Under the pieces are notes generated by a model. That model was not told where the DNA came from. It saw nothing but the letters and a program-made list of their open reading frames with translations, and searched no databases. From NCBI GenBank assembly GCA_046583315.1, contig JAYGCN010000011.1, positions 28,562 to 92,561 on the forward strand: a stretch of DNA of 64,000 nucleotides. Direction: 5' to 3'. Origin of the DNA: Candidatus Hydrogenedentota bacterium. Its GTDB lineage: Bacteria > Hydrogenedentota > Hydrogenedentia > Hydrogenedentales > GCA-2746185. This document shows, piece after piece, positions 1 to 64,000 of this stretch. Position 1 is the first letter of the stretch, and each line of letters opens with the position of its first letter. The translations under genes and the position numbers were made by a program.

Positions 1-2
1 CT

Positions 3-806
3 GAAATCACCGACGCGCCCGACGCAAAACGACTCACCGCTCCGCAAGGCCGAATCGAATTCCGCGAAGTCTCCTTCGGCTATACCCCTGACTTACCCGT
101 GTTGCACGACATTTCCTTCATCATCGAACCCGGCGAATCCGTCGCCTTCGTAGGACGCAGCGGCGCGGGAAAAAGCACGCTCGTCAATTTGGTGCCGCGT
201 TTCTTCGACGTCAACGTCGGGGAAATCCTCGTGGACGATCACACCCTCAAAACACTACAAGTCAAAAGTCTTCGCGAAAGCATCGGCATGGTTCTCCAGG
301 ATTCCATCCTCTTCGCAGGCACCATCCGCGACAACATCCTCTACGGAAAACGCAACGCATCCGAAACCCAAATGCTCACCGCCGCCACCATGGCCCACGT
401 CGATGAATTCGTCGACGAATTGCCCGAAGGTTACGACACCGTCATCGGCGAACGCGGCGTGAAACTCAGCGGCGGTCAGAAACAGCGCATCAGCATCGCA
501 CGCGCCTTCCTGCGCGATCCCCGCATCCTCATTCTCGACGAAGCCACCTCCAGCCTCGATTCCCACGCCGAAAACATCATCCAGGACGCACTCACCGAAC
601 TCATGGACGGCCGCACCACCCTCGTCATCGCCCACCGCCTCTCCACCATCGTCGGCTGCGATCGCGTCATCGTCATCGAAGCCGGCCGCATCGTACAAAG
701 CGGCAACCACGACTCCCTCATCCAAACCGAAGGCCCCTACCGCGCACTCTGCGAAGAACAATTCGGCTACGTCCGCCTCGAATGTCTCGGCGAGAATCCC
801 GCCTAG
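3..806 (+). CDS. ABC transporter ATP-binding/permease (MsbA-like exporter), C-terminal NBD; 5' partial
   Basis: Walker A GRSGAGKS, signature LSGGQKQR, Walker B ILILDEAT, H-loop IAHRLST; frame is open to the window edge. Confidence 0.9.
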   Translation, partial: EITDAPDAKRLTAPQGRIEFREVSFGYTPDLPVLHDISFIIEPGESVAFVGRSGAGKSTLVNLVPRFFDVNVGEILVDDHTLKTLQVKSLRESIGMVLQDSILFAGTIRDNILYGKRNASETQMLTAATMAHVDEFVDELPEGYDTVIGERGVKLSGGQKQRISIARAFLRDPRILILDEATSSLDSHAENIIQDALTELMDGRTTLVIAHRLSTIVGCDRVIVIEAGRIVQSGNHDSLIQTEGPYRALCEEQFGYVRLECLGENPA

Positions 807-873
807 TCCTACCGTGCTACAATGAATATTCGCGATGCGCGCGATGTATCATTGACATGGAGGAAATAAAATT

Positions 874-1476
874 ATGAGCAAGATAGGTTCGTTTCTGCTG
901 GCGACACTGCTGGGTGGCGTCGTCTTTATGTTCCCCATTGTGATTGTTGGGACCCTGTTCGTGAAGACCTACGAAATTCTGAAAGGGGCTTCCGGAGTCG
1001 TCACCATGCTCCTGCCGGATTTGACCGTCGCCGGCATTGCGCTGGTTGACCTTCTGATTGTCGTGGCCATGCTCGGCATCTGTTTCAGTGCTGGCATGGT
1101 GGCCGAACATCGCTTCGCGCATTTTCTAAGAGACACGGTCGAGAATAAAATCGCGCTCGTGTTTCCCCGATACACCATCCTCAAAGCCCAGCTCGCGGGC
1201 AACATCGGCAATGACCTCGCGCAAGCCCAACTGAAACCCGTCGCTGTGCGATTCGACGACCAAACGCAAATCGCCTTCGAAGTCGAGCGACCCAACGATG
1301 ACATGGTGACCGTGTACATTCCCGGTGCCCCCGATGCCTGGGGCGGCGGTGTAGTCCATGTAGCACCAGAACGCGTGCATCCCCTCGATACCGATATTCG
1401 CGATGTCGTTCGCGCCATGAATCGCATGGGCCGTGAATCCCGGAGTATCGTGAAAGATCTCCCGAAACCGGCCTAA
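874..1476 (+). CDS. DUF502-like membrane protein
   Basis: GGAGG RBS; two N-terminal hydrophobic helices; C-terminal VTVYIPGAPDAWGG motif typical of the family. Confidence 0.7.
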   Translation: MSKIGSFLLATLLGGVVFMFPIVIVGTLFVKTYEILKGASGVVTMLLPDLTVAGIALVDLLIVVAMLGICFSAGMVAEHRFAHFLRDTVENKIALVFPRYTILKAQLAGNIGNDLAQAQLKPVAVRFDDQTQIAFEVERPNDDMVTVYIPGAPDAWGGGVVHVAPERVHPLDTDIRDVVRAMNRMGRESRSIVKDLPKPA

Positions 1477-1528
1477 CCCCTTAACGACAATCTAGTTAAG
1501 ACGACCATTCACAGGATACCCAATACGA

Positions 1529-1549
1529 AAACCATAGTTTTTATAGTTT
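1529..1549. promoter_or_regulatory. Imperfect inverted repeat upstream of suf operon; candidate Rrf2-family operator
   Basis: AAACCATA-N5-TATAGTTT, one mismatch from a perfect palindrome, in the AT-rich intergenic region before sufB. Confidence 0.3.
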
Positions 1550-1718
1550 CGCGCGAGAATAATGGATACTCTTGCTGATTATGTGCTATATTACCTCGCT
1601 AGAAACTGAGCCAGCATCTCCGTTCATATCCGGATCTGTCCACCCATTTCTGGATTTAGGATTTGGCGCATAAATCCTTTTACGATAACGAGATACAACA
1701 AAAATAATTAGGTGAGCT

Positions 1719-3209
1719 ATGAGTTCCCAGGAAATTCTTGATTCCGAATATACCGGAAGCCGCGTCGAACAAAGCAACCGGAAAGCCGCCGAACTCGCCG
1801 ATACCGAGTACAAACACGGCTGGTCCGTCGACATTGATGCCGATACCTTTCCCCCCGGACTAAACGAAGATGTCGTTCGCGCATTGTCAGCGAAAAAGGA
1901 AGAGCCCGAATGGCTCACCGAATATCGCCTCAAAGCCTATCGACATTGGTTAACCCTCGAAGAGCCCCACTGGCTCAATGGTGACTACCCCCCAATCGAT
2001 TACCAGGCGGTCAGTTATTATTCTGCTCCGAAGCAAAAGAAGTTGCTCAACAGCATGGACGAAGTCGACCCTGAAATTCTGCGGGCCTTCGAAAAACTCG
2101 GCGTACCCCTTGATGAGCAAAAACAGCTCGCCGGTGTAGCCGTGGATGCTGTCTTCGACAGCGTTTCCGTCGCCACCACACACAAAGACATTCTTGCGAA
2201 ACAAGGCATCATCTTCTGCTCCTTTAGCGAAGCCGTGAAGGAACATCCCGAACTCGTCAAAAAGTACTTGAGCACCGTAGTGCCGGCCAACGACAACTAT
2301 TACGCCGCGCTCAACTCCGCTGTATTCACGGACGGCTCTTTCGCCTACATTCCCAAAGGTGTCAAATGCCCGATGGATCTGTCCACTTATTTCCGCATCA
2401 ATCAGGCCAACACCGGGCAATTCGAACGCACACTCATCATCGCAGACGAAGGTGCCTCCGTAAACTATCTCGAAGGCTGCACGGCTCCACAACGCGACGA
2501 GAATCAGTTGCATGCAGCCGTCGTCGAAATCGTTGCTCTCGACAACGCCACGGTAAGTTATTCGACCGTGCAAAACTGGTACGCCGGAAATGACGAAGGT
2601 GTTGGTGGTATCTACAACTTCGTCACCAAACGTGGCAAATGCCAGGGCGTCAATTCGCGCATCTCCTGGACGCAAGTCGAGACCGGTTCCGCCATCACCT
2701 GGAAATACCCGAGCTGCCTGCTCATCGGCGACAACTCCGTCGGCGAATTCTATTCGGTAGCCGTCAGCCACAAACGCCAGATCGCCGATACGGGCACGAA
2801 AATGATTCACATCGGAAAAAACACCAAGAGCACGGTGATCTCCAAGACCATTTCGGCTGGCAGAGGCCAGAACAGCTACCGCGGGCTCATCAAAATCATG
2901 CCCAAGGCCACTGGTTCACGCAGTTATACGCAATGCGATTCGTTGCTCATCGGCGACAAATGCGGCGCCCATACCTTCCCGACTATCGAAGTGAAAAACA
3001 CGTCATCCAACGTGGAGCACGAAGCCTCCACGTCGAAGATAAGCGAAGATCAACTGTTCTATTGTCAGCAACGAGGCATGTCGACCGACGACGCTGTATC
3101 CACCATCATCAACGGATACTGCAAAGAAGTCTTCGACCATCTGCCCATGGAATTTGCCGTGGAAGCGTCCAACCTGCTCGGACTTACCCTCGAAGGCAGC
3201 GTCGGCTAA
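1719..3209 (+). CDS. sufB: Fe-S cluster assembly protein SufB
   Basis: Motifs [44 protein letters not shown]. Confidence 0.97.
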
Positions 3210-3267
3210 TCCACCCAAACCAACCCGCGACCCTTTTCAATCCGGAAAGGAGCACCCAAGGAACACC

Positions 3268-4020
3268 ATGTTAGAAGTTAAAAATTTCCACGTCAGCGTC
3301 GAAGACACTGAAATCCTCAGAGGCCTCGACCTTACCGTCAACGCCGGCGAAGTACACGCCATCATGGGACCCAACGGTTCCGGTAAAAGTACGCTCGCCC
3401 AGGCCCTCGCCGGTCACAACGCCTACGACATTACCCAGGGGTCTGCCACTTTCCTCGGGCAGGACCTTCTCGAAATGCCTCCAGAAGAACGGGCGCGGCT
3501 CGGCCTCTTCCTCGCCTTCCAATACCCCGTCGAAATCCCCGGCATCTCCAATGCGTACTTCCTTCAATCGTCACTCAACGAAGTCCGCAAGAGCCACGGC
3601 CTCGAGGAACTGGACGCCCTCGATTTTCAAGACCTCCTTGCCAAAAAAATGGAGCTCGTAAACGTCCCGCTGCATTTCGCCGATCGTAACGTCAACGAAT
3701 GCTTCTCCGGTGGCGAGAAATAACGCAACGAGATCTTACAGATGGCTGTCATGGAACCTAAACTCGCCATCCTCGACGAAACCGACTCCGGCCTCGACAT
3801 CGACGCCTTGCGCATCGTCTCCGACGGCATCAACAACCTGCGCAACCCCGAGCGCGCATTCGTGCTCATCACCCATTACCAACGACTGCTCGACTACGTG
3901 AAACCCGACTTCGTGCACGTGCTCTATCAAGGCCGCATCGTCAAGTCGGGTGGACCTGAACTGGCCATGGAACTGGAAGAAAAGGGATACGACTGGATCC
4001 GCGAGTTAAACCCCGCCTAA
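3268..4020 (+). CDS. sufC: Fe-S cluster assembly ATPase SufC, interrupted by in-frame TAA at 3721-3723
   Basis: [48 protein letters not shown]; both halves in the same frame. Confidence 0.93.
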
Positions 4021-4048
4021 CCACTCCCAGGGAGCAGAAAACACTATC

Positions 4049-5365
4049 ATGACCGATGTAGCCGAACGTACTGACCGCGCACACTTCATCGCCGATCTCG
4101 AAGCCCTCGCCACAAGCGAAGCCCCCGATTGGCTCAAAGAGCTGCGCGCCGATGCCGCCGCCGAGTTCAACGCGACCGAATTCCCAACCTATCGCGACGA
4201 AGTCTGGCGCCGCACCGATATCAAAGCCATCCTGCGCACAGAGTTTCAGAGTACTGCGGGAGCATCCCCGACACTTGGCCAAGACGACATCGCGCAATTC
4301 TCTTACGCCCAAGACGGTATGCTGGAACTCGTTCTGGTAGACGGCGTCTATTCGCCTGATCTTTCCAGCACCTCAGACGCGCCAGATTCCATCACGGTCT
4401 CCTCGCTGGCAGAAGCACTCACCAACAACGTTCAAGGCCTCCGTGCGCAACTCAACGACACAGCGAAAAACACCAGCGCATTCGTCCCCCTCAACACCGC
4501 CTTCATCCAGGACGGCGCCTACATCGACGTTCCCGACAACACACAATTCGAAACACCCATCCACGTGTTGTACATCACCACCCGTAGCGGCTCCGTGGCC
4601 ACCCATCCTCGTAACCTCATCGTTGTCGGCCAATCCTCCCAGGTTACCCTCATCGAATCCTATGTGTCCCTTGGCGATACAAACGACTATCTCACCAACG
4701 GCGTCACCGAGATCGCGCTCGGCGACAACGCAAAAGTCACGCATTACAAATTGATCGACGAAGGCGCCCACGCCTACCACATGTTTTCCACACAAGTGCA
4801 CGAAGGCCGCGACTGCTCCTTCAACTCACACGTCATGACATTGTCCGGTCAAATCGTCCGCAACGAACTCAACGTCGATCTTGCCGGAGAAAACGGCAAC
4901 TGCGACTTAAACGGACTCTACCTGAACGATGGCGACCGTCTCATCGACAACGCCCTCTTCGTGCAACACTCCGTATCCCGCTGTTACAGCCGCATGGGCT
5001 ACAAAGGCGTGCTCGACGACAAAAGCACCTCCGTCTTCACCGGCAAAGTCGTCGTACCACCCGATTCCCAACAAACCGACTCGGATCAGCTTAATAACAA
5101 CTTACTTCTGTCCGATAACGCAACGATAAACACCAATCCCCAGCTGGAAATCTTCGCCGACGACGTAAAATGCACCCACGGAGCCACCATTGGTGGATTC
5201 CCCCCCGAATTGGTATTCTACTTTCAAAGCCGGGGCATGGACGCGGCCACGGCAGACGGCATTCTGACCTACGGATTCGCGGCTGAGGTCGTCGATTCCA
5301 TAAAAGTCGAATCCCTGCGAACCCGCCTGTCCGATTACGTGTTTAAGAAGTATAGTCCCAAATAA
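4049..5365 (+). CDS. sufD: Fe-S cluster assembly protein SufD
   Basis: PQLEIFADDVKCTHGAT motif; position in the suf operon. Confidence 0.95.
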   Translation: MTDVAERTDRAHFIADLEALATSEAPDWLKELRADAAAEFNATEFPTYRDEVWRRTDIKAILRTEFQSTAGASPTLGQDDIAQFSYAQDGMLELVLVDGVYSPDLSSTSDAPDSITVSSLAEALTNNVQGLRAQLNDTAKNTSAFVPLNTAFIQDGAYIDVPDNTQFETPIHVLYITTRSGSVATHPRNLIVVGQSSQVTLIESYVSLGDTNDYLTNGVTEIALGDNAKVTHYKLIDEGAHAYHMFSTQVHEGRDCSFNSHVMTLSGQIVRNELNVDLAGENGNCDLNGLYLNDGDRLIDNALFVQHSVSRCYSRMGYKGVLDDKSTSVFTGKVVVPPDSQQTDSDQLNNNLLLSDNATINTNPQLEIFADDVKCTHGATIGGFPPELVFYFQSRGMDAATADGILTYGFAAEVVDSIKVESLRTRLSDYVFKKYSPK

Positions 5366-5421
5366 GACTGCGCATAACAGGGGGGTCAGTAACCTCCACG
5401 CAACAGAATCGGGATTTCCAC

Positions 5422-6660
5422 ATGTTAACTGAAACAACGACATACCCCATTAAATCCATTCGTGCCGACTTTCCAGTCTTTCACGAAGTGTTTCCCCATG
5501 GAAAGCCGCTGGTGTACCTAGACAATGCCGCGACAAGTCAAAAACCTCAACAGGTCATTGACGCGATCGCCCATTATTACACCGCGGAAAACTCCAACGT
5601 GCACCGGGGCATCCACTACCTCAGCCAACTCGCCACCGAAAAATATGATGCTACACGCGAAAAGGTACAACGCTTTTTCAACGCGCCCTCGCCCAACAAC
5701 ATCATCTTCACCTCCGGCAACACCGAAGCGCTCAACCTAGTCGCCCATTCCTACGGGGAAGCCTTCCTCAAAGAAGACGACGAAGTCATCATCTCCGAAA
5801 TGGAGCACCACTCCAACATCGTTCCCTGGCAAATGGCCTGCGAACGCACCGGAGCAACCCTTCGAATCGCCCCCATCAACGACAAAGGCGAAATCATCCT
5901 CGAAGAATTCGAGGCCATGCTCTCGGAAAAAACGAAATTCGTCGGCATCGTCTACGTATCCAACGCGCTCGGCACCATCAACCCCGTAAAACAAATCACC
6001 AAAATGGCCCACGATGTCGGCGCGGTGGTCATGCTCGATTCCGCACAGGCCGCGCCACACCTGCGCATCGACGTGCAGGATATCAATTGCGACTTCCTCT
6101 CCATCGCGCCCCACAAAATGTGCGGCCCCACCGGCATCGGCGCGCTCTACGGAAAAGCCGAGTTACTCGAAAAAATGCCCCCCTTCAAAGGCGGCGGTGA
6201 CATGATTCTCTCCGTCACATTCGAGAAAACCGTCTACAACGAAGTCCCCTTCAAATTCGAGGCCGGCACGCCCAACATCGCCGGCGTCATCGGACTCGGC
6301 GCAGCCATCGACTACATGATGAACATCGGTCTGGACAATATTGCAGCTCACGAAGCCGAGTTGCTCGCATACGGTACGGAACAATTGCAGACCGTCGACG
6401 GACTCAAATTCATCGGCACAGCGGACAACAAAGCCGGCGTCATGGGCTTCATCATGGACTCCGCGCACCCCCACGACATCGGCCAAATTCTCGACGGAGA
6501 GGGTATTGCCATCCGCGCGGGACACCACTGCGCCCAACCCGTCATGAAACACTTCGGAATACCCGCAACCGCACGCGCCTCCGTGGCGTTGTATAATACA
6601 AAAGAAGACATCGACGCGCTGGTCACTGCGCTCGCAAAAGTAAATGAGATGTTTGGATAA
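5422..6660 (+). CDS. sufS: Cysteine desulfurase SufS
   Basis: YLDNAATSQKP, MEHHSN, HKMCGPTG (PLP lysine), RAGHHCAQP. Confidence 0.96.
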   Translation: MLTETTTYPIKSIRADFPVFHEVFPHGKPLVYLDNAATSQKPQQVIDAIAHYYTAENSNVHRGIHYLSQLATEKYDATREKVQRFFNAPSPNNIIFTSGNTEALNLVAHSYGEAFLKEDDEVIISEMEHHSNIVPWQMACERTGATLRIAPINDKGEIILEEFEAMLSEKTKFVGIVYVSNALGTINPVKQITKMAHDVGAVVMLDSAQAAPHLRIDVQDINCDFLSIAPHKMCGPTGIGALYGKAELLEKMPPFKGGGDMILSVTFEKTVYNEVPFKFEAGTPNIAGVIGLGAAIDYMMNIGLDNIAAHEAELLAYGTEQLQTVDGLKFIGTADNKAGVMGFIMDSAHPHDIGQILDGEGIAIRAGHHCAQPVMKHFGIPATARASVALYNTKEDIDALVTALAKVNEMFG

Positions 6661-7115
6661 TGCCCGATCAACGCTCCCTATACGAAAAAGTCATCCTCGA
6701 CCATAACAAGTCGCCGCGGAATTTCCACGCCATGGAGAATCCCGACCATAAAGCCGAGGGTTACAACGCCCTCTGCGGTGACCAGTTCACGGTCTACCTG
6801 AAAATGGACGATCAAGACTGCATCGAAGACATCACCTTCGAAGGAGCCGGCTGCGCGATATCAAAATCCTCCGCATCCGTCATGACCACGCTACTCAAGG
6901 GGAAGTCCACGGCAGAAGCGACGAAGCTATTCACCGATTTCACCGAAATGATCACTTCCCGGCACGATGCCCCTCTCGACGAACAAGCATTAGGCAAATT
7001 AATGGTCTTCAGCGGAGTGCGTGAGTACCCCGTGCGCGTCAAATGCGCGACCTTGGCCTGGCACACGCTGATTTCCGCCCTCGAAGACCGCGGGGATTCC
7101 GTCAGTACCGAATAA
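6660..7115 (+). CDS. sufU: SUF system NifU-family protein SufU
   Basis: NALCGD, GCAISKSSAS, RVKCATLAW; start overlaps the sufS stop. Confidence 0.95.
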   Translation: MPDQRSLYEKVILDHNKSPRNFHAMENPDHKAEGYNALCGDQFTVYLKMDDQDCIEDITFEGAGCAISKSSASVMTTLLKGKSTAEATKLFTDFTEMITSRHDAPLDEQALGKLMVFSGVREYPVRVKCATLAWHTLISALEDRGDSVSTE

Positions 7116-7277
7116 TTCAACAAATAACTGGCCTTCCGGGGCCAATGGACATTAGAATTCACATAGTGGTAGACTATCGACCCAATAGCAGTGCTACACA
7201 TAAGCACGCTGGGAAAACCAAATAAACAATGGTCTTCTGCTTTACTTAACGACACTCTAAAGCAAGGATTTATATAC

Positions 7278-8348
7278 ATGCCGAATTCACTGGCAGGCCA
7301 GGATTTACTGACCCTGGAAGATACAATTCAGTCTATGCGCGACAAGCTCACCGGAATCGTTCCGGACGTCGAAATCACGCTCAAGGCGGAACTGGCCTAC
7401 AAAATAAATATACTCAAAGCCGAGAAAAACGCGGTGATTCTCGGCCACAACTACATGGAACCGGCCCTCTTTCATTCGGTACCTGACTACGTGGGCGATT
7501 CCCTCGAACTCTCCCGTGCCTCCATCGAAACCGATGCGGATATCATCCTCTTCTGCGGCGTGCAGTTCATGGCCGAGACCGCCAAGATTCTGAATCCCGA
7601 CAAGACGGTACTCATTCCGTCCCAGAAAGCAGGATGCTCACTCGCCGCAGGCATCACCGCCGAAGACATACGCGCGCTCAGAGTCGCCTACCCCGGCATC
7701 CCCGTCGTTACCTACATCAACACCTACGCAGACGTAAAAGCCGAATCCGACTACTGCTGCACCTCCGGTAACGGCTCCGCCGTCGTGCAACACCTCTTCG
7801 ATCTCGGACACAAACACGTCATCTTCCTGCCCGACGAATACCTCGCACGAAACACCGCCACCGAACTCGGCATCGGCTACGTGGAACCCGTCCTCGACGG
7901 ATCGCCACAAACCCTGCCCGCCGGCAATGCACTCATCGGCTGGAACGCTCGCTGCGAAGTCCACGAATTATTCAAAGTCGAAGACATCGAAGCCGCCCGT
8001 AAACAATTTCCTGACGTCGCCGTCATCGCCCATCCCGAGTGCAGCCCGGAAGTCATCAGCGTTTCCGACTTCTCCGGCAGCACCAAACAACTAATAGACT
8101 ACGTGCAGCGCGAAGACGCCAAACAATACTTACTACTCACCGAATGCTCCATGGGCGACAATATTGCGGCCGAAAATCCCGACAAAGACATGTTACGCCT
8201 CTGCAGCTTCCGATGCCCCTACATGAATCTCATCACCATGGAAGACACCCTCGCCGCACTCGAAGAAGTCCGCTACGAAGTCACCCTGGACCCCGACATC
8301 ATCGAACGAGCCCGCACCCCCATCGAGCGCATGCTGTCTATATTCTAG
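7278..8348 (+). CDS. nadA: Quinolinate synthase NadA
   Basis: ILGHNYM, FCGVQFMAETAKILNP, AGCSLA, CEVH, AHPEC, CPYM; start placed at ATG 7278 after AAGGA. Confidence 0.95.
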   Translation: MPNSLAGQDLLTLEDTIQSMRDKLTGIVPDVEITLKAELAYKINILKAEKNAVILGHNYMEPALFHSVPDYVGDSLELSRASIETDADIILFCGVQFMAETAKILNPDKTVLIPSQKAGCSLAAGITAEDIRALRVAYPGIPVVTYINTYADVKAESDYCCTSGNGSAVVQHLFDLGHKHVIFLPDEYLARNTATELGIGYVEPVLDGSPQTLPAGNALIGWNARCEVHELFKVEDIEAARKQFPDVAVIAHPECSPEVISVSDFSGSTKQLIDYVQREDAKQYLLLTECSMGDNIAAENPDKDMLRLCSFRCPYMNLITMEDTLAALEEVRYEVTLDPDIIERARTPIERMLSIF

Positions 8349-8368
8349 GTTCGCGACAGCCTACTTTT

Positions 8369-8425
8369 CGTCATTCCCTGGCATAGCGAAACGCACCCCA
8401 AACGCCTAGTCCGTGTTCATCCGTG
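8369..8425. repeat. Degenerate GTCAT-type REP-like element plus CACGGA 10-bp tandem
   Basis: CGTCATTCCCTGGCATAGCGAAACGC at 8369; minus-strand CACGGATGAA-CACGGACTAG ending at 8425. Confidence 0.4.
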
Positions 8426-8566
8426 CTTACTATTCCCCATTTTGTGTCGTAATTCCTTGAATATTCCCCCGAAAACCGCGTCCATATAAATACTTCGCCG
8501 CAAATGCAACGATTTCCGGTTTCACACAGTCTAATCGCTATAGGACCCCAACAGGAGAACCAGACC

Positions 8567-9109
8567 ATGAAGACCCTTTGTTCACTACTCGCTCTTGCCG
8601 TTATGCTGACAGGCCTACCGCTGTCCGCGATGGCTGCTGAGGAAGAAAACACGGCTGATGAGTACGTCAGCACTGCCGATTCCACCGATCCTCTCGTTTT
8701 GGAAGAGGACGACCGGCACTCGCATGTACGGGCATTCCCGCTGGTGAATCATCGCCGGCATGGGGAAGATACCCGCACGAAATTCGTATATTTGCCCGGC
8801 GCATCGGTCGTCAAAACCCGCACCAGTGACGATGAAAAGAAGGTCGCCGTATTGGATATTCCCTTCTTCACGCTGGCTGAATCAAAATCGAACGCCAACG
8901 GCGAATTCGACAACAAGTTTATCGACCTACCCATATTCGGATCCCTCTTCCGCCACAAACGCCAAGGAAACAAGGAAAAAGTCCGATTCCTCATCTTCAG
9001 TCACACCCGCCCTGTCGACCCTGACGAATATGGCGACCCGAAAACCCACAAACCCAAGCCCGTCCGCCAGAATCGTGGTAAAGGCGGCTCTATCCATCGC
9101 GCCCACTAG
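8567..9109 (+). CDS. Secreted hypothetical protein with short internal repeats
   Basis: AGGAG RBS, signal peptide ending SAMA, repeats FVYLP / VLDIP / FIDLP. Confidence 0.75.
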   Translation: MKTLCSLLALAVMLTGLPLSAMAAEEENTADEYVSTADSTDPLVLEEDDRHSHVRAFPLVNHRRHGEDTRTKFVYLPGASVVKTRTSDDEKKVAVLDIPFFTLAESKSNANGEFDNKFIDLPIFGSLFRHKRQGNKEKVRFLIFSHTRPVDPDEYGDPKTHKPKPVRQNRGKGGSIHRAH

Positions 9110-9139
9110 CTGTTCGCTAGTCGATGGCCTGATGTTTCG

Positions 9140-9188
9140 ACCCGCACCCGGTACGCGCTACTCCTCTTCACCGGGTGCGGGTTCTTTT
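9140..9188 (+). terminator. Intrinsic terminator
   Basis: ACCCGCACCCGGT...ACCGGGTGCGGGT followed by TCTTTT. Confidence 0.75.
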
Positions 9189-9302
9189 GATCGCCGCGCG
9201 CAACGGCTCATCCATTGAAGATCCCGTGTAAAACCGCGTATCATACCGCTTTCTGCGCATAACCCTGCGTATGCTAAGGCACACTGAACACACGGAGTCC
9301 CC

Positions 9303-11132
9303 ATGAGCGAAGCATTATCCGAATTGTCGCCGGAGAAAAACACCGACATCTACAAAATCCGCCATTCCCTGGCCCACATCATGGCTCAGGCCGTTCTGGA
9401 GATCCGACCCGCCGCAAAAATGGCCTTCGGCCCTCCCGTCGAATTCGGGTTCTACTACGACTTCGATTTCGGCGAGGAACCCATCGGTGAAAAAGACCTC
9501 GAAGAGATCGAAAATCGAATGCGGAAAATCATCAAACAGAAGCAAGATTTTGAGCACTCCTACAAGACCCTCGACGAAGCGGTCGCCTTTCTCGAAGAAA
9601 CCGATCAATCCTACAAAATCGAATACGCCAAAGAACTCGTCGAAACTGGAAAAGCCGGCGACGAAGGCCTCGGATTCTACACCAACGGCCTATTCATGGA
9701 CATGTGTGAAGGCCCGCACCTCGAAACCACGGGCGAAGTTCCCAAGGCCTGCTTCAAACTCGACCGTATTTCCGGTTCGTACTGGCGTGGTGACGAAAAA
9801 AATCCCATGCTCACCCGCATCTACGGTCTCGCCTTCGAACGCAAGGCTGATTTAAAAGACTACATTGAACGCCGTAAACTCGCCATGGAACGCGATCACC
9901 GTAAATTGGGCGAAGAACTCGATCTCTTTTTCATGGACCAGGAAGTCGGTGTCGGTCTCCCCATGTGGATGCCCAACGGCGCGGTCCTTCGCGATGAATT
10001 GGAAAAGTGGGCGCAGGAAGAAGAATTCAAAGCCGGCTACGTACGTGTTTCGACACCATCCATCACCCGCGGCGGACTCTACGAGCGCTCAGGTCACCTT
10101 CCATATTATGCCGAAGACATGTATCCGCCCATGACCGTCGACGACAACGACAAATACTACCTGCGGCCGATGAATTGTCCGCATCACCACAAAATATTCG
10201 CCGCGCGCCCGCACAGCTACCGTGATCTTCCGCTACGTCTCGCAGAATACGGCGACACCTTTCGCTACGAAAAACACGGCTCACTCGCAGGACTTCTCCG
10301 CGTGCGCGCCATGTGCATGAACGATGCCCACATCTACTGTACACCCGATCAGGTGGAAGAGGAATTTCGTAGCATCATCGACATGTACAAACTGTATTAC
10401 GATAAATTGCGCATGGGTAGTTTCCAGGCACGCCTTTCCCTAAGCGATTCAAACTCCGACAAATTCGTCGGCGACCGCAAAGAATGGGAACGCACCGAAG
10501 CCATTGTGCGTCAGGTACTCACCAATCTCGATGTCGACTTTGAAGAAGTATACGGAGAAGCCGCCTTTTACGGCCCCAAACTCGATATCCAGGTGAAAAA
10601 CCTGCTCGGTCGCGAAGAAACCGTCTCCACCTGTCAACTCGATTTCGTCGTGGCAAAACGCTTCGGCCTGGAATACATCGACGCGGACGGCGAACGCAAA
10701 ACACCCTTCATCATTCACCGCGCACCGCTCAGCACGCACGAGCGCATGATCAGTTTCCTCATCGAACTCTACGGCGGCGCATTCCCCACATGGATGGCAC
10801 CGACCCAGGTCAAACTCATCCCCATCAACGATGAGATTCTCCCCTATGCACAGGAAATCGCCGACACCCTTCGCGGCAACCTCTTCCGCGCAAGCATCGA
10901 CACCTCCAACGAGTCGTTCAACAAGAAGATTCGGAACGCTGTCACCAGCAAAATCCCGAACATCTGGATTCTCGGCGGCAAAGAAATGGAAGCACGCAAC
11001 ATCACCTGGCGTCGCTACTGCATCAAGGAACAGCAGACCGTCTCGCTCGATGCCGCATACGGCGCACTCGAAACACTGCGCACCGACCGCCTCATGGATA
11101 ACTTCGACGACGTCGCCTTGCCGTTATCTTAG
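9303..11132 (+). CDS. thrS: Threonine--tRNA ligase (short form without TGS domain)
   Basis: IRHSLAH, GFYYDF, CEGPH, RDHRKLG, RPMNCPHH, AAFYGPKLD, IIHRAP. Confidence 0.97.
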   Translation: MSEALSELSPEKNTDIYKIRHSLAHIMAQAVLEIRPAAKMAFGPPVEFGFYYDFDFGEEPIGEKDLEEIENRMRKIIKQKQDFEHSYKTLDEAVAFLEETDQSYKIEYAKELVETGKAGDEGLGFYTNGLFMDMCEGPHLETTGEVPKACFKLDRISGSYWRGDEKNPMLTRIYGLAFERKADLKDYIERRKLAMERDHRKLGEELDLFFMDQEVGVGLPMWMPNGAVLRDELEKWAQEEEFKAGYVRVSTPSITRGGLYERSGHLPYYAEDMYPPMTVDDNDKYYLRPMNCPHHHKIFAARPHSYRDLPLRLAEYGDTFRYEKHGSLAGLLRVRAMCMNDAHIYCTPDQVEEEFRSIIDMYKLYYDKLRMGSFQARLSLSDSNSDKFVGDRKEWERTEAIVRQVLTNLDVDFEEVYGEAAFYGPKLDIQVKNLLGREETVSTCQLDFVVAKRFGLEYIDADGERKTPFIIHRAPLSTHERMISFLIELYGGAFPTWMAPTQVKLIPINDEILPYAQEIADTLRGNLFRASIDTSNESFNKKIRNAVTSKIPNIWILGGKEMEARNITWRRYCIKEQQTVSLDAAYGALETLRTDRLMDNFDDVALPLS

Positions 11133-11803
11133 GCTTCGAGTAACGCGGAAATAAACTCGTCTGGTCCGAGTGGTAGAATATGATGCAGATCGTGCATCAA
11201 CGCGTGCGGTGCCCTTGGAAAGCCATACTCAATCGTAAATCCCGACGGATGCACAACCACCTGCCCATCGATCGCCGGCAACGGCAGCGTGCAACTCGAA
11301 AAATCATGTGGATAATCGATCTCGATATCCCTTTCCTCAAAGGTATCGATCAGATTCTCAATCGACACCACCCGATTCGCCTGATACCGCGTCTCCTGAT
11401 ACTGCTCCCCGAAGCCCAGACTCAGCTCGCCGTCCATGATGATTTCTGCTGAAGTAATCTCCGATATCTCCCGCGTCCATTGCACATGCGAGGGCGACTC
11501 CGGGTCCAAGGCAATCGTCAGCCGATACGCGAAGGTCGGCGTGTTCACGTACGCCATATTCCCGTCCAGTCCCGCCACGATATCCTTACGCTTATAATTC
11601 AGCGTCTTGCGCAGGTGACGCGCCGTATCGTCGATATCGGTCTCTAGTTCCTTCTCCGCAATCTTCGCAATCCACGCGTTATGGTAATCGTCCACACGCT
11701 GTGGCACGCTGTGATGCTTCTCAAATCCGCTCAGCCGTTTCACGATGCTGCGATCCGTCCCGCACAGGGAAATCAGCGCAAGATGCTCTGGACTCAGCTC
11801 CAT
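11129..11803 (-). CDS. Hypothetical protein resembling the C-terminal domain of planctomycete caspase-family proteins
   Basis: Clean 224-aa ORF abutting the radical SAM gene; LSGFEKHHSVP...YKRKD...TPTFAY...WTREI pattern recalled from such proteins. Confidence 0.6.
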   Translation of the reverse strand: MELSPEHLALISLCGTDRSIVKRLSGFEKHHSVPQRVDDYHNAWIAKIAEKELETDIDDTARHLRKTLNYKRKDIVAGLDGNMAYVNTPTFAYRLTIALDPESPSHVQWTREISEITSAEIIMDGELSLGFGEQYQETRYQANRVVSIENLIDTFEERDIEIDYPHDFSSCTLPLPAIDGQVVVHPSGFTIEYGFPRAPHALMHDLHHILPLGPDEFISALLEA

Positions 11804-11805
11804 CG

Positions 11806-12777
11806 TCAGCCCTTCACCGGCGAAACGATTCGTTCAAAATGTTTGCCCTGATAACTCTCCCGCGCCTCCAGCTCCCAATCAATCGCGTTCAACACTTCCC
11901 ATTTTTTCAGCGACCACTCCGGCCCGATCAACAATTTCGGCGGCCCATCCCCGGTCAACCGATGAATAATCATCTCCGGCGGCAACACCTCCAGCTGATC
12001 ACACACCGTGCGAATGTATTCATCCTTCTCCATCAGCGTCAGCAAGCCATCTTCATACTGCTTCACCATCGCCGTATTCTTCAGCAGATGCAAGAGATGA
12101 ATCTTGATGCCCTGCACGTCATGCTCAGCCACCACCCGCGCCGTCTCCATCATCATGTCATGCGTTTCCAGCGGCAAGCCATCAATAATATGCACGCACG
12201 TCCGAATTCCGTGTTTGCGAAGTTTATCCACGCCGTCACTAAAACATTCCAGGTCATGCGCGCGATTAATCAGGTCCGAAGTCTTCTGATGCACCGTCTG
12301 CAAGCCCAACTCCACCCACAAATGCGTGCGCTCATTCAGTTCCGCGAGGTACTCCACCACATCCTCCGGCAAACAATCCGGACGCGTCGCAATCGCAAGC
12401 CCCACCACATCGTCCTGCTCCAGAATCACCTCAAACTTCTCACGCAACTCCGCCACCGGCGCATACGTATTCGAAAAGGCCTGAAAATAACCCAGATACT
12501 TGCCCTTCGGCCACTTCTTATGCATCCGCGCCTTCACATTCGCGAACTGCGCAGCCAGGTCATCCCGACGATGTCCCGCGAAATCCCCAGAACCCCGCTG
12601 CGAACAAAACGTACACCCACGCGCCGCCACCGACCCATCCCGATTCGGACACGTGAACCCCCCGTCAATCGCCACCTTAAACACCTTCTCCCCAAACTCA
12701 GAACGAAGATGATGATTCCAAGTCCGATAAAGCTTCGGACCAAAATCAGAATATGCAGAAGTATCAGGAACAGACAT
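11806..12777 (-). CDS. TIGR01212 family radical SAM protein (YhcC/YtqA-like)
   Basis: GFTCPNRDG...GCTFC, YFQAFSNTY, IATRPDCL, ELGLQT, IHRLTGD. Confidence 0.93.
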   Translation of the reverse strand: MSVPDTSAYSDFGPKLYRTWNHHLRSEFGEKVFKVAIDGGFTCPNRDGSVAARGCTFCSQRGSGDFAGHRRDDLAAQFANVKARMHKKWPKGKYLGYFQAFSNTYAPVAELREKFEVILEQDDVVGLAIATRPDCLPEDVVEYLAELNERTHLWVELGLQTVHQKTSDLINRAHDLECFSDGVDKLRKHGIRTCVHIIDGLPLETHDMMMETARVVAEHDVQGIKIHLLHLLKNTAMVKQYEDGLLTLMEKDEYIRTVCDQLEVLPPEMIIHRLTGDGPPKLLIGPEWSLKKWEVLNAIDWELEARESYQGKHFERIVSPVKG

Positions 12778-12805
12778 GGAATCACCAAAAGTAAAGGACC
12801 ACAAA

Positions 12806-12835
12806 CCACAGATTAACACAGAGTTACACAGATTG
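12806..12835 (+). repeat. 3 x 10-bp tandem repeat
   Basis: CCACAGATTA ACACAGAGTT ACACAGATTG. Confidence 0.7.
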
Positions 12836-12857
12836 AGAAACCAGCCACCCCACAACC

Positions 12858-12902
12858 CGTCATTGCGAGGAGGTGTGCCTCGCACATCGACGCGGCAATC
12901 TC
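12858..12902 (+). repeat. GTCATTGCGAG-type REP-like palindromic element
   Basis: CGTCATTGCGAGGA-GGTGTGC-CTC-GCACATC-GACGCGGCAATCTC; outer ATTGC/GCAAT arms with an inner hairpin. Confidence 0.65.
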
Positions 12903-13012
12903 GCGCTGAACGACCACCAATGCTCCAGACATCGATCTTAGAAGGATACTATTGCTATAAGTGGCCTAGCTCCGGCAAAATACTTTATACCAAAAATGGA
13001 GGTTTACTAAGC

Positions 13013-13982
13013 TTGGGACTCACTAAAAAAGAAAATCATCAGGGAGTGCTTTGTATAGGGCTGGATATTGCGTGGTTCGGTGGTTCGAAGAGTTCCCGGG
13101 ATTCGCAATATGACTGCCTTGCATCCGCTCTAATTAAGGAGGATAACCCTTCACCGGCTCTCACGCTCACGCGAGTACGCTTGCTGAATCGAGACCCGGA
13201 TGCTTCACCTATTCTTCAAGCTATCAAGACGCTACTAAGTAAGTCCGGGAGTGTGAAACATGTCGTTTTTGCCATAGATGCTCCGATTCAAGCGGTCGAC
13301 CGCCCGTCACTACCACCGCGCGCTCCTCGGCTGGTGAAGGGGTGCGTACAGAGACGGGACTCCGATAAAGAACTGAGTAACAAGCGAAAGGCCATCGACA
13401 AGCTCGCTGGTGGTAGCAAGAACTGGCATCCCAACCCAACCGGGGGCACCTCTCGCTCCGCGAGTGCAGACAATGTTAAACGGGCTAGAAACTCTTGATT
13501 TCAAGCGATGGACAGAATCGGATCGAGACCACGCGCGTCTTGCGTTGGAGTGTTTTCCCGCTGAAGCCATCTGGGCCATGAAGCGACTTGGGCAATACCC
13601 CGAAAATCTATCAGCATCTGAAGTAAAAGAGTACAAGAAACAAAAAGGGAGTCGTATTTCCGCTTTGCAAGTGGAAATACTCGTGCACCGTGTTCTGGAT
13701 GAGTTTTCTTCGTGTTCTGTTTACTGGGATAGCCTCGTCGAGCAGGCGGTGAAACAGATGCTCGCGAGCGAGACCTTCTGAGTTGGAGATCACTATCGTG
13801 GAGGTAAGCTCTTGGATGATGTCGTCGATAGCATGATATGTCTCGCCACAGCATTTAGTTATATCTCTGGAAATTCGCACATATGGCAAGATCCGCATAA
13901 TCCAGATGATGGGCATATTATTGGTCCAGGAATGCCCGACGGCGACGACAAATGGACGACCACGTCATCCCGGCTCGGATAA
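13013..13982 (+). pseudogene. DUF429 family (RNase H-like predicted nuclease), frameshift near 13435 and in-frame TGA at 13779
   Basis: N-terminal IGLDIAW and FAIDAP, middle LECFPAEA, C-terminal LDDVVDSMICLATA...DDGHIIGP spread over two frames; GGAGG before TTG 13013. Confidence 0.75.
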
Positions 13983-14002
13983 GCTCCGTCCCGGCATTAC
14001 TT

Positions 14003-15412
14003 CTACGCCAGAATATCGTGCAGGACTTCCCCGTGGACATCGGTCAGGCGCATGTCTCGGCCGCTGTAGTAGTAGGTGAGGCGGGTGTGGTCGAAGCCGA
14101 TCTGGTGGAGCATCGTCGCGTGAAGATCGTGGATTTCGACTTTGTTTTCGACGACTTTGTAGCCGTATTCGTCCGTCGCGCCGTAGCTGTAGCCACCTTT
14201 CATGCCGCCGCCGGCCATCCACGTCGTGAAGCCGTAGGGGTTGTGGTCGCGACCGTTCGTTCCCTGCGCGAAAGGCGTGCGTCCGAATTCACCAGAGAAT
14301 ACAACCAGGGTTTCATCCAACATGCCGCGACTTTTCAGATCTTTCAGTAACCCTGCGATCGGTTGGTCAACGGCTTTCGCGTTGTTCGTGTGATTTTCTT
14401 TAAGACCACCATGCGCATCCCAGCGATCCGAACCTTTGATCGACGAGCAGGTCAGCTCCACAAAACGCACGCCTCGCTCAACCAGGCGTCGTGCCACCAA
14501 ACACTGCATCGCGTAACTCTTGGTCTGCGGATACTCGTCGTTCAAACCGTACAACTCTTTCGTCGCGTCAGTCTCACCCGAAATATCCATCAACTCCGGC
14601 ACAGCGGACTGCATCCGGTACGCCAACTCATAATTCTTGACGGCACTTTCCAGCGCATCATGCTCACCCATACGCGCCATCACTTCATCGTCCAATGCTC
14701 CCAATAACGCGAGCTTATTCTTCTGCAACTCGGCGTTCGCTTCCAGCGGATTGATATTCGGCACTGCGGGATCCTGAGCTTGCATGACCGACCCCTGGAA
14801 ACTCGCGGGCAGGAATCCCGATCCAAAATTGTCCACGCCACCCGAAGGAATCAGCCCACCGTTCAGCACGACATACCCCGGAAGATTCTCCGACGCCGCC
14901 CCCAGCCCGTACGACGTCCACGCGCCCATGCTGGGACGACCCGACAAGCCATGACCCGTATGCAAAAAATAATTCGCCTGATTGTGCTCAGAAAACTTCG
15001 AGGTCATGGAGTGGATAAAGGTGATGTCGTCCACGCACGAACCGATATGCGGAAACAGATCGCTGACCTGTTTCCCACATTCGCCATACCGCTTGAAATC
15101 CCAGAGGTTTCCCAGCGTGTTCCCGTTATTGTCAAACTGCGTCGGCTCCATTTTCATCTTGAACGGTGTGCCGTCTTCTTCACGAAGCCGGGGTTTCGGA
15201 TCAAAGCTGTCCACATGCGACACGCCCCCGTCCATGTACAGGAAAATGATGCTTTTCGCTTTTGGGGCATGGTGATAGGGCCCGGTGGCCCCGAAGGCTT
15301 TATCGCCCAGCAAACTCGACAGTGCAAGCCCGCCGAATCCCAGCGCACTGGTTTTCAGCATATCGCGCCGCGTCAATGGCATATCTCGAAATCGTCCGCA
15401 ATGATGACTCAT
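14003..15412 (-). CDS. DUF1501 domain protein (sulfatase-like fold, Tat signal)
   Basis: TRRDML Tat motif, YMDGGVSHVDSFDPKP, WDAHG, GEFGRTP, RDHNP, HDLHAT. Confidence 0.92.
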   Translation of the reverse strand: MSHHCGRFRDMPLTRRDMLKTSALGFGGLALSSLLGDKAFGATGPYHHAPKAKSIIFLYMDGGVSHVDSFDPKPRLREEDGTPFKMKMEPTQFDNNGNTLGNLWDFKRYGECGKQVSDLFPHIGSCVDDITFIHSMTSKFSEHNQANYFLHTGHGLSGRPSMGAWTSYGLGAASENLPGYVVLNGGLIPSGGVDNFGSGFLPASFQGSVMQAQDPAVPNINPLEANAELQKNKLALLGALDDEVMARMGEHDALESAVKNYELAYRMQSAVPELMDISGETDATKELYGLNDEYPQTKSYAMQCLVARRLVERGVRFVELTCSSIKGSDRWDAHGGLKENHTNNAKAVDQPIAGLLKDLKSRGMLDETLVVFSGEFGRTPFAQGTNGRDHNPYGFTTWMAGGGMKGGYSYGATDEYGYKVVENKVEIHDLHATMLHQIGFDHTRLTYYYSGRDMRLTDVHGEVLHDILA

Positions 15413-15446
15413 TATTCAAACTCCATAACGACCTAGGGGCGACCCC

Positions 15447-18400
15447 TTAGCCAATGTAAATAAATTCCTTGGACATATACAGCACCTGACACAGATCTTT
15501 CCAGAGGTCGGTATTGTTCAAAACGTCATCTTCACTCAATTGATACGCCTCGGCCTGTTGCGCCAAGAATTGATTCACAGTCGAAAGCTCGACATCGGAG
15601 GCTGCACGCCCGAACGCGCTCATGTAGGCTGTGTTCACACGATCATTTATCGACGCTGGATGCGCCTCCATCAGCGATTTCGCCCACGCTTCGGCCTGCG
15701 CAACAATAAAGGGATCGTTCATCATAATGAGTGACTGTGCAGGCACGTTGGACACCGTGCGTTTGCCGATCGTGGTGTCCGGCAGCGGCATATCGAAGGC
15801 GAGCATCATCGGCGACAAAAAGTTTCGCTGCACACGCATGTAGATCGAACGGCGCCGATCGGCATCCACCGGCCCAGATTCGCCGGGTCGACGGTGATTG
15901 GTCATAAAAGGATAGAGGTGCGCCGCGACGGAATTTCCGTACATGGTATCGTTGAGCTCGCCCGCAACGGCCAACACGGCATCGCGAATAATTTCCCCTT
16001 CGAGTCGACGCACATTTTGCCGATGAAGCAGGAAATTCGCGGGGTCCTTTTCTTCGGCAGCGGCATCGCTGAGGCCACTCGACATGGCGTAGGCTTCGGA
16101 TGTAACGATGAGGCGAATCGTGTCCTTGATGGACCAGCCATCGTCGCGGAATTGGGTCGCGAGATAGTCGAGCAACTCGGGATGCGTCGGTGTACGACCC
16201 AATACGCCGAAGTTGTCCACCGATTCGACGATGCCTCTGCCGAACAGATGGTGCCAGAGGCGATTGACCATGACCCGCGCGGTCAGGGGATTATTTTTGT
16301 CGAGGATCTGGTCTGCGAGTTGGAGTCTGCCTTCATTCATTTCTTCGGGTTTGGGTGCGTTGCCGCCGAGGGCTTCGAGGAATCGTCCGGGTGTTGTGTC
16401 GCCGGGGGAAGTGTGATTTCCGCGTACGAATACGTGTGCGTCTTGGGAGTAGCCTTTGGCCATGGCGAGAACGATGATGGGTTCTGGTATTTCGGCAGCT
16501 TGATCGGCGATTTTACGTTTGATGTTGAGGTATTTTTTGTCGAACTTCTTTCGCCCGATAAGGTCTTTTTCGAGAAGGAAATTTAGGTATCCGGTGGTAA
16601 GTGTGTCGGTGGATTGATCTTTCCAGTTGGCGAATCCTTTTTTCGCCCAGTTGGCGTATGCGTTGATGAGGTCGTCGTAGTCTTCGATCGATCCACCGTT
16701 TTTTTCGAGTACTTGCTTCGTTTTGAGTGGGACGGCTTTTTGGTTTGTGAACCGAATTTCGTCTACGGCTATCCATCCGTCGCCATCATCGATGATTTCG
16801 ATGTAGGCTTGTTTACCTTTGAATTTATGTAGGTTTGCGATCTGGGTTTCCCAGGCGTAGGTGGAGTTGTTGTTGATGGTGGAGAGTGAACCGTTGAAGA
16901 GGAGTCCGTTGAATTCGCGGATCTGGTATTGGTTGATGACGAGGCGCAATTTACCTTTTCGGCCTGCTGTACGGTATTGGAGTCCGTCGTGGGTGATGGT
17001 GAAGTTGGGTGATCGTAGTACGCCGCGAAGTTTGGCTGAGGTTCGTGCGCTGTGTACGACGCCTTCGGGGATGAGTGTTGTGCTGTTGGATGCTGTGGAG
17101 AATTCGGGTTGGGTGGTAGGGGCTTCTCCGAAGGCTTCTCCGGTGGCGGTCCAGTTTTCGAATGTGCCGTCGTTAAAGGTAGCGAAGACGACGGATTCGG
17201 GTTGTTCTTTGGCTTTGGGTATTGATTTTCCGGAGGCCATGCGTGCCCATGGGTAGAAGGGGTGGTTTGGATTCGCTGTGCGTTTGTGTGCAAGGGCGTT
17301 GACCCAGCGTTTGGTTGTGTCGTAGTCGAGATTGCATTTTTTTGCGGTATCGATTATCTTTTGGTCGGGGATTTCGATTTTTTCTGCGCTGATATCGAAG
17401 TCTTCTCCGACGATTTCTTTGAGTGCGAGCAGGTAGTCTTTGATGTCGGGGGCGGACTTGGCGAGGGTTGGGACGGCTTTGTTGATGGTCTTGATGGCGT
17501 CGGCTTGCTGTTTAGCGAGGGTGTTGGATTTGGATTTTATTTTGTCGAATTGATCGAGGAATGCGAATTGCTGGCGTGATGAGCGGATGTAGCTGGTCAT
17601 GGAGTAGTAGTCTTTGGTGGAGATGGCGTCGAATTTGTGGTCGTGGCAGCGTGCACACGCGACGGTCATACCGAGGAAGGCTTTGCCAAGTACGTCGATT
17701 TGGTTATCGATGCGGTCGGCTTCATCTTTGACGACGTCCACGGGCGCGTGGGTGGCCTGATGCATGAACCACCAGCCGGTACCGACTATCGATTCGTTAA
17801 ATCCCTCTTCTTTGTTCATGCGCGGGTTGCCGAGCAAATCGCCCGCAATCTGTTCGCGCACAAATTCGTCGTAGGGCAAATCCTGATTCAAGGCCCGGAT
17901 GACATAGTCTCGATATTGCCACGCGTGCCGAATCGGATAGTCGCCTTCATGACCGTAGGTTTCCGCATAACGTGTGATGTCCAGCCAGTGACGACCCCAG
18001 CGTTCCCCGAATGCCGGATTCGCAAGCAACTTATCAACAATGTTGGCGTAGGCATCGGACGAGGAATCGTTTGCGAAGGCTTCAACCGCCCCAGGTGTTG
18101 GCGGCAGTCCGATCAGATCAAAATGAATCCGGCGAATCAGCGTACGTTTTTCGGCACGCGATGCAGGATTGAGTCCCTCGGCTTCAAGTGCGGCCCGGAC
18201 GAATCCGTCAACCGGGTTTTTGTTCCAGGCGGAATCGGAAACCTTGGGGACCGCCGGGCTGGTGATCGGTTGCCAGGCCCAGTGGGATTTCGCACGCCTT
18301 TCCAAATCAAACGTGTCTTTTTCGATGCTTTCAGCGGGAAGCGGTTCATCGGGCCACGGAGCGCCCATCGCGATCCAATTCGTGAGCTTGTCGATTTCCT

Positions 18401-18734
18401 CGTCGCTCAGTTTTTTCTTCGGCGGCATCTGAAAATCAGGATCAGACCAGTTGATGGCCTCAACGATGTTACTGTCCTCCGGTTTTCCGGCGACCAGTGC
18501 CGCACCGTATTCTCCACCGATGAGGATAGTCGTAATATGGTCGAGCCGCAGGTCGCTCTCTTGTTCTTCGGGACCATGACACTCGTAACAACGTTCGGCA
18601 AGAATCGGGCGAATGACGGTCTCGAAATACGCGATGTCTGCATCGGTGGCCGCGAGACTAACTGAAGAAAGGGACAAGGCCAGAAGACCCAGAAGAGACG
18701 GGATTCGGCACGGCCGAAGAAATACGCTAAACAC
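15447..18734 (-). CDS. Planctomycete cytochrome C / DUF1549 / DUF1553 (PSD1) domain protein
   Basis: CYECH and CARCH heme motifs, WIAMGAPWP, GERWGRHWLD, ARVMVNRLWHHLFGRGIV, PTHPELLDYLA; GTG start after GGAGG. Confidence 0.92.
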   Translation of the reverse strand: MFSVFLRPCRIPSLLGLLALSLSSVSLAATDADIAYFETVIRPILAERCYECHGPEEQESDLRLDHITTILIGGEYGAALVAGKPEDSNIVEAINWSDPDFQMPPKKKLSDEEIDKLTNWIAMGAPWPDEPLPAESIEKDTFDLERRAKSHWAWQPITSPAVPKVSDSAWNKNPVDGFVRAALEAEGLNPASRAEKRTLIRRIHFDLIGLPPTPGAVEAFANDSSSDAYANIVDKLLANPAFGERWGRHWLDITRYAETYGHEGDYPIRHAWQYRDYVIRALNQDLPYDEFVREQIAGDLLGNPRMNKEEGFNESIVGTGWWFMHQATHAPVDVVKDEADRIDNQIDVLGKAFLGMTVACARCHDHKFDAISTKDYYSMTSYIRSSRQQFAFLDQFDKIKSKSNTLAKQQADAIKTINKAVPTLAKSAPDIKDYLLALKEIVGEDFDISAEKIEIPDQKIIDTAKKCNLDYDTTKRWVNALAHKRTANPNHPFYPWARMASGKSIPKAKEQPESVVFATFNDGTFENWTATGEAFGEAPTTQPEFSTASNSTTLIPEGVVHSARTSAKLRGVLRSPNFTITHDGLQYRTAGRKGKLRLVINQYQIREFNGLLFNGSLSTINNNSTYAWETQIANLHKFKGKQAYIEIIDDGDGWIAVDEIRFTNQKAVPLKTKQVLEKNGGSIEDYDDLINAYANWAKKGFANWKDQSTDTLTTGYLNFLLEKDLIGRKKFDKKYLNIKRKIADQAAEIPEPIIVLAMAKGYSQDAHVFVRGNHTSPGDTTPGRFLEALGGNAPKPEEMNEGRLQLADQILDKNNPLTARVMVNRLWHHLFGRGIVESVDNFGVLGRTPTHPELLDYLATQFRDDGWSIKDTIRLIVTSEAYAMSSGLSDAAAEEKDPANFLLHRQNVRRLEGEIIRDAVLAVAGELNDTMYGNSVAAHLYPFMTNHRRPGESGPVDADRRRSIYMRVQRNFLSPMMLAFDMPLPDTTIGKRTVSNVPAQSLIMMNDPFIVAQAEAWAKSLMEAHPASINDRVNTAYMSAFGRAASDVELSTVNQFLAQQAEAYQLSEDDVLNNTDLWKDLCQVLYMSKEFIYIG

Positions 18735-18816
18735 GATGACACCTCCAAAAAGAAACACAGGAATCGGGATAACTCCCGATTCCTGTGCGGAACTTATCGG
18801 CTGTATTGTATACGAC

Positions 18817-19761
18817 TTACTGCACAATCTCAAAGGTCGTGGACCATTTCTGATCGCCCCAGAACATGTCGAGATTCGCATTATCCCCGTCTTGCTCCAT
18901 TTCAACACGATACGTTTCAGCGGGATCGCCTTCAACGGTTGAAACCGTCATGGGAACTTCATACTCATCGAATTCCGCATTGTGGCGCGAGCCCCAAATA
19001 TCAGGTTGGCTGTTGAATACGAGGCTCCATCCGCCAGCAACTTTCTTGAGCCACACGCTGTACACACCCGGATAATCCGGCGCGAAATTTTCTTTCTTGA
19101 TGGTAGTGTCGCCGTGGGTCAAATCAAATTCGGTATAGATTTTCATGGCACGGTGCAAGGTAAACTGAAAAATTTCGCCGTCTTTGGTGTTCTGCAACTG
19201 ATCCCACTCCACGGAATCTCTTTCCAATCCAGAGAATGCCAAACGAACCGTCTTCTTACCCACGCGAATTTGCGCCTCGGTCGGTGCGCGGCGTTTGCCC
19301 TGCACCGAATCCAGTTCCACTTGAGTCAACGGTTCGCCTGTCAACGGAGATTCAAAGAAGCCACCCGGATTCTTGACGACTCCATAGATGACGTTCTCAT
19401 CATCAAATTGAAGTTTCATATTGATCTCAACCTTGATACTGCCCATAAACAGCAACTCGCCATCCAATTCAATGCCGTTTTCCGTTTTGGCCATTGAGGC
19501 AAAGGCGCGAGGCTCCGGGTTGCCCTCCATATCCAGGGTGGCGCCCAGTTTGCCTTCAACCTCGGCAATGTTGAGGAAGAGAATGAACTCACGATCCATG
19601 ATTTCTGTGGTGACTTTCCAAAGCCCCACCCAATCCTCGACACCGGAGACACTCAACTCGGTAGCGACAGGATCTTCGGCCTGCGCCTGGGGCGCAAAGG
19701 TTAATACGGTCACAGCCATGACCACGCACGCGAGACTAGAAATTGACTTGAATACTTTCAC
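18817..19761 (-). CDS. Secreted protein with C-terminal DUF2911-like domain
   Basis: Signal peptide ending AQA; C-terminal PGVYSVW...WSLVFNSQPDIWG...MFWG. Confidence 0.7.
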   Translation of the reverse strand: MKVFKSISSLACVVMAVTVLTFAPQAQAEDPVATELSVSGVEDWVGLWKVTTEIMDREFILFLNIAEVEGKLGATLDMEGNPEPRAFASMAKTENGIELDGELLFMGSIKVEINMKLQFDDENVIYGVVKNPGGFFESPLTGEPLTQVELDSVQGKRRAPTEAQIRVGKKTVRLAFSGLERDSVEWDQLQNTKDGEIFQFTLHRAMKIYTEFDLTHGDTTIKKENFAPDYPGVYSVWLKKVAGGWSLVFNSQPDIWGSRHNAEFDEYEVPMTVSTVEGDPAETYRVEMEQDGDNANLDMFWGDQKWSTTFEIVQ

Positions 19762-19844
19762 GGGGTTGAACTCCTTTGATAGAACACCGCGCCCTTCCCA
19801 GATTGCTGCGCGACGCTCTTTTAACTACACTAAATCAGGACGAA

Positions 19845-19885
19845 AAATCTAAACGGGGGAATTCGGCCTGGCCGAATTCCCCCGT
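19845..19885 (-). terminator. Intrinsic terminator of the monooxygenase gene
   Basis: ACGGGGGAATTCGGCC-T-GGCCGAATTCCCCCGT inverted repeat with a T-rich tail on the minus strand. Confidence 0.8.
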
Positions 19886-19912
19886 AAGGTTACACTAATT
19901 CAGACCCAATAA

Positions 19913-21199
19913 TCAGTCGCTCAGGTCAGGCTTGGCGTTGGAATAAGTATACCAACCAAGGTCCATTTCATCGGTCGTGGGTCCACCGAAGCTCACCGCA
20001 CGACTCGAGTCAAAACCGACGCGCTCTGCGTTTTCAGGTGAGTTGTCATAGACCAACTCAACTTCAATACGTGTTCCTGCGGGAATGAGTTTGGGCTCTT
20101 TGTAGTAGTAATATTCCTGCCAGTTAAAGTCGTAGTTCGGCGTTTCCAGAAGTTCCTCAACGGTGCCATCAGGATAGTACGCCGTATACGTGCTGGCCAC
20201 ACCACGAAGGTGCGTATGCGGGAAGAGGTTCAACAGAAGAATATCTTCTTCGAAAGTCCTCGCGCCGCTGACAACCCAATTGTCCACGCCGGGCGGAATT
20301 TCGAATGCCCCGTGCGCTATGGTCGTAAAATTCATGCTGTGCCGAGGTGTTCCAGTGGCAAATTTCATCGCCATTGTGGAATCGTCATACACGCCCGTAC
20401 CCGGACCCGCTTCCTTGTGGTAATGCATTGCGAAGGTAATTTCAGAACCCTGTTTAATCGGGAATGCGAATCCTTCGGGATAGTAGCCAGCATCTGTACC
20501 GGGAGCCAGACCACCAAGCATCGTACGACCCCGCAGGCGTTCTTCTTCGCCCCCTTCAAGGTCTTCGTTTTCACCGATCTCCGTGATGTACTCAGCTTCA
20601 GGATCCGAAGCGTAGGCAATGATGTGGTGAACCACTTCGCTGCCAGGAATAAACTCAACGTTTGTGATGAATTTATCTTCGGGCATCATTTCGTCGGTAA
20701 TCGTCACCGTTTCATTATAATAGAGATCCTGAACATCATCTTTCACAAAGAAAGGTTCATTGAAATTAATCACCAAATCAGGCTCGCCCATGAAATACCC
20801 TTCACGGAATTCTATGGGAGCAGGCGCATCCGCAGGGTTTCCGCGTTTCGCGCCGGTCTTCACCCAGGCGACAACCGTTGCAATTTCTTCGGCGGTCAGC
20901 GTACGTTCATTGCTGAAGTGACCATTGAATTTTTCACCGGCATGCCAAGGTGGCATCGTCTTATTTTCAACAGCCTTCATAATCGCTTTGGCCCATGGAC
21001 GCGTTTCCTGATAATCCATCAAGGACATCGGAGCAATCATGCCAGACATATTGTCGCCACCGGGGCGGTGACAGGTCTGGCAGTTTTCCTGCAAGATGGG
21101 TAACACGTCTTTGGTAAACGTGACCTGTGCGGCCATCGCCGTCGTACTCACCATTAGACCGGCAAGCATCAGTGACACGCTGGTTTTTGTTGCCTTCAT
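19913..21199 (-). CDS. Secreted c-type cytochrome fused to a copper type II (PHM/DBH-like) monooxygenase domain
   Basis: Signal peptide, CQTCH, MPPW, VVHH, MHYH, PHTHLRG, YDFNWQ, DEM. Confidence 0.85.
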   Translation of the reverse strand: MKATKTSVSLMLAGLMVSTTAMAAQVTFTKDVLPILQENCQTCHRPGGDNMSGMIAPMSLMDYQETRPWAKAIMKAVENKTMPPWHAGEKFNGHFSNERTLTAEEIATVVAWVKTGAKRGNPADAPAPIEFREGYFMGEPDLVINFNEPFFVKDDVQDLYYNETVTITDEMMPEDKFITNVEFIPGSEVVHHIIAYASDPEAEYITEIGENEDLEGGEEERLRGRTMLGGLAPGTDAGYYPEGFAFPIKQGSEITFAMHYHKEAGPGTGVYDDSTMAMKFATGTPRHSMNFTTIAHGAFEIPPGVDNWVVSGARTFEEDILLLNLFPHTHLRGVASTYTAYYPDGTVEELLETPNYDFNWQEYYYYKEPKLIPAGTRIEVELVYDNSPENAERVGFDSSRAVSFGGPTTDEMDLGWYTYSNAKPDLSD

Positions 21200-21444
21200 T
21201 TTTAGATCTCCCTATTAAAGAGGTTTTCAGTAGCGGTCCATGCGCGGAACCGTAAAGTGTTCAACCCACGCAACCCACCACATGTTCCACAAAAATAATA
21301 AGATGAAACAGAAACACGAGGAGCTACTCAGGTTTAGAGATGATTATAGGGCTAGATATAGGAAATGACAAGGAAAAAATGCTATACTGCCGCCATTATT
21401 GTTAGAAGTGGTTTAGTTAAGACATTATGTATCGGAGCAGTGCC

Positions 21445-22383
21445 ATGAAGAAACGTGGATTTACCCTCATCGAATTGCTCGTCGTCATTGCCATTATCGG
21501 CATTTTGGCCTCAATTCTGCTCCCTGCCCTGTCAAGAGCACGTGAAGCCGCCCGCAGAGCATCCTGCGCCAACAACATCAAACAACTCGCACTCTCCTTG
21601 AAAATGTACGCCGGAGAATCCAGAAAAGGCATGTATCCGCCTATACAAGGCGATCCCGAGTTCGGCACCGTTCTCGATGCCATGGGATGCGACCCGGATT
21701 CAATGCAGGACAACGCTGTATTCACCTTCAACACCCGCGCGATGTACGCGCAATATATGGATGAGCCGAACATTCTCCTGTGCCCCTCGGATTCAGGTAT
21801 CTTGGACTCCGATAACCCGCTGCTCATCGTGGCGGACGATGGATCGAATACGTGTGAATACGTCGGAAGAATCACCAATGCCGATGAAAGCTACAATTAC
21901 CTCGGTTACGTGCTCGATAATTCTGAAGACAACGACAACGTGGTCACGGCTCCATTTCCCGGTCCGGCGCAGTTGGTCGGCATGACGGTTTACCTTCTCA
22001 TCAACGGAGTCATGGACGCTTCCACGCCCGATGAAGAGCTGGACACGATCAATTTCGCCGAAGACATGCTTATCTGGGGAATCGACTGGTCGGGCCTGGG
22101 CTACGGCAACGGTCGCACCGATAAACTGAATCGCTTACGCGAGGGGATATCCCGTTTCCTCATCACGGACATAAACAACCCGGCAGCATCCAACATACCC
22201 GAGAGCCAAATTCCTGTCATGTGGGATACCATCAGCCTCAACATCGCAGGAAGCGGGGTTGACTACAATCACGGCCCGGGCGGCTGCAATGTGCTGTACA
22301 TGGATGGTCACGTCGGCTTCATCAAATACGAAGGAAAATTCCCGGTGACCAAGGGATTCGCGGCGATGTCCAGCCAGTTCTAA
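21445..22383 (+). CDS. Prepilin-type N-terminal cleavage/methylation, DUF1559 / H-X9-DG domain protein
   Basis: [58 protein letters not shown]. Confidence 0.93.
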
Positions 22384-22387
22384 GCGT

Positions 22388-24445
22388 TTACCACCGATAG
22401 ACGAACTTGCTGAACACACCCTGGCTTTCGATGCCGTTACTTTCTTTGATGTCGTTCAGAACGATGTAGAAATCCCAGACACCGACGTCCTCATAGGCAA
22501 ATAGCAGGGTGCGGTTGTAGCGATCCTCGGAACTCTCTTCAACGGTCAGTTTCACGCGTCCTTCCCAGGCGAAGGTGTATTCATTGACGCAACGCACCAA
22601 CCAGATTTCTTCTTCATCGTTGCTGTCTTCGATTTCCTCAAGGCGATAATCGGCGGTTAGTTCTGTCGTATACCGCTCCCCGATTCTGAACGGTTTTCTT
22701 GTGCTGAACTGCTTAAACTTCGTCTCTTGGAATTCACCCCAGCTATAACTTCCCATGTACGACTTGTACCGATTCTGCATGTTATACCCCATCCAGAAAG
22801 TATTGGTGTGATTGTCGTAGGGGTGATGAAAATCCTCCGTGCGCTGAACGAAAAAATCAATATTACTATCAAAATTTACGAACGACCCCAACTCGAAATC
22901 CCGCAGCGTCGTCATACCATCGTGATTCTGATAATACTCGAACTCCGCTTCTCCACCATAGCGTTCAACCGGACCCGAAACATCGTCCATCACCAAATCG
23001 AGCTCGCCGTTGAGTCCTTGAATATCGTCACGTGAAATGAACCCCAAATCGGGCGAATATCCTTCCGAAATATCGACGAGTTCAATTTCCCAGAAGAGCG
23101 GTTTGGTGCCACCCTCCAATTCGGTTACCCATGCGTAATCGGAACTCCGAATATCGCCCTGTTCCGTTGCATTGGGATCCGATTGACGCGATTTGTCTTC
23201 AAGAAAAGTAGCCTGAGTCGTCCACACCGTGTTCTCGCCCAACTCCACGCGCGAATCCAGCCCAAACACCGTATTGTCTCCGTCTCGACCTGTCGCATTG
23301 ATCAACACGCCACCCAATTCGACTTCATCCGTCACGCGCTGCGTATAACGCGACACCAGAAAGTTTCCGTCACCGGTACTGGTACTCGTCCCCTGAATGT
23401 CCAGCGCGGCCAGCGTCCAGTCTTCGCCCGTTCCGGTAATCTTGGCACCCACTTCGATATCCGTGATGCGACGACTGTTGTACAAACGAAGCGGTGTTCG
23501 AAACAACTCGGCCCCTTCGTTGAAAAACGGGCGGCGTTCCGGCAAGAATCGCTCTGTATCCCGCAACTCAATCGTGTCGGAGTCCGCTTCCACCTGACCA
23601 AAATCCGGGTTCACTGTCACCGTAGTAATCCAGTGTGAATTAATACGCAACGAAGCGTCCAGTCCAGCGGATATCCGTGTCGAAGCGTCCTCATCTTTCA
23701 CCTTCGTGGTGGATACGCTTGCATAGGTCTCAATGTCGGGATCCGTAACCACCGTCACGTTGGACAAATCCAGACCACGCAACTCGCCATAGCGCTCGGT
23801 CCGGCTGGCGATATTGGGGTTGTAACTCCAACGGCTGAATTCGTTCGCTTCACGATTGTCCCGGAAAAAATTGACGCCCCATGTTTCAGTTGCTGTTTTG
23901 TCGAGATACATGACGCCAATCGGAATCCGCATTTCAGTAATCCAGCGATCGGGAAGAATCGTCGTTTCGGCCTCCCAGTCCGCATCCCAAGCAATATTGA
24001 ACCCGCTCGTACTCGACCGTGCATCCAGCCGCGTACCCAATGGATTCACGCCGAATATGTAGGAGCGTCTCTGGTCGTGAAAGGTATCGAAAGTAACCTG
24101 CACCTGATCATCTTGAAAAATGCGCGTGCGGTCATATTTCCTCTCCGTCGCGACCAGCTTCGAGGTGTCCCCGTAAGCGATAATTACGACGTAGAAGTTG
24201 TCGTCGTCATAGAGAATACGTGCTTCGGTAGGTATTTTAGAGTACCCGTCACTGATGCGATCATAGAATTGATCCAGAACCGGCGCCGTGTCCCAAACGG
24301 CCTCGTCCATGACACCGTCAATCGTGGGCGGTTCACTCGCGCGAACCGCTTGCGTATGCCGCTTCGCGTAAGAAACGTCCTGCGCATGCGTCGTCAGGGA
24401 AAACACACCCATGGCGATACAGAGGATAAAAATACGTAATTTCAT
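22388..24445 (-). CDS. CBM9-like / DUF5916 outer-membrane protein
   Basis: Signal peptide, PTIDGVMDEAVW, NPDFGQVEAD, PERRPFFNEG, C-terminal KFVYRW beta-signal. Confidence 0.8.
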   Translation of the reverse strand: MKLRIFILCIAMGVFSLTTHAQDVSYAKRHTQAVRASEPPTIDGVMDEAVWDTAPVLDQFYDRISDGYSKIPTEARILYDDDNFYVVIIAYGDTSKLVATERKYDRTRIFQDDQVQVTFDTFHDQRRSYIFGVNPLGTRLDARSSTSGFNIAWDADWEAETTILPDRWITEMRIPIGVMYLDKTATETWGVNFFRDNREANEFSRWSYNPNIASRTERYGELRGLDLSNVTVVTDPDIETYASVSTTKVKDEDASTRISAGLDASLRINSHWITTVTVNPDFGQVEADSDTIELRDTERFLPERRPFFNEGAELFRTPLRLYNSRRITDIEVGAKITGTGEDWTLAALDIQGTSTSTGDGNFLVSRYTQRVTDEVELGGVLINATGRDGDNTVFGLDSRVELGENTVWTTQATFLEDKSRQSDPNATEQGDIRSSDYAWVTELEGGTKPLFWEIELVDISEGYSPDLGFISRDDIQGLNGELDLVMDDVSGPVERYGGEAEFEYYQNHDGMTTLRDFELGSFVNFDSNIDFFVQRTEDFHHPYDNHTNTFWMGYNMQNRYKSYMGSYSWGEFQETKFKQFSTRKPFRIGERYTTELTADYRLEEIEDSNDEEEIWLVRCVNEYTFAWEGRVKLTVEESSEDRYNRTLLFAYEDVGVWDFYIVLNDIKESNGIESQGVFSKFVYRW

Positions 24446-24751
24446 GAAATCTCGCGGCTGGTTATGAGAAACGGCTCGGTAAGCCGGGTAATGGTCTTCT
24501 TTTGACTGCGGTAACACCAAAATCGTTGCGTTGCATGCCTTCGCAACTCGATTTCCCCCAAGTAACGATTCAGGAGTATACCTTTCTCACAGTTTTTGTC
24601 CATTTGCAACGTAAATTCTCGTGTCCGATAGTCGCCCGTCGCGACGAGTTGACTCTCAACAACCGGAATCCTGTATACTACTCGCTCATCAGTACGCATA
24701 ATCCGGTCTGATCGATAGAGCCAAGGCCAGAGACGATAAGGAGAGTCACCC

Positions 24752-25072
24752 ATGAGCAATGCCGCTGAAATAACTGTTGCCAATTTTGAAGAAATGACCA
24801 AAGAAGGCGTTACCCTTCTCGATTTTTGGGCTGAATGGTGTGGCCCTTGTAAGATGATAGCCCCGATGATCGATGAACTCGGTGTTGAATTTGAGGGCAC
24901 GGCAAGAATCGGTAAAATCAACATTGATAACGAAGCCGACCTCGCAGCGCGTTACAACGTCTCCAGCATCCCTACATTGCTCATCATGAAAGACGGCGAA
25001 GAAGCCAGTCGTTTCATTGGTGTTACGGCCAAGGCCGAGCTGGCCGATGCCATCACAAAGGCTACAGCCTGA
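24752..25072 (+). CDS. trxA: Thioredoxin
   Basis: DFWAEWCGPCK, SIPTL; AGGAG RBS. Confidence 0.96.
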   Translation: MSNAAEITVANFEEMTKEGVTLLDFWAEWCGPCKMIAPMIDELGVEFEGTARIGKINIDNEADLAARYNVSSIPTLLIMKDGEEASRFIGVTAKAELADAITKATA

Positions 25073-25122
25073 CCCCGGTAGGTTTTCTGACGTTCCACCA
25101 AGTGTAATTTACTGAATCCTGC

Positions 25123-25157
25123 CAAGGGCCGACTTCCATTTGTCGGCCCTTGTTTTG
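25123..25157 (+). terminator. Intrinsic terminator after trxA
   Basis: CAAGGGCCGAC-N8-GTCGGCCCTTG followed by TTTTG. Confidence 0.7.
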
Positions 25158-25199
25158 TGTCAACCCCCAAACCCGATCAACAGGGAGTATCTCTGAATC

Positions 25200-26204
25200 A
25201 TGTCCGAGAAAGTCGTCGCCATCGCCGGAGCCACCGGGCTCGTCGGCCAACAAATCCTGCGCACCCTGGAATCGCGCAATTTTCCCGTGAAAGCGCTCAA
25301 ACCCCTCGCGTCCGCACGATCCATTGGCAAGACAGTGACCTTCAAAGGCGAAAAAATCCCGGTTGAAGTGCTTTCCGAAGACTCTTTCAAGGGTGTGGAC
25401 ATTGCCCTGTTCAGCGCAGGCGGCGGTACGAGCAAAAAATTCGCTCCATGTGCAGCTGCGGACGGATGTGTGGTCGTGGATAACTCCTCGGCGTGGCGTA
25501 TGGATCCGAAAGTGCCACTGGTCGTGCCGGAAGTGAACCCGCACGACGTGGAATGGCACGAAGGCATCATTGCCAACCCGAATTGCTCCACCATTCAGAT
25601 GGTTGTCGTGCTTCATCCGCTGCACAAGGCCGCGACCATCAAACGCGTCGTCGTCTCCACCTACCAGGCCGTGTCCGGTGCGGGTGTCAATGCGCTAAAG
25701 GAAATGGAAGATCAAATGCGCGCGATTCTGGCTGGTGAAGAACCCAAATGCGACCTCTTTCCGCACCCCATCGCGTTCAATGTCATTCCCCAAATACCCG
25801 GTAGCGATGCCTTCGTCGACAACGGATACACCACCGAAGAAATGAAGATGGTCAACGAGACCCAGAAAATTATGGGAGACGATTCCATTCGCGTGACCGC
25901 CACCACCGTGCGCGTACCGGTGCATACGGGCCACAGCGAGGCGGTAAATGTCGAAACCGAGAAGAAGCTGACCGCCGACGAAGCGCGCGAGATTCTGAGT
26001 CAGGCTCCCGGCGTCATCGTGAAGGACAATCCAGCGGCCCAGGAATATCCACTGGCACTCGATGCCCACGGACTGGGCGATACCTTCGTGGGTCGAATTC
26101 GCGAAGACCTGTCCCATCCCTCAGCACTCGACATGTGGATCGTCTCGGACAACCTGCTTAAAGGCGCGGCCTACAACGCTGTGCAAATCGCCGAGCTGCT
26201 CTAG
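25200..26204 (+). CDS. asd: Aspartate-semialdehyde dehydrogenase
   Basis: GATGLVG, DNSSAWRM, ANPNCSTIQ, STYQAVSGAG, DNLLKGAAYNAVQIAE. Confidence 0.97.
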   Translation: MSEKVVAIAGATGLVGQQILRTLESRNFPVKALKPLASARSIGKTVTFKGEKIPVEVLSEDSFKGVDIALFSAGGGTSKKFAPCAAADGCVVVDNSSAWRMDPKVPLVVPEVNPHDVEWHEGIIANPNCSTIQMVVVLHPLHKAATIKRVVVSTYQAVSGAGVNALKEMEDQMRAILAGEEPKCDLFPHPIAFNVIPQIPGSDAFVDNGYTTEEMKMVNETQKIMGDDSIRVTATTVRVPVHTGHSEAVNVETEKKLTADEAREILSQAPGVIVKDNPAAQEYPLALDAHGLGDTFVGRIREDLSHPSALDMWIVSDNLLKGAAYNAVQIAELL

Positions 26205-26207
26205 GAA

Positions 26208-27953
26208 TTATTCGGCACCATCCGTTTTGGGTCGTAATATCGCGTAGGTCGGCAAGCCGATACCGTCGAAGCGTTTGAGCACTTCCTTGGTTGGCGACAC
26301 TTCAAGATCTTCGGACTGATACTTCACCTTCACGTAGTCCTCGAGGGCAGCCGTGACACCGGCATCTTTCAAAGTCGTTTTATCCATCACAAAACAATTC
26401 TTGCACCAGCTCGCCCACATGTCGACCAGCACCAGCGAATCATCTTCGAGTGCTTGTTCCAGACCAGCGGTCAAACTCGGTGTCCAGCCGTCTTCAAGCA
26501 ACTCTTGCACGCTTCCCGCGACCGCCCCTTCTTCGACGTTGCGGCTATCAAGAATCTCATAAGCCAGATACGCATAGTATGCGGCGAATCCAAGAATGAA
26601 TACGCCCATGCCCTGTTTCACACGCACCATCCACGCGCCAGGCTTGGGCATAATCGACATACCACCACCGGCCAGCGGCCAGGGAATCGCCATGCCGAGT
26701 CCCAAAAAGAACGGCAACGCGAGCGCAACCGTATTTCCTTTAGCATACAGGTCGCTCGAGAATACGATCACCTGAATCACGATGGGTGCCACACACGCGC
26801 CAGCCAGCAAGGCCGAGATACCGCCCATTCCAAAGGCGAGCGGCAGGCTGCCTTTTTTGCCCTTGTTGGCCAGATTAAACTTCGTCTGGAATTTCGTGAA
26901 ATCAATCTGAATCACATCAAACATCGCGAGGCCCAACACAACAAAGAGGATCGCGATTCCGATGTTAAACCATGGCGAGGCGTTGATCGTGCCGAAGGTG
27001 CCAGCCGTCAATATGACGATCAATCCGAGCAATCCATAGACCACCGCCATCGCAGCACCGTAAGCACCACCCAGGGCAAAGCCCCGCACGCGCGACTCGG
27101 ATTGTGCGCCGGCACCGATGATGGCCAAATTGATAGGAATCAGCGGCAATACGCACGGTGTCATGTTCAGGGCCAAGCCGCCAATAAGCACAAGCAACAC
27201 GATGGCGATCGGGCCTCTTCCCGCGAATAAGCCCTCGCGAACCACTCCCGCTTCAGCATCATCAATGAACTGCATGAAATCGTCCGGCGGCATGTTTCCG
27301 CCCGTGGTACCGATCACGTCAAAGCGATCGAGCAAGGCCATCACGTCGCCCTCTTCAGCAACAGCGACATCTGACTCTATTTCCGGCTCCGTCGCGGCGA
27401 CCTTGACGGCTTCGCCCGTACCGCCAGCAAAGATAAGTCCCGCGAAGATCGCCTCGTGCTGTTTGGTCAATGCCGTATCCGAGGACACAACCGTCAGCGT
27501 CGCTTCCAGTTCCAGCGTCATGGGTTGCAAACAGGTCGTATCATTACAGGCTTGATAGCGCAGGCTCACGTTCAAGGGATAATCCCCGGCAGCAACGGAA
27601 TCGCCCACATCAAGCGCGACGCCCATAACAAATTCTTCTTCGTACACAGCCATTGGAGTCGGCGAACCGCCCGTTATCACTTCAATCGCTTGGGGATAAA
27701 CAACTTCTGACGCGGCCACGCCTTCCGGCCCTTCAACCGTCAATACGGTGGCAATCAGAAAACTTTCCAACGGTTTGTTCGAGTTCACGTGGTACCCGTG
27801 CTCGAGACTCACCGTGACGGCCAGATGATGGGTCGCGCCCGGATGCGCCGCTTGCGTATCCTGCAACAAATCCGTATCCACACGAATGCCCTGCGCCAAT
27901 GCGACAAAGGGAAGTAGAAAAATGGCGACAAGTGCCAAATAAGTCCGATACAT
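26208..27953 (-). CDS. dsbD: DsbD-family thiol:disulfide interchange protein
   Basis: N-domain YQACNDTTC, transmembrane TPCVLP and GACVAP, KPGAWM, C-terminal WCKNC thioredoxin domain. Confidence 0.88.
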   Translation of the reverse strand: MYRTYLALVAIFLLPFVALAQGIRVDTDLLQDTQAAHPGATHHLAVTVSLEHGYHVNSNKPLESFLIATVLTVEGPEGVAASEVVYPQAIEVITGGSPTPMAVYEEEFVMGVALDVGDSVAAGDYPLNVSLRYQACNDTTCLQPMTLELEATLTVVSSDTALTKQHEAIFAGLIFAGGTGEAVKVAATEPEIESDVAVAEEGDVMALLDRFDVIGTTGGNMPPDDFMQFIDDAEAGVVREGLFAGRGPIAIVLLVLIGGLALNMTPCVLPLIPINLAIIGAGAQSESRVRGFALGGAYGAAMAVVYGLLGLIVILTAGTFGTINASPWFNIGIAILFVVLGLAMFDVIQIDFTKFQTKFNLANKGKKGSLPLAFGMGGISALLAGACVAPIVIQVIVFSSDLYAKGNTVALALPFFLGLGMAIPWPLAGGGMSIMPKPGAWMVRVKQGMGVFILGFAAYYAYLAYEILDSRNVEEGAVAGSVQELLEDGWTPSLTAGLEQALEDDSLVLVDMWASWCKNCFVMDKTTLKDAGVTAALEDYVKVKYQSEDLEVSPTKEVLKRFDGIGLPTYAILRPKTDGAE

Positions 27954-27956
27954 CGA

Positions 27957-30221
27957 TTATTCTCCCGGGTTCAAGTCCAACTGTTTCGCCAATGCTTCCG
28001 GCGTATCCACAGGCTTCTTACAGGCAAAATCCTTGCACACATAAGCGGTAGCCTTGTTGTTGATCATTGTTTTGTTGGCCAGTAGCGGAATAATCGCTGC
28101 CGTCTCCACAGCCGATGCGTCCGCAGGATCTACCTGAGCAACAATCTTGTTCGGAATAAAATTCCCACGCACCGTGACCAGCAATTTGGTGGTGCCTGCG
28201 TCAGCCAAGGGACCCGCCAGTGCAATCTCCCGTGGTGGATACACCATGAAATCAACCGCACACATCAATCGCATAAATCCAAGCGGATGCTCATTCAAAT
28301 AAGGATAGTTATTCATTATGATTCGACTCGCCATGTCGTAATCTTCAGCCGAGTCGGTAAACTTCGCGAGACGCAACAAGCCGTAGGCCGCCATGGAGTT
28401 GCCGGACGGCGTGGCGTTGTCCTGTGACGTACTCGTGCGCACGATGAGATGTTTGTGTTCCAGCGAGGTGAAGTAAAACTGGCCCACTTCTTCGTCCCAG
28501 AATTTTTCGGTCATGCCGATCGCCAGTTCCTGCGCCGCCTGAATCCAACGCGTATCAAAGGTCGCTTCATACACGTCCAACAAGGCGACTATCATAAATG
28601 CATAGTCATCCAGATACGCCGGAATGCGACTCGTACCCTTGCGATGGGTTCGCAACAGTTCACCGTCCTCAATCATATCGTTCAGAATAAAGTCTGCTGC
28701 TTCTACCGCAGCATCCCGGTACGCCTCGTCCCCCAGCACCTGATACCCCTGCGCAAATGCGGAAATCATCAGCGCGTTCCACGAGGTCAATACTTTGTCA
28801 TCCAAACCCGGCCGTACACGTTTGCTACGCACCTCCAGCAGCTTGGCTTTCAGTTCTGCCATCTTCTCGGATAGATCGGCTTCGGAAATCTGCAGTATCT
28901 TCGCAACCGCCTCATCGGAAATCGGCGTATGCAGAATATTGAGGCCTTCGTGATAACTCTCTTGCGACGAAAAATTCCCATCGGCTTTCACGTTGTAATA
29001 GGTACAGAATAGTTTCGCATCGGCCTTGCCCAGATATCCATCCAGCTCCGTGCGGTCCCAAATGTAGAATTTCCCTTCTTCGCCTTCACTGTCGGCATCT
29101 TCGGCACTGTGAAATCCACCGCGTTCATCACGCATGTCTCGTAAAATATAGGTGAAGGTCTCATCCACGACGCGACGGTAATCCTCGTTGCCCGTCAACT
29201 GATAGGCTTCCAGATACACCTGCGCCAACTGCGCGTTGTCATACAACATCTTCTCGAAATGCGGCACCAACCACTCGTCATCGGTCGAGTACCGCGCGAA
29301 TCCACCGCCCAGATGATCGTACATGCCGCCGTCAGACATCTTGTCCAGCGTCAACGTCGCCATATGCAGCAAGTCCGCGTCCTTCGTACGATTGTATTCG
29401 CGCAACACCATGGCAATGCTGGACGACGACGGGAATTTCGGGGCCTGACCAAATCCTCCTTCGTATCGATCAAAGTTCGATGCCAGTTGCGCGACCGCAT
29501 TCGTAATAAGCTGCGGTGTAGGTTCACCTTCGCCTCCTATGTCCGATGCCAGTATCGCGTTCATGTGGGTCGTCAGCTTTTCCGACGATTCCAGAATCTG
29601 CTCGTGTTTCGTATCCCAGGAATCCGCAATACCCGCGAGAATCGTCATGAAACCCGGTCGCCCGAACTTACTCTCTTTAGGGAAATAGGTACCGCCCCAG
29701 AAGGGTTTCAATTCGGGCGTGATAAACACACTCATCGGCCAGCCACCCTGCCCCGTCATCGCCTGCACGGCGGCCATATAAATCTCATCGATATCCGGAC
29801 GTTCTTCGCGGTCCACTTTGATGCTGATAAAGTGTTCATTCAGCAGCGCGGCGACTTCGTCGTCTTCAAACGACTCGTGCTCCATCACGTGGCACCAATG
29901 ACACGATGAATACCCCACCGACAGGAAGATAGGCTTGTTCTCCGCCTTCGCTTTTTCGAGGGCCTCATCACCCCAGGGATACCAGTCCACCGGATTATGG
30001 GCATGTTGCAAAAGGTACGGACTCGTTTCGTTTACAAGACGATTCGTGTGCTTGTGGACTTCAGTGGGCGTGGCCACGGGTGTCGGCTCCTTGTTGGACG
30101 TCGGCTTCGGCTCGGCGTCTTGGGCACAGGATAGATTCACAAAGCTCAAAACAGCAACCAGCAGTACTCCCGGGACGGTGCGGATGATTGGGCGCACCAT
30201 TCCATCTATGACTCGAATCAT
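27957..30221 (-). CDS. DUF255 thioredoxin-domain protein (YyaL/SPATA20 family) with putative lipoprotein signal
   Basis: [46 protein letters not shown]; hydrophobic N-terminus ending NLSC. Confidence 0.92.
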
Positions 30222-30379
30222 CTGCGGGCTCCTGGTTGCAGTCAGCTACGGGGAATTGTAACACGCGGCCATGCGGTCTTCCCACATTGCATCCATTCGC
30301 GGCAACCACCATTCGATGTCAGATCACGCGCTCAAGAGGCTGCTGGCAACTCCATTTCAGGCGGAATTTCGGGGGAATC

Positions 30380-30985
30380 TTACGGCGTTTCGATTTCGGT
30401 CACACCGGACTCTACCGGTTTCGGCGAACGCACAGGCGCCGCTTCCACCGACACTTCGTCAGCAGCCTCAACAAATGTTTCCGGTTTCTCCTGCAGTTCT
30501 GACTCCAGAGAGGTCAACAGCGATTCAATCTCCGCAGACGTCTGTGATTCTATTGAATCCGCATCCGTATCATCGGACGAGGCTTCCTCCTCCACCGGGA
30601 CTTCGGTTATGCCCGAAATAAGATCTTCAAGATCCGACACCGCCGCGCTCGTGGATGACGGTTCAACCGCCTGATCATCCACAATCACCTCATCACGAAC
30701 GGTTATCGTGCCCGGATCCATGTCCGAGTCGACATCGCCAACACCCTCTTCAAAAAAACTGACCAATGCGTCTGGGCGCAGGTTCTCTTCGGTGTAATCC
30801 ATGGGATCGGAGACACCCAAATCAACGGACACGGGCGTGGTGAGCCCCGACATGTTAATAAAATCGAGATCACTGTCTACCAGAATAGCACCAGCACCAC
30901 TATCAAGGCGACCATCTGCATACTCCTCATCCATGTAGGATGCGCCCCCCTCGTCCGCCGATGTTTGGGATTCTTCGTCTGTCAT
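30380..30985 (-). CDS. Highly acidic low-complexity hypothetical protein (possibly extends to 30332)
   Basis: D/E/S-rich ORF 12 nt after the ExeA-like gene; similar composition continues past the TAA. Confidence 0.65.
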   Translation of the reverse strand: MTDEESQTSADEGGASYMDEEYADGRLDSGAGAILVDSDLDFINMSGLTTPVSVDLGVSDPMDYTEENLRPDALVSFFEEGVGDVDSDMDPGTITVRDEVIVDDQAVEPSSTSAAVSDLEDLISGITEVPVEEEASSDDTDADSIESQTSAEIESLLTSLESELQEKPETFVEAADEVSVEAAPVRSPKPVESGVTEIETP

Positions 30986-30997
30986 AATGCAATGTGT

Positions 30998-32041
30998 TTA
31001 ACGGCCCCTTGCTTGATCCATATTGGCTTTCAGCAATAATTCATTGGCTCTGTTGCTATTGGTGCGCACTACCGTGGCCGGAACTATCGTATCGTCCAAC
31101 GCACGCCTTTCAGAGGTCACAACGGGCATGGCATCCGGTGTCGCTGATTCCAATGCGCGCGACTCGGCCTCAACCAAGCTCCCACGAGCCAACGCAATCT
31201 TACGCGAATTCGGCAAAGTCGTCTTGTCGATCGTCTGCACAATAACATCGCGATCAATAACTGATTTCTTGGTCTGCGTTGCGAACATGAGTGCATTGCG
31301 ACATAAGGTCACAATCACACGCGGATTACCCTCAGAAAACGTATGAATCAACTGAATCGCGTCTGATTGAAACGAAGGCGTACTGCCCGGTGTCGCCCCG
31401 GCCCGACTCAATCGAAACTCAATGAATTGCGCAACCTCTTCCACCGTCAATACTTCAAGCGTATAGGTCATATTTACACGCTGCTCAAAATTGGGTGCCG
31501 CCTGCAACACGCGCGCCCACTCCAACTGCGCAAACAAAACCAGGTTCAGCAATTTGTGCTGCGGGGTCTCCAGATTCTGCGCCAAACGCAAGAGCTCCAA
31601 TTGCCCCCGCTTATTCAAGTTCTGCGCGTCATCAATGATCAACGTGTTCACCCGATCACGATTCACAATCAAGTACCGATTCAACGATTCCATATACGAG
31701 GCGAAAGATCGTTTCTCCGGCGACAAACGAAACTGCTGAATGATCGCTTCCAACAACGAGAAACTCGTCCACGAAGGAATCGGCGATCCGATCACCGCCG
31801 TGTTGTACTTTTCAGGATCCGTTGCCATGCCCGTCATCAATTTTCGTAGCAAGGTCGTTTTGCCCGTGCCGTAATTCCCGAGTACAACCGCAATGCCGTG
31901 CCGCTCGTCAATCGTGGACCACAATTGAAAAAGACACGTCTTGTGATCACGCGACGCATAGAAATAATCCGGGTCAGCCGTTGGCGCAAAGGGTTGCTCA
32001 GTCAGGCCGAAGCCTTTTAGATGTACATTGACATCATCCAT
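30998..32041 (-). CDS. ExeA/GspA-family AAA ATPase
   Basis: FGLTEQPF...DPDYFY, GNYGTGKT, LIIDDAQNL, GNPRVIVTLC. Confidence 0.88.
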   Translation of the reverse strand: MDDVNVHLKGFGLTEQPFAPTADPDYFYASRDHKTCLFQLWSTIDERHGIAVVLGNYGTGKTTLLRKLMTGMATDPEKYNTAVIGSPIPSWTSFSLLEAIIQQFRLSPEKRSFASYMESLNRYLIVNRDRVNTLIIDDAQNLNKRGQLELLRLAQNLETPQHKLLNLVLFAQLEWARVLQAAPNFEQRVNMTYTLEVLTVEEVAQFIEFRLSRAGATPGSTPSFQSDAIQLIHTFSEGNPRVIVTLCRNALMFATQTKKSVIDRDVIVQTIDKTTLPNSRKIALARGSLVEAESRALESATPDAMPVVTSERRALDDTIVPATVVRTNSNRANELLLKANMDQARGR

Positions 32042-32181
32042 ACCGCATCGATCTCCTCACCACCGGTGATACCGCTCGACACGATTGTTCCCCCGAATAC
32101 TCAGTACGAATAGTACACATTTCGCGCATCAACGTATTGGACTACAGCCTTGCGAACCCGTGCCTAGCGAATTCGATCAAC

Positions 32182-32210
32182 ACTGTATCTAAAGAACAAA
32201 AGACTGTCAA
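32182..32210 (-). promoter_or_regulatory. Sigma70-type promoter for the ExeA-like gene
   Basis: TTGACA-N17-TACAGT on the minus strand. Confidence 0.55.
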
Positions 32211-32564
32211 GCGCACGACGTGTCTAAATTCACAATTTGCTAACTACTAAAGGTTATATTTTATACACAATATGTAATCTATTCGGTACTTATCGACTAA
32301 AATCATCAAATCACTCGCGATCAAACTAGTCAGCCGAATACCATGCTCCACCAGACCTGACTGCATCAGCTCTATTTCCACCGAACTCTCAATCAGAACC
32401 ACAATTCGGCCAACGATGAAAATTACACCTTTCCACAGATATCGACATTCGATCGCAATGTTGACCGGCAAAGATGTAACTCGTTAAAGTGGCGGATTCC
32501 CATTGAACTGTGTGTTCTGTCATGAGCGACGAACCCACGTACAAATGGCATTTTCGGAGATTTT

Positions 32565-34062
32565 ATGCAAACCAACAATCGGTTCGTTGTCGTGCTACTT
32601 GTCGCTGTAATTGGAATCTCGGGGTATCTCGCCATCCGATTCTCCGGGCGAGGCGAACTACCAGAGGAACTCAAAGAAACGATTGTTCCAGCAGTCAATG
32701 TTGTCGACTCACTTCCACACCTACCGAGATTTGAAGTTCGGCGAAAGAGCCAAAGCCTATGTGGATAGTGTTACCGTACGCGACCGCTACACCATATCGC
32801 GACCCTATGCGAAATGGGTGACCGTTCTACATGAAGATCGCGACTTTGCCGCTATCCAGGTGAAAGCGGATGCACTTTTGGTAGCGAGTATCGACGGAGT
32901 GGCGGCGAATGAATATGCAGCATTCGTGAATCGCCTGGAAGATATCCCGGCTCAGACGAAAAACGAGCAGGTCGAGCAAACCTATGCCGATTGGATCCAA
33001 AGCGACCCGGAAAGTGCACTTCCTTTCCTCGTTCGGGGCCAGTACTACATTGATCGGGCGTGGGAGGCACGCGGCACTGGATTCTCGGATACCGTATCTG
33101 AGGAACAATTTGAGCTGCTTTTCAATTGGCTCGGCAAAGCGCGCGTGGACCTTGAGCGAGCCTATAAAATGAACCCGAAGGACCCCGCATCATCCACGCA
33201 TTTGATTGTTGTGGCCATGGGATCGCAACTTGGTAAAGAAATTGAGCAACGTTACTTCTCGAATGCAATTGAGTCGATGGCCTATTACGTATCGGCCTAC
33301 AGCGCGATGCTCAGCTGTCTGCAACCAAAATGGGGCGGCTCAAGGGAATCGGCTAAAAATTTCGTCGAGACCTCCTTGGAACAGTTCGATACGAATCCGA
33401 TGATTGTTACCATTCAGGACAGTCTCCTGTACCAGCAACGGCATTATGAAGACGGCTCTGAGGACATTTTGAAGCGCCTTGATGTCGCGCAAGATATGAT
33501 ATCGAAATATCGCATCTTGCGAGACCTTTATCCGACTCACAAAGGAATCAATCTAAAGTGCTTTATATGGGCACGAAGGGTGGACGACTATAAGCTTCAA
33601 TTCGACGCTGCCAGCACGATAGGCGACACCTATATTTATTCAACATCTTTCAAGTCTCTGGAAAGTTATCACTACGGTCGAATCAATGCCATCCGCAATT
33701 ACGCCAAGACGACGGAAGGTGAAGAACGCATTCGCCTCTACAAAGAATTGATCGAGATGGCTCCTAAATGGCCAACGCCCCTGTCCGATATCGGTGGAGT
33801 TTTTTGGAATGACGGAAACAAGGAACAAGCTTTTCGCTATTACGAGAATGCCGCACAACTGGGTTCCAATTATTTCTGGATGTATCGGACATTGGCCCGG
33901 GAAGCTATGCGAACCAGACGTTACGAAGATGCGCTAAAGTATATCGAACGAGGCGAACCGCTCATCAAGAAAGACATCGATCGACAGCGGTTCTCTATTC
34001 TTCGTAGTGAAACCGAAAAAGCCATCGAGCGCGAACGAAGCCGCGCTGGACTTAGGAAATAG
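32565..34062 (+). CDS. Membrane-anchored DUF4034/TPR-like protein, frameshift near 32725
   Basis: Transmembrane N-terminus in the 32565 frame; AWEARGTGFSDTV and LQPKWGGS plus C-terminal TPR-like helices in the next frame. Confidence 0.72.
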
Positions 34063-34140
34063 AGAATGCGCAATCGTTATGCCACGTCCGATTTCCTGCT
34101 CCCATTGCATCCCCGTCGCAGCTAGCCGTATACTCTCCTG

Positions 34141-35250
34141 ATGGGGATTACGGTTGACCACATAGCCAAGTCGATTCGCGGGCAGGAGATCCTGCGCGAC
34201 ATATCCTTCGACGTGGCGGATGGAGATTTTGCGACAATCCTGGGCGCAACGGGTTCCGGCAAAACATCCCTGTTGCGTATTATTGCAGGCATTGACCGTC
34301 CCGATGCCGGTCGTATTCTCTTCGACGGCGAAGATGTCACCGCATGGCCTGTGCAACGCCGAAATGTCGCCTTTGTGTATCAACAATTCGTCAACTACCC
34401 CTCCCTCACTGTCTTCGAAAATATCGCCTCGCCATTGCGGGTCAGCAAAGCATCCCTTAGCAAAGAGGAACTCACGCGCAGAGTCGATGAGACCGCGGAA
34501 CTACTCGGATTGAGCGCCATACTGCACCACCGACCCGAAGAAATCAGTGGCGGCCAACAACAACGCTGCGCCATCGCGCGCGCACTCGTGAAAGGTTCGA
34601 AGTATATTTTCCTGGACGAGCCACTGGCGAATCTGGACTATAAACTGCGCGAAGAATTGCGTGGCGAACTCAAACGCATCTTTCGTGATCGGGGTGGATG
34701 CGCCATTTACGCGACTCCTGAACCCGTGGACGCGCTCTCCATGGCGACACACGTCGGCTACATGCAGGACGGTCAACTCGTGCAATACGGTCCGACGCAA
34801 GAGGTCTACAAACGGCCCGCCCATCGTGATGTAGGTGCGTACTTCAGTTATCCGGAAATGAACATTCTTTCCTGCATAGCGTGCGAAGAAAATGACGCCT
34901 TATGGATCAAAGTCTCCGATTCGTTCCGCATTCCCTGGCCCTGGGACAGAGATGACTATAGGCCGGGTGAATACCTTGTCGGCATACGCGCCCACGAATT
35001 GCGCCCAACCCTCGAAAGCGAAAACACACACCTCAGGGGCACAGTCGAACTCGCCGAGGTGGTCGGTTCGGACACGGAGCTGCACCTAAAACATGAGTCG
35101 CACTCCTTGCTCGCGTTGCTTCCCTCGTTAAAAACTTTTTCGATAGGCGATTCCATCTCGCTTACCCTTTCGCCAGAGAAGTGTTTCCTTTTTGATGCGA
35201 CGACCGGCGAACTAAAACACGTGCCCGCGTCTGATGCGGTAGGGGTATAA
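34141..35250 (+). CDS. glpS: ABC transporter ATP-binding subunit, GlpS-like
   Basis: GATGSGKT, VYQQFVNYPSLTV, DEPLANLDYKLREELR, YATPEP. Confidence 0.85.
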   Translation: MGITVDHIAKSIRGQEILRDISFDVADGDFATILGATGSGKTSLLRIIAGIDRPDAGRILFDGEDVTAWPVQRRNVAFVYQQFVNYPSLTVFENIASPLRVSKASLSKEELTRRVDETAELLGLSAILHHRPEEISGGQQQRCAIARALVKGSKYIFLDEPLANLDYKLREELRGELKRIFRDRGGCAIYATPEPVDALSMATHVGYMQDGQLVQYGPTQEVYKRPAHRDVGAYFSYPEMNILSCIACEENDALWIKVSDSFRIPWPWDRDDYRPGEYLVGIRAHELRPTLESENTHLRGTVELAEVVGSDTELHLKHESHSLLALLPSLKTFSIGDSISLTLSPEKCFLFDATTGELKHVPASDAVGV

Positions 35251-35252
35251 CC

Positions 35253-36338
35253 GTGGCGCGCATCGAAATGAAAAATATCGGGCATCGCTACAGTGCCGAC
35301 GCGGACAAAAGCGGATTCGCCCTGGAAGCCCTCAACATGACGTGGCAAGATGCCTCGGCCAACGCATTACTCGGGCCGTCAGGCTGCGGAAAAACGACGC
35401 TACTGAACATGATTTCCGGCCTGTTGCGCCCCCAGACCGGCTCGATTCTCTTTGATGGCGAAGACATCACCCGACAATCCCCCAAAGCCCGGCACATTGC
35501 CCAGGTCTTTCAATTCCCTGTTGTTTACGACTCGATGAATGTGGAACAAAACCTCGGATTTCCGCTCAAGAACGACAAAATGACCTCGGGCGAAATCAAA
35601 AATCGGGTACACAAGATAGCGGATCTCCTCGAACTCGATGGCGTCCTGAAACGCAAGCCGCATCAACTCACCGCCGCCGAAAAACAGAAAGTTTCACTGG
35701 GTCGAGGCATCGTGCGCACCGATACCGCCGCGGTGCTCCTGGACGAACCGTTGACTGTGATCGACCCGCAACAAAAATGGGAACTGCGCCGTAAATTGAA
35801 ACAGGTGCAGACGGAACTCAAGCTGACGATGATCTACGTGACGCACGATCAGCAGGAGGCGCTAACCTTCGCCGACCACGTCACCATCATGCGAAACGGG
35901 GCCATCGAACAATCCGGCAGTCCTGCCGAACTTTACGATCACCCCGCGTCTCCCTTCATCGGATTCTTCATCGGCAGCCCCGGCATGAATTTTCTGGATA
36001 TCGAATCGCTGGACGGAAAACTGACCTGGGAAAACGAAGGCATCAGTATCGATCATCAGCTCGCATCCGATCTCAGCGCAAGCCATGCGCCCTTCACCCT
36101 CGGCATACGCCCCGAACACATCATCGTGTCAAACGAGGCGAAGCCCGGCCACATCGAAACCGACATCCATCTCCTCGAAGACACCGGGGCCTATAAAATC
36201 CTGACACTGGAACGGGGCGCGCGTAAGCTGAAGGCGCGTATACCCGATTCGATGTCTGTCGCAGAAGGCGACCGCGTCTGGGTATCGTTTCCGCCCGAAG
36301 CCATGCGCTTTTATCAGGAGGATCGCTGCATTGGATAA
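35253..36338 (+). CDS. glpT: ABC transporter ATP-binding subunit, GlpT-like
   Basis: GPSGCGKTT, AQVFQFPVVYD, DEPLTVIDP, FIGSPGMN. Confidence 0.85.
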   Translation: MARIEMKNIGHRYSADADKSGFALEALNMTWQDASANALLGPSGCGKTTLLNMISGLLRPQTGSILFDGEDITRQSPKARHIAQVFQFPVVYDSMNVEQNLGFPLKNDKMTSGEIKNRVHKIADLLELDGVLKRKPHQLTAAEKQKVSLGRGIVRTDTAAVLLDEPLTVIDPQQKWELRRKLKQVQTELKLTMIYVTHDQQEALTFADHVTIMRNGAIEQSGSPAELYDHPASPFIGFFIGSPGMNFLDIESLDGKLTWENEGISIDHQLASDLSASHAPFTLGIRPEHIIVSNEAKPGHIETDIHLLEDTGAYKILTLERGARKLKARIPDSMSVAEGDRVWVSFPPEAMRFYQEDRCIG

Positions 36339-36362
36339 CCGTGCCACACAGGGAGCAAGCCG

Positions 36363-37214
36363 ATGAAAGCACGCCCTTGGCTGTTTTTGCTGCCCGCCCT
36401 CGTGCTCATGGGACTCAACGCCTTCATCCCCCTGATGACGGTCGTGAACTATTCCGTGCACTACATCTTCGCCGGTTCCCAACCTCAATTCGTCGGCATG
36501 GAAAATTACATCGAAGTCCTGCACGATCCCAACTTTCGCGGCGCATTGGTCCGCCAACTGGCCTTCAGTATCGGCATATTACTCGTCGAATTCCCGCTCG
36601 GACTCATGGTCGCCATGGCCATGCCGCGATCGGGAAAATTCGCATCCCTGAGCCTCGTGTTGCTCGGCATTCCCCTCCTGATCCCCTTCAACGTCGTCGG
36701 TATTGTGTGGCGCCTCTTCACCCAGTCCGGCATCGGCGTTGTCCCGCGCGTGCTCGCGAAATTCGGCTACGAATACAACGTCTCGCTGGATAAAGTGGAC
36801 GCCATGGGCACACTGTTTCTGCTCGACGTGTGGCACTGGACCCCGCTCGTCGCCCTACTGTGTTACGCGGGACTCCAGGCCATCCCGCCCGCCTGGTATC
36901 AAGCCGCAGAAATCGATGGCGCGTCGGCATGGAACACCTTTCGTTACGTGACGCTGCCCAAACTGAAGCCCGTGCTCATCATCGGCGTACTCCTGCGGTT
37001 CATGGACTCCTTCAAAATTTATTCGGAGCCGCTCTTGCTCACGGGTGGCGGACCGGGCAACGCAACCACCCTGCTGAGCCTCTTCGTCGCGCGTAAAGCA
37101 GAATCCTACGAGCTCGGATATGCCGGAGCCGTCTCCGTGTTATACCTCTACATCGTGATCGTGCTGAGCTTCATTTTCTTCCAGGCCATGACGCGCGACG
37201 GGGAGGCAAATTGA
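36363..37214 (+). CDS. glpP: Carbohydrate ABC permease, GlpP-like
   Basis: IPLMTVVNYSV, DVWHWTPLVALLCYAGL, LLRFMDSF. Confidence 0.85.
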   Translation: MKARPWLFLLPALVLMGLNAFIPLMTVVNYSVHYIFAGSQPQFVGMENYIEVLHDPNFRGALVRQLAFSIGILLVEFPLGLMVAMAMPRSGKFASLSLVLLGIPLLIPFNVVGIVWRLFTQSGIGVVPRVLAKFGYEYNVSLDKVDAMGTLFLLDVWHWTPLVALLCYAGLQAIPPAWYQAAEIDGASAWNTFRYVTLPKLKPVLIIGVLLRFMDSFKIYSEPLLLTGGGPGNATTLLSLFVARKAESYELGYAGAVSVLYLYIVIVLSFIFFQAMTRDGEAN

Positions 37215-38011
37215 TGCAGAAACGCCACTTCGCACTCGCGTTCTATTTCATCATCCTCTTCATCCCCATCTACTGGATGTTGAACACCTCCCTCAAAACC
37301 GACGACGAAATTCTCAACCAATACACCCTTTTTCCCCAGGAAATCACCTTCGAACACTACAAAGAAATCTTCACCTCCGAAGTGTGGCGAAGCAGTTTCA
37401 TGAATTCGCTCATCTACGTCTTCCTCAACGTGCTCATCACCCTCGCCGTATCCATCCCAGCCGCCTACGCCTTCTCACGATGGGAATTTCGCGGCCAACA
37501 CCACCTCTTCTTCTGGTTACTCACCAATCGCATGGCACCCGGCGCGGTATTTATGGTGCCCTTCACCGAGTTGTATTACACCCTGCATCTCTTCGACACG
37601 CATCTCGCCGTAGCCCTCGCCCATTGCCTCTTTAATATCCCCCTCGCCGTGTGGATTCTCGAAGGATTCATCTCCGGCATCCCAAAAGAAATCGACGAAA
37701 CTGCATTCATCGACGGCTACTCCTTCCCACGTTTCTTCCGCAAAATTTTCTTCCCGCTCATCGCACCCGGCATCGCCGTCACCGCATTCTTCTGCTTCAC
37801 CTTTTCATGGGTCGAGCTCATCCTCGCCAAAGCGCTCACCATCACCGCGGCCAAACCCGTCGTTGTCACGCTGACGGTCGGAATCGGTGCCGAAGGGGTC
37901 AAATGGGGACTGCTCGCGGCGGCAGGCGTACTGACCATCATTCCCGGCGCGCTGGTCGTCTATTTCGTGCGCAATTACATGGCCAAAGGCTTCGCGTTGG
38001 GCAGGGTATAA
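37214..38011 (+). CDS. glpQ: Carbohydrate ABC permease, GlpQ-like
   Basis: FFWLLTNRMAP, AVWILEGF, IDETAFIDGYSF, YMAKGFALGRV. Confidence 0.85.
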   Translation: MQKRHFALAFYFIILFIPIYWMLNTSLKTDDEILNQYTLFPQEITFEHYKEIFTSEVWRSSFMNSLIYVFLNVLITLAVSIPAAYAFSRWEFRGQHHLFFWLLTNRMAPGAVFMVPFTELYYTLHLFDTHLAVALAHCLFNIPLAVWILEGFISGIPKEIDETAFIDGYSFPRFFRKIFFPLIAPGIAVTAFFCFTFSWVELILAKALTITAAKPVVVTLTVGIGAEGVKWGLLAAAGVLTIIPGALVVYFVRNYMAKGFALGRV

Positions 38012-38013
38012 CG

Positions 38014-38310
38014 ATGAGCTGGATTCAGGAAAATATAGAGTGGATGTACTGGACACTCCCAACCGCCCTGCTTTTCGGCGGACTGTTTTTGACCATTGCC
38101 GCCCTTGGAGTCTGGGATGTGAAAACGCCGTCTTACCCGCGTAAGGGGTTTTTACCCATACCCACGACACGCGGAGATCGCCTCTTCATTGGAATCCTTA
38201 TAACCATCGCAATTCACGCCATCTGGATCGTCCTGTTCAAGGATAGCGCGCTTTTGCCCGCGACCGGTATCGCCGTCATAATCTTCGGGTGCGTCGGACG
38301 CTGGGGTTAA
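38014..38310 (+). CDS. glpU: DUF2160 small membrane protein, GlpU-like
   Basis: WMYWTLPT...RKGFLPIPTTRGDRLFI. Confidence 0.85.
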   Translation: MSWIQENIEWMYWTLPTALLFGGLFLTIAALGVWDVKTPSYPRKGFLPIPTTRGDRLFIGILITIAIHAIWIVLFKDSALLPATGIAVIIFGCVGRWG

Positions 38311-40241
38311 GGAACCACAATCGAACGCGTGGCCTGCTGACGATTGCCGGCTTCATCCCATACCGTGATGCTAAATTCTCCGGGACCCGAAGGCAACGAC
38401 TCGTCTCGTTCCCAGAACAACAAATTCTGTTCCGGATCGTAGGCCATCAACATCCATTCGCCCGCATATTCCGCGGTCCATCGTGCAATGCCACTACCGC
38501 GTTCAATCACCGAAAGCGAAATATCCGGCCTCGTACTGCTCACCCGCGCGCCGCTGGCAGGTCTGCGGAATCGTAGCGACGGCGCGGTCGTATCGGCCAT
38601 GATCTGAAACTGGCCGAGATGCTTCGTGGCGAAACGCATTCCTTCCGCTGTCGCTTTCGCGTCAATCCAGGACCACTTTTTGCCCTGCTTGCGATAGACC
38701 CCGAATCCCGATCCCTCGGGGTTCGTCGACTTCGGCCATGGCAGCGTAATTTCGAGTGGCTTCTTGAACGGTGCTTCGGTCGGCCAAATACGAAAACCCG
38801 ATCCGATTGGCGTCAACCCCGAGGCCGAACCTGTAGGTGAAGTCCCCACGGTCAGAAATACCCGCCCATACGATTCACTATTCGAGGCATCCAGAGCCAC
38901 ACCGCCCAGAACAGCCCGTCCACCCGTTTCCGGTATCCAAAAACGATGCTCTATCAAGCGATCCGATTCCCCATCCCAACCCGCACGAGGATGATCGACG
39001 CTCAACCCAATTTCAGTCACGCCGGACTCGGGCACGTATGCCGCACGAAAAGTCGTATCGTTCACCCTGCGAAAAATAGCGGTCTCGGATGGCACACCGA
39101 ACTCCAAAAGTATCGGCAGCACCGATTCCGCACTCGAAAAGGCCGCCGTGACCAACAGCCACTGCCCGACCGAATCCATCATTACCGTCCCGGAACCCGA
39201 ATCGGACGACTGCACAGGCGCCCTAACCCTTCGCGCATCATGCACCAGCGGCACACGCAACACGGAGTCATTCCCGTAAAAATCAGCCGCTTCAATTTGC
39301 AGCGTCTGATCGCCCTCATCGATCGGCACAATGCCGTTCGCCGATGCGGTCTTATACAACTCGGTCTGGACCCCCGGCCATTGCCGCTGCATCAGAAACT
39401 TTCCACGCGACCGAAAAAACGGGTGATACGCAACCGTGCCATCTCCCGAGTGAGCATACCCGATGCGATCGTGCACCATGGAAAATACGCTTCTCTCTCC
39501 GACGGAGGTCTCGATTGCATGCACACCCAGTTTCGAGGCACCTCCATTTGCGGAATCGTATACATCGACTCCGACCGCGATGGAACCCTTCACCCGAATC
39601 GGCTCGACGGTGTATTCGCCCGTCCTCTGCTTGCGAGCTGATACGACAACCGGAAAATAGTCCCCGTTCAGCGTCGTGTCCGGAGTAGTCGGTATCACCA
39701 GAAGTTTCCTGAATATCGGACGTGTTTTATCCGGCCATTCCAATCCGAACAGCCGCTGACTGGTCGGCACACCCGCACGATCACGAATTTCCCAATGAAG
39801 ATGCGGCACCCCGATTCCTGTCTGTCCGCTATACGCGATGAGTTGGCCGCGCTTCACCCGAAATTCACCGGGATCGGGATACAGATCAACCGTATATTTC
39901 TTTCGGTCATGCTGCGCGCGACGAACATAATCACGAAATTCCGGAATGAAGTCATTCAGGTGCGCATAGACCGCCGTGTTGCCGTCGTCCAATTGAAGGT
40001 AGACGACCTTGCCGTAGCCATACGGCGAACACCGAATGCGCGAGACATAGCCCACCTCTGCCGCGAAGACTTCTTTGCCGATAGGACCCGTGCGCAGATC
40101 GATACCCATGTGAAAGCGATTCGCACGGTATTCCCCGAAGCTGGACGTCAACGCGCGCGGCAATTCGAGCGGCCACACATACGGCTCAGATTGCTGCGCC
40201 GTCAACAGCGACACGGCGATCATACTCCACAATCCGATCAT
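38307..40241 (-). CDS. M23 family metallopeptidase
   Basis: SFGEYRANRFHMGIDL (HxxxD), YAHL, PHLHWEIR (HxH). Confidence 0.88.
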   Translation of the reverse strand: MIGLWSMIAVSLLTAQQSEPYVWPLELPRALTSSFGEYRANRFHMGIDLRTGPIGKEVFAAEVGYVSRIRCSPYGYGKVVYLQLDDGNTAVYAHLNDFIPEFRDYVRRAQHDRKKYTVDLYPDPGEFRVKRGQLIAYSGQTGIGVPHLHWEIRDRAGVPTSQRLFGLEWPDKTRPIFRKLLVIPTTPDTTLNGDYFPVVVSARKQRTGEYTVEPIRVKGSIAVGVDVYDSANGGASKLGVHAIETSVGERSVFSMVHDRIGYAHSGDGTVAYHPFFRSRGKFLMQRQWPGVQTELYKTASANGIVPIDEGDQTLQIEAADFYGNDSVLRVPLVHDARRVRAPVQSSDSGSGTVMMDSVGQWLLVTAAFSSAESVLPILLEFGVPSETAIFRRVNDTTFRAAYVPESGVTEIGLSVDHPRAGWDGESDRLIEHRFWIPETGGRAVLGGVALDASNSESYGRVFLTVGTSPTGSASGLTPIGSGFRIWPTEAPFKKPLEITLPWPKSTNPEGSGFGVYRKQGKKWSWIDAKATAEGMRFATKHLGQFQIMADTTAPSLRFRRPASGARVSSTRPDISLSVIERGSGIARWTAEYAGEWMLMAYDPEQNLLFWERDESLPSGPGEFSITVWDEAGNRQQATRSIVVP

Positions 40242-40274
40242 TGAAACGGGTTCCCCTCTGGGATTGCGCCGACC

Positions 40275-41372
40275 CTAGAGCGAGTCCAGCGGTTTGCCAC
40301 CATTGATGCGCGCGAGGTTCTGCTCAAGCTCCAGAAATACCTGCACTTCCACACCTTCGCTCATCAATTCAGCACAGAAATCACGAATCACCGAGCCGCC
40401 TTGCTGCATCACCATTTGCTGGCGGATGGTGCCTTCGGCTTGCTCCTTGGTCAATTTTTGGCCACCCTTTTGCGCTACAAGCAATATGATATGGAATCCT
40501 TCGTTACTCTCAATGACATCACTGACATCTTCGATCACCATGGATACCATCGCCTCCCGCAGAAAATCGGGAATTCGATCCACGGGCACGAATCCCATAT
40601 CCACCTGATTGGGCAGATCGGAAAAATCCTTCGCGACTGCCTCAAAACGCTGTCCGGAGAATATGGCATCGAGGGCTTCATCGGCCCTTTTCTTAGCCTG
40701 AGCCTTCGAGACTTCATCAATCATGTTCGCGCGCACAAAAATCTGCAACAGATGCGTCATGTCCGGCTGCGCAAATTTATCCATATTCTTCTGGTAAATC
40801 CGATCCAATTCTTCGGGGGACAGATTGGCCACGTGTTCGGTGACGATTTGTTCACGAACCTTCGCGACGATCAACATGCGTTTCACTTCTTCGTCAACTT
40901 CCTGCCGCGAAGCATAACCTAAACGCTCGAAAATCTCTTCGTCCGTCACTTCATGCCCCGCCTGCTCAGCAATACTTTTGCGCATCACAACCAGCTGCTC
41001 TTCGGTGCGGCCCGTCACGTCATCCGCCGAAACCGTCACATTCTGAGTCAGCGCGTACAGATGGAGCAACTCCTGCTCAATCAACGAGTTCAAACACATA
41101 AGCGCAAGACGCACGCGATTCCCGTCACTCACATCCTCCCTGGAATTACGCGCGGCGAATCGAGCAATCTCGGACTGGTACAACATCAAGAAGTCGACCC
41201 TATCAATGCTCTCTTTGCCGACACGCGCGACGGGGCCATCCGGAACGGATCGCGTGACAATATCCATCGCCTCAAGATTCGGGGCCTGTGCAAACGCAAA
41301 AGGAACCGCCAGCAATAACGCAAACGCCAGCAACGCAACAAATTTTCGATTATGCTCTATAGAATAATTCAC
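40275..41372 (-). CDS. SurA/PrsA-like peptidyl-prolyl isomerase
   Basis: Signal peptide, SurA-like N-domain, parvulin motifs FEAVAKDFS, DMGF, GFHII. Confidence 0.82.
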   Translation of the reverse strand: MNYSIEHNRKFVALLAFALLLAVPFAFAQAPNLEAMDIVTRSVPDGPVARVGKESIDRVDFLMLYQSEIARFAARNSREDVSDGNRVRLALMCLNSLIEQELLHLYALTQNVTVSADDVTGRTEEQLVVMRKSIAEQAGHEVTDEEIFERLGYASRQEVDEEVKRMLIVAKVREQIVTEHVANLSPEELDRIYQKNMDKFAQPDMTHLLQIFVRANMIDEVSKAQAKKRADEALDAIFSGQRFEAVAKDFSDLPNQVDMGFVPVDRIPDFLREAMVSMVIEDVSDVIESNEGFHIILLVAQKGGQKLTKEQAEGTIRQQMVMQQGGSVIRDFCAELMSEGVEVQVFLELEQNLARINGGKPLDSL

Positions 41373-41378
41373 GTCTCG

Positions 41379-41723
41379 CTACTCTGATACCGGTTCCGGA
41401 GGAAGTTGTTCCTCGGCCTCAGCCTCTGCTTTCGCCTGATCTTTCTTGAGTGCACGCTCTTGCTCGCGCTCAAGCTTTTCCTGTTCAATCATCTCCTGCA
41501 ACGTGGTACGCAAAATCATACGCACCAGAAAAAACGTGGCACCATAACAGATAACAAACGTCCAACCGGCACGAATGAGAATGGCCGGAAGATCGCCGCG
41601 ATTCGCGAATATGCCAATCAGCAAAACCGCAATGGCCCCAAGCAGGCCGACAATCATCCCCAATTTGTCGCCGTCTAAAGGGATAACCTTTTTCGTGACC
41701 GTTTTGATTCGTCGTTGGTCCAT
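41379..41723 (-). CDS. Small two-helix membrane protein
   Basis: Two hydrophobic helices and a charged tail; tightly packed between Kef and PPIase genes. Confidence 0.7.
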   Translation of the reverse strand: MDQRRIKTVTKKVIPLDGDKLGMIVGLLGAIAVLLIGIFANRGDLPAILIRAGWTFVICYGATFFLVRMILRTTLQEMIEQEKLEREQERALKKDQAKAEAEAEEQLPPEPVSE

Positions 41724-41768
41724 AAAGCCATGCTATCACACCGCCGATTGCCGAGGGAAGGCGACGAA

Positions 41769-43808
41769 TTAATCCTCGGAAACCGCTTCCGGCGGGGATG
41801 TAGCTTCCAGATGCGTAGAAGCCTCCAAAACCCTGCGCGCTTGCCGCAACTGTTCATGCGCGCCGACCAAAACCAAGACATCTGATTCCGCAAGCACAAA
41901 TTCCGGCGTCGGATTCGTATTTGGCTCGCGATCCCGCACCACCGCGATAATCGTGGCACCGGATAGCCGACGCAAATCGATTTCGGCTATTGTCTTTCCG
42001 CAGGCACTGCTCGTCTTCGGCAAATAGAAGGTCTGCGTCGCCGTAAGCTGCAACACCTTAAGCAAATCTTCCATGCTTTCCGCTGAGCTGCTCGAACGAC
42101 CTCGGAATACGCCGTAATCTCCCGCACGTACCGCCGCCACCTGCGCCGCCAATATATTTCGCGGGACGTCGAATTCTTCCAACACATGCGAGAAAATTTT
42201 GACGGACGCTTCGAAATCCGCCGGTACCACCACATTGGCACCCAACTTGGACAGCGGTTCAAGATCGGTCACGAAGTACGTGCTCACCGCAATGTAAATA
42301 TCCGGCTTGGCACGCCGCGCGTTGGACACGATGCGTTTACTGTCTTCCTGATTATTCACCGCGACAACAATTGCCCGTGCCCTATCAATTCCAGCATGAC
42401 CGAGAATGATGGATCGTGTAGCATCTCCCACAACCACCGGCGCGTCCATCGAACGCGCCTTGTGGACCAACCCATGGTTCATCTCAATAACGCAATGCGG
42501 TATATGTGTCGATTGGAGCACCTGCACAAGATTCTGCCCGTTGATGCCGAACCCTACGATGACTACATGGCCGTTTAGACTCTCTTCTGTTTCGTCCGCT
42601 TCAAATTCGCCTTGCGATAACTGACGCATGTCCTTCGAATTCAAAATCACCTGCACGCGCCCGGCCAATTTCCCGCCCAGCGGAAACAGAATCGCGCCGA
42701 ACACCATTGTGCCCACGGTGTACGCTATCATCGTATCCAGAAAGGTCTCAGGCAGCAACCCCGCGTTATCCGCCTCGCGCGCCAGCACATAACCAAACTC
42801 ACTCACCGTGCAAAGGCCCAGGCCTACTTTAATCCCGATGCGCAACGGCCAGCCGGCGAGCTTCACCGCGACGATTGTGATGACAGCCTTACCCACCAGC
42901 GTAAGGACGATGGCAACGCCCATCCAGTGCCAGGCATCAAACACCGTATCCAGTCGCACCGTCATTCCCAACGCAATAAAGAACAAGGCGTTAAACACAT
43001 CGCGAAACGGCGTAATTTCCGCAACCAACTGATGCCGAATATCCGCGTTCGCAAGCAGCAATCCCGCCACGCACGCGCCCATTGCCGGTGGCCATCCCGC
43101 GATCTGTGCAAGATACGCGCCGCCGCAGGCCATCATCACCGCAAACAAGGTGATCAATTCACGACCACCGTGCAACACAAGCTGCCCGATAAAAAATGGC
43201 AGCATTTTGCGCGCAAGCAACGCCACCAGCACCAGCGCGCCGAGCATGCTAAAGACAAACAGTGGACTCCTGCCGCCTTCCACATCCGAACCCGTCAAGA
43301 ACAACGGCATCATTATCATCACAACAATCACGAAGATGTCCTGCAACAAAAGAATACCCGTGATAAGGTTGCCCATCACCGATTGAACTTCACCGCGATC
43401 GGTAAGTTGCTTCAACACGATAGCTGTGCTGCTCAACGACACCGCAATCCCGATGATCAACGCCGCACCCAGCGACATCGAACCGGCCACCACCAGCGTG
43501 CCCATCGTCACGCCGATCACGCCAAGCGCAATCACTACCATCACCCGCACCACCCGCATGCCCATCCGCATTAACGGCGCAGGAGATAACTCGAGCCCAA
43601 TGGTGAACAACAGCAGCACCAGCCCCGTCTCCGCGAACTGACCCACCGATTCCTGCCCAATCAGCTTCCAGCTCGACGGCCCAATCACCATGCCCGTACA
43701 CAGAAATCCAATAATAGAGGGGGCCTTCGCCATGCGGAAAATCCACGACACGACGACCGCCGTACCGAACAAAACCGCAATTTGACCTAAAAATTGGGCA
43801 TCATGCAT
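41769..43808 (-). CDS. CPA2 (Kef-type) cation/H+ antiporter with TrkA-N and TrkA-C domains
   Basis: LLFTIGLE, SLSSTAIV, LLQD, PFRDVF, VSEFGYVL, GFGING, C-terminal GATIIAVVR. Confidence 0.92.
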   Translation of the reverse strand: MHDAQFLGQIAVLFGTAVVVSWIFRMAKAPSIIGFLCTGMVIGPSSWKLIGQESVGQFAETGLVLLLFTIGLELSPAPLMRMGMRVVRVMVVIALGVIGVTMGTLVVAGSMSLGAALIIGIAVSLSSTAIVLKQLTDRGEVQSVMGNLITGILLLQDIFVIVVMIMMPLFLTGSDVEGGRSPLFVFSMLGALVLVALLARKMLPFFIGQLVLHGGRELITLFAVMMACGGAYLAQIAGWPPAMGACVAGLLLANADIRHQLVAEITPFRDVFNALFFIALGMTVRLDTVFDAWHWMGVAIVLTLVGKAVITIVAVKLAGWPLRIGIKVGLGLCTVSEFGYVLAREADNAGLLPETFLDTMIAYTVGTMVFGAILFPLGGKLAGRVQVILNSKDMRQLSQGEFEADETEESLNGHVVIVGFGINGQNLVQVLQSTHIPHCVIEMNHGLVHKARSMDAPVVVGDATRSIILGHAGIDRARAIVVAVNNQEDSKRIVSNARRAKPDIYIAVSTYFVTDLEPLSKLGANVVVPADFEASVKIFSHVLEEFDVPRNILAAQVAAVRAGDYGVFRGRSSSSAESMEDLLKVLQLTATQTFYLPKTSSACGKTIAEIDLRRLSGATIIAVVRDREPNTNPTPEFVLAESDVLVLVGAHEQLRQARRVLEASTHLEATSPPEAVSED

Positions 43809-44022
43809 GAAAAATCGGGTCCCCAACCGGTGTACAACAAGAAATTACACTAAATACCTGTCTGCCAAGTGATTATACACCAATTGATCGTGCTATTCAT
43901 GCTTCATCCTCACACGTTTCTACCGCCTCGATATCGAATAGAAGGCTTATTTTAAGGACTTTTTCGGCAATATAAGCTAATTCGTCAAATGCACAATTTT
44001 TGCCGTCCAGTGTATTATATAG

Positions 44023-44051
44023 TTGACATACGATCTAAACCATGTTACGCT
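44023..44051 (+). promoter_or_regulatory. Sigma70-type promoter
   Basis: TTGACA-N17-TACGCT with a TG extension before the -10. Confidence 0.65.
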
Positions 44052-44055
44052 CCCA

Positions 44056-44220
44056 CCAATATATATTCGCAGTATTGGCAAATTGTACCGTCACAGACGT
44101 GCGGCCCCGTTTCTCAATTCAGCAAAGAACTTATAAGCCGCATAAGGCGGCCAGTCAGTAGAGATCCCCTGGGCATGAGGACTACTAAACTCCTGAGGCA
44201 AACGCCTCAGGGGTTTTCTG
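44056..44220 (+). ncRNA. Candidate structured small RNA or attenuating leader, family not recognised
   Basis: Lies between a consensus promoter and a strong terminator; contains several consecutive hairpins and no plausible ORF. Confidence 0.5.
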
Positions 44221-44223
44221 TTT
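44187..44223 (+). terminator. Intrinsic terminator
   Basis: AAACTCCTGAGGC-AAAC-GCCTCAGGGGTTT followed by TCTGTTT. Confidence 0.75.
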
Positions 44224-44295
44224 CGACAAGTATACGAGCTGCGGGCTGGCATCTGCCCTTCTTGCTTCAAATTACACCGAATACTATACTCAACC

Positions 44296-45420
44296 ATGCT
44301 TCGTTATTTTTTCACGAGCCTCACCTTCATGCTGCTCACTCTTCCGGTTTCGGCGGCTGATGTCGATGCGATGATGCGGCAATGGGACAACGAATCGTCC
44401 CCCGGCGCGGCCATTCTCATAGCACGAGACGGCAAGATCCTGCTGAACAAGAGTTACGGCATGGCGCACATCGAGTCGAAGACACCCATCGGTGCAGACA
44501 CGAAATTCTTGCTCGCCTCGATAACCAAACCCTTCACGGCCCTCAGCATCATCATGTGCGAGGAGTGAGGTTTGCTCGATTACGATGATTCGCTTCGAAA
44601 ATTTTATCCGGAATTCCCCCGCTTCATGAAGGACATTACCGTTCGCCACTTGTTGAATCACACTGCCGGGTTGTACGAATACGAACGTCTCTTCGTGCGT
44701 CACGGAAAAGTGGACCGTGATTGGCCCCGCTCCGCAAAAACGCCACGATCCAATTACGAACCAACATCTCAAGGCACGCTCACTCTTTTAACCGAACTGA
44801 AAAAACTCCGATTCGATTCCGGAACGCGCTATGAATACAGCAATTCCGGATACGTCCTCCTTGCGCAAATCGTCGAAAAGGTCGACGGCCGAAAATTCGC
44901 GCGATTCATCAAGGAGGAGATCCTCGATCCCGTCGGCATGAATGACTCACTTCTCTACGACGAATCTGAACCGATAATCGAAAACCGGGCCACAAGCTAC
45001 ACCCCGCGCACCGACGATTCTCCTGAAGGCGCACTCGCATACGTGGATATCGACTACACTCCATTCAATTTTATATATGGAGAGGACAATCTGTACACAA
45101 CGACATAAGATTTGTTTAAGTTCGATCAGGCACTCTACACCGAAAAACTCGTAAGCGTCGTCTCTCTCCAAAAAGCCTTTACGCCGGCCACGCTGAATTC
45201 CGGTGAGACATCGGATTACGGTTTCGGCTGGTTTCTCGGAGAAAAAGATGGGAAAAGGTCGGTCTTTCACGGCGGCGGGTGGCTTGGCTTCCGCAATTAC
45301 TTCCTTCGGGAGATCGACGAGCACAATACCTACATCTTCTTCAGCAATCTCACAAACGGCCCCAACAACCAAATGAAAATCGAACTTCCCAGAATTCTTC
45401 ACGAATCAATTCGCGATTGA
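44296..45420 (+). pseudogene. Serine hydrolase (beta-lactamase class C-like) with in-frame TGA 44566 and TAA 45106
   Basis: Signal peptide, ASITK (SxxK), LLNHTAG, YSN, YGFGW, HGG; all three pieces in one frame. Confidence 0.85.
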
Positions 45421-45480
45421 GCAACCCTCGCGGGCACGATTCCGCAATCGCCGGAAGGGCTTCGACAGGGATTCGAATAC

Positions 45481-45870
45481 CTAGGGCGCCAGTAAATGCA
45501 AAAGACCGTACAACCGACACTCGCTTTGTGAAAGCAACCAGCCCTGCAATGTCACCGTTTCCCCGGCGACGAAATCGGATTTGATCCGACTCGAGAAAAC
45601 ATCCCAATAATCAGCGTCGAGAGCATCGGTGTTTGGTAGATTCTGAAGAAGTATTCCGACATCGCCTTCCTTGGGTGTTAATTCAATGTACATACGCCCC
45701 ACCGTGCGGAGAGGTTCCATCTCCGCACGTTTCGAAAGTCGCCGGAACGCTTTTCGAAGCGCTTTTTCGCTTGCGAAGGCCGTCTCACTAAACGTACCCG
45801 TCAGGCCAAGACTCGCATACGACACAAGCACCAACATTTCACGACGTGTCAATGTACTGTCCATATTCAT
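45481..45870 (-). CDS. Small Tat-signal protein, probable partner of the GMC oxidoreductase
   Basis: TRREML N-terminus; C-terminal DFVAGETVTLQGWLLSQSE; starts 5 nt after the GMC stop. Confidence 0.7.
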   Translation of the reverse strand: MNMDSTLTRREMLVLVSYASLGLTGTFSETAFASEKALRKAFRRLSKRAEMEPLRTVGRMYIELTPKEGDVGILLQNLPNTDALDADYWDVFSSRIKSDFVAGETVTLQGWLLSQSECRLYGLLHLLAP

Positions 45871-45875
45871 CACCC

Positions 45876-47408
45876 TCAATCTTGCCCGCGCAAATGACTG
45901 CACAACTTCAGACCCAGCGCGATGATCGTCAACGTAGGATTTACGATGCCCGCCGAGGGGAAAACCGAACTACCCGCAACATAGAGATTATCAACCCCAT
46001 GTACTTTGCAATCCGTGTCTACGACTCCTCGTTGCGGATCGTCATCCATCCGAGTCGTGCCAATGTGATGACTGCTCATTCCTGCATTCACTAGCACCTC
46101 ATTTCGTTTATGCACGGATTTCATTCGCCCCATACCCGAGGCACCAAATTCGCGTGCAAACAATTCGAACGATTTCATGACCGCATCGAGATCAACAGAT
46201 GTGAATTTCCAGTCAAGCTGCACCCGCCGAAGCCCCAGCGCGTCCCGCTCATCATTAAGTGACACCCGGCTCTCCGCGTTCGGAGCTTCCTCAGACATCA
46301 GGTATACCGAAAGATAATTTCCCCGCACATTGAACCCAGACAAATCCGGTTCCTTCATACGCCCGTCGGCCAAGTAGGCGGACTTGAGTATGGCTTCGTC
46401 CGAACTGCGAAGCCGTGAGGGGCCCTGGCCGAGGGTCAAGGTTGCGTTCGGCAATCGATGCTTCGCCTGAAGCGTCTTCGTCGTCTTGAGCACACCCCAC
46501 GTATCGTTTAGATTTCGTCCTATATAGAGGCGCAACGACTGAGCGATATTGGTGAAATACAGGAGACTGTTGTTTTGAATCGTCATGTGCCCGCTAAAAT
46601 ATCGCCCCACCAGACCGTGCTGATTACCGATTCCCTCGGGCTGGGTCGAATTCGCTAGAAGCAGCAACCGTGCATTCTCGATACCACCCGTCGCCAATAT
46701 GAACCGTTTCGCGCGAACGGTAAAAGTATTCTTGCGCAAGGTAGCCACCTTCAAGGATTCGACTGCACTGCCCGCTTCATTCATGACGAGGTCAACCACA
46801 TTGGCATGCGTATACAAATCAATGACCGGATCATCGATCACGCCGTCCAGGTAATCGTTGAAGGCGGGACCGTCCGTAACACGGCCGGAGACCGGACTCA
46901 TATGCCGGGTGGATGTCGTAATGCCTTTTTCCTCGTTCAGGCGTAACGCCGGGTGTGCGGGATCGGGACTCTGCGTGGGTTCGTAATCAAATCGTTTGAT
47001 ACCCAGCACGTCGCACGCACGATCGTAAAAAGGCATAAGGCTCGCCCGTGTGAAAGACCAGCCGCTGTTGGGCACCCAACTGCGCTTCTCAAAAACTTCC
47101 TCGTCCGGAATGCCGCATTTTCCGCCCCACTTGTTGCCTGCGCCTCCCAATTGCCGAAACCGTGAAGTTAACAGGTAGTTCGTAATATCGCGCGAGTCCC
47201 CTCCGGCACCAGAGAGTTCGCCCCTCCCCTGATAAAGCGCCTAGCTCGGCCCCTCAAATTCCATGCCGCCACTTTCAAGCACAACCACACCGAGACCGCT
47301 CGCTTTTAATTCGCGCGCCATCGCAATCCCGACCATGCCTCCGCCAACGATACACAGATCGGTGTCAATTACTCGGCCATTTGGTATCTCATAGGAATCA
47401 ATAGTCAT
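45876..47408 (-). CDS. GMC family oxidoreductase, in-frame TAG at 47241-47243
   Basis: DLCIVGGGMVG Rossmann motif, LESGG, GGIENARLLL, HHIGTTRM, NPTLTIIAL; ATG at 47408 is in frame. Confidence 0.88.
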
Positions 47409-47643
47409 CTACAGCAACAACCCCGGTTTGAGACGATTCAGTAATTACGAAACATAGACTACGATACGCGAACACAAGTTTCGTAACCGTTAAACATTCG
47501 AAGCATACACGCCTGCCCGACCGAAAGCGATACGAGTCGAATGACAATGATCGACTCCTCCGTATTAAAACCCAGATGATCCTCGCCCGCGATTGGTGAC
47601 CCAACCGTGCCCGAACGTCGCTCATTCCGAATTTCCTTACTCG

Positions 47644-48879
47644 CTAACCCAGATTCACCGGCATCGATTCATAACGATACCACCCGGGCAGACGCTGAAG
47701 CTTCAACTCATCGCGCTCAACACCGAGGGACAAATTTGGATTCCGTTCCAATAAATTTTTGAGCGCGATCCGCGTCTCCATGCGCGCCAGAGGAGCACCC
47801 AGACAGGTATGCGGACCGAATCCAAACGCAAGATGCCGATTCGGCGTACGCTCAATGTTAAACACATCCGGGTCCTCAAACACCGCGTCATCTCGATTGG
47901 CCGACCCCAGCAACGGCATGACCATCGCCCCTTTCGGAATCGTCACGCCGTGCAGTTCCACATCCTGCATCGCATAATTCGGCTTCGTGGCATGAATCGG
48001 GCCCGCATACCGCAAAATCTCTTCTACCGCCGAATCCATCAATTCAGGCCGCTCACGCAAAAGCGCCAACTGCTCAGGATGCTCCAGCAACGCCAAGACG
48101 CCGTTCGAAATCAAATGAACCGTAGTCTCATACCCGGCGATCACGAGCAGAAACACCATGCTCACCAACTCATCCTCACTCAGACGTTCCCCATTCTCCT
48201 CCGCCTTAATTAGACCGCTCAAAATATCATCGCCTGGATTCCTGCGTTTCTTCGCAATCAACCCTCGAATAAATTCTGACGTCTTACGCAAGTCCCAGAA
48301 AAACGTTCGAAAAATATTCCATCCGCTGAGCCCATTCGACAACACCTTCATCGTATTTCGAATACCCGGCATGTCCTCATTGGCAACACCAACCATCTCC
48401 GCCGTTATCGTCACCGGAATCGGAAAAGAGTAGGCGGTCATCAAATCAACGTCACCCTTCTTTTCCGCCTCATCCAGTAGCTCATGCGTCAACGTCTCGA
48501 TGCGTCCCTCTAGATGCGCCAGTGCCCCCGGCGTAAACGCCTGCTGTACCAATCCCCGCAAACGACGATGATCGCCCCCATCCTCCAAAATCATGCTCTT
48601 CATCAAGTGCTCTATTGAACGCGGAAAAGGTATCGGGAATCGCCGCCCCCCCGTTGCCGTCGATCGATTGCGAACGAATCGGGGATCCTTCGACACACTC
48701 ACGCAATCCTCGTAGCGCGAAACGAAATACAGGTTCATCACACTGATTTTGCCACGATACACTGGTGCTTCCTCACGCAGCCATCGATAATGCGCAAACC
48801 GATTCGCACGAAATGATTTGCTCATCAGGTTCATCGGATGCTTAATATCTTCACGAGTCAAATGATCCGAAGCAATCAT
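47644..48879 (-). CDS. Cytochrome P450 (CYP107-like)
   Basis: AGYETT I-helix, EILR (ExxR), FGFGPHTCLG heme ligand; GGAGG RBS. Confidence 0.95.
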   Translation of the reverse strand: MIASDHLTREDIKHPMNLMSKSFRANRFAHYRWLREEAPVYRGKISVMNLYFVSRYEDCVSVSKDPRFVRNRSTATGGRRFPIPFPRSIEHLMKSMILEDGGDHRRLRGLVQQAFTPGALAHLEGRIETLTHELLDEAEKKGDVDLMTAYSFPIPVTITAEMVGVANEDMPGIRNTMKVLSNGLSGWNIFRTFFWDLRKTSEFIRGLIAKKRRNPGDDILSGLIKAEENGERLSEDELVSMVFLLVIAGYETTVHLISNGVLALLEHPEQLALLRERPELMDSAVEEILRYAGPIHATKPNYAMQDVELHGVTIPKGAMVMPLLGSANRDDAVFEDPDVFNIERTPNRHLAFGFGPHTCLGAPLARMETRIALKNLLERNPNLSLGVERDELKLQRLPGWYRYESMPVNLG

Positions 48880-48927
48880 GAAAACGACCTCCATTGACCA
48901 GACTAAACAACACTACACCAGTCTACC

Positions 48928-50463
48928 TCAGAACAACTGCCTGTCCAGGCTGCGATACTGGATCGCCTCGGCGATATGGTGTTCTTCAATTTGGTCGACT
49001 TCTTCGAGGTCGGCAAGCGTGCGTGCGATACGGAGCAGCTTGTCGTAGGCGCGCGCGCTGAAGCCGAGTTGTTCGATGGCGTTCTTGAGTAACGCTTCGG
49101 CACCGGGAACGAGTGTGCAGTGTTCGCGTGTCTGTTTTGAGTCGATGTGCGCGTTGCATTGCGCGGTGCCGTTGTATCGTGCCCGCTGAATGTCGCGGGT
49201 TCGGCACACCAACTCACGAACTTCGGCAGTGGTCTCACCAGAATTTTCGGAACCAGTAATTTCGTCGTAGGATAGTGCCGGCACCTCGATATGAATATCA
49301 ATGCGATCCAGCAACGGCCCTGACAATCGATTCATGTACCGCTGAACCTCGCCCGTACTGCAGCGACACTCCCGTTTGGGATCCGTTCGACATCCACACG
49401 GACACGGGTTCATCGCCACAACCAGCATCATGCGAGAGGGATAGGTAACCGAATACATCGCGCGACTAATGTGCACCACCCCTTCTTCGAGTGGTTGCCG
49501 CAACACCTCCAGCGCACTGCGGTTAAACTCCGGCAACTCATCCATAAACAGCACTCCGTTGTGCGCAAGACTCACCTCGCCAGGATTCGCCCGCGGGCCC
49601 TGCCCACCTCCAACAATCGACACCGTCGTCGCGGTATGATGCGGCGAACGAAAAGGCCGCTTGGTGATCAACGTGCGCTGATCCGAAGGCAGATTTGAAA
49701 CGCTATAGATACGCGTCGTCTCCAACGCCTCCTCATACGTCATGTCCGGCAAAATGCCCGGCAACCGCGAAGCCAGCATCGTCTTGCCCGTGCCCGGAGG
49801 TCCGATCATCAAGATGTTATGTCCGCCCGCCGCCGCAACCGTTAACGCCCGCTTTACCTGGGCCTGACCCTTTACATCGGTCAGATCAGCAACATTCACT
49901 CGGTCCTTCGCGATGACCTCATTCAAATCCGTCTTGTGCGGAAGAATCGGATCGGTACCGTTCAAAAACACGACCGCCTCGCTCAGCGTGGTAATCGGCA
50001 ACACGTCGATACCCGGCACCACACCCGCCGTATCGGCATTGTCATGCGGCAGCAAAATCCCGGTCTTGCCCTGTTCGCGCGCGGCAATGGCCATGCACAA
50101 TGCACCCGACACCGGTCGCAGCGACCCATCGAGTGCCAGTTCCCCAGCCAGAAAATAGTCCTGCAATCGTTCCCCACTCATCTGATCCGAAGCCACCAAC
50201 AAACCGATCGCAATCGGCAAATCCAGAGAACTGCCCTCTTTACGAATATCCGCCGGTGCCAGATTGATGACATTGTTCCCGCGCGGAGCCCGATACCCGG
50301 AATTCTTGATGGCCGAAAACACCCGCTCGCGACTCTCCCGAATCGCCATATCCGGCAGCCCCACGATCGTCAGCAGGTTCTTGCCCGGCGAATTGTCTAC
50401 CTCAATAGACAGCGGAATCCCTTCGATGCCATGAACCGCGCAAGATTGCACCCGTGCGAGCAT
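48928..50463 (-). CDS. comM: YifB/ComM Mg-chelatase-like AAA ATPase
   Basis: VGLPD, INLAPAD, GPPGTGKT, FRSPHH, PGEVSLAHNGVLFMDE, MNPCPCG. Confidence 0.95.
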   Translation of the reverse strand: MLARVQSCAVHGIEGIPLSIEVDNSPGKNLLTIVGLPDMAIRESRERVFSAIKNSGYRAPRGNNVINLAPADIRKEGSSLDLPIAIGLLVASDQMSGERLQDYFLAGELALDGSLRPVSGALCMAIAAREQGKTGILLPHDNADTAGVVPGIDVLPITTLSEAVVFLNGTDPILPHKTDLNEVIAKDRVNVADLTDVKGQAQVKRALTVAAAGGHNILMIGPPGTGKTMLASRLPGILPDMTYEEALETTRIYSVSNLPSDQRTLITKRPFRSPHHTATTVSIVGGGQGPRANPGEVSLAHNGVLFMDELPEFNRSALEVLRQPLEEGVVHISRAMYSVTYPSRMMLVVAMNPCPCGCRTDPKRECRCSTGEVQRYMNRLSGPLLDRIDIHIEVPALSYDEITGSENSGETTAEVRELVCRTRDIQRARYNGTAQCNAHIDSKQTREHCTLVPGAEALLKNAIEQLGFSARAYDKLLRIARTLADLEEVDQIEEHHIAEAIQYRSLDRQLF

Positions 50464-50622
50464 ATACTCTCCCGAAACAACGACGATTCCAAATTAGGCT
50501 ACCACAGACAATACAACATCATACGGTACAATCGCGGGTCATGCAAGGTGCTGCAGGTGGACTTCGTTGCGCACAATGATTAAGCTGGTCTCCAAGCCAT
50601 CACGAGACGAGGAAATGTCCCG

Positions 50623-52009
50623 GTGCTTTTCACACAACCCCTATTCTTTGTTTTCTTTGCGCTCGTATTCTGGACCTATTGGCTGATTCCTTCGCACAAC
50701 ACCCGCAAGCAACTCCTCCTTGTCGCCAGCTACATCTTTTACGCCGCATGGGACTGGCGCTTCTGTTCGTTAATCGCCATTTCCACCGTCATCGACTTCA
50801 TCGCGGGTCAACAACTCGGGCGTACGAACGAAATCCTGCGACGCAAGGCGTGGCTCATTCTCAGTCTCGCCGCGAACCTCGGCATCCTCAGCTTTTTCAA
50901 ATACTACGACTTTTTCGTGACCTCCGGTACCAGCCTGCTCGGATTGGAACCCTCACGCACCATGAATATCGTCCTGCCCGTTGGTATCAGCTTTTTCACC
51001 TTCCAAAGCATGAGCTACACCATCGACATCTACCGAAACCAGTTGAAACCCGTCTCCCGCTTCACCGACTTCGCCCTCTACGTCAGTTTCTTCCCGCAAC
51101 TCGTCGCCGGACCCATCGTGCGCGCCTCCCACTTTCTCCCACAGCTTTCTGCAAAAAAAATCCTTCTCGGATATCCGCTTTCAGGTCGCGTTCACCCTCT
51201 TTCTGATCGGTTTCATCAAGAAAGCCTGTATCTCGGACAATATTGCGCCGCTAATTGACCCGGTTTTCGCGGCACCAGACACCTACACCGCGGCTTCACT
51301 TTGCATGGCCACAGTGTTCTATGCCGTCCAGATCTACTGCGACTTCTCGGGCTACACCGACATGGCCATCGCCGTCGCCGCGCTACTCGGTTTTCAGCTA
51401 CAACTGAATTTCCGATTCCCCTATTTCGCTTCCAACATCGCCGAATTCTGGCAACGCTGGCACATCAGTCTGTCCATCTGGCTCCGGGACTATCTCTACA
51501 TCCCACTCGGCGGCAGTCGCGTCGGCTCCACCAAAACCTATCGCAATCTGATGATCACGATGCTGCTCGGCGGACTCTGGCATGGTGCCGCATGGAATTT
51601 CGTCATCTGGGGCGGACTGCACGGCGGCGCGCTGGCAATTCATCGAAGGTTACGGTCGCGCTGGAAAAAAACCCTACCCGCCGGAACGATACTTGGTCCA
51701 CTTGCAACCTTTTACTGGGTGTGTTTGACGTGGATATTCTTCCGTTGCACCTCCTTGGAGGACGCCCTGATAATGCTGCAGGCCTTCACGCTATTCCAAG
51801 CACCTGGCACGAACGGATTAGACCCTTCTCTTGCGCTGTGGTTGATCCCGCTGGGCGTTGCACACTGGATCGCCATGCGACGGGACCTGCCTGAATGGAC
51901 GGATTCTCTTCCGGAAGGCATTTACGCCGCGGCACTCGGGGTGGCCGTGATTGCGGCACTGTTATTCGTGCCGGCAGATGCCAGACCCTTCATCTATTTC
52001 CAATTCTAA
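50623..52009 (+). CDS. MBOAT O-acyltransferase (AlgI/DltB-like), frameshift in A8 run at 51153-51160
   Basis: LPVGISFFTFQSMSY, FFPQLVAGPIVR, IYCDFSGYTDMA, FWQRWHISLS, GLWHGA; removing one A joins the two ORFs. Confidence 0.9.
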
Positions 52010-52032
52010 CGGTCTTATGCGACACGTGAAGG

Positions 52033-53436
52033 TCAAGCAGACTCGCCATCAAATGCCCACGTGTAATGAATCCGCTCCAGCGCGGCAACTTCATCGAAGA
52101 TGCCTGAGGCCGTTGCTTCATTCATCTGCAATGCTTTCAGTTGATCGGCCGAGCGACGAAGCAGCCCTTCTTTGTCGTTGCTCTCCAGAGAAAGGTGGCG
52201 CGTCCAGGATTCGGCCAGCGCGGTAACATTGGCATGAACCGGGAACGCCTCACTAAAACTTGGCGTGTGATGAAAACGAATCGCCTCGGATATCTCGTCC
52301 GGCAGATTCCAATTACTGGCCAATTCGTAACCCGCCTCCGTGTGGGACAGACCGACGCATTCCTGCTCAGCTTTGATGAGTTCTTCGCCTGTCAACGTGC
52401 TATCCACGCGGGTGTAATTCTCCGGATCGGTCTCCAGCAACGCGATACGCCCGATATCATGCAACAATCCGGCCGTAAAATAGCTCTTGCCACTGGCACG
52501 CCCGCATCCCTTCGCGATCAACTGACTGGCCGCCGCCACGTTCATCGCCTCTTCCCAATAGACTCTGTAATTAAACTTCGAGCCTTTCTCAAAAAGATTC
52601 ATCACCGCCGCTGACAGCACAATGGAATACGTCTCACGCAATCCAAGCAGTGCGACCGCCAGGTCAATCGAGTCCACCTGATTGGGAAATCCGTATGCCG
52701 CAGAATTCGCCACGCTGAGCACTTTGGCTGCGATAGGCGGGTCCATCGTAATGCGCTCGATCACATCCGTTGCCGAACTCTGTTTATCATTCATCGCCGC
52801 CTGCACCGCCCTCACGGTATTGGGCAATGCCGGTAGCGATTTTAATTCCTGAATCATTCGGACGATATTGCCCAGCTTGAGACCCGTTTCGATTTTGGAC
52901 GCCGAGACTTCTTCGGCTTCGGGCGCAGCGGCTTTCGCGGATGCCATGTTCAAGTCTTTGATACCGGCATACTGTGCCGCATCTCGATAATAACGCTCAA
53001 TCGCGCCGCGAATATCCTCGGGGGAACACAAAATAGGTTTGACCCGCAATCCAGTGCTCGCCTCGATCATTGAAATCGTCGCGGCATCCAACGGGCACAC
53101 CATCCCCACCGTCAAAAGGTTGCCCATTTTGTCAATAGGGAACACTTCGTGTTCAATCACCACTTCTTTATCAATGAGTTTGGTGATATCCTTGGGAATC
53201 TGGTAATGCGCAAGGTCTATGCTTGCAATACCCGGTTGTCGGGACAAGAAACTAACGAAGTCATAGATCGTCAGATAACCGAGCCTTATCAATACCTCAA
53301 CAATCTTGCCGCCGTCGCGCTTCTGCGCCGTAAGCGCTTCTTGCAGCATGTTGTCGGTGATGATGCTATCGGATACAAGCAATTCGCCAATACGCTTGCG
53401 ACCCGGTGCATTGGTTGCAGCTGAGCCAGTACTCAA
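52033..53436 (-). CDS. MshEN/T2SSE-N domain fused to HDOD domain
   Basis: RIGELLV...LQEALTAQ, LTVGMVCPLD, DPPIAAKVLSVANSAAYG, AVALLG, LLHDIG, WNLP, IRFHH. Confidence 0.88.
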   Translation of the reverse strand: MSTGSAATNAPGRKRIGELLVSDSIITDNMLQEALTAQKRDGGKIVEVLIRLGYLTIYDFVSFLSRQPGIASIDLAHYQIPKDITKLIDKEVVIEHEVFPIDKMGNLLTVGMVCPLDAATISMIEASTGLRVKPILCSPEDIRGAIERYYRDAAQYAGIKDLNMASAKAAAPEAEEVSASKIETGLKLGNIVRMIQELKSLPALPNTVRAVQAAMNDKQSSATDVIERITMDPPIAAKVLSVANSAAYGFPNQVDSIDLAVALLGLRETYSIVLSAAVMNLFEKGSKFNYRVYWEEAMNVAAASQLIAKGCGRASGKSYFTAGLLHDIGRIALLETDPENYTRVDSTLTGEELIKAEQECVGLSHTEAGYELASNWNLPDEISEAIRFHHTPSFSEAFPVHANVTALAESWTRHLSLESNDKEGLLRRSADQLKALQMNEATASGIFDEVAALERIHYTWAFDGESA

Positions 53437-53506
53437 AACGGTCTCCAGTGGACTTCGACTACGCTCGGATTGTACGCAGGAACAGTTCTATTGCGGAATA
53501 ACCCTT

Positions 53507-53536
53507 ATTTTAGTACTCCCTTAGAGGACAAGTCAA
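53507..53536 (-). promoter_or_regulatory. Sigma70-type promoter for the HDOD gene
   Basis: TTGACT-N18-TAAAAT on the minus strand. Confidence 0.45.
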
Positions 53537-53569
53537 CGTACACCTGTATGAATCCGTCTGATGGGCACG

Positions 53570-53601
53570 AAAAAGCCCCTGCAACCGAAGTTGCAGGGGC
53601 T
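53570..53601 (-). terminator. Intrinsic terminator of the porin gene
   Basis: AGCCCCTGCAAC-TTCG-GTTGCAGGGGCT followed by a T run on the minus strand. Confidence 0.85.
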
Positions 53602-53635
53602 GGTATTACATACCTAAGTAATTGTCAGATGACAA

Positions 53636-54865
53636 TTAGAAGGAAATGCTGATTTCTGCGTACAGGTAATCAGGATCTTCTTCGGTAGTACCCACACCAT
53701 CTTCGATGAGGTCACCGTTAAAGAAGTGAGCATAGCCAACTTCGACGCTAACGTCTTCGCTGTAGGCATACGTTGCATACAGGCCAAACTCAGAACCAAC
53801 TTCATCCTCACCACCAATATCTTCATCAAGTTCGAACAGGGTTTCGACAACAGAAAGACCGATTTTTTCGGTAGCTTGGATGCTAAAACCAATACGATAG
53901 ATATTCATGTTGGTGATATCCGTGTTACCAAGGAACTCACTGTATTCCCAGTCGGAGAACAGACGGTTGAATCCCGCGTCCGAGCCATCAGGGCCTTCAA
54001 GCAAGGTATATCCAAGGAATATACGGGGCTGCACGTTCGTATCAAAGGTGTAACCGACTTCAGCATTGACAGCCATTCCTTCAGCATCAAGACCGCTGGG
54101 ACCCGTGGTGGAGCCCATATCACCGTCTTGCAAAGCAACTTCAACTTCGTAGTCAAACCCACCCGCGTTACCCGCTACGCGAGCACCGTATGTATAGAAG
54201 TCACCGTTTTCAGTAAGGCTGGCACCGAGATTACCGGTACGTAACTGCAAGACATAACCATCGATAACCAGGTCTTCAATACCAGTATACGACCCATAGA
54301 TACCACGAAGGTTGATATCTGTATCACCAAACGCCGCGTTATTGCCTTCAACAACTTTCAAGTTCAACAAGGTCACATTGAACGACGTGCCAAAGTTGTA
54401 ACGTGATGTAATACCGTCGAAGCTAAGGCCCGTAAATTGACCGGCCGTATCGTTGTTACCAATCAGGAACTCGCTACCGAGTTGTACTTCCTGACGACCG
54501 ATACGGATGCTTGCGTCGCGATCGAAAACCTGACCAAGTTCAACGTATGCCTGGTAAATATTAGCCTGGCTGTTGCCGGACGCACCAGTGTCACCACCAA
54601 CGATGTCACGGGTGTCGTCACCCCAGTTACCGTAGTTGTCGAATTCGATGAACGTAGAATCGTCATCGCTGAAGTCCGAACTCAGATTCACGGTCGTACG
54701 CTGTTCCGTGTACGCGCTGGTTTCATTAGCATCGTCTGCACCGGGGTTGATGTAACTGTTTCCACGGATGCGAATTGATCCGCCTACTTCTACATTTTGA
54801 AGGTCAGCGTATGAAGTAGCGCCTACGAGGGCTACCGCTACTGCCATTGTCATAATTTTACGCAT
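53636..54865 (-). CDS. Alginate-export-family outer membrane beta-barrel (probable major porin)
   Basis: Signal peptide, IYQAYV, RIGRQEVQLG, FDG, C-terminal YAEISISF; AGGAG RBS; distinct T-ending codon usage. Confidence 0.82.
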   Translation of the reverse strand: MRKIMTMAVAVALVGATSYADLQNVEVGGSIRIRGNSYINPGADDANETSAYTEQRTTVNLSSDFSDDDSTFIEFDNYGNWGDDTRDIVGGDTGASGNSQANIYQAYVELGQVFDRDASIRIGRQEVQLGSEFLIGNNDTAGQFTGLSFDGITSRYNFGTSFNVTLLNLKVVEGNNAAFGDTDINLRGIYGSYTGIEDLVIDGYVLQLRTGNLGASLTENGDFYTYGARVAGNAGGFDYEVEVALQDGDMGSTTGPSGLDAEGMAVNAEVGYTFDTNVQPRIFLGYTLLEGPDGSDAGFNRLFSDWEYSEFLGNTDITNMNIYRIGFSIQATEKIGLSVVETLFELDEDIGGEDEVGSEFGLYATYAYSEDVSVEVGYAHFFNGDLIEDGVGTTEEDPDYLYAEISISF

Positions 54866-55153
54866 GGTGCGTATCTCCTTATAAGGACTGGCCAAATGCC
54901 AGTCACTTTGAATTGTTTAATTTCGAGTGTGGCAGAGATTTCTGCCTGGCTACCAAAACCTTCGATAACCTATATACTTTCTACATCGTTTACCGATAAT
55001 CTCCATGAATTAGCAACTTCTTGCAAGTGTTATTCATCCCTCCTCTCGTAAATTAGATTTGGAAATTATCTTGGATGGTTTTCTTCAACTGTATGGTGTA
55101 TGGCGATAAGATTATCGATCACTACATATGGTATACGTACTTCGTATCTGCGA

Positions 55154-55182
55154 ATTCTAGCAGGGATTGTATTGTTTGTCAA
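55154..55182 (-). promoter_or_regulatory. Strong sigma70-type promoter for the porin gene
   Basis: TTGACA-N17-TAGAAT with a TG extension. Confidence 0.7.
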
Positions 55183-55361
55183 TAGTTTGTTTTCACGTCC
55201 AACGATTCAACCTTACATTGGCACTACTTCACGAAATATCCCCATTTCCATTGCTGTTTATTACTGCTATGTGATTTTCACCCCCACATATTTTGCGACA
55301 TTTAACACCATTCAACAACAATTAGTCAAGCTTTATTGCTTTTTTTATTTTTTATTTCCGC

Positions 55362-56738
55362 CTAATTGTTAAGTACCCCCAACATTTCGGACACCCGGGT
55401 GTATTTTTCCCGGGGTTTTCCGACCGTTTCACCTCGCGCCATTTCCTCGGAATCAATCAATTTCCAGTCATCGTAACTGACTAGACGAACACCCCGACCA
55501 TTTAATTCATTCAATAATAAAGCCGTTTCCGGACTTTCACAGGGTGTCAGCTTCGGCAAATCCTCCAATAACTGCTCCACCGTCGCGCCGCTATCCGGCT
55601 TATTGGTCCCGATAACACCACTCGGACCGCGTTTTATCCATCCAACGACATACAAACCATCGTATTGCCCATTTTTCGTAATAATTCGCCCGTTCTCGTT
55701 CGGGAAAACCCCTCGTTGCTCATCAAACGGTACGTCAGGTAGTGCTACCCCACGATACCCCACACTACGCAACACAAGTCCGCAATCGACCTGCTCCGTC
55801 TCACCAGTACCCCTTGCTTTGACGTTAAAGGGCTTGCCGGACAAGGCATTCTTCTCGAGCACAATCGATTCGACGCGATCCCTACCGTGAATCTCAACAG
55901 GGCTCTTGCAGAACTCGATGTGCAGATTGCGCGAGGCACCGTCGACTGAAGACTCTGATAACTCTTTCATGATGGGTACAATCTTCGGCGCGGATTTATT
56001 GCCGGGATCGTCGTATTCGACCTGGCTCACGGGGTCGAAATCAAAAACCGCCGGATCGATCACCGTGTTGCAGTCCTCAAGATGCCCCATTTCTTTGATT
56101 TCGACCTGACTGAACTTGGCCTGCACAGGCCCGCGACGTCCTATCATATGAACATTGCGAATCTTGCTCTCGGCAAGTTGATCAAGCGCGTGCTGGGCAA
56201 TATCGGTCGTGCTCAACTCGTCGACCGTCTTGCACAGGATGCGGCACACATCAATCGCGACATTCCCCTGACCAATCACAACGGCGGTCTCGTGAGAAAA
56301 GTCGAATTCCAGATCGCGGTAATCGGGATGCCCGTTATACCAGGCCACAAATGCCGTAGCAGGCACGCTACCGGAAAGATCTTCGCCGGGAATGCCGAGA
56401 TTGCGATCACGCTGCGCGCCGTTAGCAAAAATAACAGCGTCATAATGGCGTTTAACGTCCTCAAGGCTCATATCCTTGCCAAATTCAACATTCCCATAAT
56501 AAGTAAAGCCCGGTTTCACCGCGATGCGATCATATACCTTAATCACATTTTTGATTTTCTGATGATCAGGCGCCACACCCAATCGCACAAGTCCATAGGG
56601 ACAAGGCAATCGCTCGAACATATCAACGACCGTTGCCTCCTCCGCTTTCAACAGAGCGTCCGCTGCATAGAATCCACTCGGGCCACTTCCAATGATAGCC
56701 ACCCGCAGAGGGCGTTCTTCCGTTCCTAAAGTACTCAT
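55362..56738 (-). CDS. Ferredoxin--NADP+ reductase (adrenodoxin reductase/FprA type)
   Basis: GSGPSG, GLVRLGVAPDH, WYNGHPD, GQGNVAIDV, GWIKRGPSGVIGTNK. Confidence 0.93.
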   Translation of the reverse strand: MSTLGTEERPLRVAIIGSGPSGFYAADALLKAEEATVVDMFERLPCPYGLVRLGVAPDHQKIKNVIKVYDRIAVKPGFTYYGNVEFGKDMSLEDVKRHYDAVIFANGAQRDRNLGIPGEDLSGSVPATAFVAWYNGHPDYRDLEFDFSHETAVVIGQGNVAIDVCRILCKTVDELSTTDIAQHALDQLAESKIRNVHMIGRRGPVQAKFSQVEIKEMGHLEDCNTVIDPAVFDFDPVSQVEYDDPGNKSAPKIVPIMKELSESSVDGASRNLHIEFCKSPVEIHGRDRVESIVLEKNALSGKPFNVKARGTGETEQVDCGLVLRSVGYRGVALPDVPFDEQRGVFPNENGRIITKNGQYDGLYVVGWIKRGPSGVIGTNKPDSGATVEQLLEDLPKLTPCESPETALLLNELNGRGVRLVSYDDWKLIDSEEMARGETVGKPREKYTRVSEMLGVLNN

Positions 56739-56939
56739 AAATATGCACTTCCATTTATATTGAACTTGGGTTAATCCCGCAGATTCTATCGCCGCCTAAC
56801 CTGACAAGTCAATGAAAACCCAGAATGACGACTGTTTGTTCCCCAATAGCCCCTTTTTACCCGCTCGATCTTTCAAAGGCTCCTCAGGCTATAATACCCC
56901 CTTCAACACGATACGATAATACGAAAGAGAGTACTATTC

Positions 56940-57512
56940 ATGCCAATGCCACCCATCCTGGATACGATCGATTGGAAATCAACCTATGAACTGGGAATCG
57001 ACTTCGCGACCTGGCTCAATCAGGCAAAAAACGATTCAAATCGTGGGACGATGGAGAAAATCCACTCGAAACAGCCGTTATCGGAAGAAGTTATGGCTAC
57101 CCTTCAACAAATCGACCGTCCCGTTCACGTAATCGCCATTGCCGAGGATTGGTGCGGCGATGTCGTGCGTCACGCCCCGATTCTCCAGAAAATGGCTGAC
57201 CAATCCGATCACCTCCACGTGCGCTACATCACGCGAGAAGGATTCGAAGAAGTGTTCGTCCGCTATCTGACAAATGGGGGAGAGGCCATTCCCAAATTTA
57301 TCTTCCTCAACGAATCCTTCGTAGAATGCGGCAACTGGGGTCCCATGACGCAAGCGTTCCGTGATCTCATTTCCCGGGGCAAAGCCTGTGGAGACGTCGC
57401 CGCCGCCCGCAAGATTATCCACGACGCCTATTATAAGGATAGAGAACGAAATGATGTCGTCGACGAACTCATGTATCTGTTCGATATTGCCAGCGCGCAT
57501 TCGGTAGAGTGA
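56940..57512 (+). CDS. Thioredoxin-family protein with CxD motif
   Basis: AEDWCGD, TNGGEAIP, WGP. Confidence 0.85.
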   Translation: MPMPPILDTIDWKSTYELGIDFATWLNQAKNDSNRGTMEKIHSKQPLSEEVMATLQQIDRPVHVIAIAEDWCGDVVRHAPILQKMADQSDHLHVRYITREGFEEVFVRYLTNGGEAIPKFIFLNESFVECGNWGPMTQAFRDLISRGKACGDVAAARKIIHDAYYKDRERNDVVDELMYLFDIASAHSVE

Positions 57513-57536
57513 CCCTCCACCTGTGAAGACACCAAG

Positions 57537-58703
57537 ATGATAAACCTGAATCCCGATACCGTAGAGCTCTCCCAAGAAGAGATGCTGCGATACAGTCGCC
57601 ACGTTTCGCTACCCGAAGTCGGCGTGGAGGGACAAAAACGCCTGAAAGCCGCAAGCATTCTGCTCGTCGGTACCGGTGGACTCGGTTCGCCGCTGGCCAT
57701 GTATCTGTCCGCCGCCGGAGTGGGGCACCTCGGCCTGGTCGACTTTGACGTAGTCGACACGACCAACCTGCACCGCCAATTGATACACGGTACGAAAGAC
57801 GTGGGACGTCCAAAAATTGAATCCGCCTCGGAATCGATTGCGGACATCAATCCGCACGTGCAAGTCTCCACCTACAATACAGCCCTCACCTCAGAAAACG
57901 CACTGGAGATCATCGCGGACTACGATCTGGTCATTGACGGGACCGACAATTTCCCGACACGGTATCTCGTAAACGATGCCTGCGTCCTCTCCGGCAAACC
58001 AAACGTCTACGGTAGCGTCTACCGTTTCGAAGGCCAGGCATCCGTATTTGCCACGAAAAACGGCCCCTGCTATCGATGCCTCTTTCCGCAACCACCGCCG
58101 CCGGGTGCCGTGCCCAATTGTGCGGAAGGTGGAGTACTCGGCGTATTGCCCGGCATTGTCGGCCTCATTCAGGCCAACGAAGCCATCAAGTTAATCCTGG
58201 GAAAAGGCGAACCCTTGATTGGACGTTTGCTATTATTCGACGCACTCGCGATGAAGTTTCGGGAGGTGAAACTGAAACGCGATCCAAAATGTCCGGTATG
58301 CGGCGACCATCCCACCCTAACCGAGCTTATTGACTACAAAGAATTTTGCGGTATCCCTGAGGAAACCGACCACGAAGGAGAAAGTCCCTTGGAAATTTCA
58401 GTGAAAGACACGAAAGCAAGAATGGATAACGGCGACGACTTTATTTTGATCGACGTGCGCGAAACGGAAGAATATGAAATAGCAAAAATCGAAGGGGCTA
58501 TTTTGATTCCCCTCAGTGACTTCGAAGAAGGCATCAAAGCCATCGACAAATCGGCCGACATTATCGTGCATTGCAAAATGGGCGGTCGCAGTGCGCAGGC
58601 CCAGGACTGGATGATCGAAAATGGTTACGAAAAAGTCCTGAACATGACCGGCGGGATCACCAGCTGGTCCCACGAAATTGATTCGACTATTCCCGTATAC
58701 TAG
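57537..58703 (+). CDS. moeB: Molybdopterin-synthase adenylyltransferase MoeB with C-terminal rhodanese
   Basis: RYSRH, GTGGLG, NLHRQ, DGTDNFPTRY, CYRC, NCAEGGVLG, HCKMGGRS. Confidence 0.93.
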   Translation: MINLNPDTVELSQEEMLRYSRHVSLPEVGVEGQKRLKAASILLVGTGGLGSPLAMYLSAAGVGHLGLVDFDVVDTTNLHRQLIHGTKDVGRPKIESASESIADINPHVQVSTYNTALTSENALEIIADYDLVIDGTDNFPTRYLVNDACVLSGKPNVYGSVYRFEGQASVFATKNGPCYRCLFPQPPPPGAVPNCAEGGVLGVLPGIVGLIQANEAIKLILGKGEPLIGRLLLFDALAMKFREVKLKRDPKCPVCGDHPTLTELIDYKEFCGIPEETDHEGESPLEISVKDTKARMDNGDDFILIDVRETEEYEIAKIEGAILIPLSDFEEGIKAIDKSADIIVHCKMGGRSAQAQDWMIENGYEKVLNMTGGITSWSHEIDSTIPVY

Positions 58704-58741
58704 AACCCGTTGAAAACCCAACCCCTACCGAGGCCGCTACT

Positions 58742-59809
58742 ATGATCTTTCGAAGCACATTGACACTCTTCCTTGCACTGACGGGCATCGCGGTCGCCGG
58801 TCCACCCATCATCGATCCGGTCGTCTTGCTCGATAAAGGCGCAACGGTCAACTTCGTGTTCGAAGATGACCGCCCTTTCAAAAGCTGCCACGCCTCAACT
58901 ATCGTCCAGACCGAGTCGGGCGATATCCTCGCGGCCTGGTTTGCGGGCACCGGCGAAAAAAATCCAGACGTCGCAATCTACATCGCACGCTATTCAAATG
59001 GAAAGTGGGGGCCTCTCGACACAAAAGTAAAAGTCAATGAGACCGCACACTGGAACCCCGTATTTTTCCGGGATCCGCGCTCGGGCATTCACCTCTTTTT
59101 CAAAGTGGGGCCCGAAATCCCGCATTGGCAGACCTACTGGATAACCAGTACCGACGACGGAAAGACCTGGAGCGAAGCCACCGAGCTCGTGCCCGGAGAC
59201 AACGGCGGACGCGGACCGGTCAAAAACAAACCTATCCTGTTACAAGACGGCACCTGGCTCGCCGGAGCGTCGACGGAATTGGATGGTTGGAAACCCTTCG
59301 CTGATCGTTCAGATGATTTCGGCAAGACCTGGACTCGTTCCGACGACATCGAAATTGATCGAAAGGTCATCCGGGGCAAGGGGGCGATTCAGCCGACGCT
59401 TTGGGAGTATGAGAAGAATAAGATTCGCGGGTTCTTTCGCACGACCGGTAAGGTCATCGGTCGTTCTGATTCCAATGATGGCGGTAAGACCTGGTCCCCC
59501 TTGAAACCCAGCGGTCTACCGAACAACAACAGCGGCGTGGACGTGTTGCAGCTGGAAGGCGGCCGTTTGATTCTCGTGTACAATCCGGTTGCCAGAAATT
59601 GGGGTTCACGTAGTCCGCTCAATCTCGCCGTATCCCACGACAACGGTGAAACCTGGAAAGACTTCGCCAGCCTGGAATCGGAAAAGGGCAAAGAATTTTC
59701 CTACCCGGCCATCATCAAAACCAATGACGGTATCGCAATCTCCTACACCTGGAAACGCAAACGCGTCCGAGTCTGGAACATACCGATGACGGCGTTGCAA
59801 GGGATCTAA
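58742..59809 (+). CDS. Exo-alpha-sialidase / BNR-repeat protein
   Basis: Signal peptide; four Asp-boxes (STDDGKTW, SDDFGKTW, SNDGGKTW, SHDNGETW); GPVKNKP; FSYP. Confidence 0.88.
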   Translation: MIFRSTLTLFLALTGIAVAGPPIIDPVVLLDKGATVNFVFEDDRPFKSCHASTIVQTESGDILAAWFAGTGEKNPDVAIYIARYSNGKWGPLDTKVKVNETAHWNPVFFRDPRSGIHLFFKVGPEIPHWQTYWITSTDDGKTWSEATELVPGDNGGRGPVKNKPILLQDGTWLAGASTELDGWKPFADRSDDFGKTWTRSDDIEIDRKVIRGKGAIQPTLWEYEKNKIRGFFRTTGKVIGRSDSNDGGKTWSPLKPSGLPNNNSGVDVLQLEGGRLILVYNPVARNWGSRSPLNLAVSHDNGETWKDFASLESEKGKEFSYPAIIKTNDGIAISYTWKRKRVRVWNIPMTALQGI

Positions 59810-59861
59810 TTGAGCATGCAATGGGATGACCCCTTGATTCAACAACCGGGTTTCGCAAAAT

Positions 59862-60635
59862 ATGTCCCAGCCAACATCGGATAATCAACCCGTCGTATTC
59901 GAATACCCCTTCGAGGTGCGTCAACGCGACGTGGATCAGTTCGACCGAATCACGCCGGGCGCGCTCTATGGGTCTATGCAAGATGCGGCTCTGGCTCACA
60001 GTGCCGCGCGCAATTTATCGGGGCCCGAGCTTCTCGCAAGAGGCTACGTGTGGATGCTGAATCGAATTCATTTTGTCGTCGATTCACCGCCGATGCTGTT
60101 GGATCAGCTTCGAATTCGCACGTGGGGATCCTATTTTTCGGGGCTCTATGCCGTTCGGGAATATAACGTCCTGAACAATGCCGACGAAGTTTTGGTGCGT
60201 GGCACGTCCCGTTGGCTGACGATTCACGTCGAGAAAAAACGCGCCGTTCGCATGCCCGATTTTATCTCCGAGCACTACGGCGTACACCCAGATCGCGGCC
60301 TGGAAAACTCATTTGAGAAATTCCACATTCCAGTGGAATCCGGGCACACGATGAATTTTCGCGTCCTCTGGAGCGATCTCGACAGCAATCGCCACGCCAA
60401 CAGTGCACGCTATTTCGATTGGTGTGTGGATGCGCTTCCTCACGACGTGGTGCAACAGGCGAGACTGGCGGAGTTCGAGCTTGACTATAAAAGAGAGCTA
60501 CGGCTCAACGATCAATTGATTTCGGGAAGCCATCGTCAGCAGAACGGTACTGCTGACGGGCAGCAGTACCTGCATCGTATTACGGCTGACGACCCGGACA
60601 CACTCATTGCGCAGGCCCGCTCGCGCTGGATCTAA
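59862..60635 (+). CDS. Acyl-ACP thioesterase
   Basis: Double hot-dog pattern; DLDSNRHANSARY. Confidence 0.85.
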   Translation: MSQPTSDNQPVVFEYPFEVRQRDVDQFDRITPGALYGSMQDAALAHSAARNLSGPELLARGYVWMLNRIHFVVDSPPMLLDQLRIRTWGSYFSGLYAVREYNVLNNADEVLVRGTSRWLTIHVEKKRAVRMPDFISEHYGVHPDRGLENSFEKFHIPVESGHTMNFRVLWSDLDSNRHANSARYFDWCVDALPHDVVQQARLAEFELDYKRELRLNDQLISGSHRQQNGTADGQQYLHRITADDPDTLIAQARSRWI

Positions 60636-60707
60636 CGACGCCTAGGGGTGATATAGTAGATGTTATACAATTTCGTTTTTTCCCGCCACGCGACAAGGAG
60701 ATGTTTC

Positions 60708-61601
60708 ATGATACGACGCAATCCGTGCCTGATAATGTTTCTGATGGTCACCCTCGCAATCGTCCCGCAAAGTTTCGCCCTCGATGCCGAGGCCATAGGC
60801 GAAGCGGCTGATACCCAGGCCACCACCCAGCCCGACGGTGTCGTGCGTATCGGTTGGTCGCGCTCCGATGTTGAGGTCCTGGTGGACGGCATGCCTTTCA
60901 AACCGCAAGCGGGTCTCGGTTCCTGGGCGGCCTTCAAGGAATCACAAAATGGCGCAATGGTGATGGGCGATACGGTCGTGTTTCAGGACGAAGTCGACGC
61001 GGCCATGGATGCCGCCTTCGCCGGAGGACTGGAAATCACGGCCTTGCACAATCACTTCTTCTACGACACTCCCAAAGTCTATTTCATGCACATCGGCGGA
61101 CAGGGCGACCCGGTCGAACTCGCCGCCGCAGTCAAAGACATGTGGGATGCCATCAAAGTCATTCGCTCTGACAATCCAATCCCCGCCCTGCGTTTTCCGG
61201 GACCAGCCCTAACCGCCGGCAACATCGATGCCGCGCCCATCAACGAAATTCTTGGCACCGCCAGCAAACCCAACAACGGTGTCGTCAAAGTGGCCTTCCC
61301 GCGCGAAGGTAAAATGCACGGCATCACCATCGGCGGCACGATGGGGCTATCCAGCTGGGCGGCCTTCTCCGGAAACGACGACCGCGCTGCCATGGACGGC
61401 GATTTCATCATGACCGGCCCGGAAGTTCAACCCGTCTTGCAGGCCATGCGCGTCGCAGGTATCCACGTCGTCGCGCTACACAATCACATGACCGACGAAG
61501 ATCCGCATTTCTACTTCACCCATTTCTGGGCCGTCGGATCCACCAAAAAACTCGCCCAGGACTTCAAATCCGTGCTTGATGCCCAGGCAAACGTTCGCTA
61601 A
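60708..61601 (+). CDS. DUF1259 domain protein (tandem)
   Basis: Signal peptide; repeated SWAAF, ALHNH and F[MT]H motifs; AGGAG RBS. Confidence 0.88.
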   Translation: MIRRNPCLIMFLMVTLAIVPQSFALDAEAIGEAADTQATTQPDGVVRIGWSRSDVEVLVDGMPFKPQAGLGSWAAFKESQNGAMVMGDTVVFQDEVDAAMDAAFAGGLEITALHNHFFYDTPKVYFMHIGGQGDPVELAAAVKDMWDAIKVIRSDNPIPALRFPGPALTAGNIDAAPINEILGTASKPNNGVVKVAFPREGKMHGITIGGTMGLSSWAAFSGNDDRAAMDGDFIMTGPEVQPVLQAMRVAGIHVVALHNHMTDEDPHFYFTHFWAVGSTKKLAQDFKSVLDAQANVR

Positions 61602-61611
61602 CAAGGGTACA

Positions 61612-62825
61612 TTGAAATCAACATCCCTGAACATGGCCTGAAGCATTCGTTAATCGGCGTCGCATTCGCTGTTCTGTTCGTCGCGACACCAGCCGCAGCA
61701 CAGGAAGTCACGGTTTCTCCAAACGGTGAGCTCCTGCGCGATGGTGCTCCTTATCGCGCAATCGGGGTGAATTACGTTGATGCGTTCTGGCGCGTGATAG
61801 ACGATCCCGGCGACACTTCCTACCGACAAGGCTTCGCCGATCTCGAAGTCGAGAAGATTCCCTTTGCACGCATCGCCGCCATCCCCTTCTGGCCGAAATC
61901 GATTGAAGAATATATAAACAATAGAGAGTTCTACCTCACGCGACTCGACGACGTGGTTCAGTCTGCCGAAGAACACAATATCGGCCTCGTCATGAGTCTG
62001 TTCTGGGCAGATTTCGCCGTGCCGGATATCGTGGGGGAGCCGCGCGGTGCATGGGGAGATCCAAACTCCAAAACGATCGCCTTCATGCGCGAATACACGC
62101 GAACCCTCGTCGCCCGGTACCTCGATTCTCCCTCCGTATGGGCCTGGGAATTCGGCAACGAATACAATCTCGCCGTGGATTTGCCGAATGCCGCCGAACA
62201 TCGTGGCCCCATCGTGCCGCAACTGGGCACGCCCGAGTCACGTTCACAGCAAGACGAAATCGAAACGCCGGATATCCTCGTTGCCTTCGCCGAATTCGCC
62301 AAGGTGGTGCGCGCCATCGATAAACAACGCCCCATCACCTCCGGCAACTCCATGCCTCGCGCTTTCGCCGAACGTATTAGGCACATCCGTGAATGGCGAC
62401 CCGTCGATACGCGAAAAGAACAAAAAACGAATCTGGAGCTCATCAATCCCGACCCGATGAATCTTATTTCGGTACACCTTTATCCGCAACACACGCGGGA
62501 CGACCGCTATGAAGACGGCCATCACGCGAGTTACGAAGAACTATTGGGTTTGGTAAAACAAGTTGGTCGCGACACAAAAAAACCCATATTCGTCGGCGAA
62601 TTCGGCACCAGCAACAAAGATTTCCAAACCGATGCCGAAATTGCAGAAGACTTCGAACGATTGCTGTCCGCCATTGTGATAACCGAGTGCGACCTCGCCG
62701 CAGTGTGGAATTTCGACTTCAGAGCCAGCAACCCCGGTCAAGACCCCTTCACCATCACCCGCAAAAACCACCGCGGCTACATGCTCGACCGAATCCGCGA
62801 ATCGAATCTGGTACTGGCGAAGTAA
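61612..62825 (+). CDS. Glycoside hydrolase family 5-like protein; start uncertain
   Basis: In-frame signal peptide from about 61632, GVNY, WEFGNE, SVHLY, FVGEFG. Confidence 0.8.
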
Positions 62826-62830
62826 CCCCG

Positions 62831-64000
62831 TTACTTCAATATGTCCTTGCCCGCAGCGATCATCTGCTTCACGACGGTTGGCCCAAATTGGTCGCCGTAA
62901 AAGGACACGCCGGGTTCATAACCGCCCTGATACATCTCTTCAGGGCTGAGGATGTAGCTGATCCATTCGTTGCCGAGTCCGACGATGATTGCGTGTTTGG
63001 CTCCTGACTTCTTCAACGTATTCTTCACTTCGAGTCCGAGAATCGTCGTCATTTCGCCTGGTGTGGACACAGCCGTGAAGTCGCCAAGCTGGAACGCGGT
63101 TACATAGGAGCTCTCCGGCACGAGTGCTTCTATCAGTGCCTGTATATTATCCGGTGTGAGGCCATATTCCGGTCCCGCTGAATCGAGCAGGGCCTTCGGC
63201 GGCGTGCGTTCCGGCAGCTCCAGCGTGTGCATTGCGAATTTCAATTCTACGTTCGGCATCGTTTTGATTGTCGGCACCAAATCCAACGCGTACACGGCCA
63301 GCTTGCGTCCGTAGTCTTCGGCCCGCGCAAATTCACTCGGACCCGAAGCTCCGGTCGGACGCAAATCACCTTGCGCGCCATTCGCGTACATACACATCAC
63401 GCCTTCGCCCATAAATCCTTCTACTTCACGTTGCAGATAGCCCGGCCATCCGGCGGAAACCTCCATCGTTTCTGAGCCCATGAAGGTGGGATGCGCCGCG
63501 TAATTGATAAAGACCACTTTCGGATTGCCCTGCGCATCGTCTAGTCGGAGGATTACCATCTCATCGTCGGTTCGTTTATTTCCGCGACGATTCGCATTCA
63601 GACCCCGCACCATGACTGAAGCCGAACCCACGGACACCGGCTCGAAAGATTTATTCGCGTTAATGATGACCTCGGCAATCTTGTCAGCGTTGTACATCAA
63701 TAGAAACTCGTCATAAATGCCAATATTCTTGTTCTGAAAAACATTGTTCCGGTTCATCGCGTTCATCTCAACCGACGCGTGACTGTGACTGGCCGCCAGT
63801 AGCAGGTTGTCCGAGCCGATGCCCGTGCCATCCAGCCGTTTCAGAATTTCATCACGCAGCGAGCGCGGCACGCCCAACAGATCCAGCGTAACCAGCGCAA
63901 ATTTCTTGTCGCCCTGCTTCAAAATCAACGCCTTGGCCATCGTATTGTCGTGCACACCCACAGCCGGCGCATTTTCTCGTTCACCATAACCCCCAAGCGG
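62831..64000 (-). CDS. Neutral/alkaline ceramidase N-terminal domain protein; 5' partial
   Basis: GVHD..AKAL, ASHSHAS, NYAAHPT, NGAQGD, PGE, GLGN..SY. Confidence 0.8.
   Translation of the reverse strand, partial: PLGGYGERENAPAVGVHDNTMAKALILKQGDKKFALVTLDLLGVPRSLRDEILKRLDGTGIGSDNLLLAASHSHASVEMNAMNRNNVFQNKNIGIYDEFLLMYNADKIAEVIINANKSFEPVSVGSASVMVRGLNANRRGNKRTDDEMVILRLDDAQGNPKVVFINYAAHPTFMGSETMEVSAGWPGYLQREVEGFMGEGVMCMYANGAQGDLRPTGASGPSEFARAEDYGRKLAVYALDLVPTIKTMPNVELKFAMHTLELPERTPPKALLDSAGPEYGLTPDNIQALIEALVPESSYVTAFQLGDFTAVSTPGEMTTILGLEVKNTLKKSGAKHAIIVGLGNEWISYILSPEEMYQGGYEPGVSFYGDQFGPTVVKQMIAAGKDILK

Follow-up and report, generated by a model that had tools for sequence, protein, structure and literature searches.

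What lies in the 487-nt intergenic region that separates a divergent gene for a KefC-like CPA2 cation antiporter (41769..43808, minus strand; Na_H_Exchanger, TrkA_N and TrkA_C domains) from a plus-strand gene for a serine hydrolase (PF00144, 44296..45420) in the window, that is, in the whole 64,000-nt stretch of DNA analyzed here? The genome of the window (G000) measures 4.65 Mb and is 96.7% complete. A first-pass annotation had read the region as a small RNA with its own promoter and terminator, either a stand-alone RNA of an undescribed family or an attenuator of the hydrolase gene. Judging from sequence, we consider the element probably an orphan small RNA unit, as yet unproven. Its DNA occurs in 20 listed metagenome runs of marine or vent origin (14 studies), not one of which is recorded as RNA.

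The unit begins with a sigma70-type promoter-like site at 44023..44051 on the plus strand, composed of TTGACA (44023), a 17-nt spacer and TACGCT (44046), with an extended −10 TG at 44043-44; both boxes and the spacer are as first described. An automated promoter scan missed this site because TACGCT has three of the six consensus letters and the scan needs four, and we therefore counted the motif class genome-wide. Sites of the form TTGACA-17-TAnnnT lie outside crude ORFs in 82 of 88 cases, although the non-coding share of the genome is ~12%, and those that also carry the extended −10 TG, as the window copy does, do so in 20 of 20. This enrichment above chance makes TTGACA-17-TACGCT credible as a promoter and agrees with the proposal that the RNA would have one of its own. 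By our own criterion, a strong terminator within 60-330 nt follows two of the 88 sites, one of them the window copy. The other site with a strong hairpin and U run close behind, at G000:C210:15789 (+), is a candidate for another short RNA or a leader. A weaker upstream promoter-like site (43990..44018, plus strand, 9/12 consensus) is at chance level in the scan (2 found, 2.4 expected).

The unit ends with an intrinsic terminator at 44187..44222 on the plus strand, made of a 13-bp stem, a 4-nt loop and a U-rich tail. The hairpin itself (44187-44216) folds with z −7.18, and none of 300 shuffles was as good, placing the terminator described in the first-pass annotation far above chance. Alleles of the unit could be compared from eight of the 20 metagenome runs, all as contigs and mostly at depth 3-8. 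Terminator substitutions among them fall at 44212 (four runs) and 44206 (one run), and pairing is kept in both; the base of the stem carries a 1-nt deletion in runs X3, X6 and X10. Between the two ends we place a predicted non-coding RNA of ~160 nt (44058..44222, plus strand). Its start at about 44058 is set by the 6-nt gap at which the spacing from −10 motif to ATG peaks in this genome (41 motifs at 6 nt against about 10-20, and only 9 at 5 nt), a peak which suggests that some genes of the genome are leaderless. Because the interval between this strong promoter-like site and the equally strong terminator has no credible ORF, a stand-alone small RNA gene is likely, and the first-pass suggestion of one is, on this layout, on the Rfam results below and on the like arrangement at the same place in sister species, the reading we retain.

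The absence of a credible ORF, also claimed at the outset, holds up: the short ORFs have no Shine-Dalgarno site, none of the four tested matches any NCBIfam family, and natural indels shift the frame of those that were compared between runs. A small-peptide gene could be the ATG-started 39-aa ORF at 44042-44161, or else shorter ORFs inside it; the 39-codon frame ends just before the terminator, and a transcript from the weaker upstream promoter-like site could contain its start. Its ATG, however, lies within the spacer of the main promoter, and X10 carries a frameshift in it, as does X3 close to its end. The ESM Atlas returned no usable match for this ORF, an uninformative result. We give a peptide gene hardly any weight.

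The second half of the first-pass proposal, a cis attenuator or riboswitch controlling the hydrolase gene, has in its favor a terminator upstream of a same-strand gene and, in the window allele, a match of 6 bp that links 44166-71 to the 3′ arm of the terminator. Modeling does not bear it out. The terminator forms with a probability of about 1 in the read-through RNA, so that no antiterminator emerges, and the long-range pairing of about 44094 with about 44244 (CAGACG.../GGGCTGG...) that had been offered as an alternative structure reaches a probability of at most 0.10; the 44212 allele of four runs breaks the 6-bp match. Furthermore, the hydrolase gene has a separate promoter-like site, TTGCTT-17-TATACT at 44262..44290 on the plus strand, 5 nt before its ATG, from a motif class with 104 of 141 sites outside ORFs. 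Leaderless expression from this site is only possible, because the genome's peak is at a 6-nt gap and there is none at 5 nt. No riboswitch family matches, and the comparable unit in the sister clade (below) faces a convergent gene. Attenuation is accordingly very unlikely.

The hydrolase gene itself is in poor condition, with two in-frame stops (44566 TGA and 45106 TAA). Runs X3 and X5 have a sense codon in place of the first, and other runs have a short-repeat insertion near 44358-44374; the decay is recent and polymorphic. Selenocysteine read-through was considered and rejected, since the stop at 45106 is TAA and two runs lack the one at 44566. The genome encodes tRNA-Sec and tmRNA. No match to the hydrolase was found at E 1e-25 among 30 relatives, and its nearest protein has 71% identity; the block behind the window RNA looks lineage-specific.

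How much structure lies between promoter and terminator? Each motif named in the first-pass annotation is present at its place, but the picture of a chain of hairpins survives only in part. The one stable hairpin of the body is GCCGC-ATAAG-GCGGC (GCCGCATAAGGCGGC, 44137..44151, plus strand), which pairs with probability 0.95-1.0 in all five alleles folded (0.98 in the window allele). The remaining three are weak, at 0.2-0.4 in the window allele: the 4-bp CGTC-ACA-GACG (CGTCACAGACG, 44089..44099, plus strand; 0.2-0.4), the AGTAG (44157)...CTACT (44182) stem (44157..44186, plus strand; 0.35, falling to 0-0.19 in X3, X6 and X10), and the inverted repeat CCAATA (44056)/TATTGG (44073) that spans the predicted start (44056..44078, plus strand; 0.26). 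In the folded alleles X6 and X10 the CCAATA and AGTAG pairings are near 0, and the GCCGC hairpin and the terminator persist. Between the CGTC and GCCGC hairpins runs a C/U-rich linker (44100..44136, plus strand), largely flexible although it includes a 4-bp stem at 44111-44129, and varying in X10. The fold of the body as a whole is at chance: for 44057-44186 the minimum free energy has z 0.12, with 156 of 300 shuffles folding equally well, and a second value was z −0.32. Because the body z is about 0, the z of −2.5 found for the element as a whole is likely mostly that of the terminator. Perfect local stems are mildly above shuffles (5 stems, 76/1000; 24 bp, 14/1000; best 17-nt hairpin, 8/200), with a loop limit that was chosen after the stems were seen.

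CCAATA starts 2 nt before the predicted start at 44058, so the RNA would keep only four of the six pairs; the repeat may be a weak hairpin or a DNA operator. The latter would suit an account in which the act of transcription or the terminator matters rather than the RNA, the unit tuning the divergent kefC promoter through supercoiling and a shared operator at CCAATA...TATTGG and insulating the hydrolase gene from read-through. Strong ends around a loose body, the back-to-back placement with kefC, the inverted repeat over the start, and the presence of transcription units at the kefC slot of relatives as well are all as this account expects. Against it, the exact CCAATA...TATTGG pattern is limited to two genomic places, both in non-coding DNA, and relaxing it brings out no clear regulon; moreover, the units of the relatives are themselves conserved RNAs. 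We regard this account as improbable.

Homologues of the RNA were searched for widely. The window has no Rfam match at gathering threshold, and the best hits over 43800-44400 have E values of 0.43 and 2.7 at 14 bits; the first-pass view that the RNA is unlike known riboswitches, SRP RNA, tmRNA and RNase P thus passed the Rfam covariance-model search that it had called for. Resemblances to c-di-AMP, cobalamin and nhaA riboswitches were dropped, there being no Rfam support for them. There are no paralogues in the genome by blastn or nhmmer, and no homologues among 60 relatives. Across 134 genomes of the phylum BLAST yielded no more than one 22-nt match (G025, L055), and a covariance model made from the window sequence in duplicate found no match. 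Plasmids gave two 27-nt matches at E 0.9 and no homologue, phages no homologue. The 15-mer of the GCCGC hairpin occurs in 46 viral loci, the best scoring 15.7 bits, none with a convincing extension. A two-block pattern of the RNA has no match in the genome contig collection, and the DNA upstream of kefC at 29 non-self loci holds no real match to it. With no second member found, the term "undescribed family" is not borne out, and the window RNA stands without a family or covariation of its own. Literature searches on small RNAs of Hydrogenedentota returned no paper. One study (PMC8557413) names fast evolution, false-positive predictions and rearrangements as what makes small RNA homologues hard to find, which for the window RNA cuts both ways. 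The RNA looks young or fast-evolving.

One partial match was examined and set aside. Positions 44080-44100 agree at 20 of 21 letters with the cysS promoter (G000:C165:39512-39532, equivalent to L002:1501-1521; E 0.03-0.11), probably by chance. The palindrome of this type is not enriched outside ORFs (only 24 of 272 sites) and is kept before cysS in none of five relatives, two of which have the −10 core alone. The minus-strand TACAAT in the 44080-44100 region has no −35 at 17 nt.

Body variants occur among the strains at 44106, 44113, 44152-55 and 44164 (two alleles); none affects a paired base of the four named body hairpins, although these make up no more than roughly one third of it. In the promoter, X8 and X10 carry an allele closer to consensus at 44050 in the −10 box. 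Variable sites number 10 in the 194 nt of the unit against 3 in 293 nt of flanks (Fisher p 0.008) and 7 in the 159 nt of the RNA alone (p 0.04 against the flanks), at a depth that is low and uneven in both comparisons; several of the differences, seen in one contig each near depth 5, may be sequencing errors.

Such variation, indels included, in excess of the flanks is what one would expect of a relic, in which the promoter and terminator are left over from an older unit (the G-rich small RNA gene of the genus, described below, or a deleted short gene) and drive a transcript of little or no function that is decaying like the adjoining hydrolase pseudogene with its two stops. The body fold at chance fits equally well. 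Promoter and terminator are nevertheless intact, and their substitutions retain function-like features. We hold this relic reading to be possible, on balance doubtful, and its remaining evidence comes from the kefC slot of relatives.

KefC orthologues are present in 38 of 61 genomes; a scan with a KefC alignment turned up 19 loci, six of them examined, whereas scanning metagenomes and genomes with one KefC protein at a time gave no match. The orthologue matches of five relatives (L013, L014, L015, L024 and L031) have one internal stop codon, which may reflect alignment overhang or broken genes. In the sister clade (L005/G001 and the metagenome loci L105 and L108) the kefC slot holds a promoter-RNA-terminator unit in the same orientation as that of the window. 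From the kefC ATG to the −10 there are 238 nt in the window against 208-221 in the sister clade, and from the −10 to the terminator end 170 against 163-169. The sister-clade product is a G-rich RNA (L005:1111-1315, L105:2111-2315 and L108:1354-1564, minus strand) with a G-rich loop and an antisense block of ~27 nt. It is well supported by covariation, both partners differing in 9 of its 33 pairs where slid controls reach 3 at most, as judged from three sequences, two of them near-identical, and with one 6-bp helix of its model R3 one column off. It has no Rfam match at family level, and R3 finds it in one of 135 phylum genomes. A further unit, a GGA-rich hairpin chain plus terminator common to G006 and L123 (L006:~3600-3900), lies on the same strand as kefC, upstream of it; it has no Rfam match and is a candidate CsrB/RsmY-like RNA.

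The antisense block of the G-rich RNA is directed at a C-rich RNA, which we aligned from 13 genomes. The C-rich RNA is widely conserved, has three hairpins and no Rfam match, and in the genome of the window exists as one copy only (L042:1435-1570, equivalent to G000:C236:24449-24586, plus strand), upstream of a conserved gene of ~335 aa, presumably xylose-isomerase-like. The pattern for the C-rich/G-rich antisense block is present in 26 of 31 genomes, and co-folding of the two RNAs of G001 gains −18.2 kcal/mol against −6.3 ± 2.4 for shuffles (none of 60 as good), marking them as a candidate sponge pair. The genome of the window has a possible G-rich counterpart on contig C285 (L129:~700-925, equivalent to G000:C285:~17200-17425, minus strand), with a promoter-like site, a G-rich loop and a 20-nt perfect antisense block; its co-folding gain with the C-rich RNA is −22, a raw value without shuffle baseline, and the element may be the G-rich RNA's equivalent in this genome or else a long leader belonging to the gene that follows. 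The idea that the G-rich RNA had remained next to the membrane gene on C78 was rejected; the gene after it begins within about 30 nt. Elsewhere in this genome, on C5, there is a 6S-like RNA (L003:1501-1689, minus strand, equivalent to G000:C5:5955-6143) that scores 41.6 of 46.4 bits, just below the Rfam cut-off.

Is the window RNA a relative of the G-rich RNA? Slot and size match, and a candidate G-rich counterpart sits elsewhere in the genome (C285), both of which count for the relic reading. The sequence of the window allele argues otherwise: 222 of 248 shuffles score as well against the G-rich profile, pairwise comparison is at chance, and model R3 gives no match (its misplaced helix leaves the sequence-only profile unaffected). 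Allele X10 is slightly above shuffles against that profile (8 of 267 as good, a post hoc comparison), the only hint of descent. The KefC N-terminus of the window genome has 70-74% identity, against 84-98% within the sister clade, making this genome an outgroup, so that the slot may have been filled independently, which again tells against a relic of the G-rich gene. Our boldest reading of the whole, which we think unlikely, is that the kefC-divergent slot of the genus houses a G-rich anti-sRNA that soaks up the C-rich RNA by means of a complementary stretch of about 20-29 nt, and that the window RNA is its descendant, free to drift or re-target after the C285 copy took over. If true, this would catch the turnover of an Hfq-free circuit of small RNA and sponge in an uncultured phylum.

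Present-day partners of the window RNA did not emerge. A target scan of 3086 start regions, a crude test, found 9 matches of 14 or more pairs against 13.2 ± 2.8 in shuffles, and neither the C-rich RNA (equaled by 41 of 200 and by 22 of 60 shuffles) nor the C285 RNA (by 13 of 30) pairs with it better than expected by chance. Hfq was not found in the 96.7% complete genome; csrA is present. The latter, with the GGA-rich candidate beside kefC in G006 and L123, could be taken to favor a protein decoy, acting as a sponge for CsrA or as another 6S-like RNA. Yet the predicted RNA has one GGA on its plus strand and no stable rod fold, and a 6S-like gene already exists on C5. A decoy role thus strikes us as most improbable.

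We therefore return to the stand-alone small RNA gene, which we favor tentatively: a gene of ~160 nt, so far in this species only, for a regulator that would base-pair in trans, probably without Hfq. Transcription by the sigma70 housekeeping polymerase would run from near 44058 to the terminator at 44187-44222, whose hairpin, together with that of GCCGC, would shield the RNA from decay; the flexible C/U-rich linker at about 44100-44136 is a candidate seed for pairing in trans. The RNA would fill a kefC-divergent slot that holds small RNA genes in relatives too. This reading is weakened by the lack of a homologue, the body fold at chance, the weakness of three of the four body hairpins, and a unit more variable than its flanks.

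Trans-encoded small regulatory RNAs with their own sigma70 promoter and intrinsic terminator are a known class in bacteria, and the window RNA resembles them in size, autonomous promoter and terminator, intergenic place and lack of an ORF; it departs from them in its barely structured body and in that no family member, seed, target or Hfq was found. With 6S RNA (RF00013), CsrB/RsmY-type sponges and riboswitch attenuators it shares a similar size range bounded by promoter and terminator. However, 6S RNA is a long rod with a central bubble, and RF00013 does not match the window RNA, its only match in the genome being the 41.6-bit one on C5; CsrA-sequestering RNAs present several GGA motifs in loops, unlike the single plus-strand GGA here; and attenuators have an antiterminator, which the window RNA does not show. 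Closer to home, it shares with the C-rich RNA its genome and an uncatalogued status, and it has two short C runs, but not the three hairpins, CCCCC loops and conserved linker, and the C-rich model R1 gives no match over the element even with filters off. To the sister-clade G-rich RNA it is alike in slot, orientation, length and a short GC hairpin before the terminator, whereas the covarying rod, the G-rich apical loop and the block antisense to the C-rich RNA belong to the latter alone. Three different RNA candidates at one slot offer a case of small RNA gene turnover. Taken by itself the window RNA adds another probable orphan to the small RNAs of bacteria and is only modestly interesting; more promising is the G-rich/C-rich pair of its relatives, a testable candidate for a chaperone-free small RNA and its sponge.
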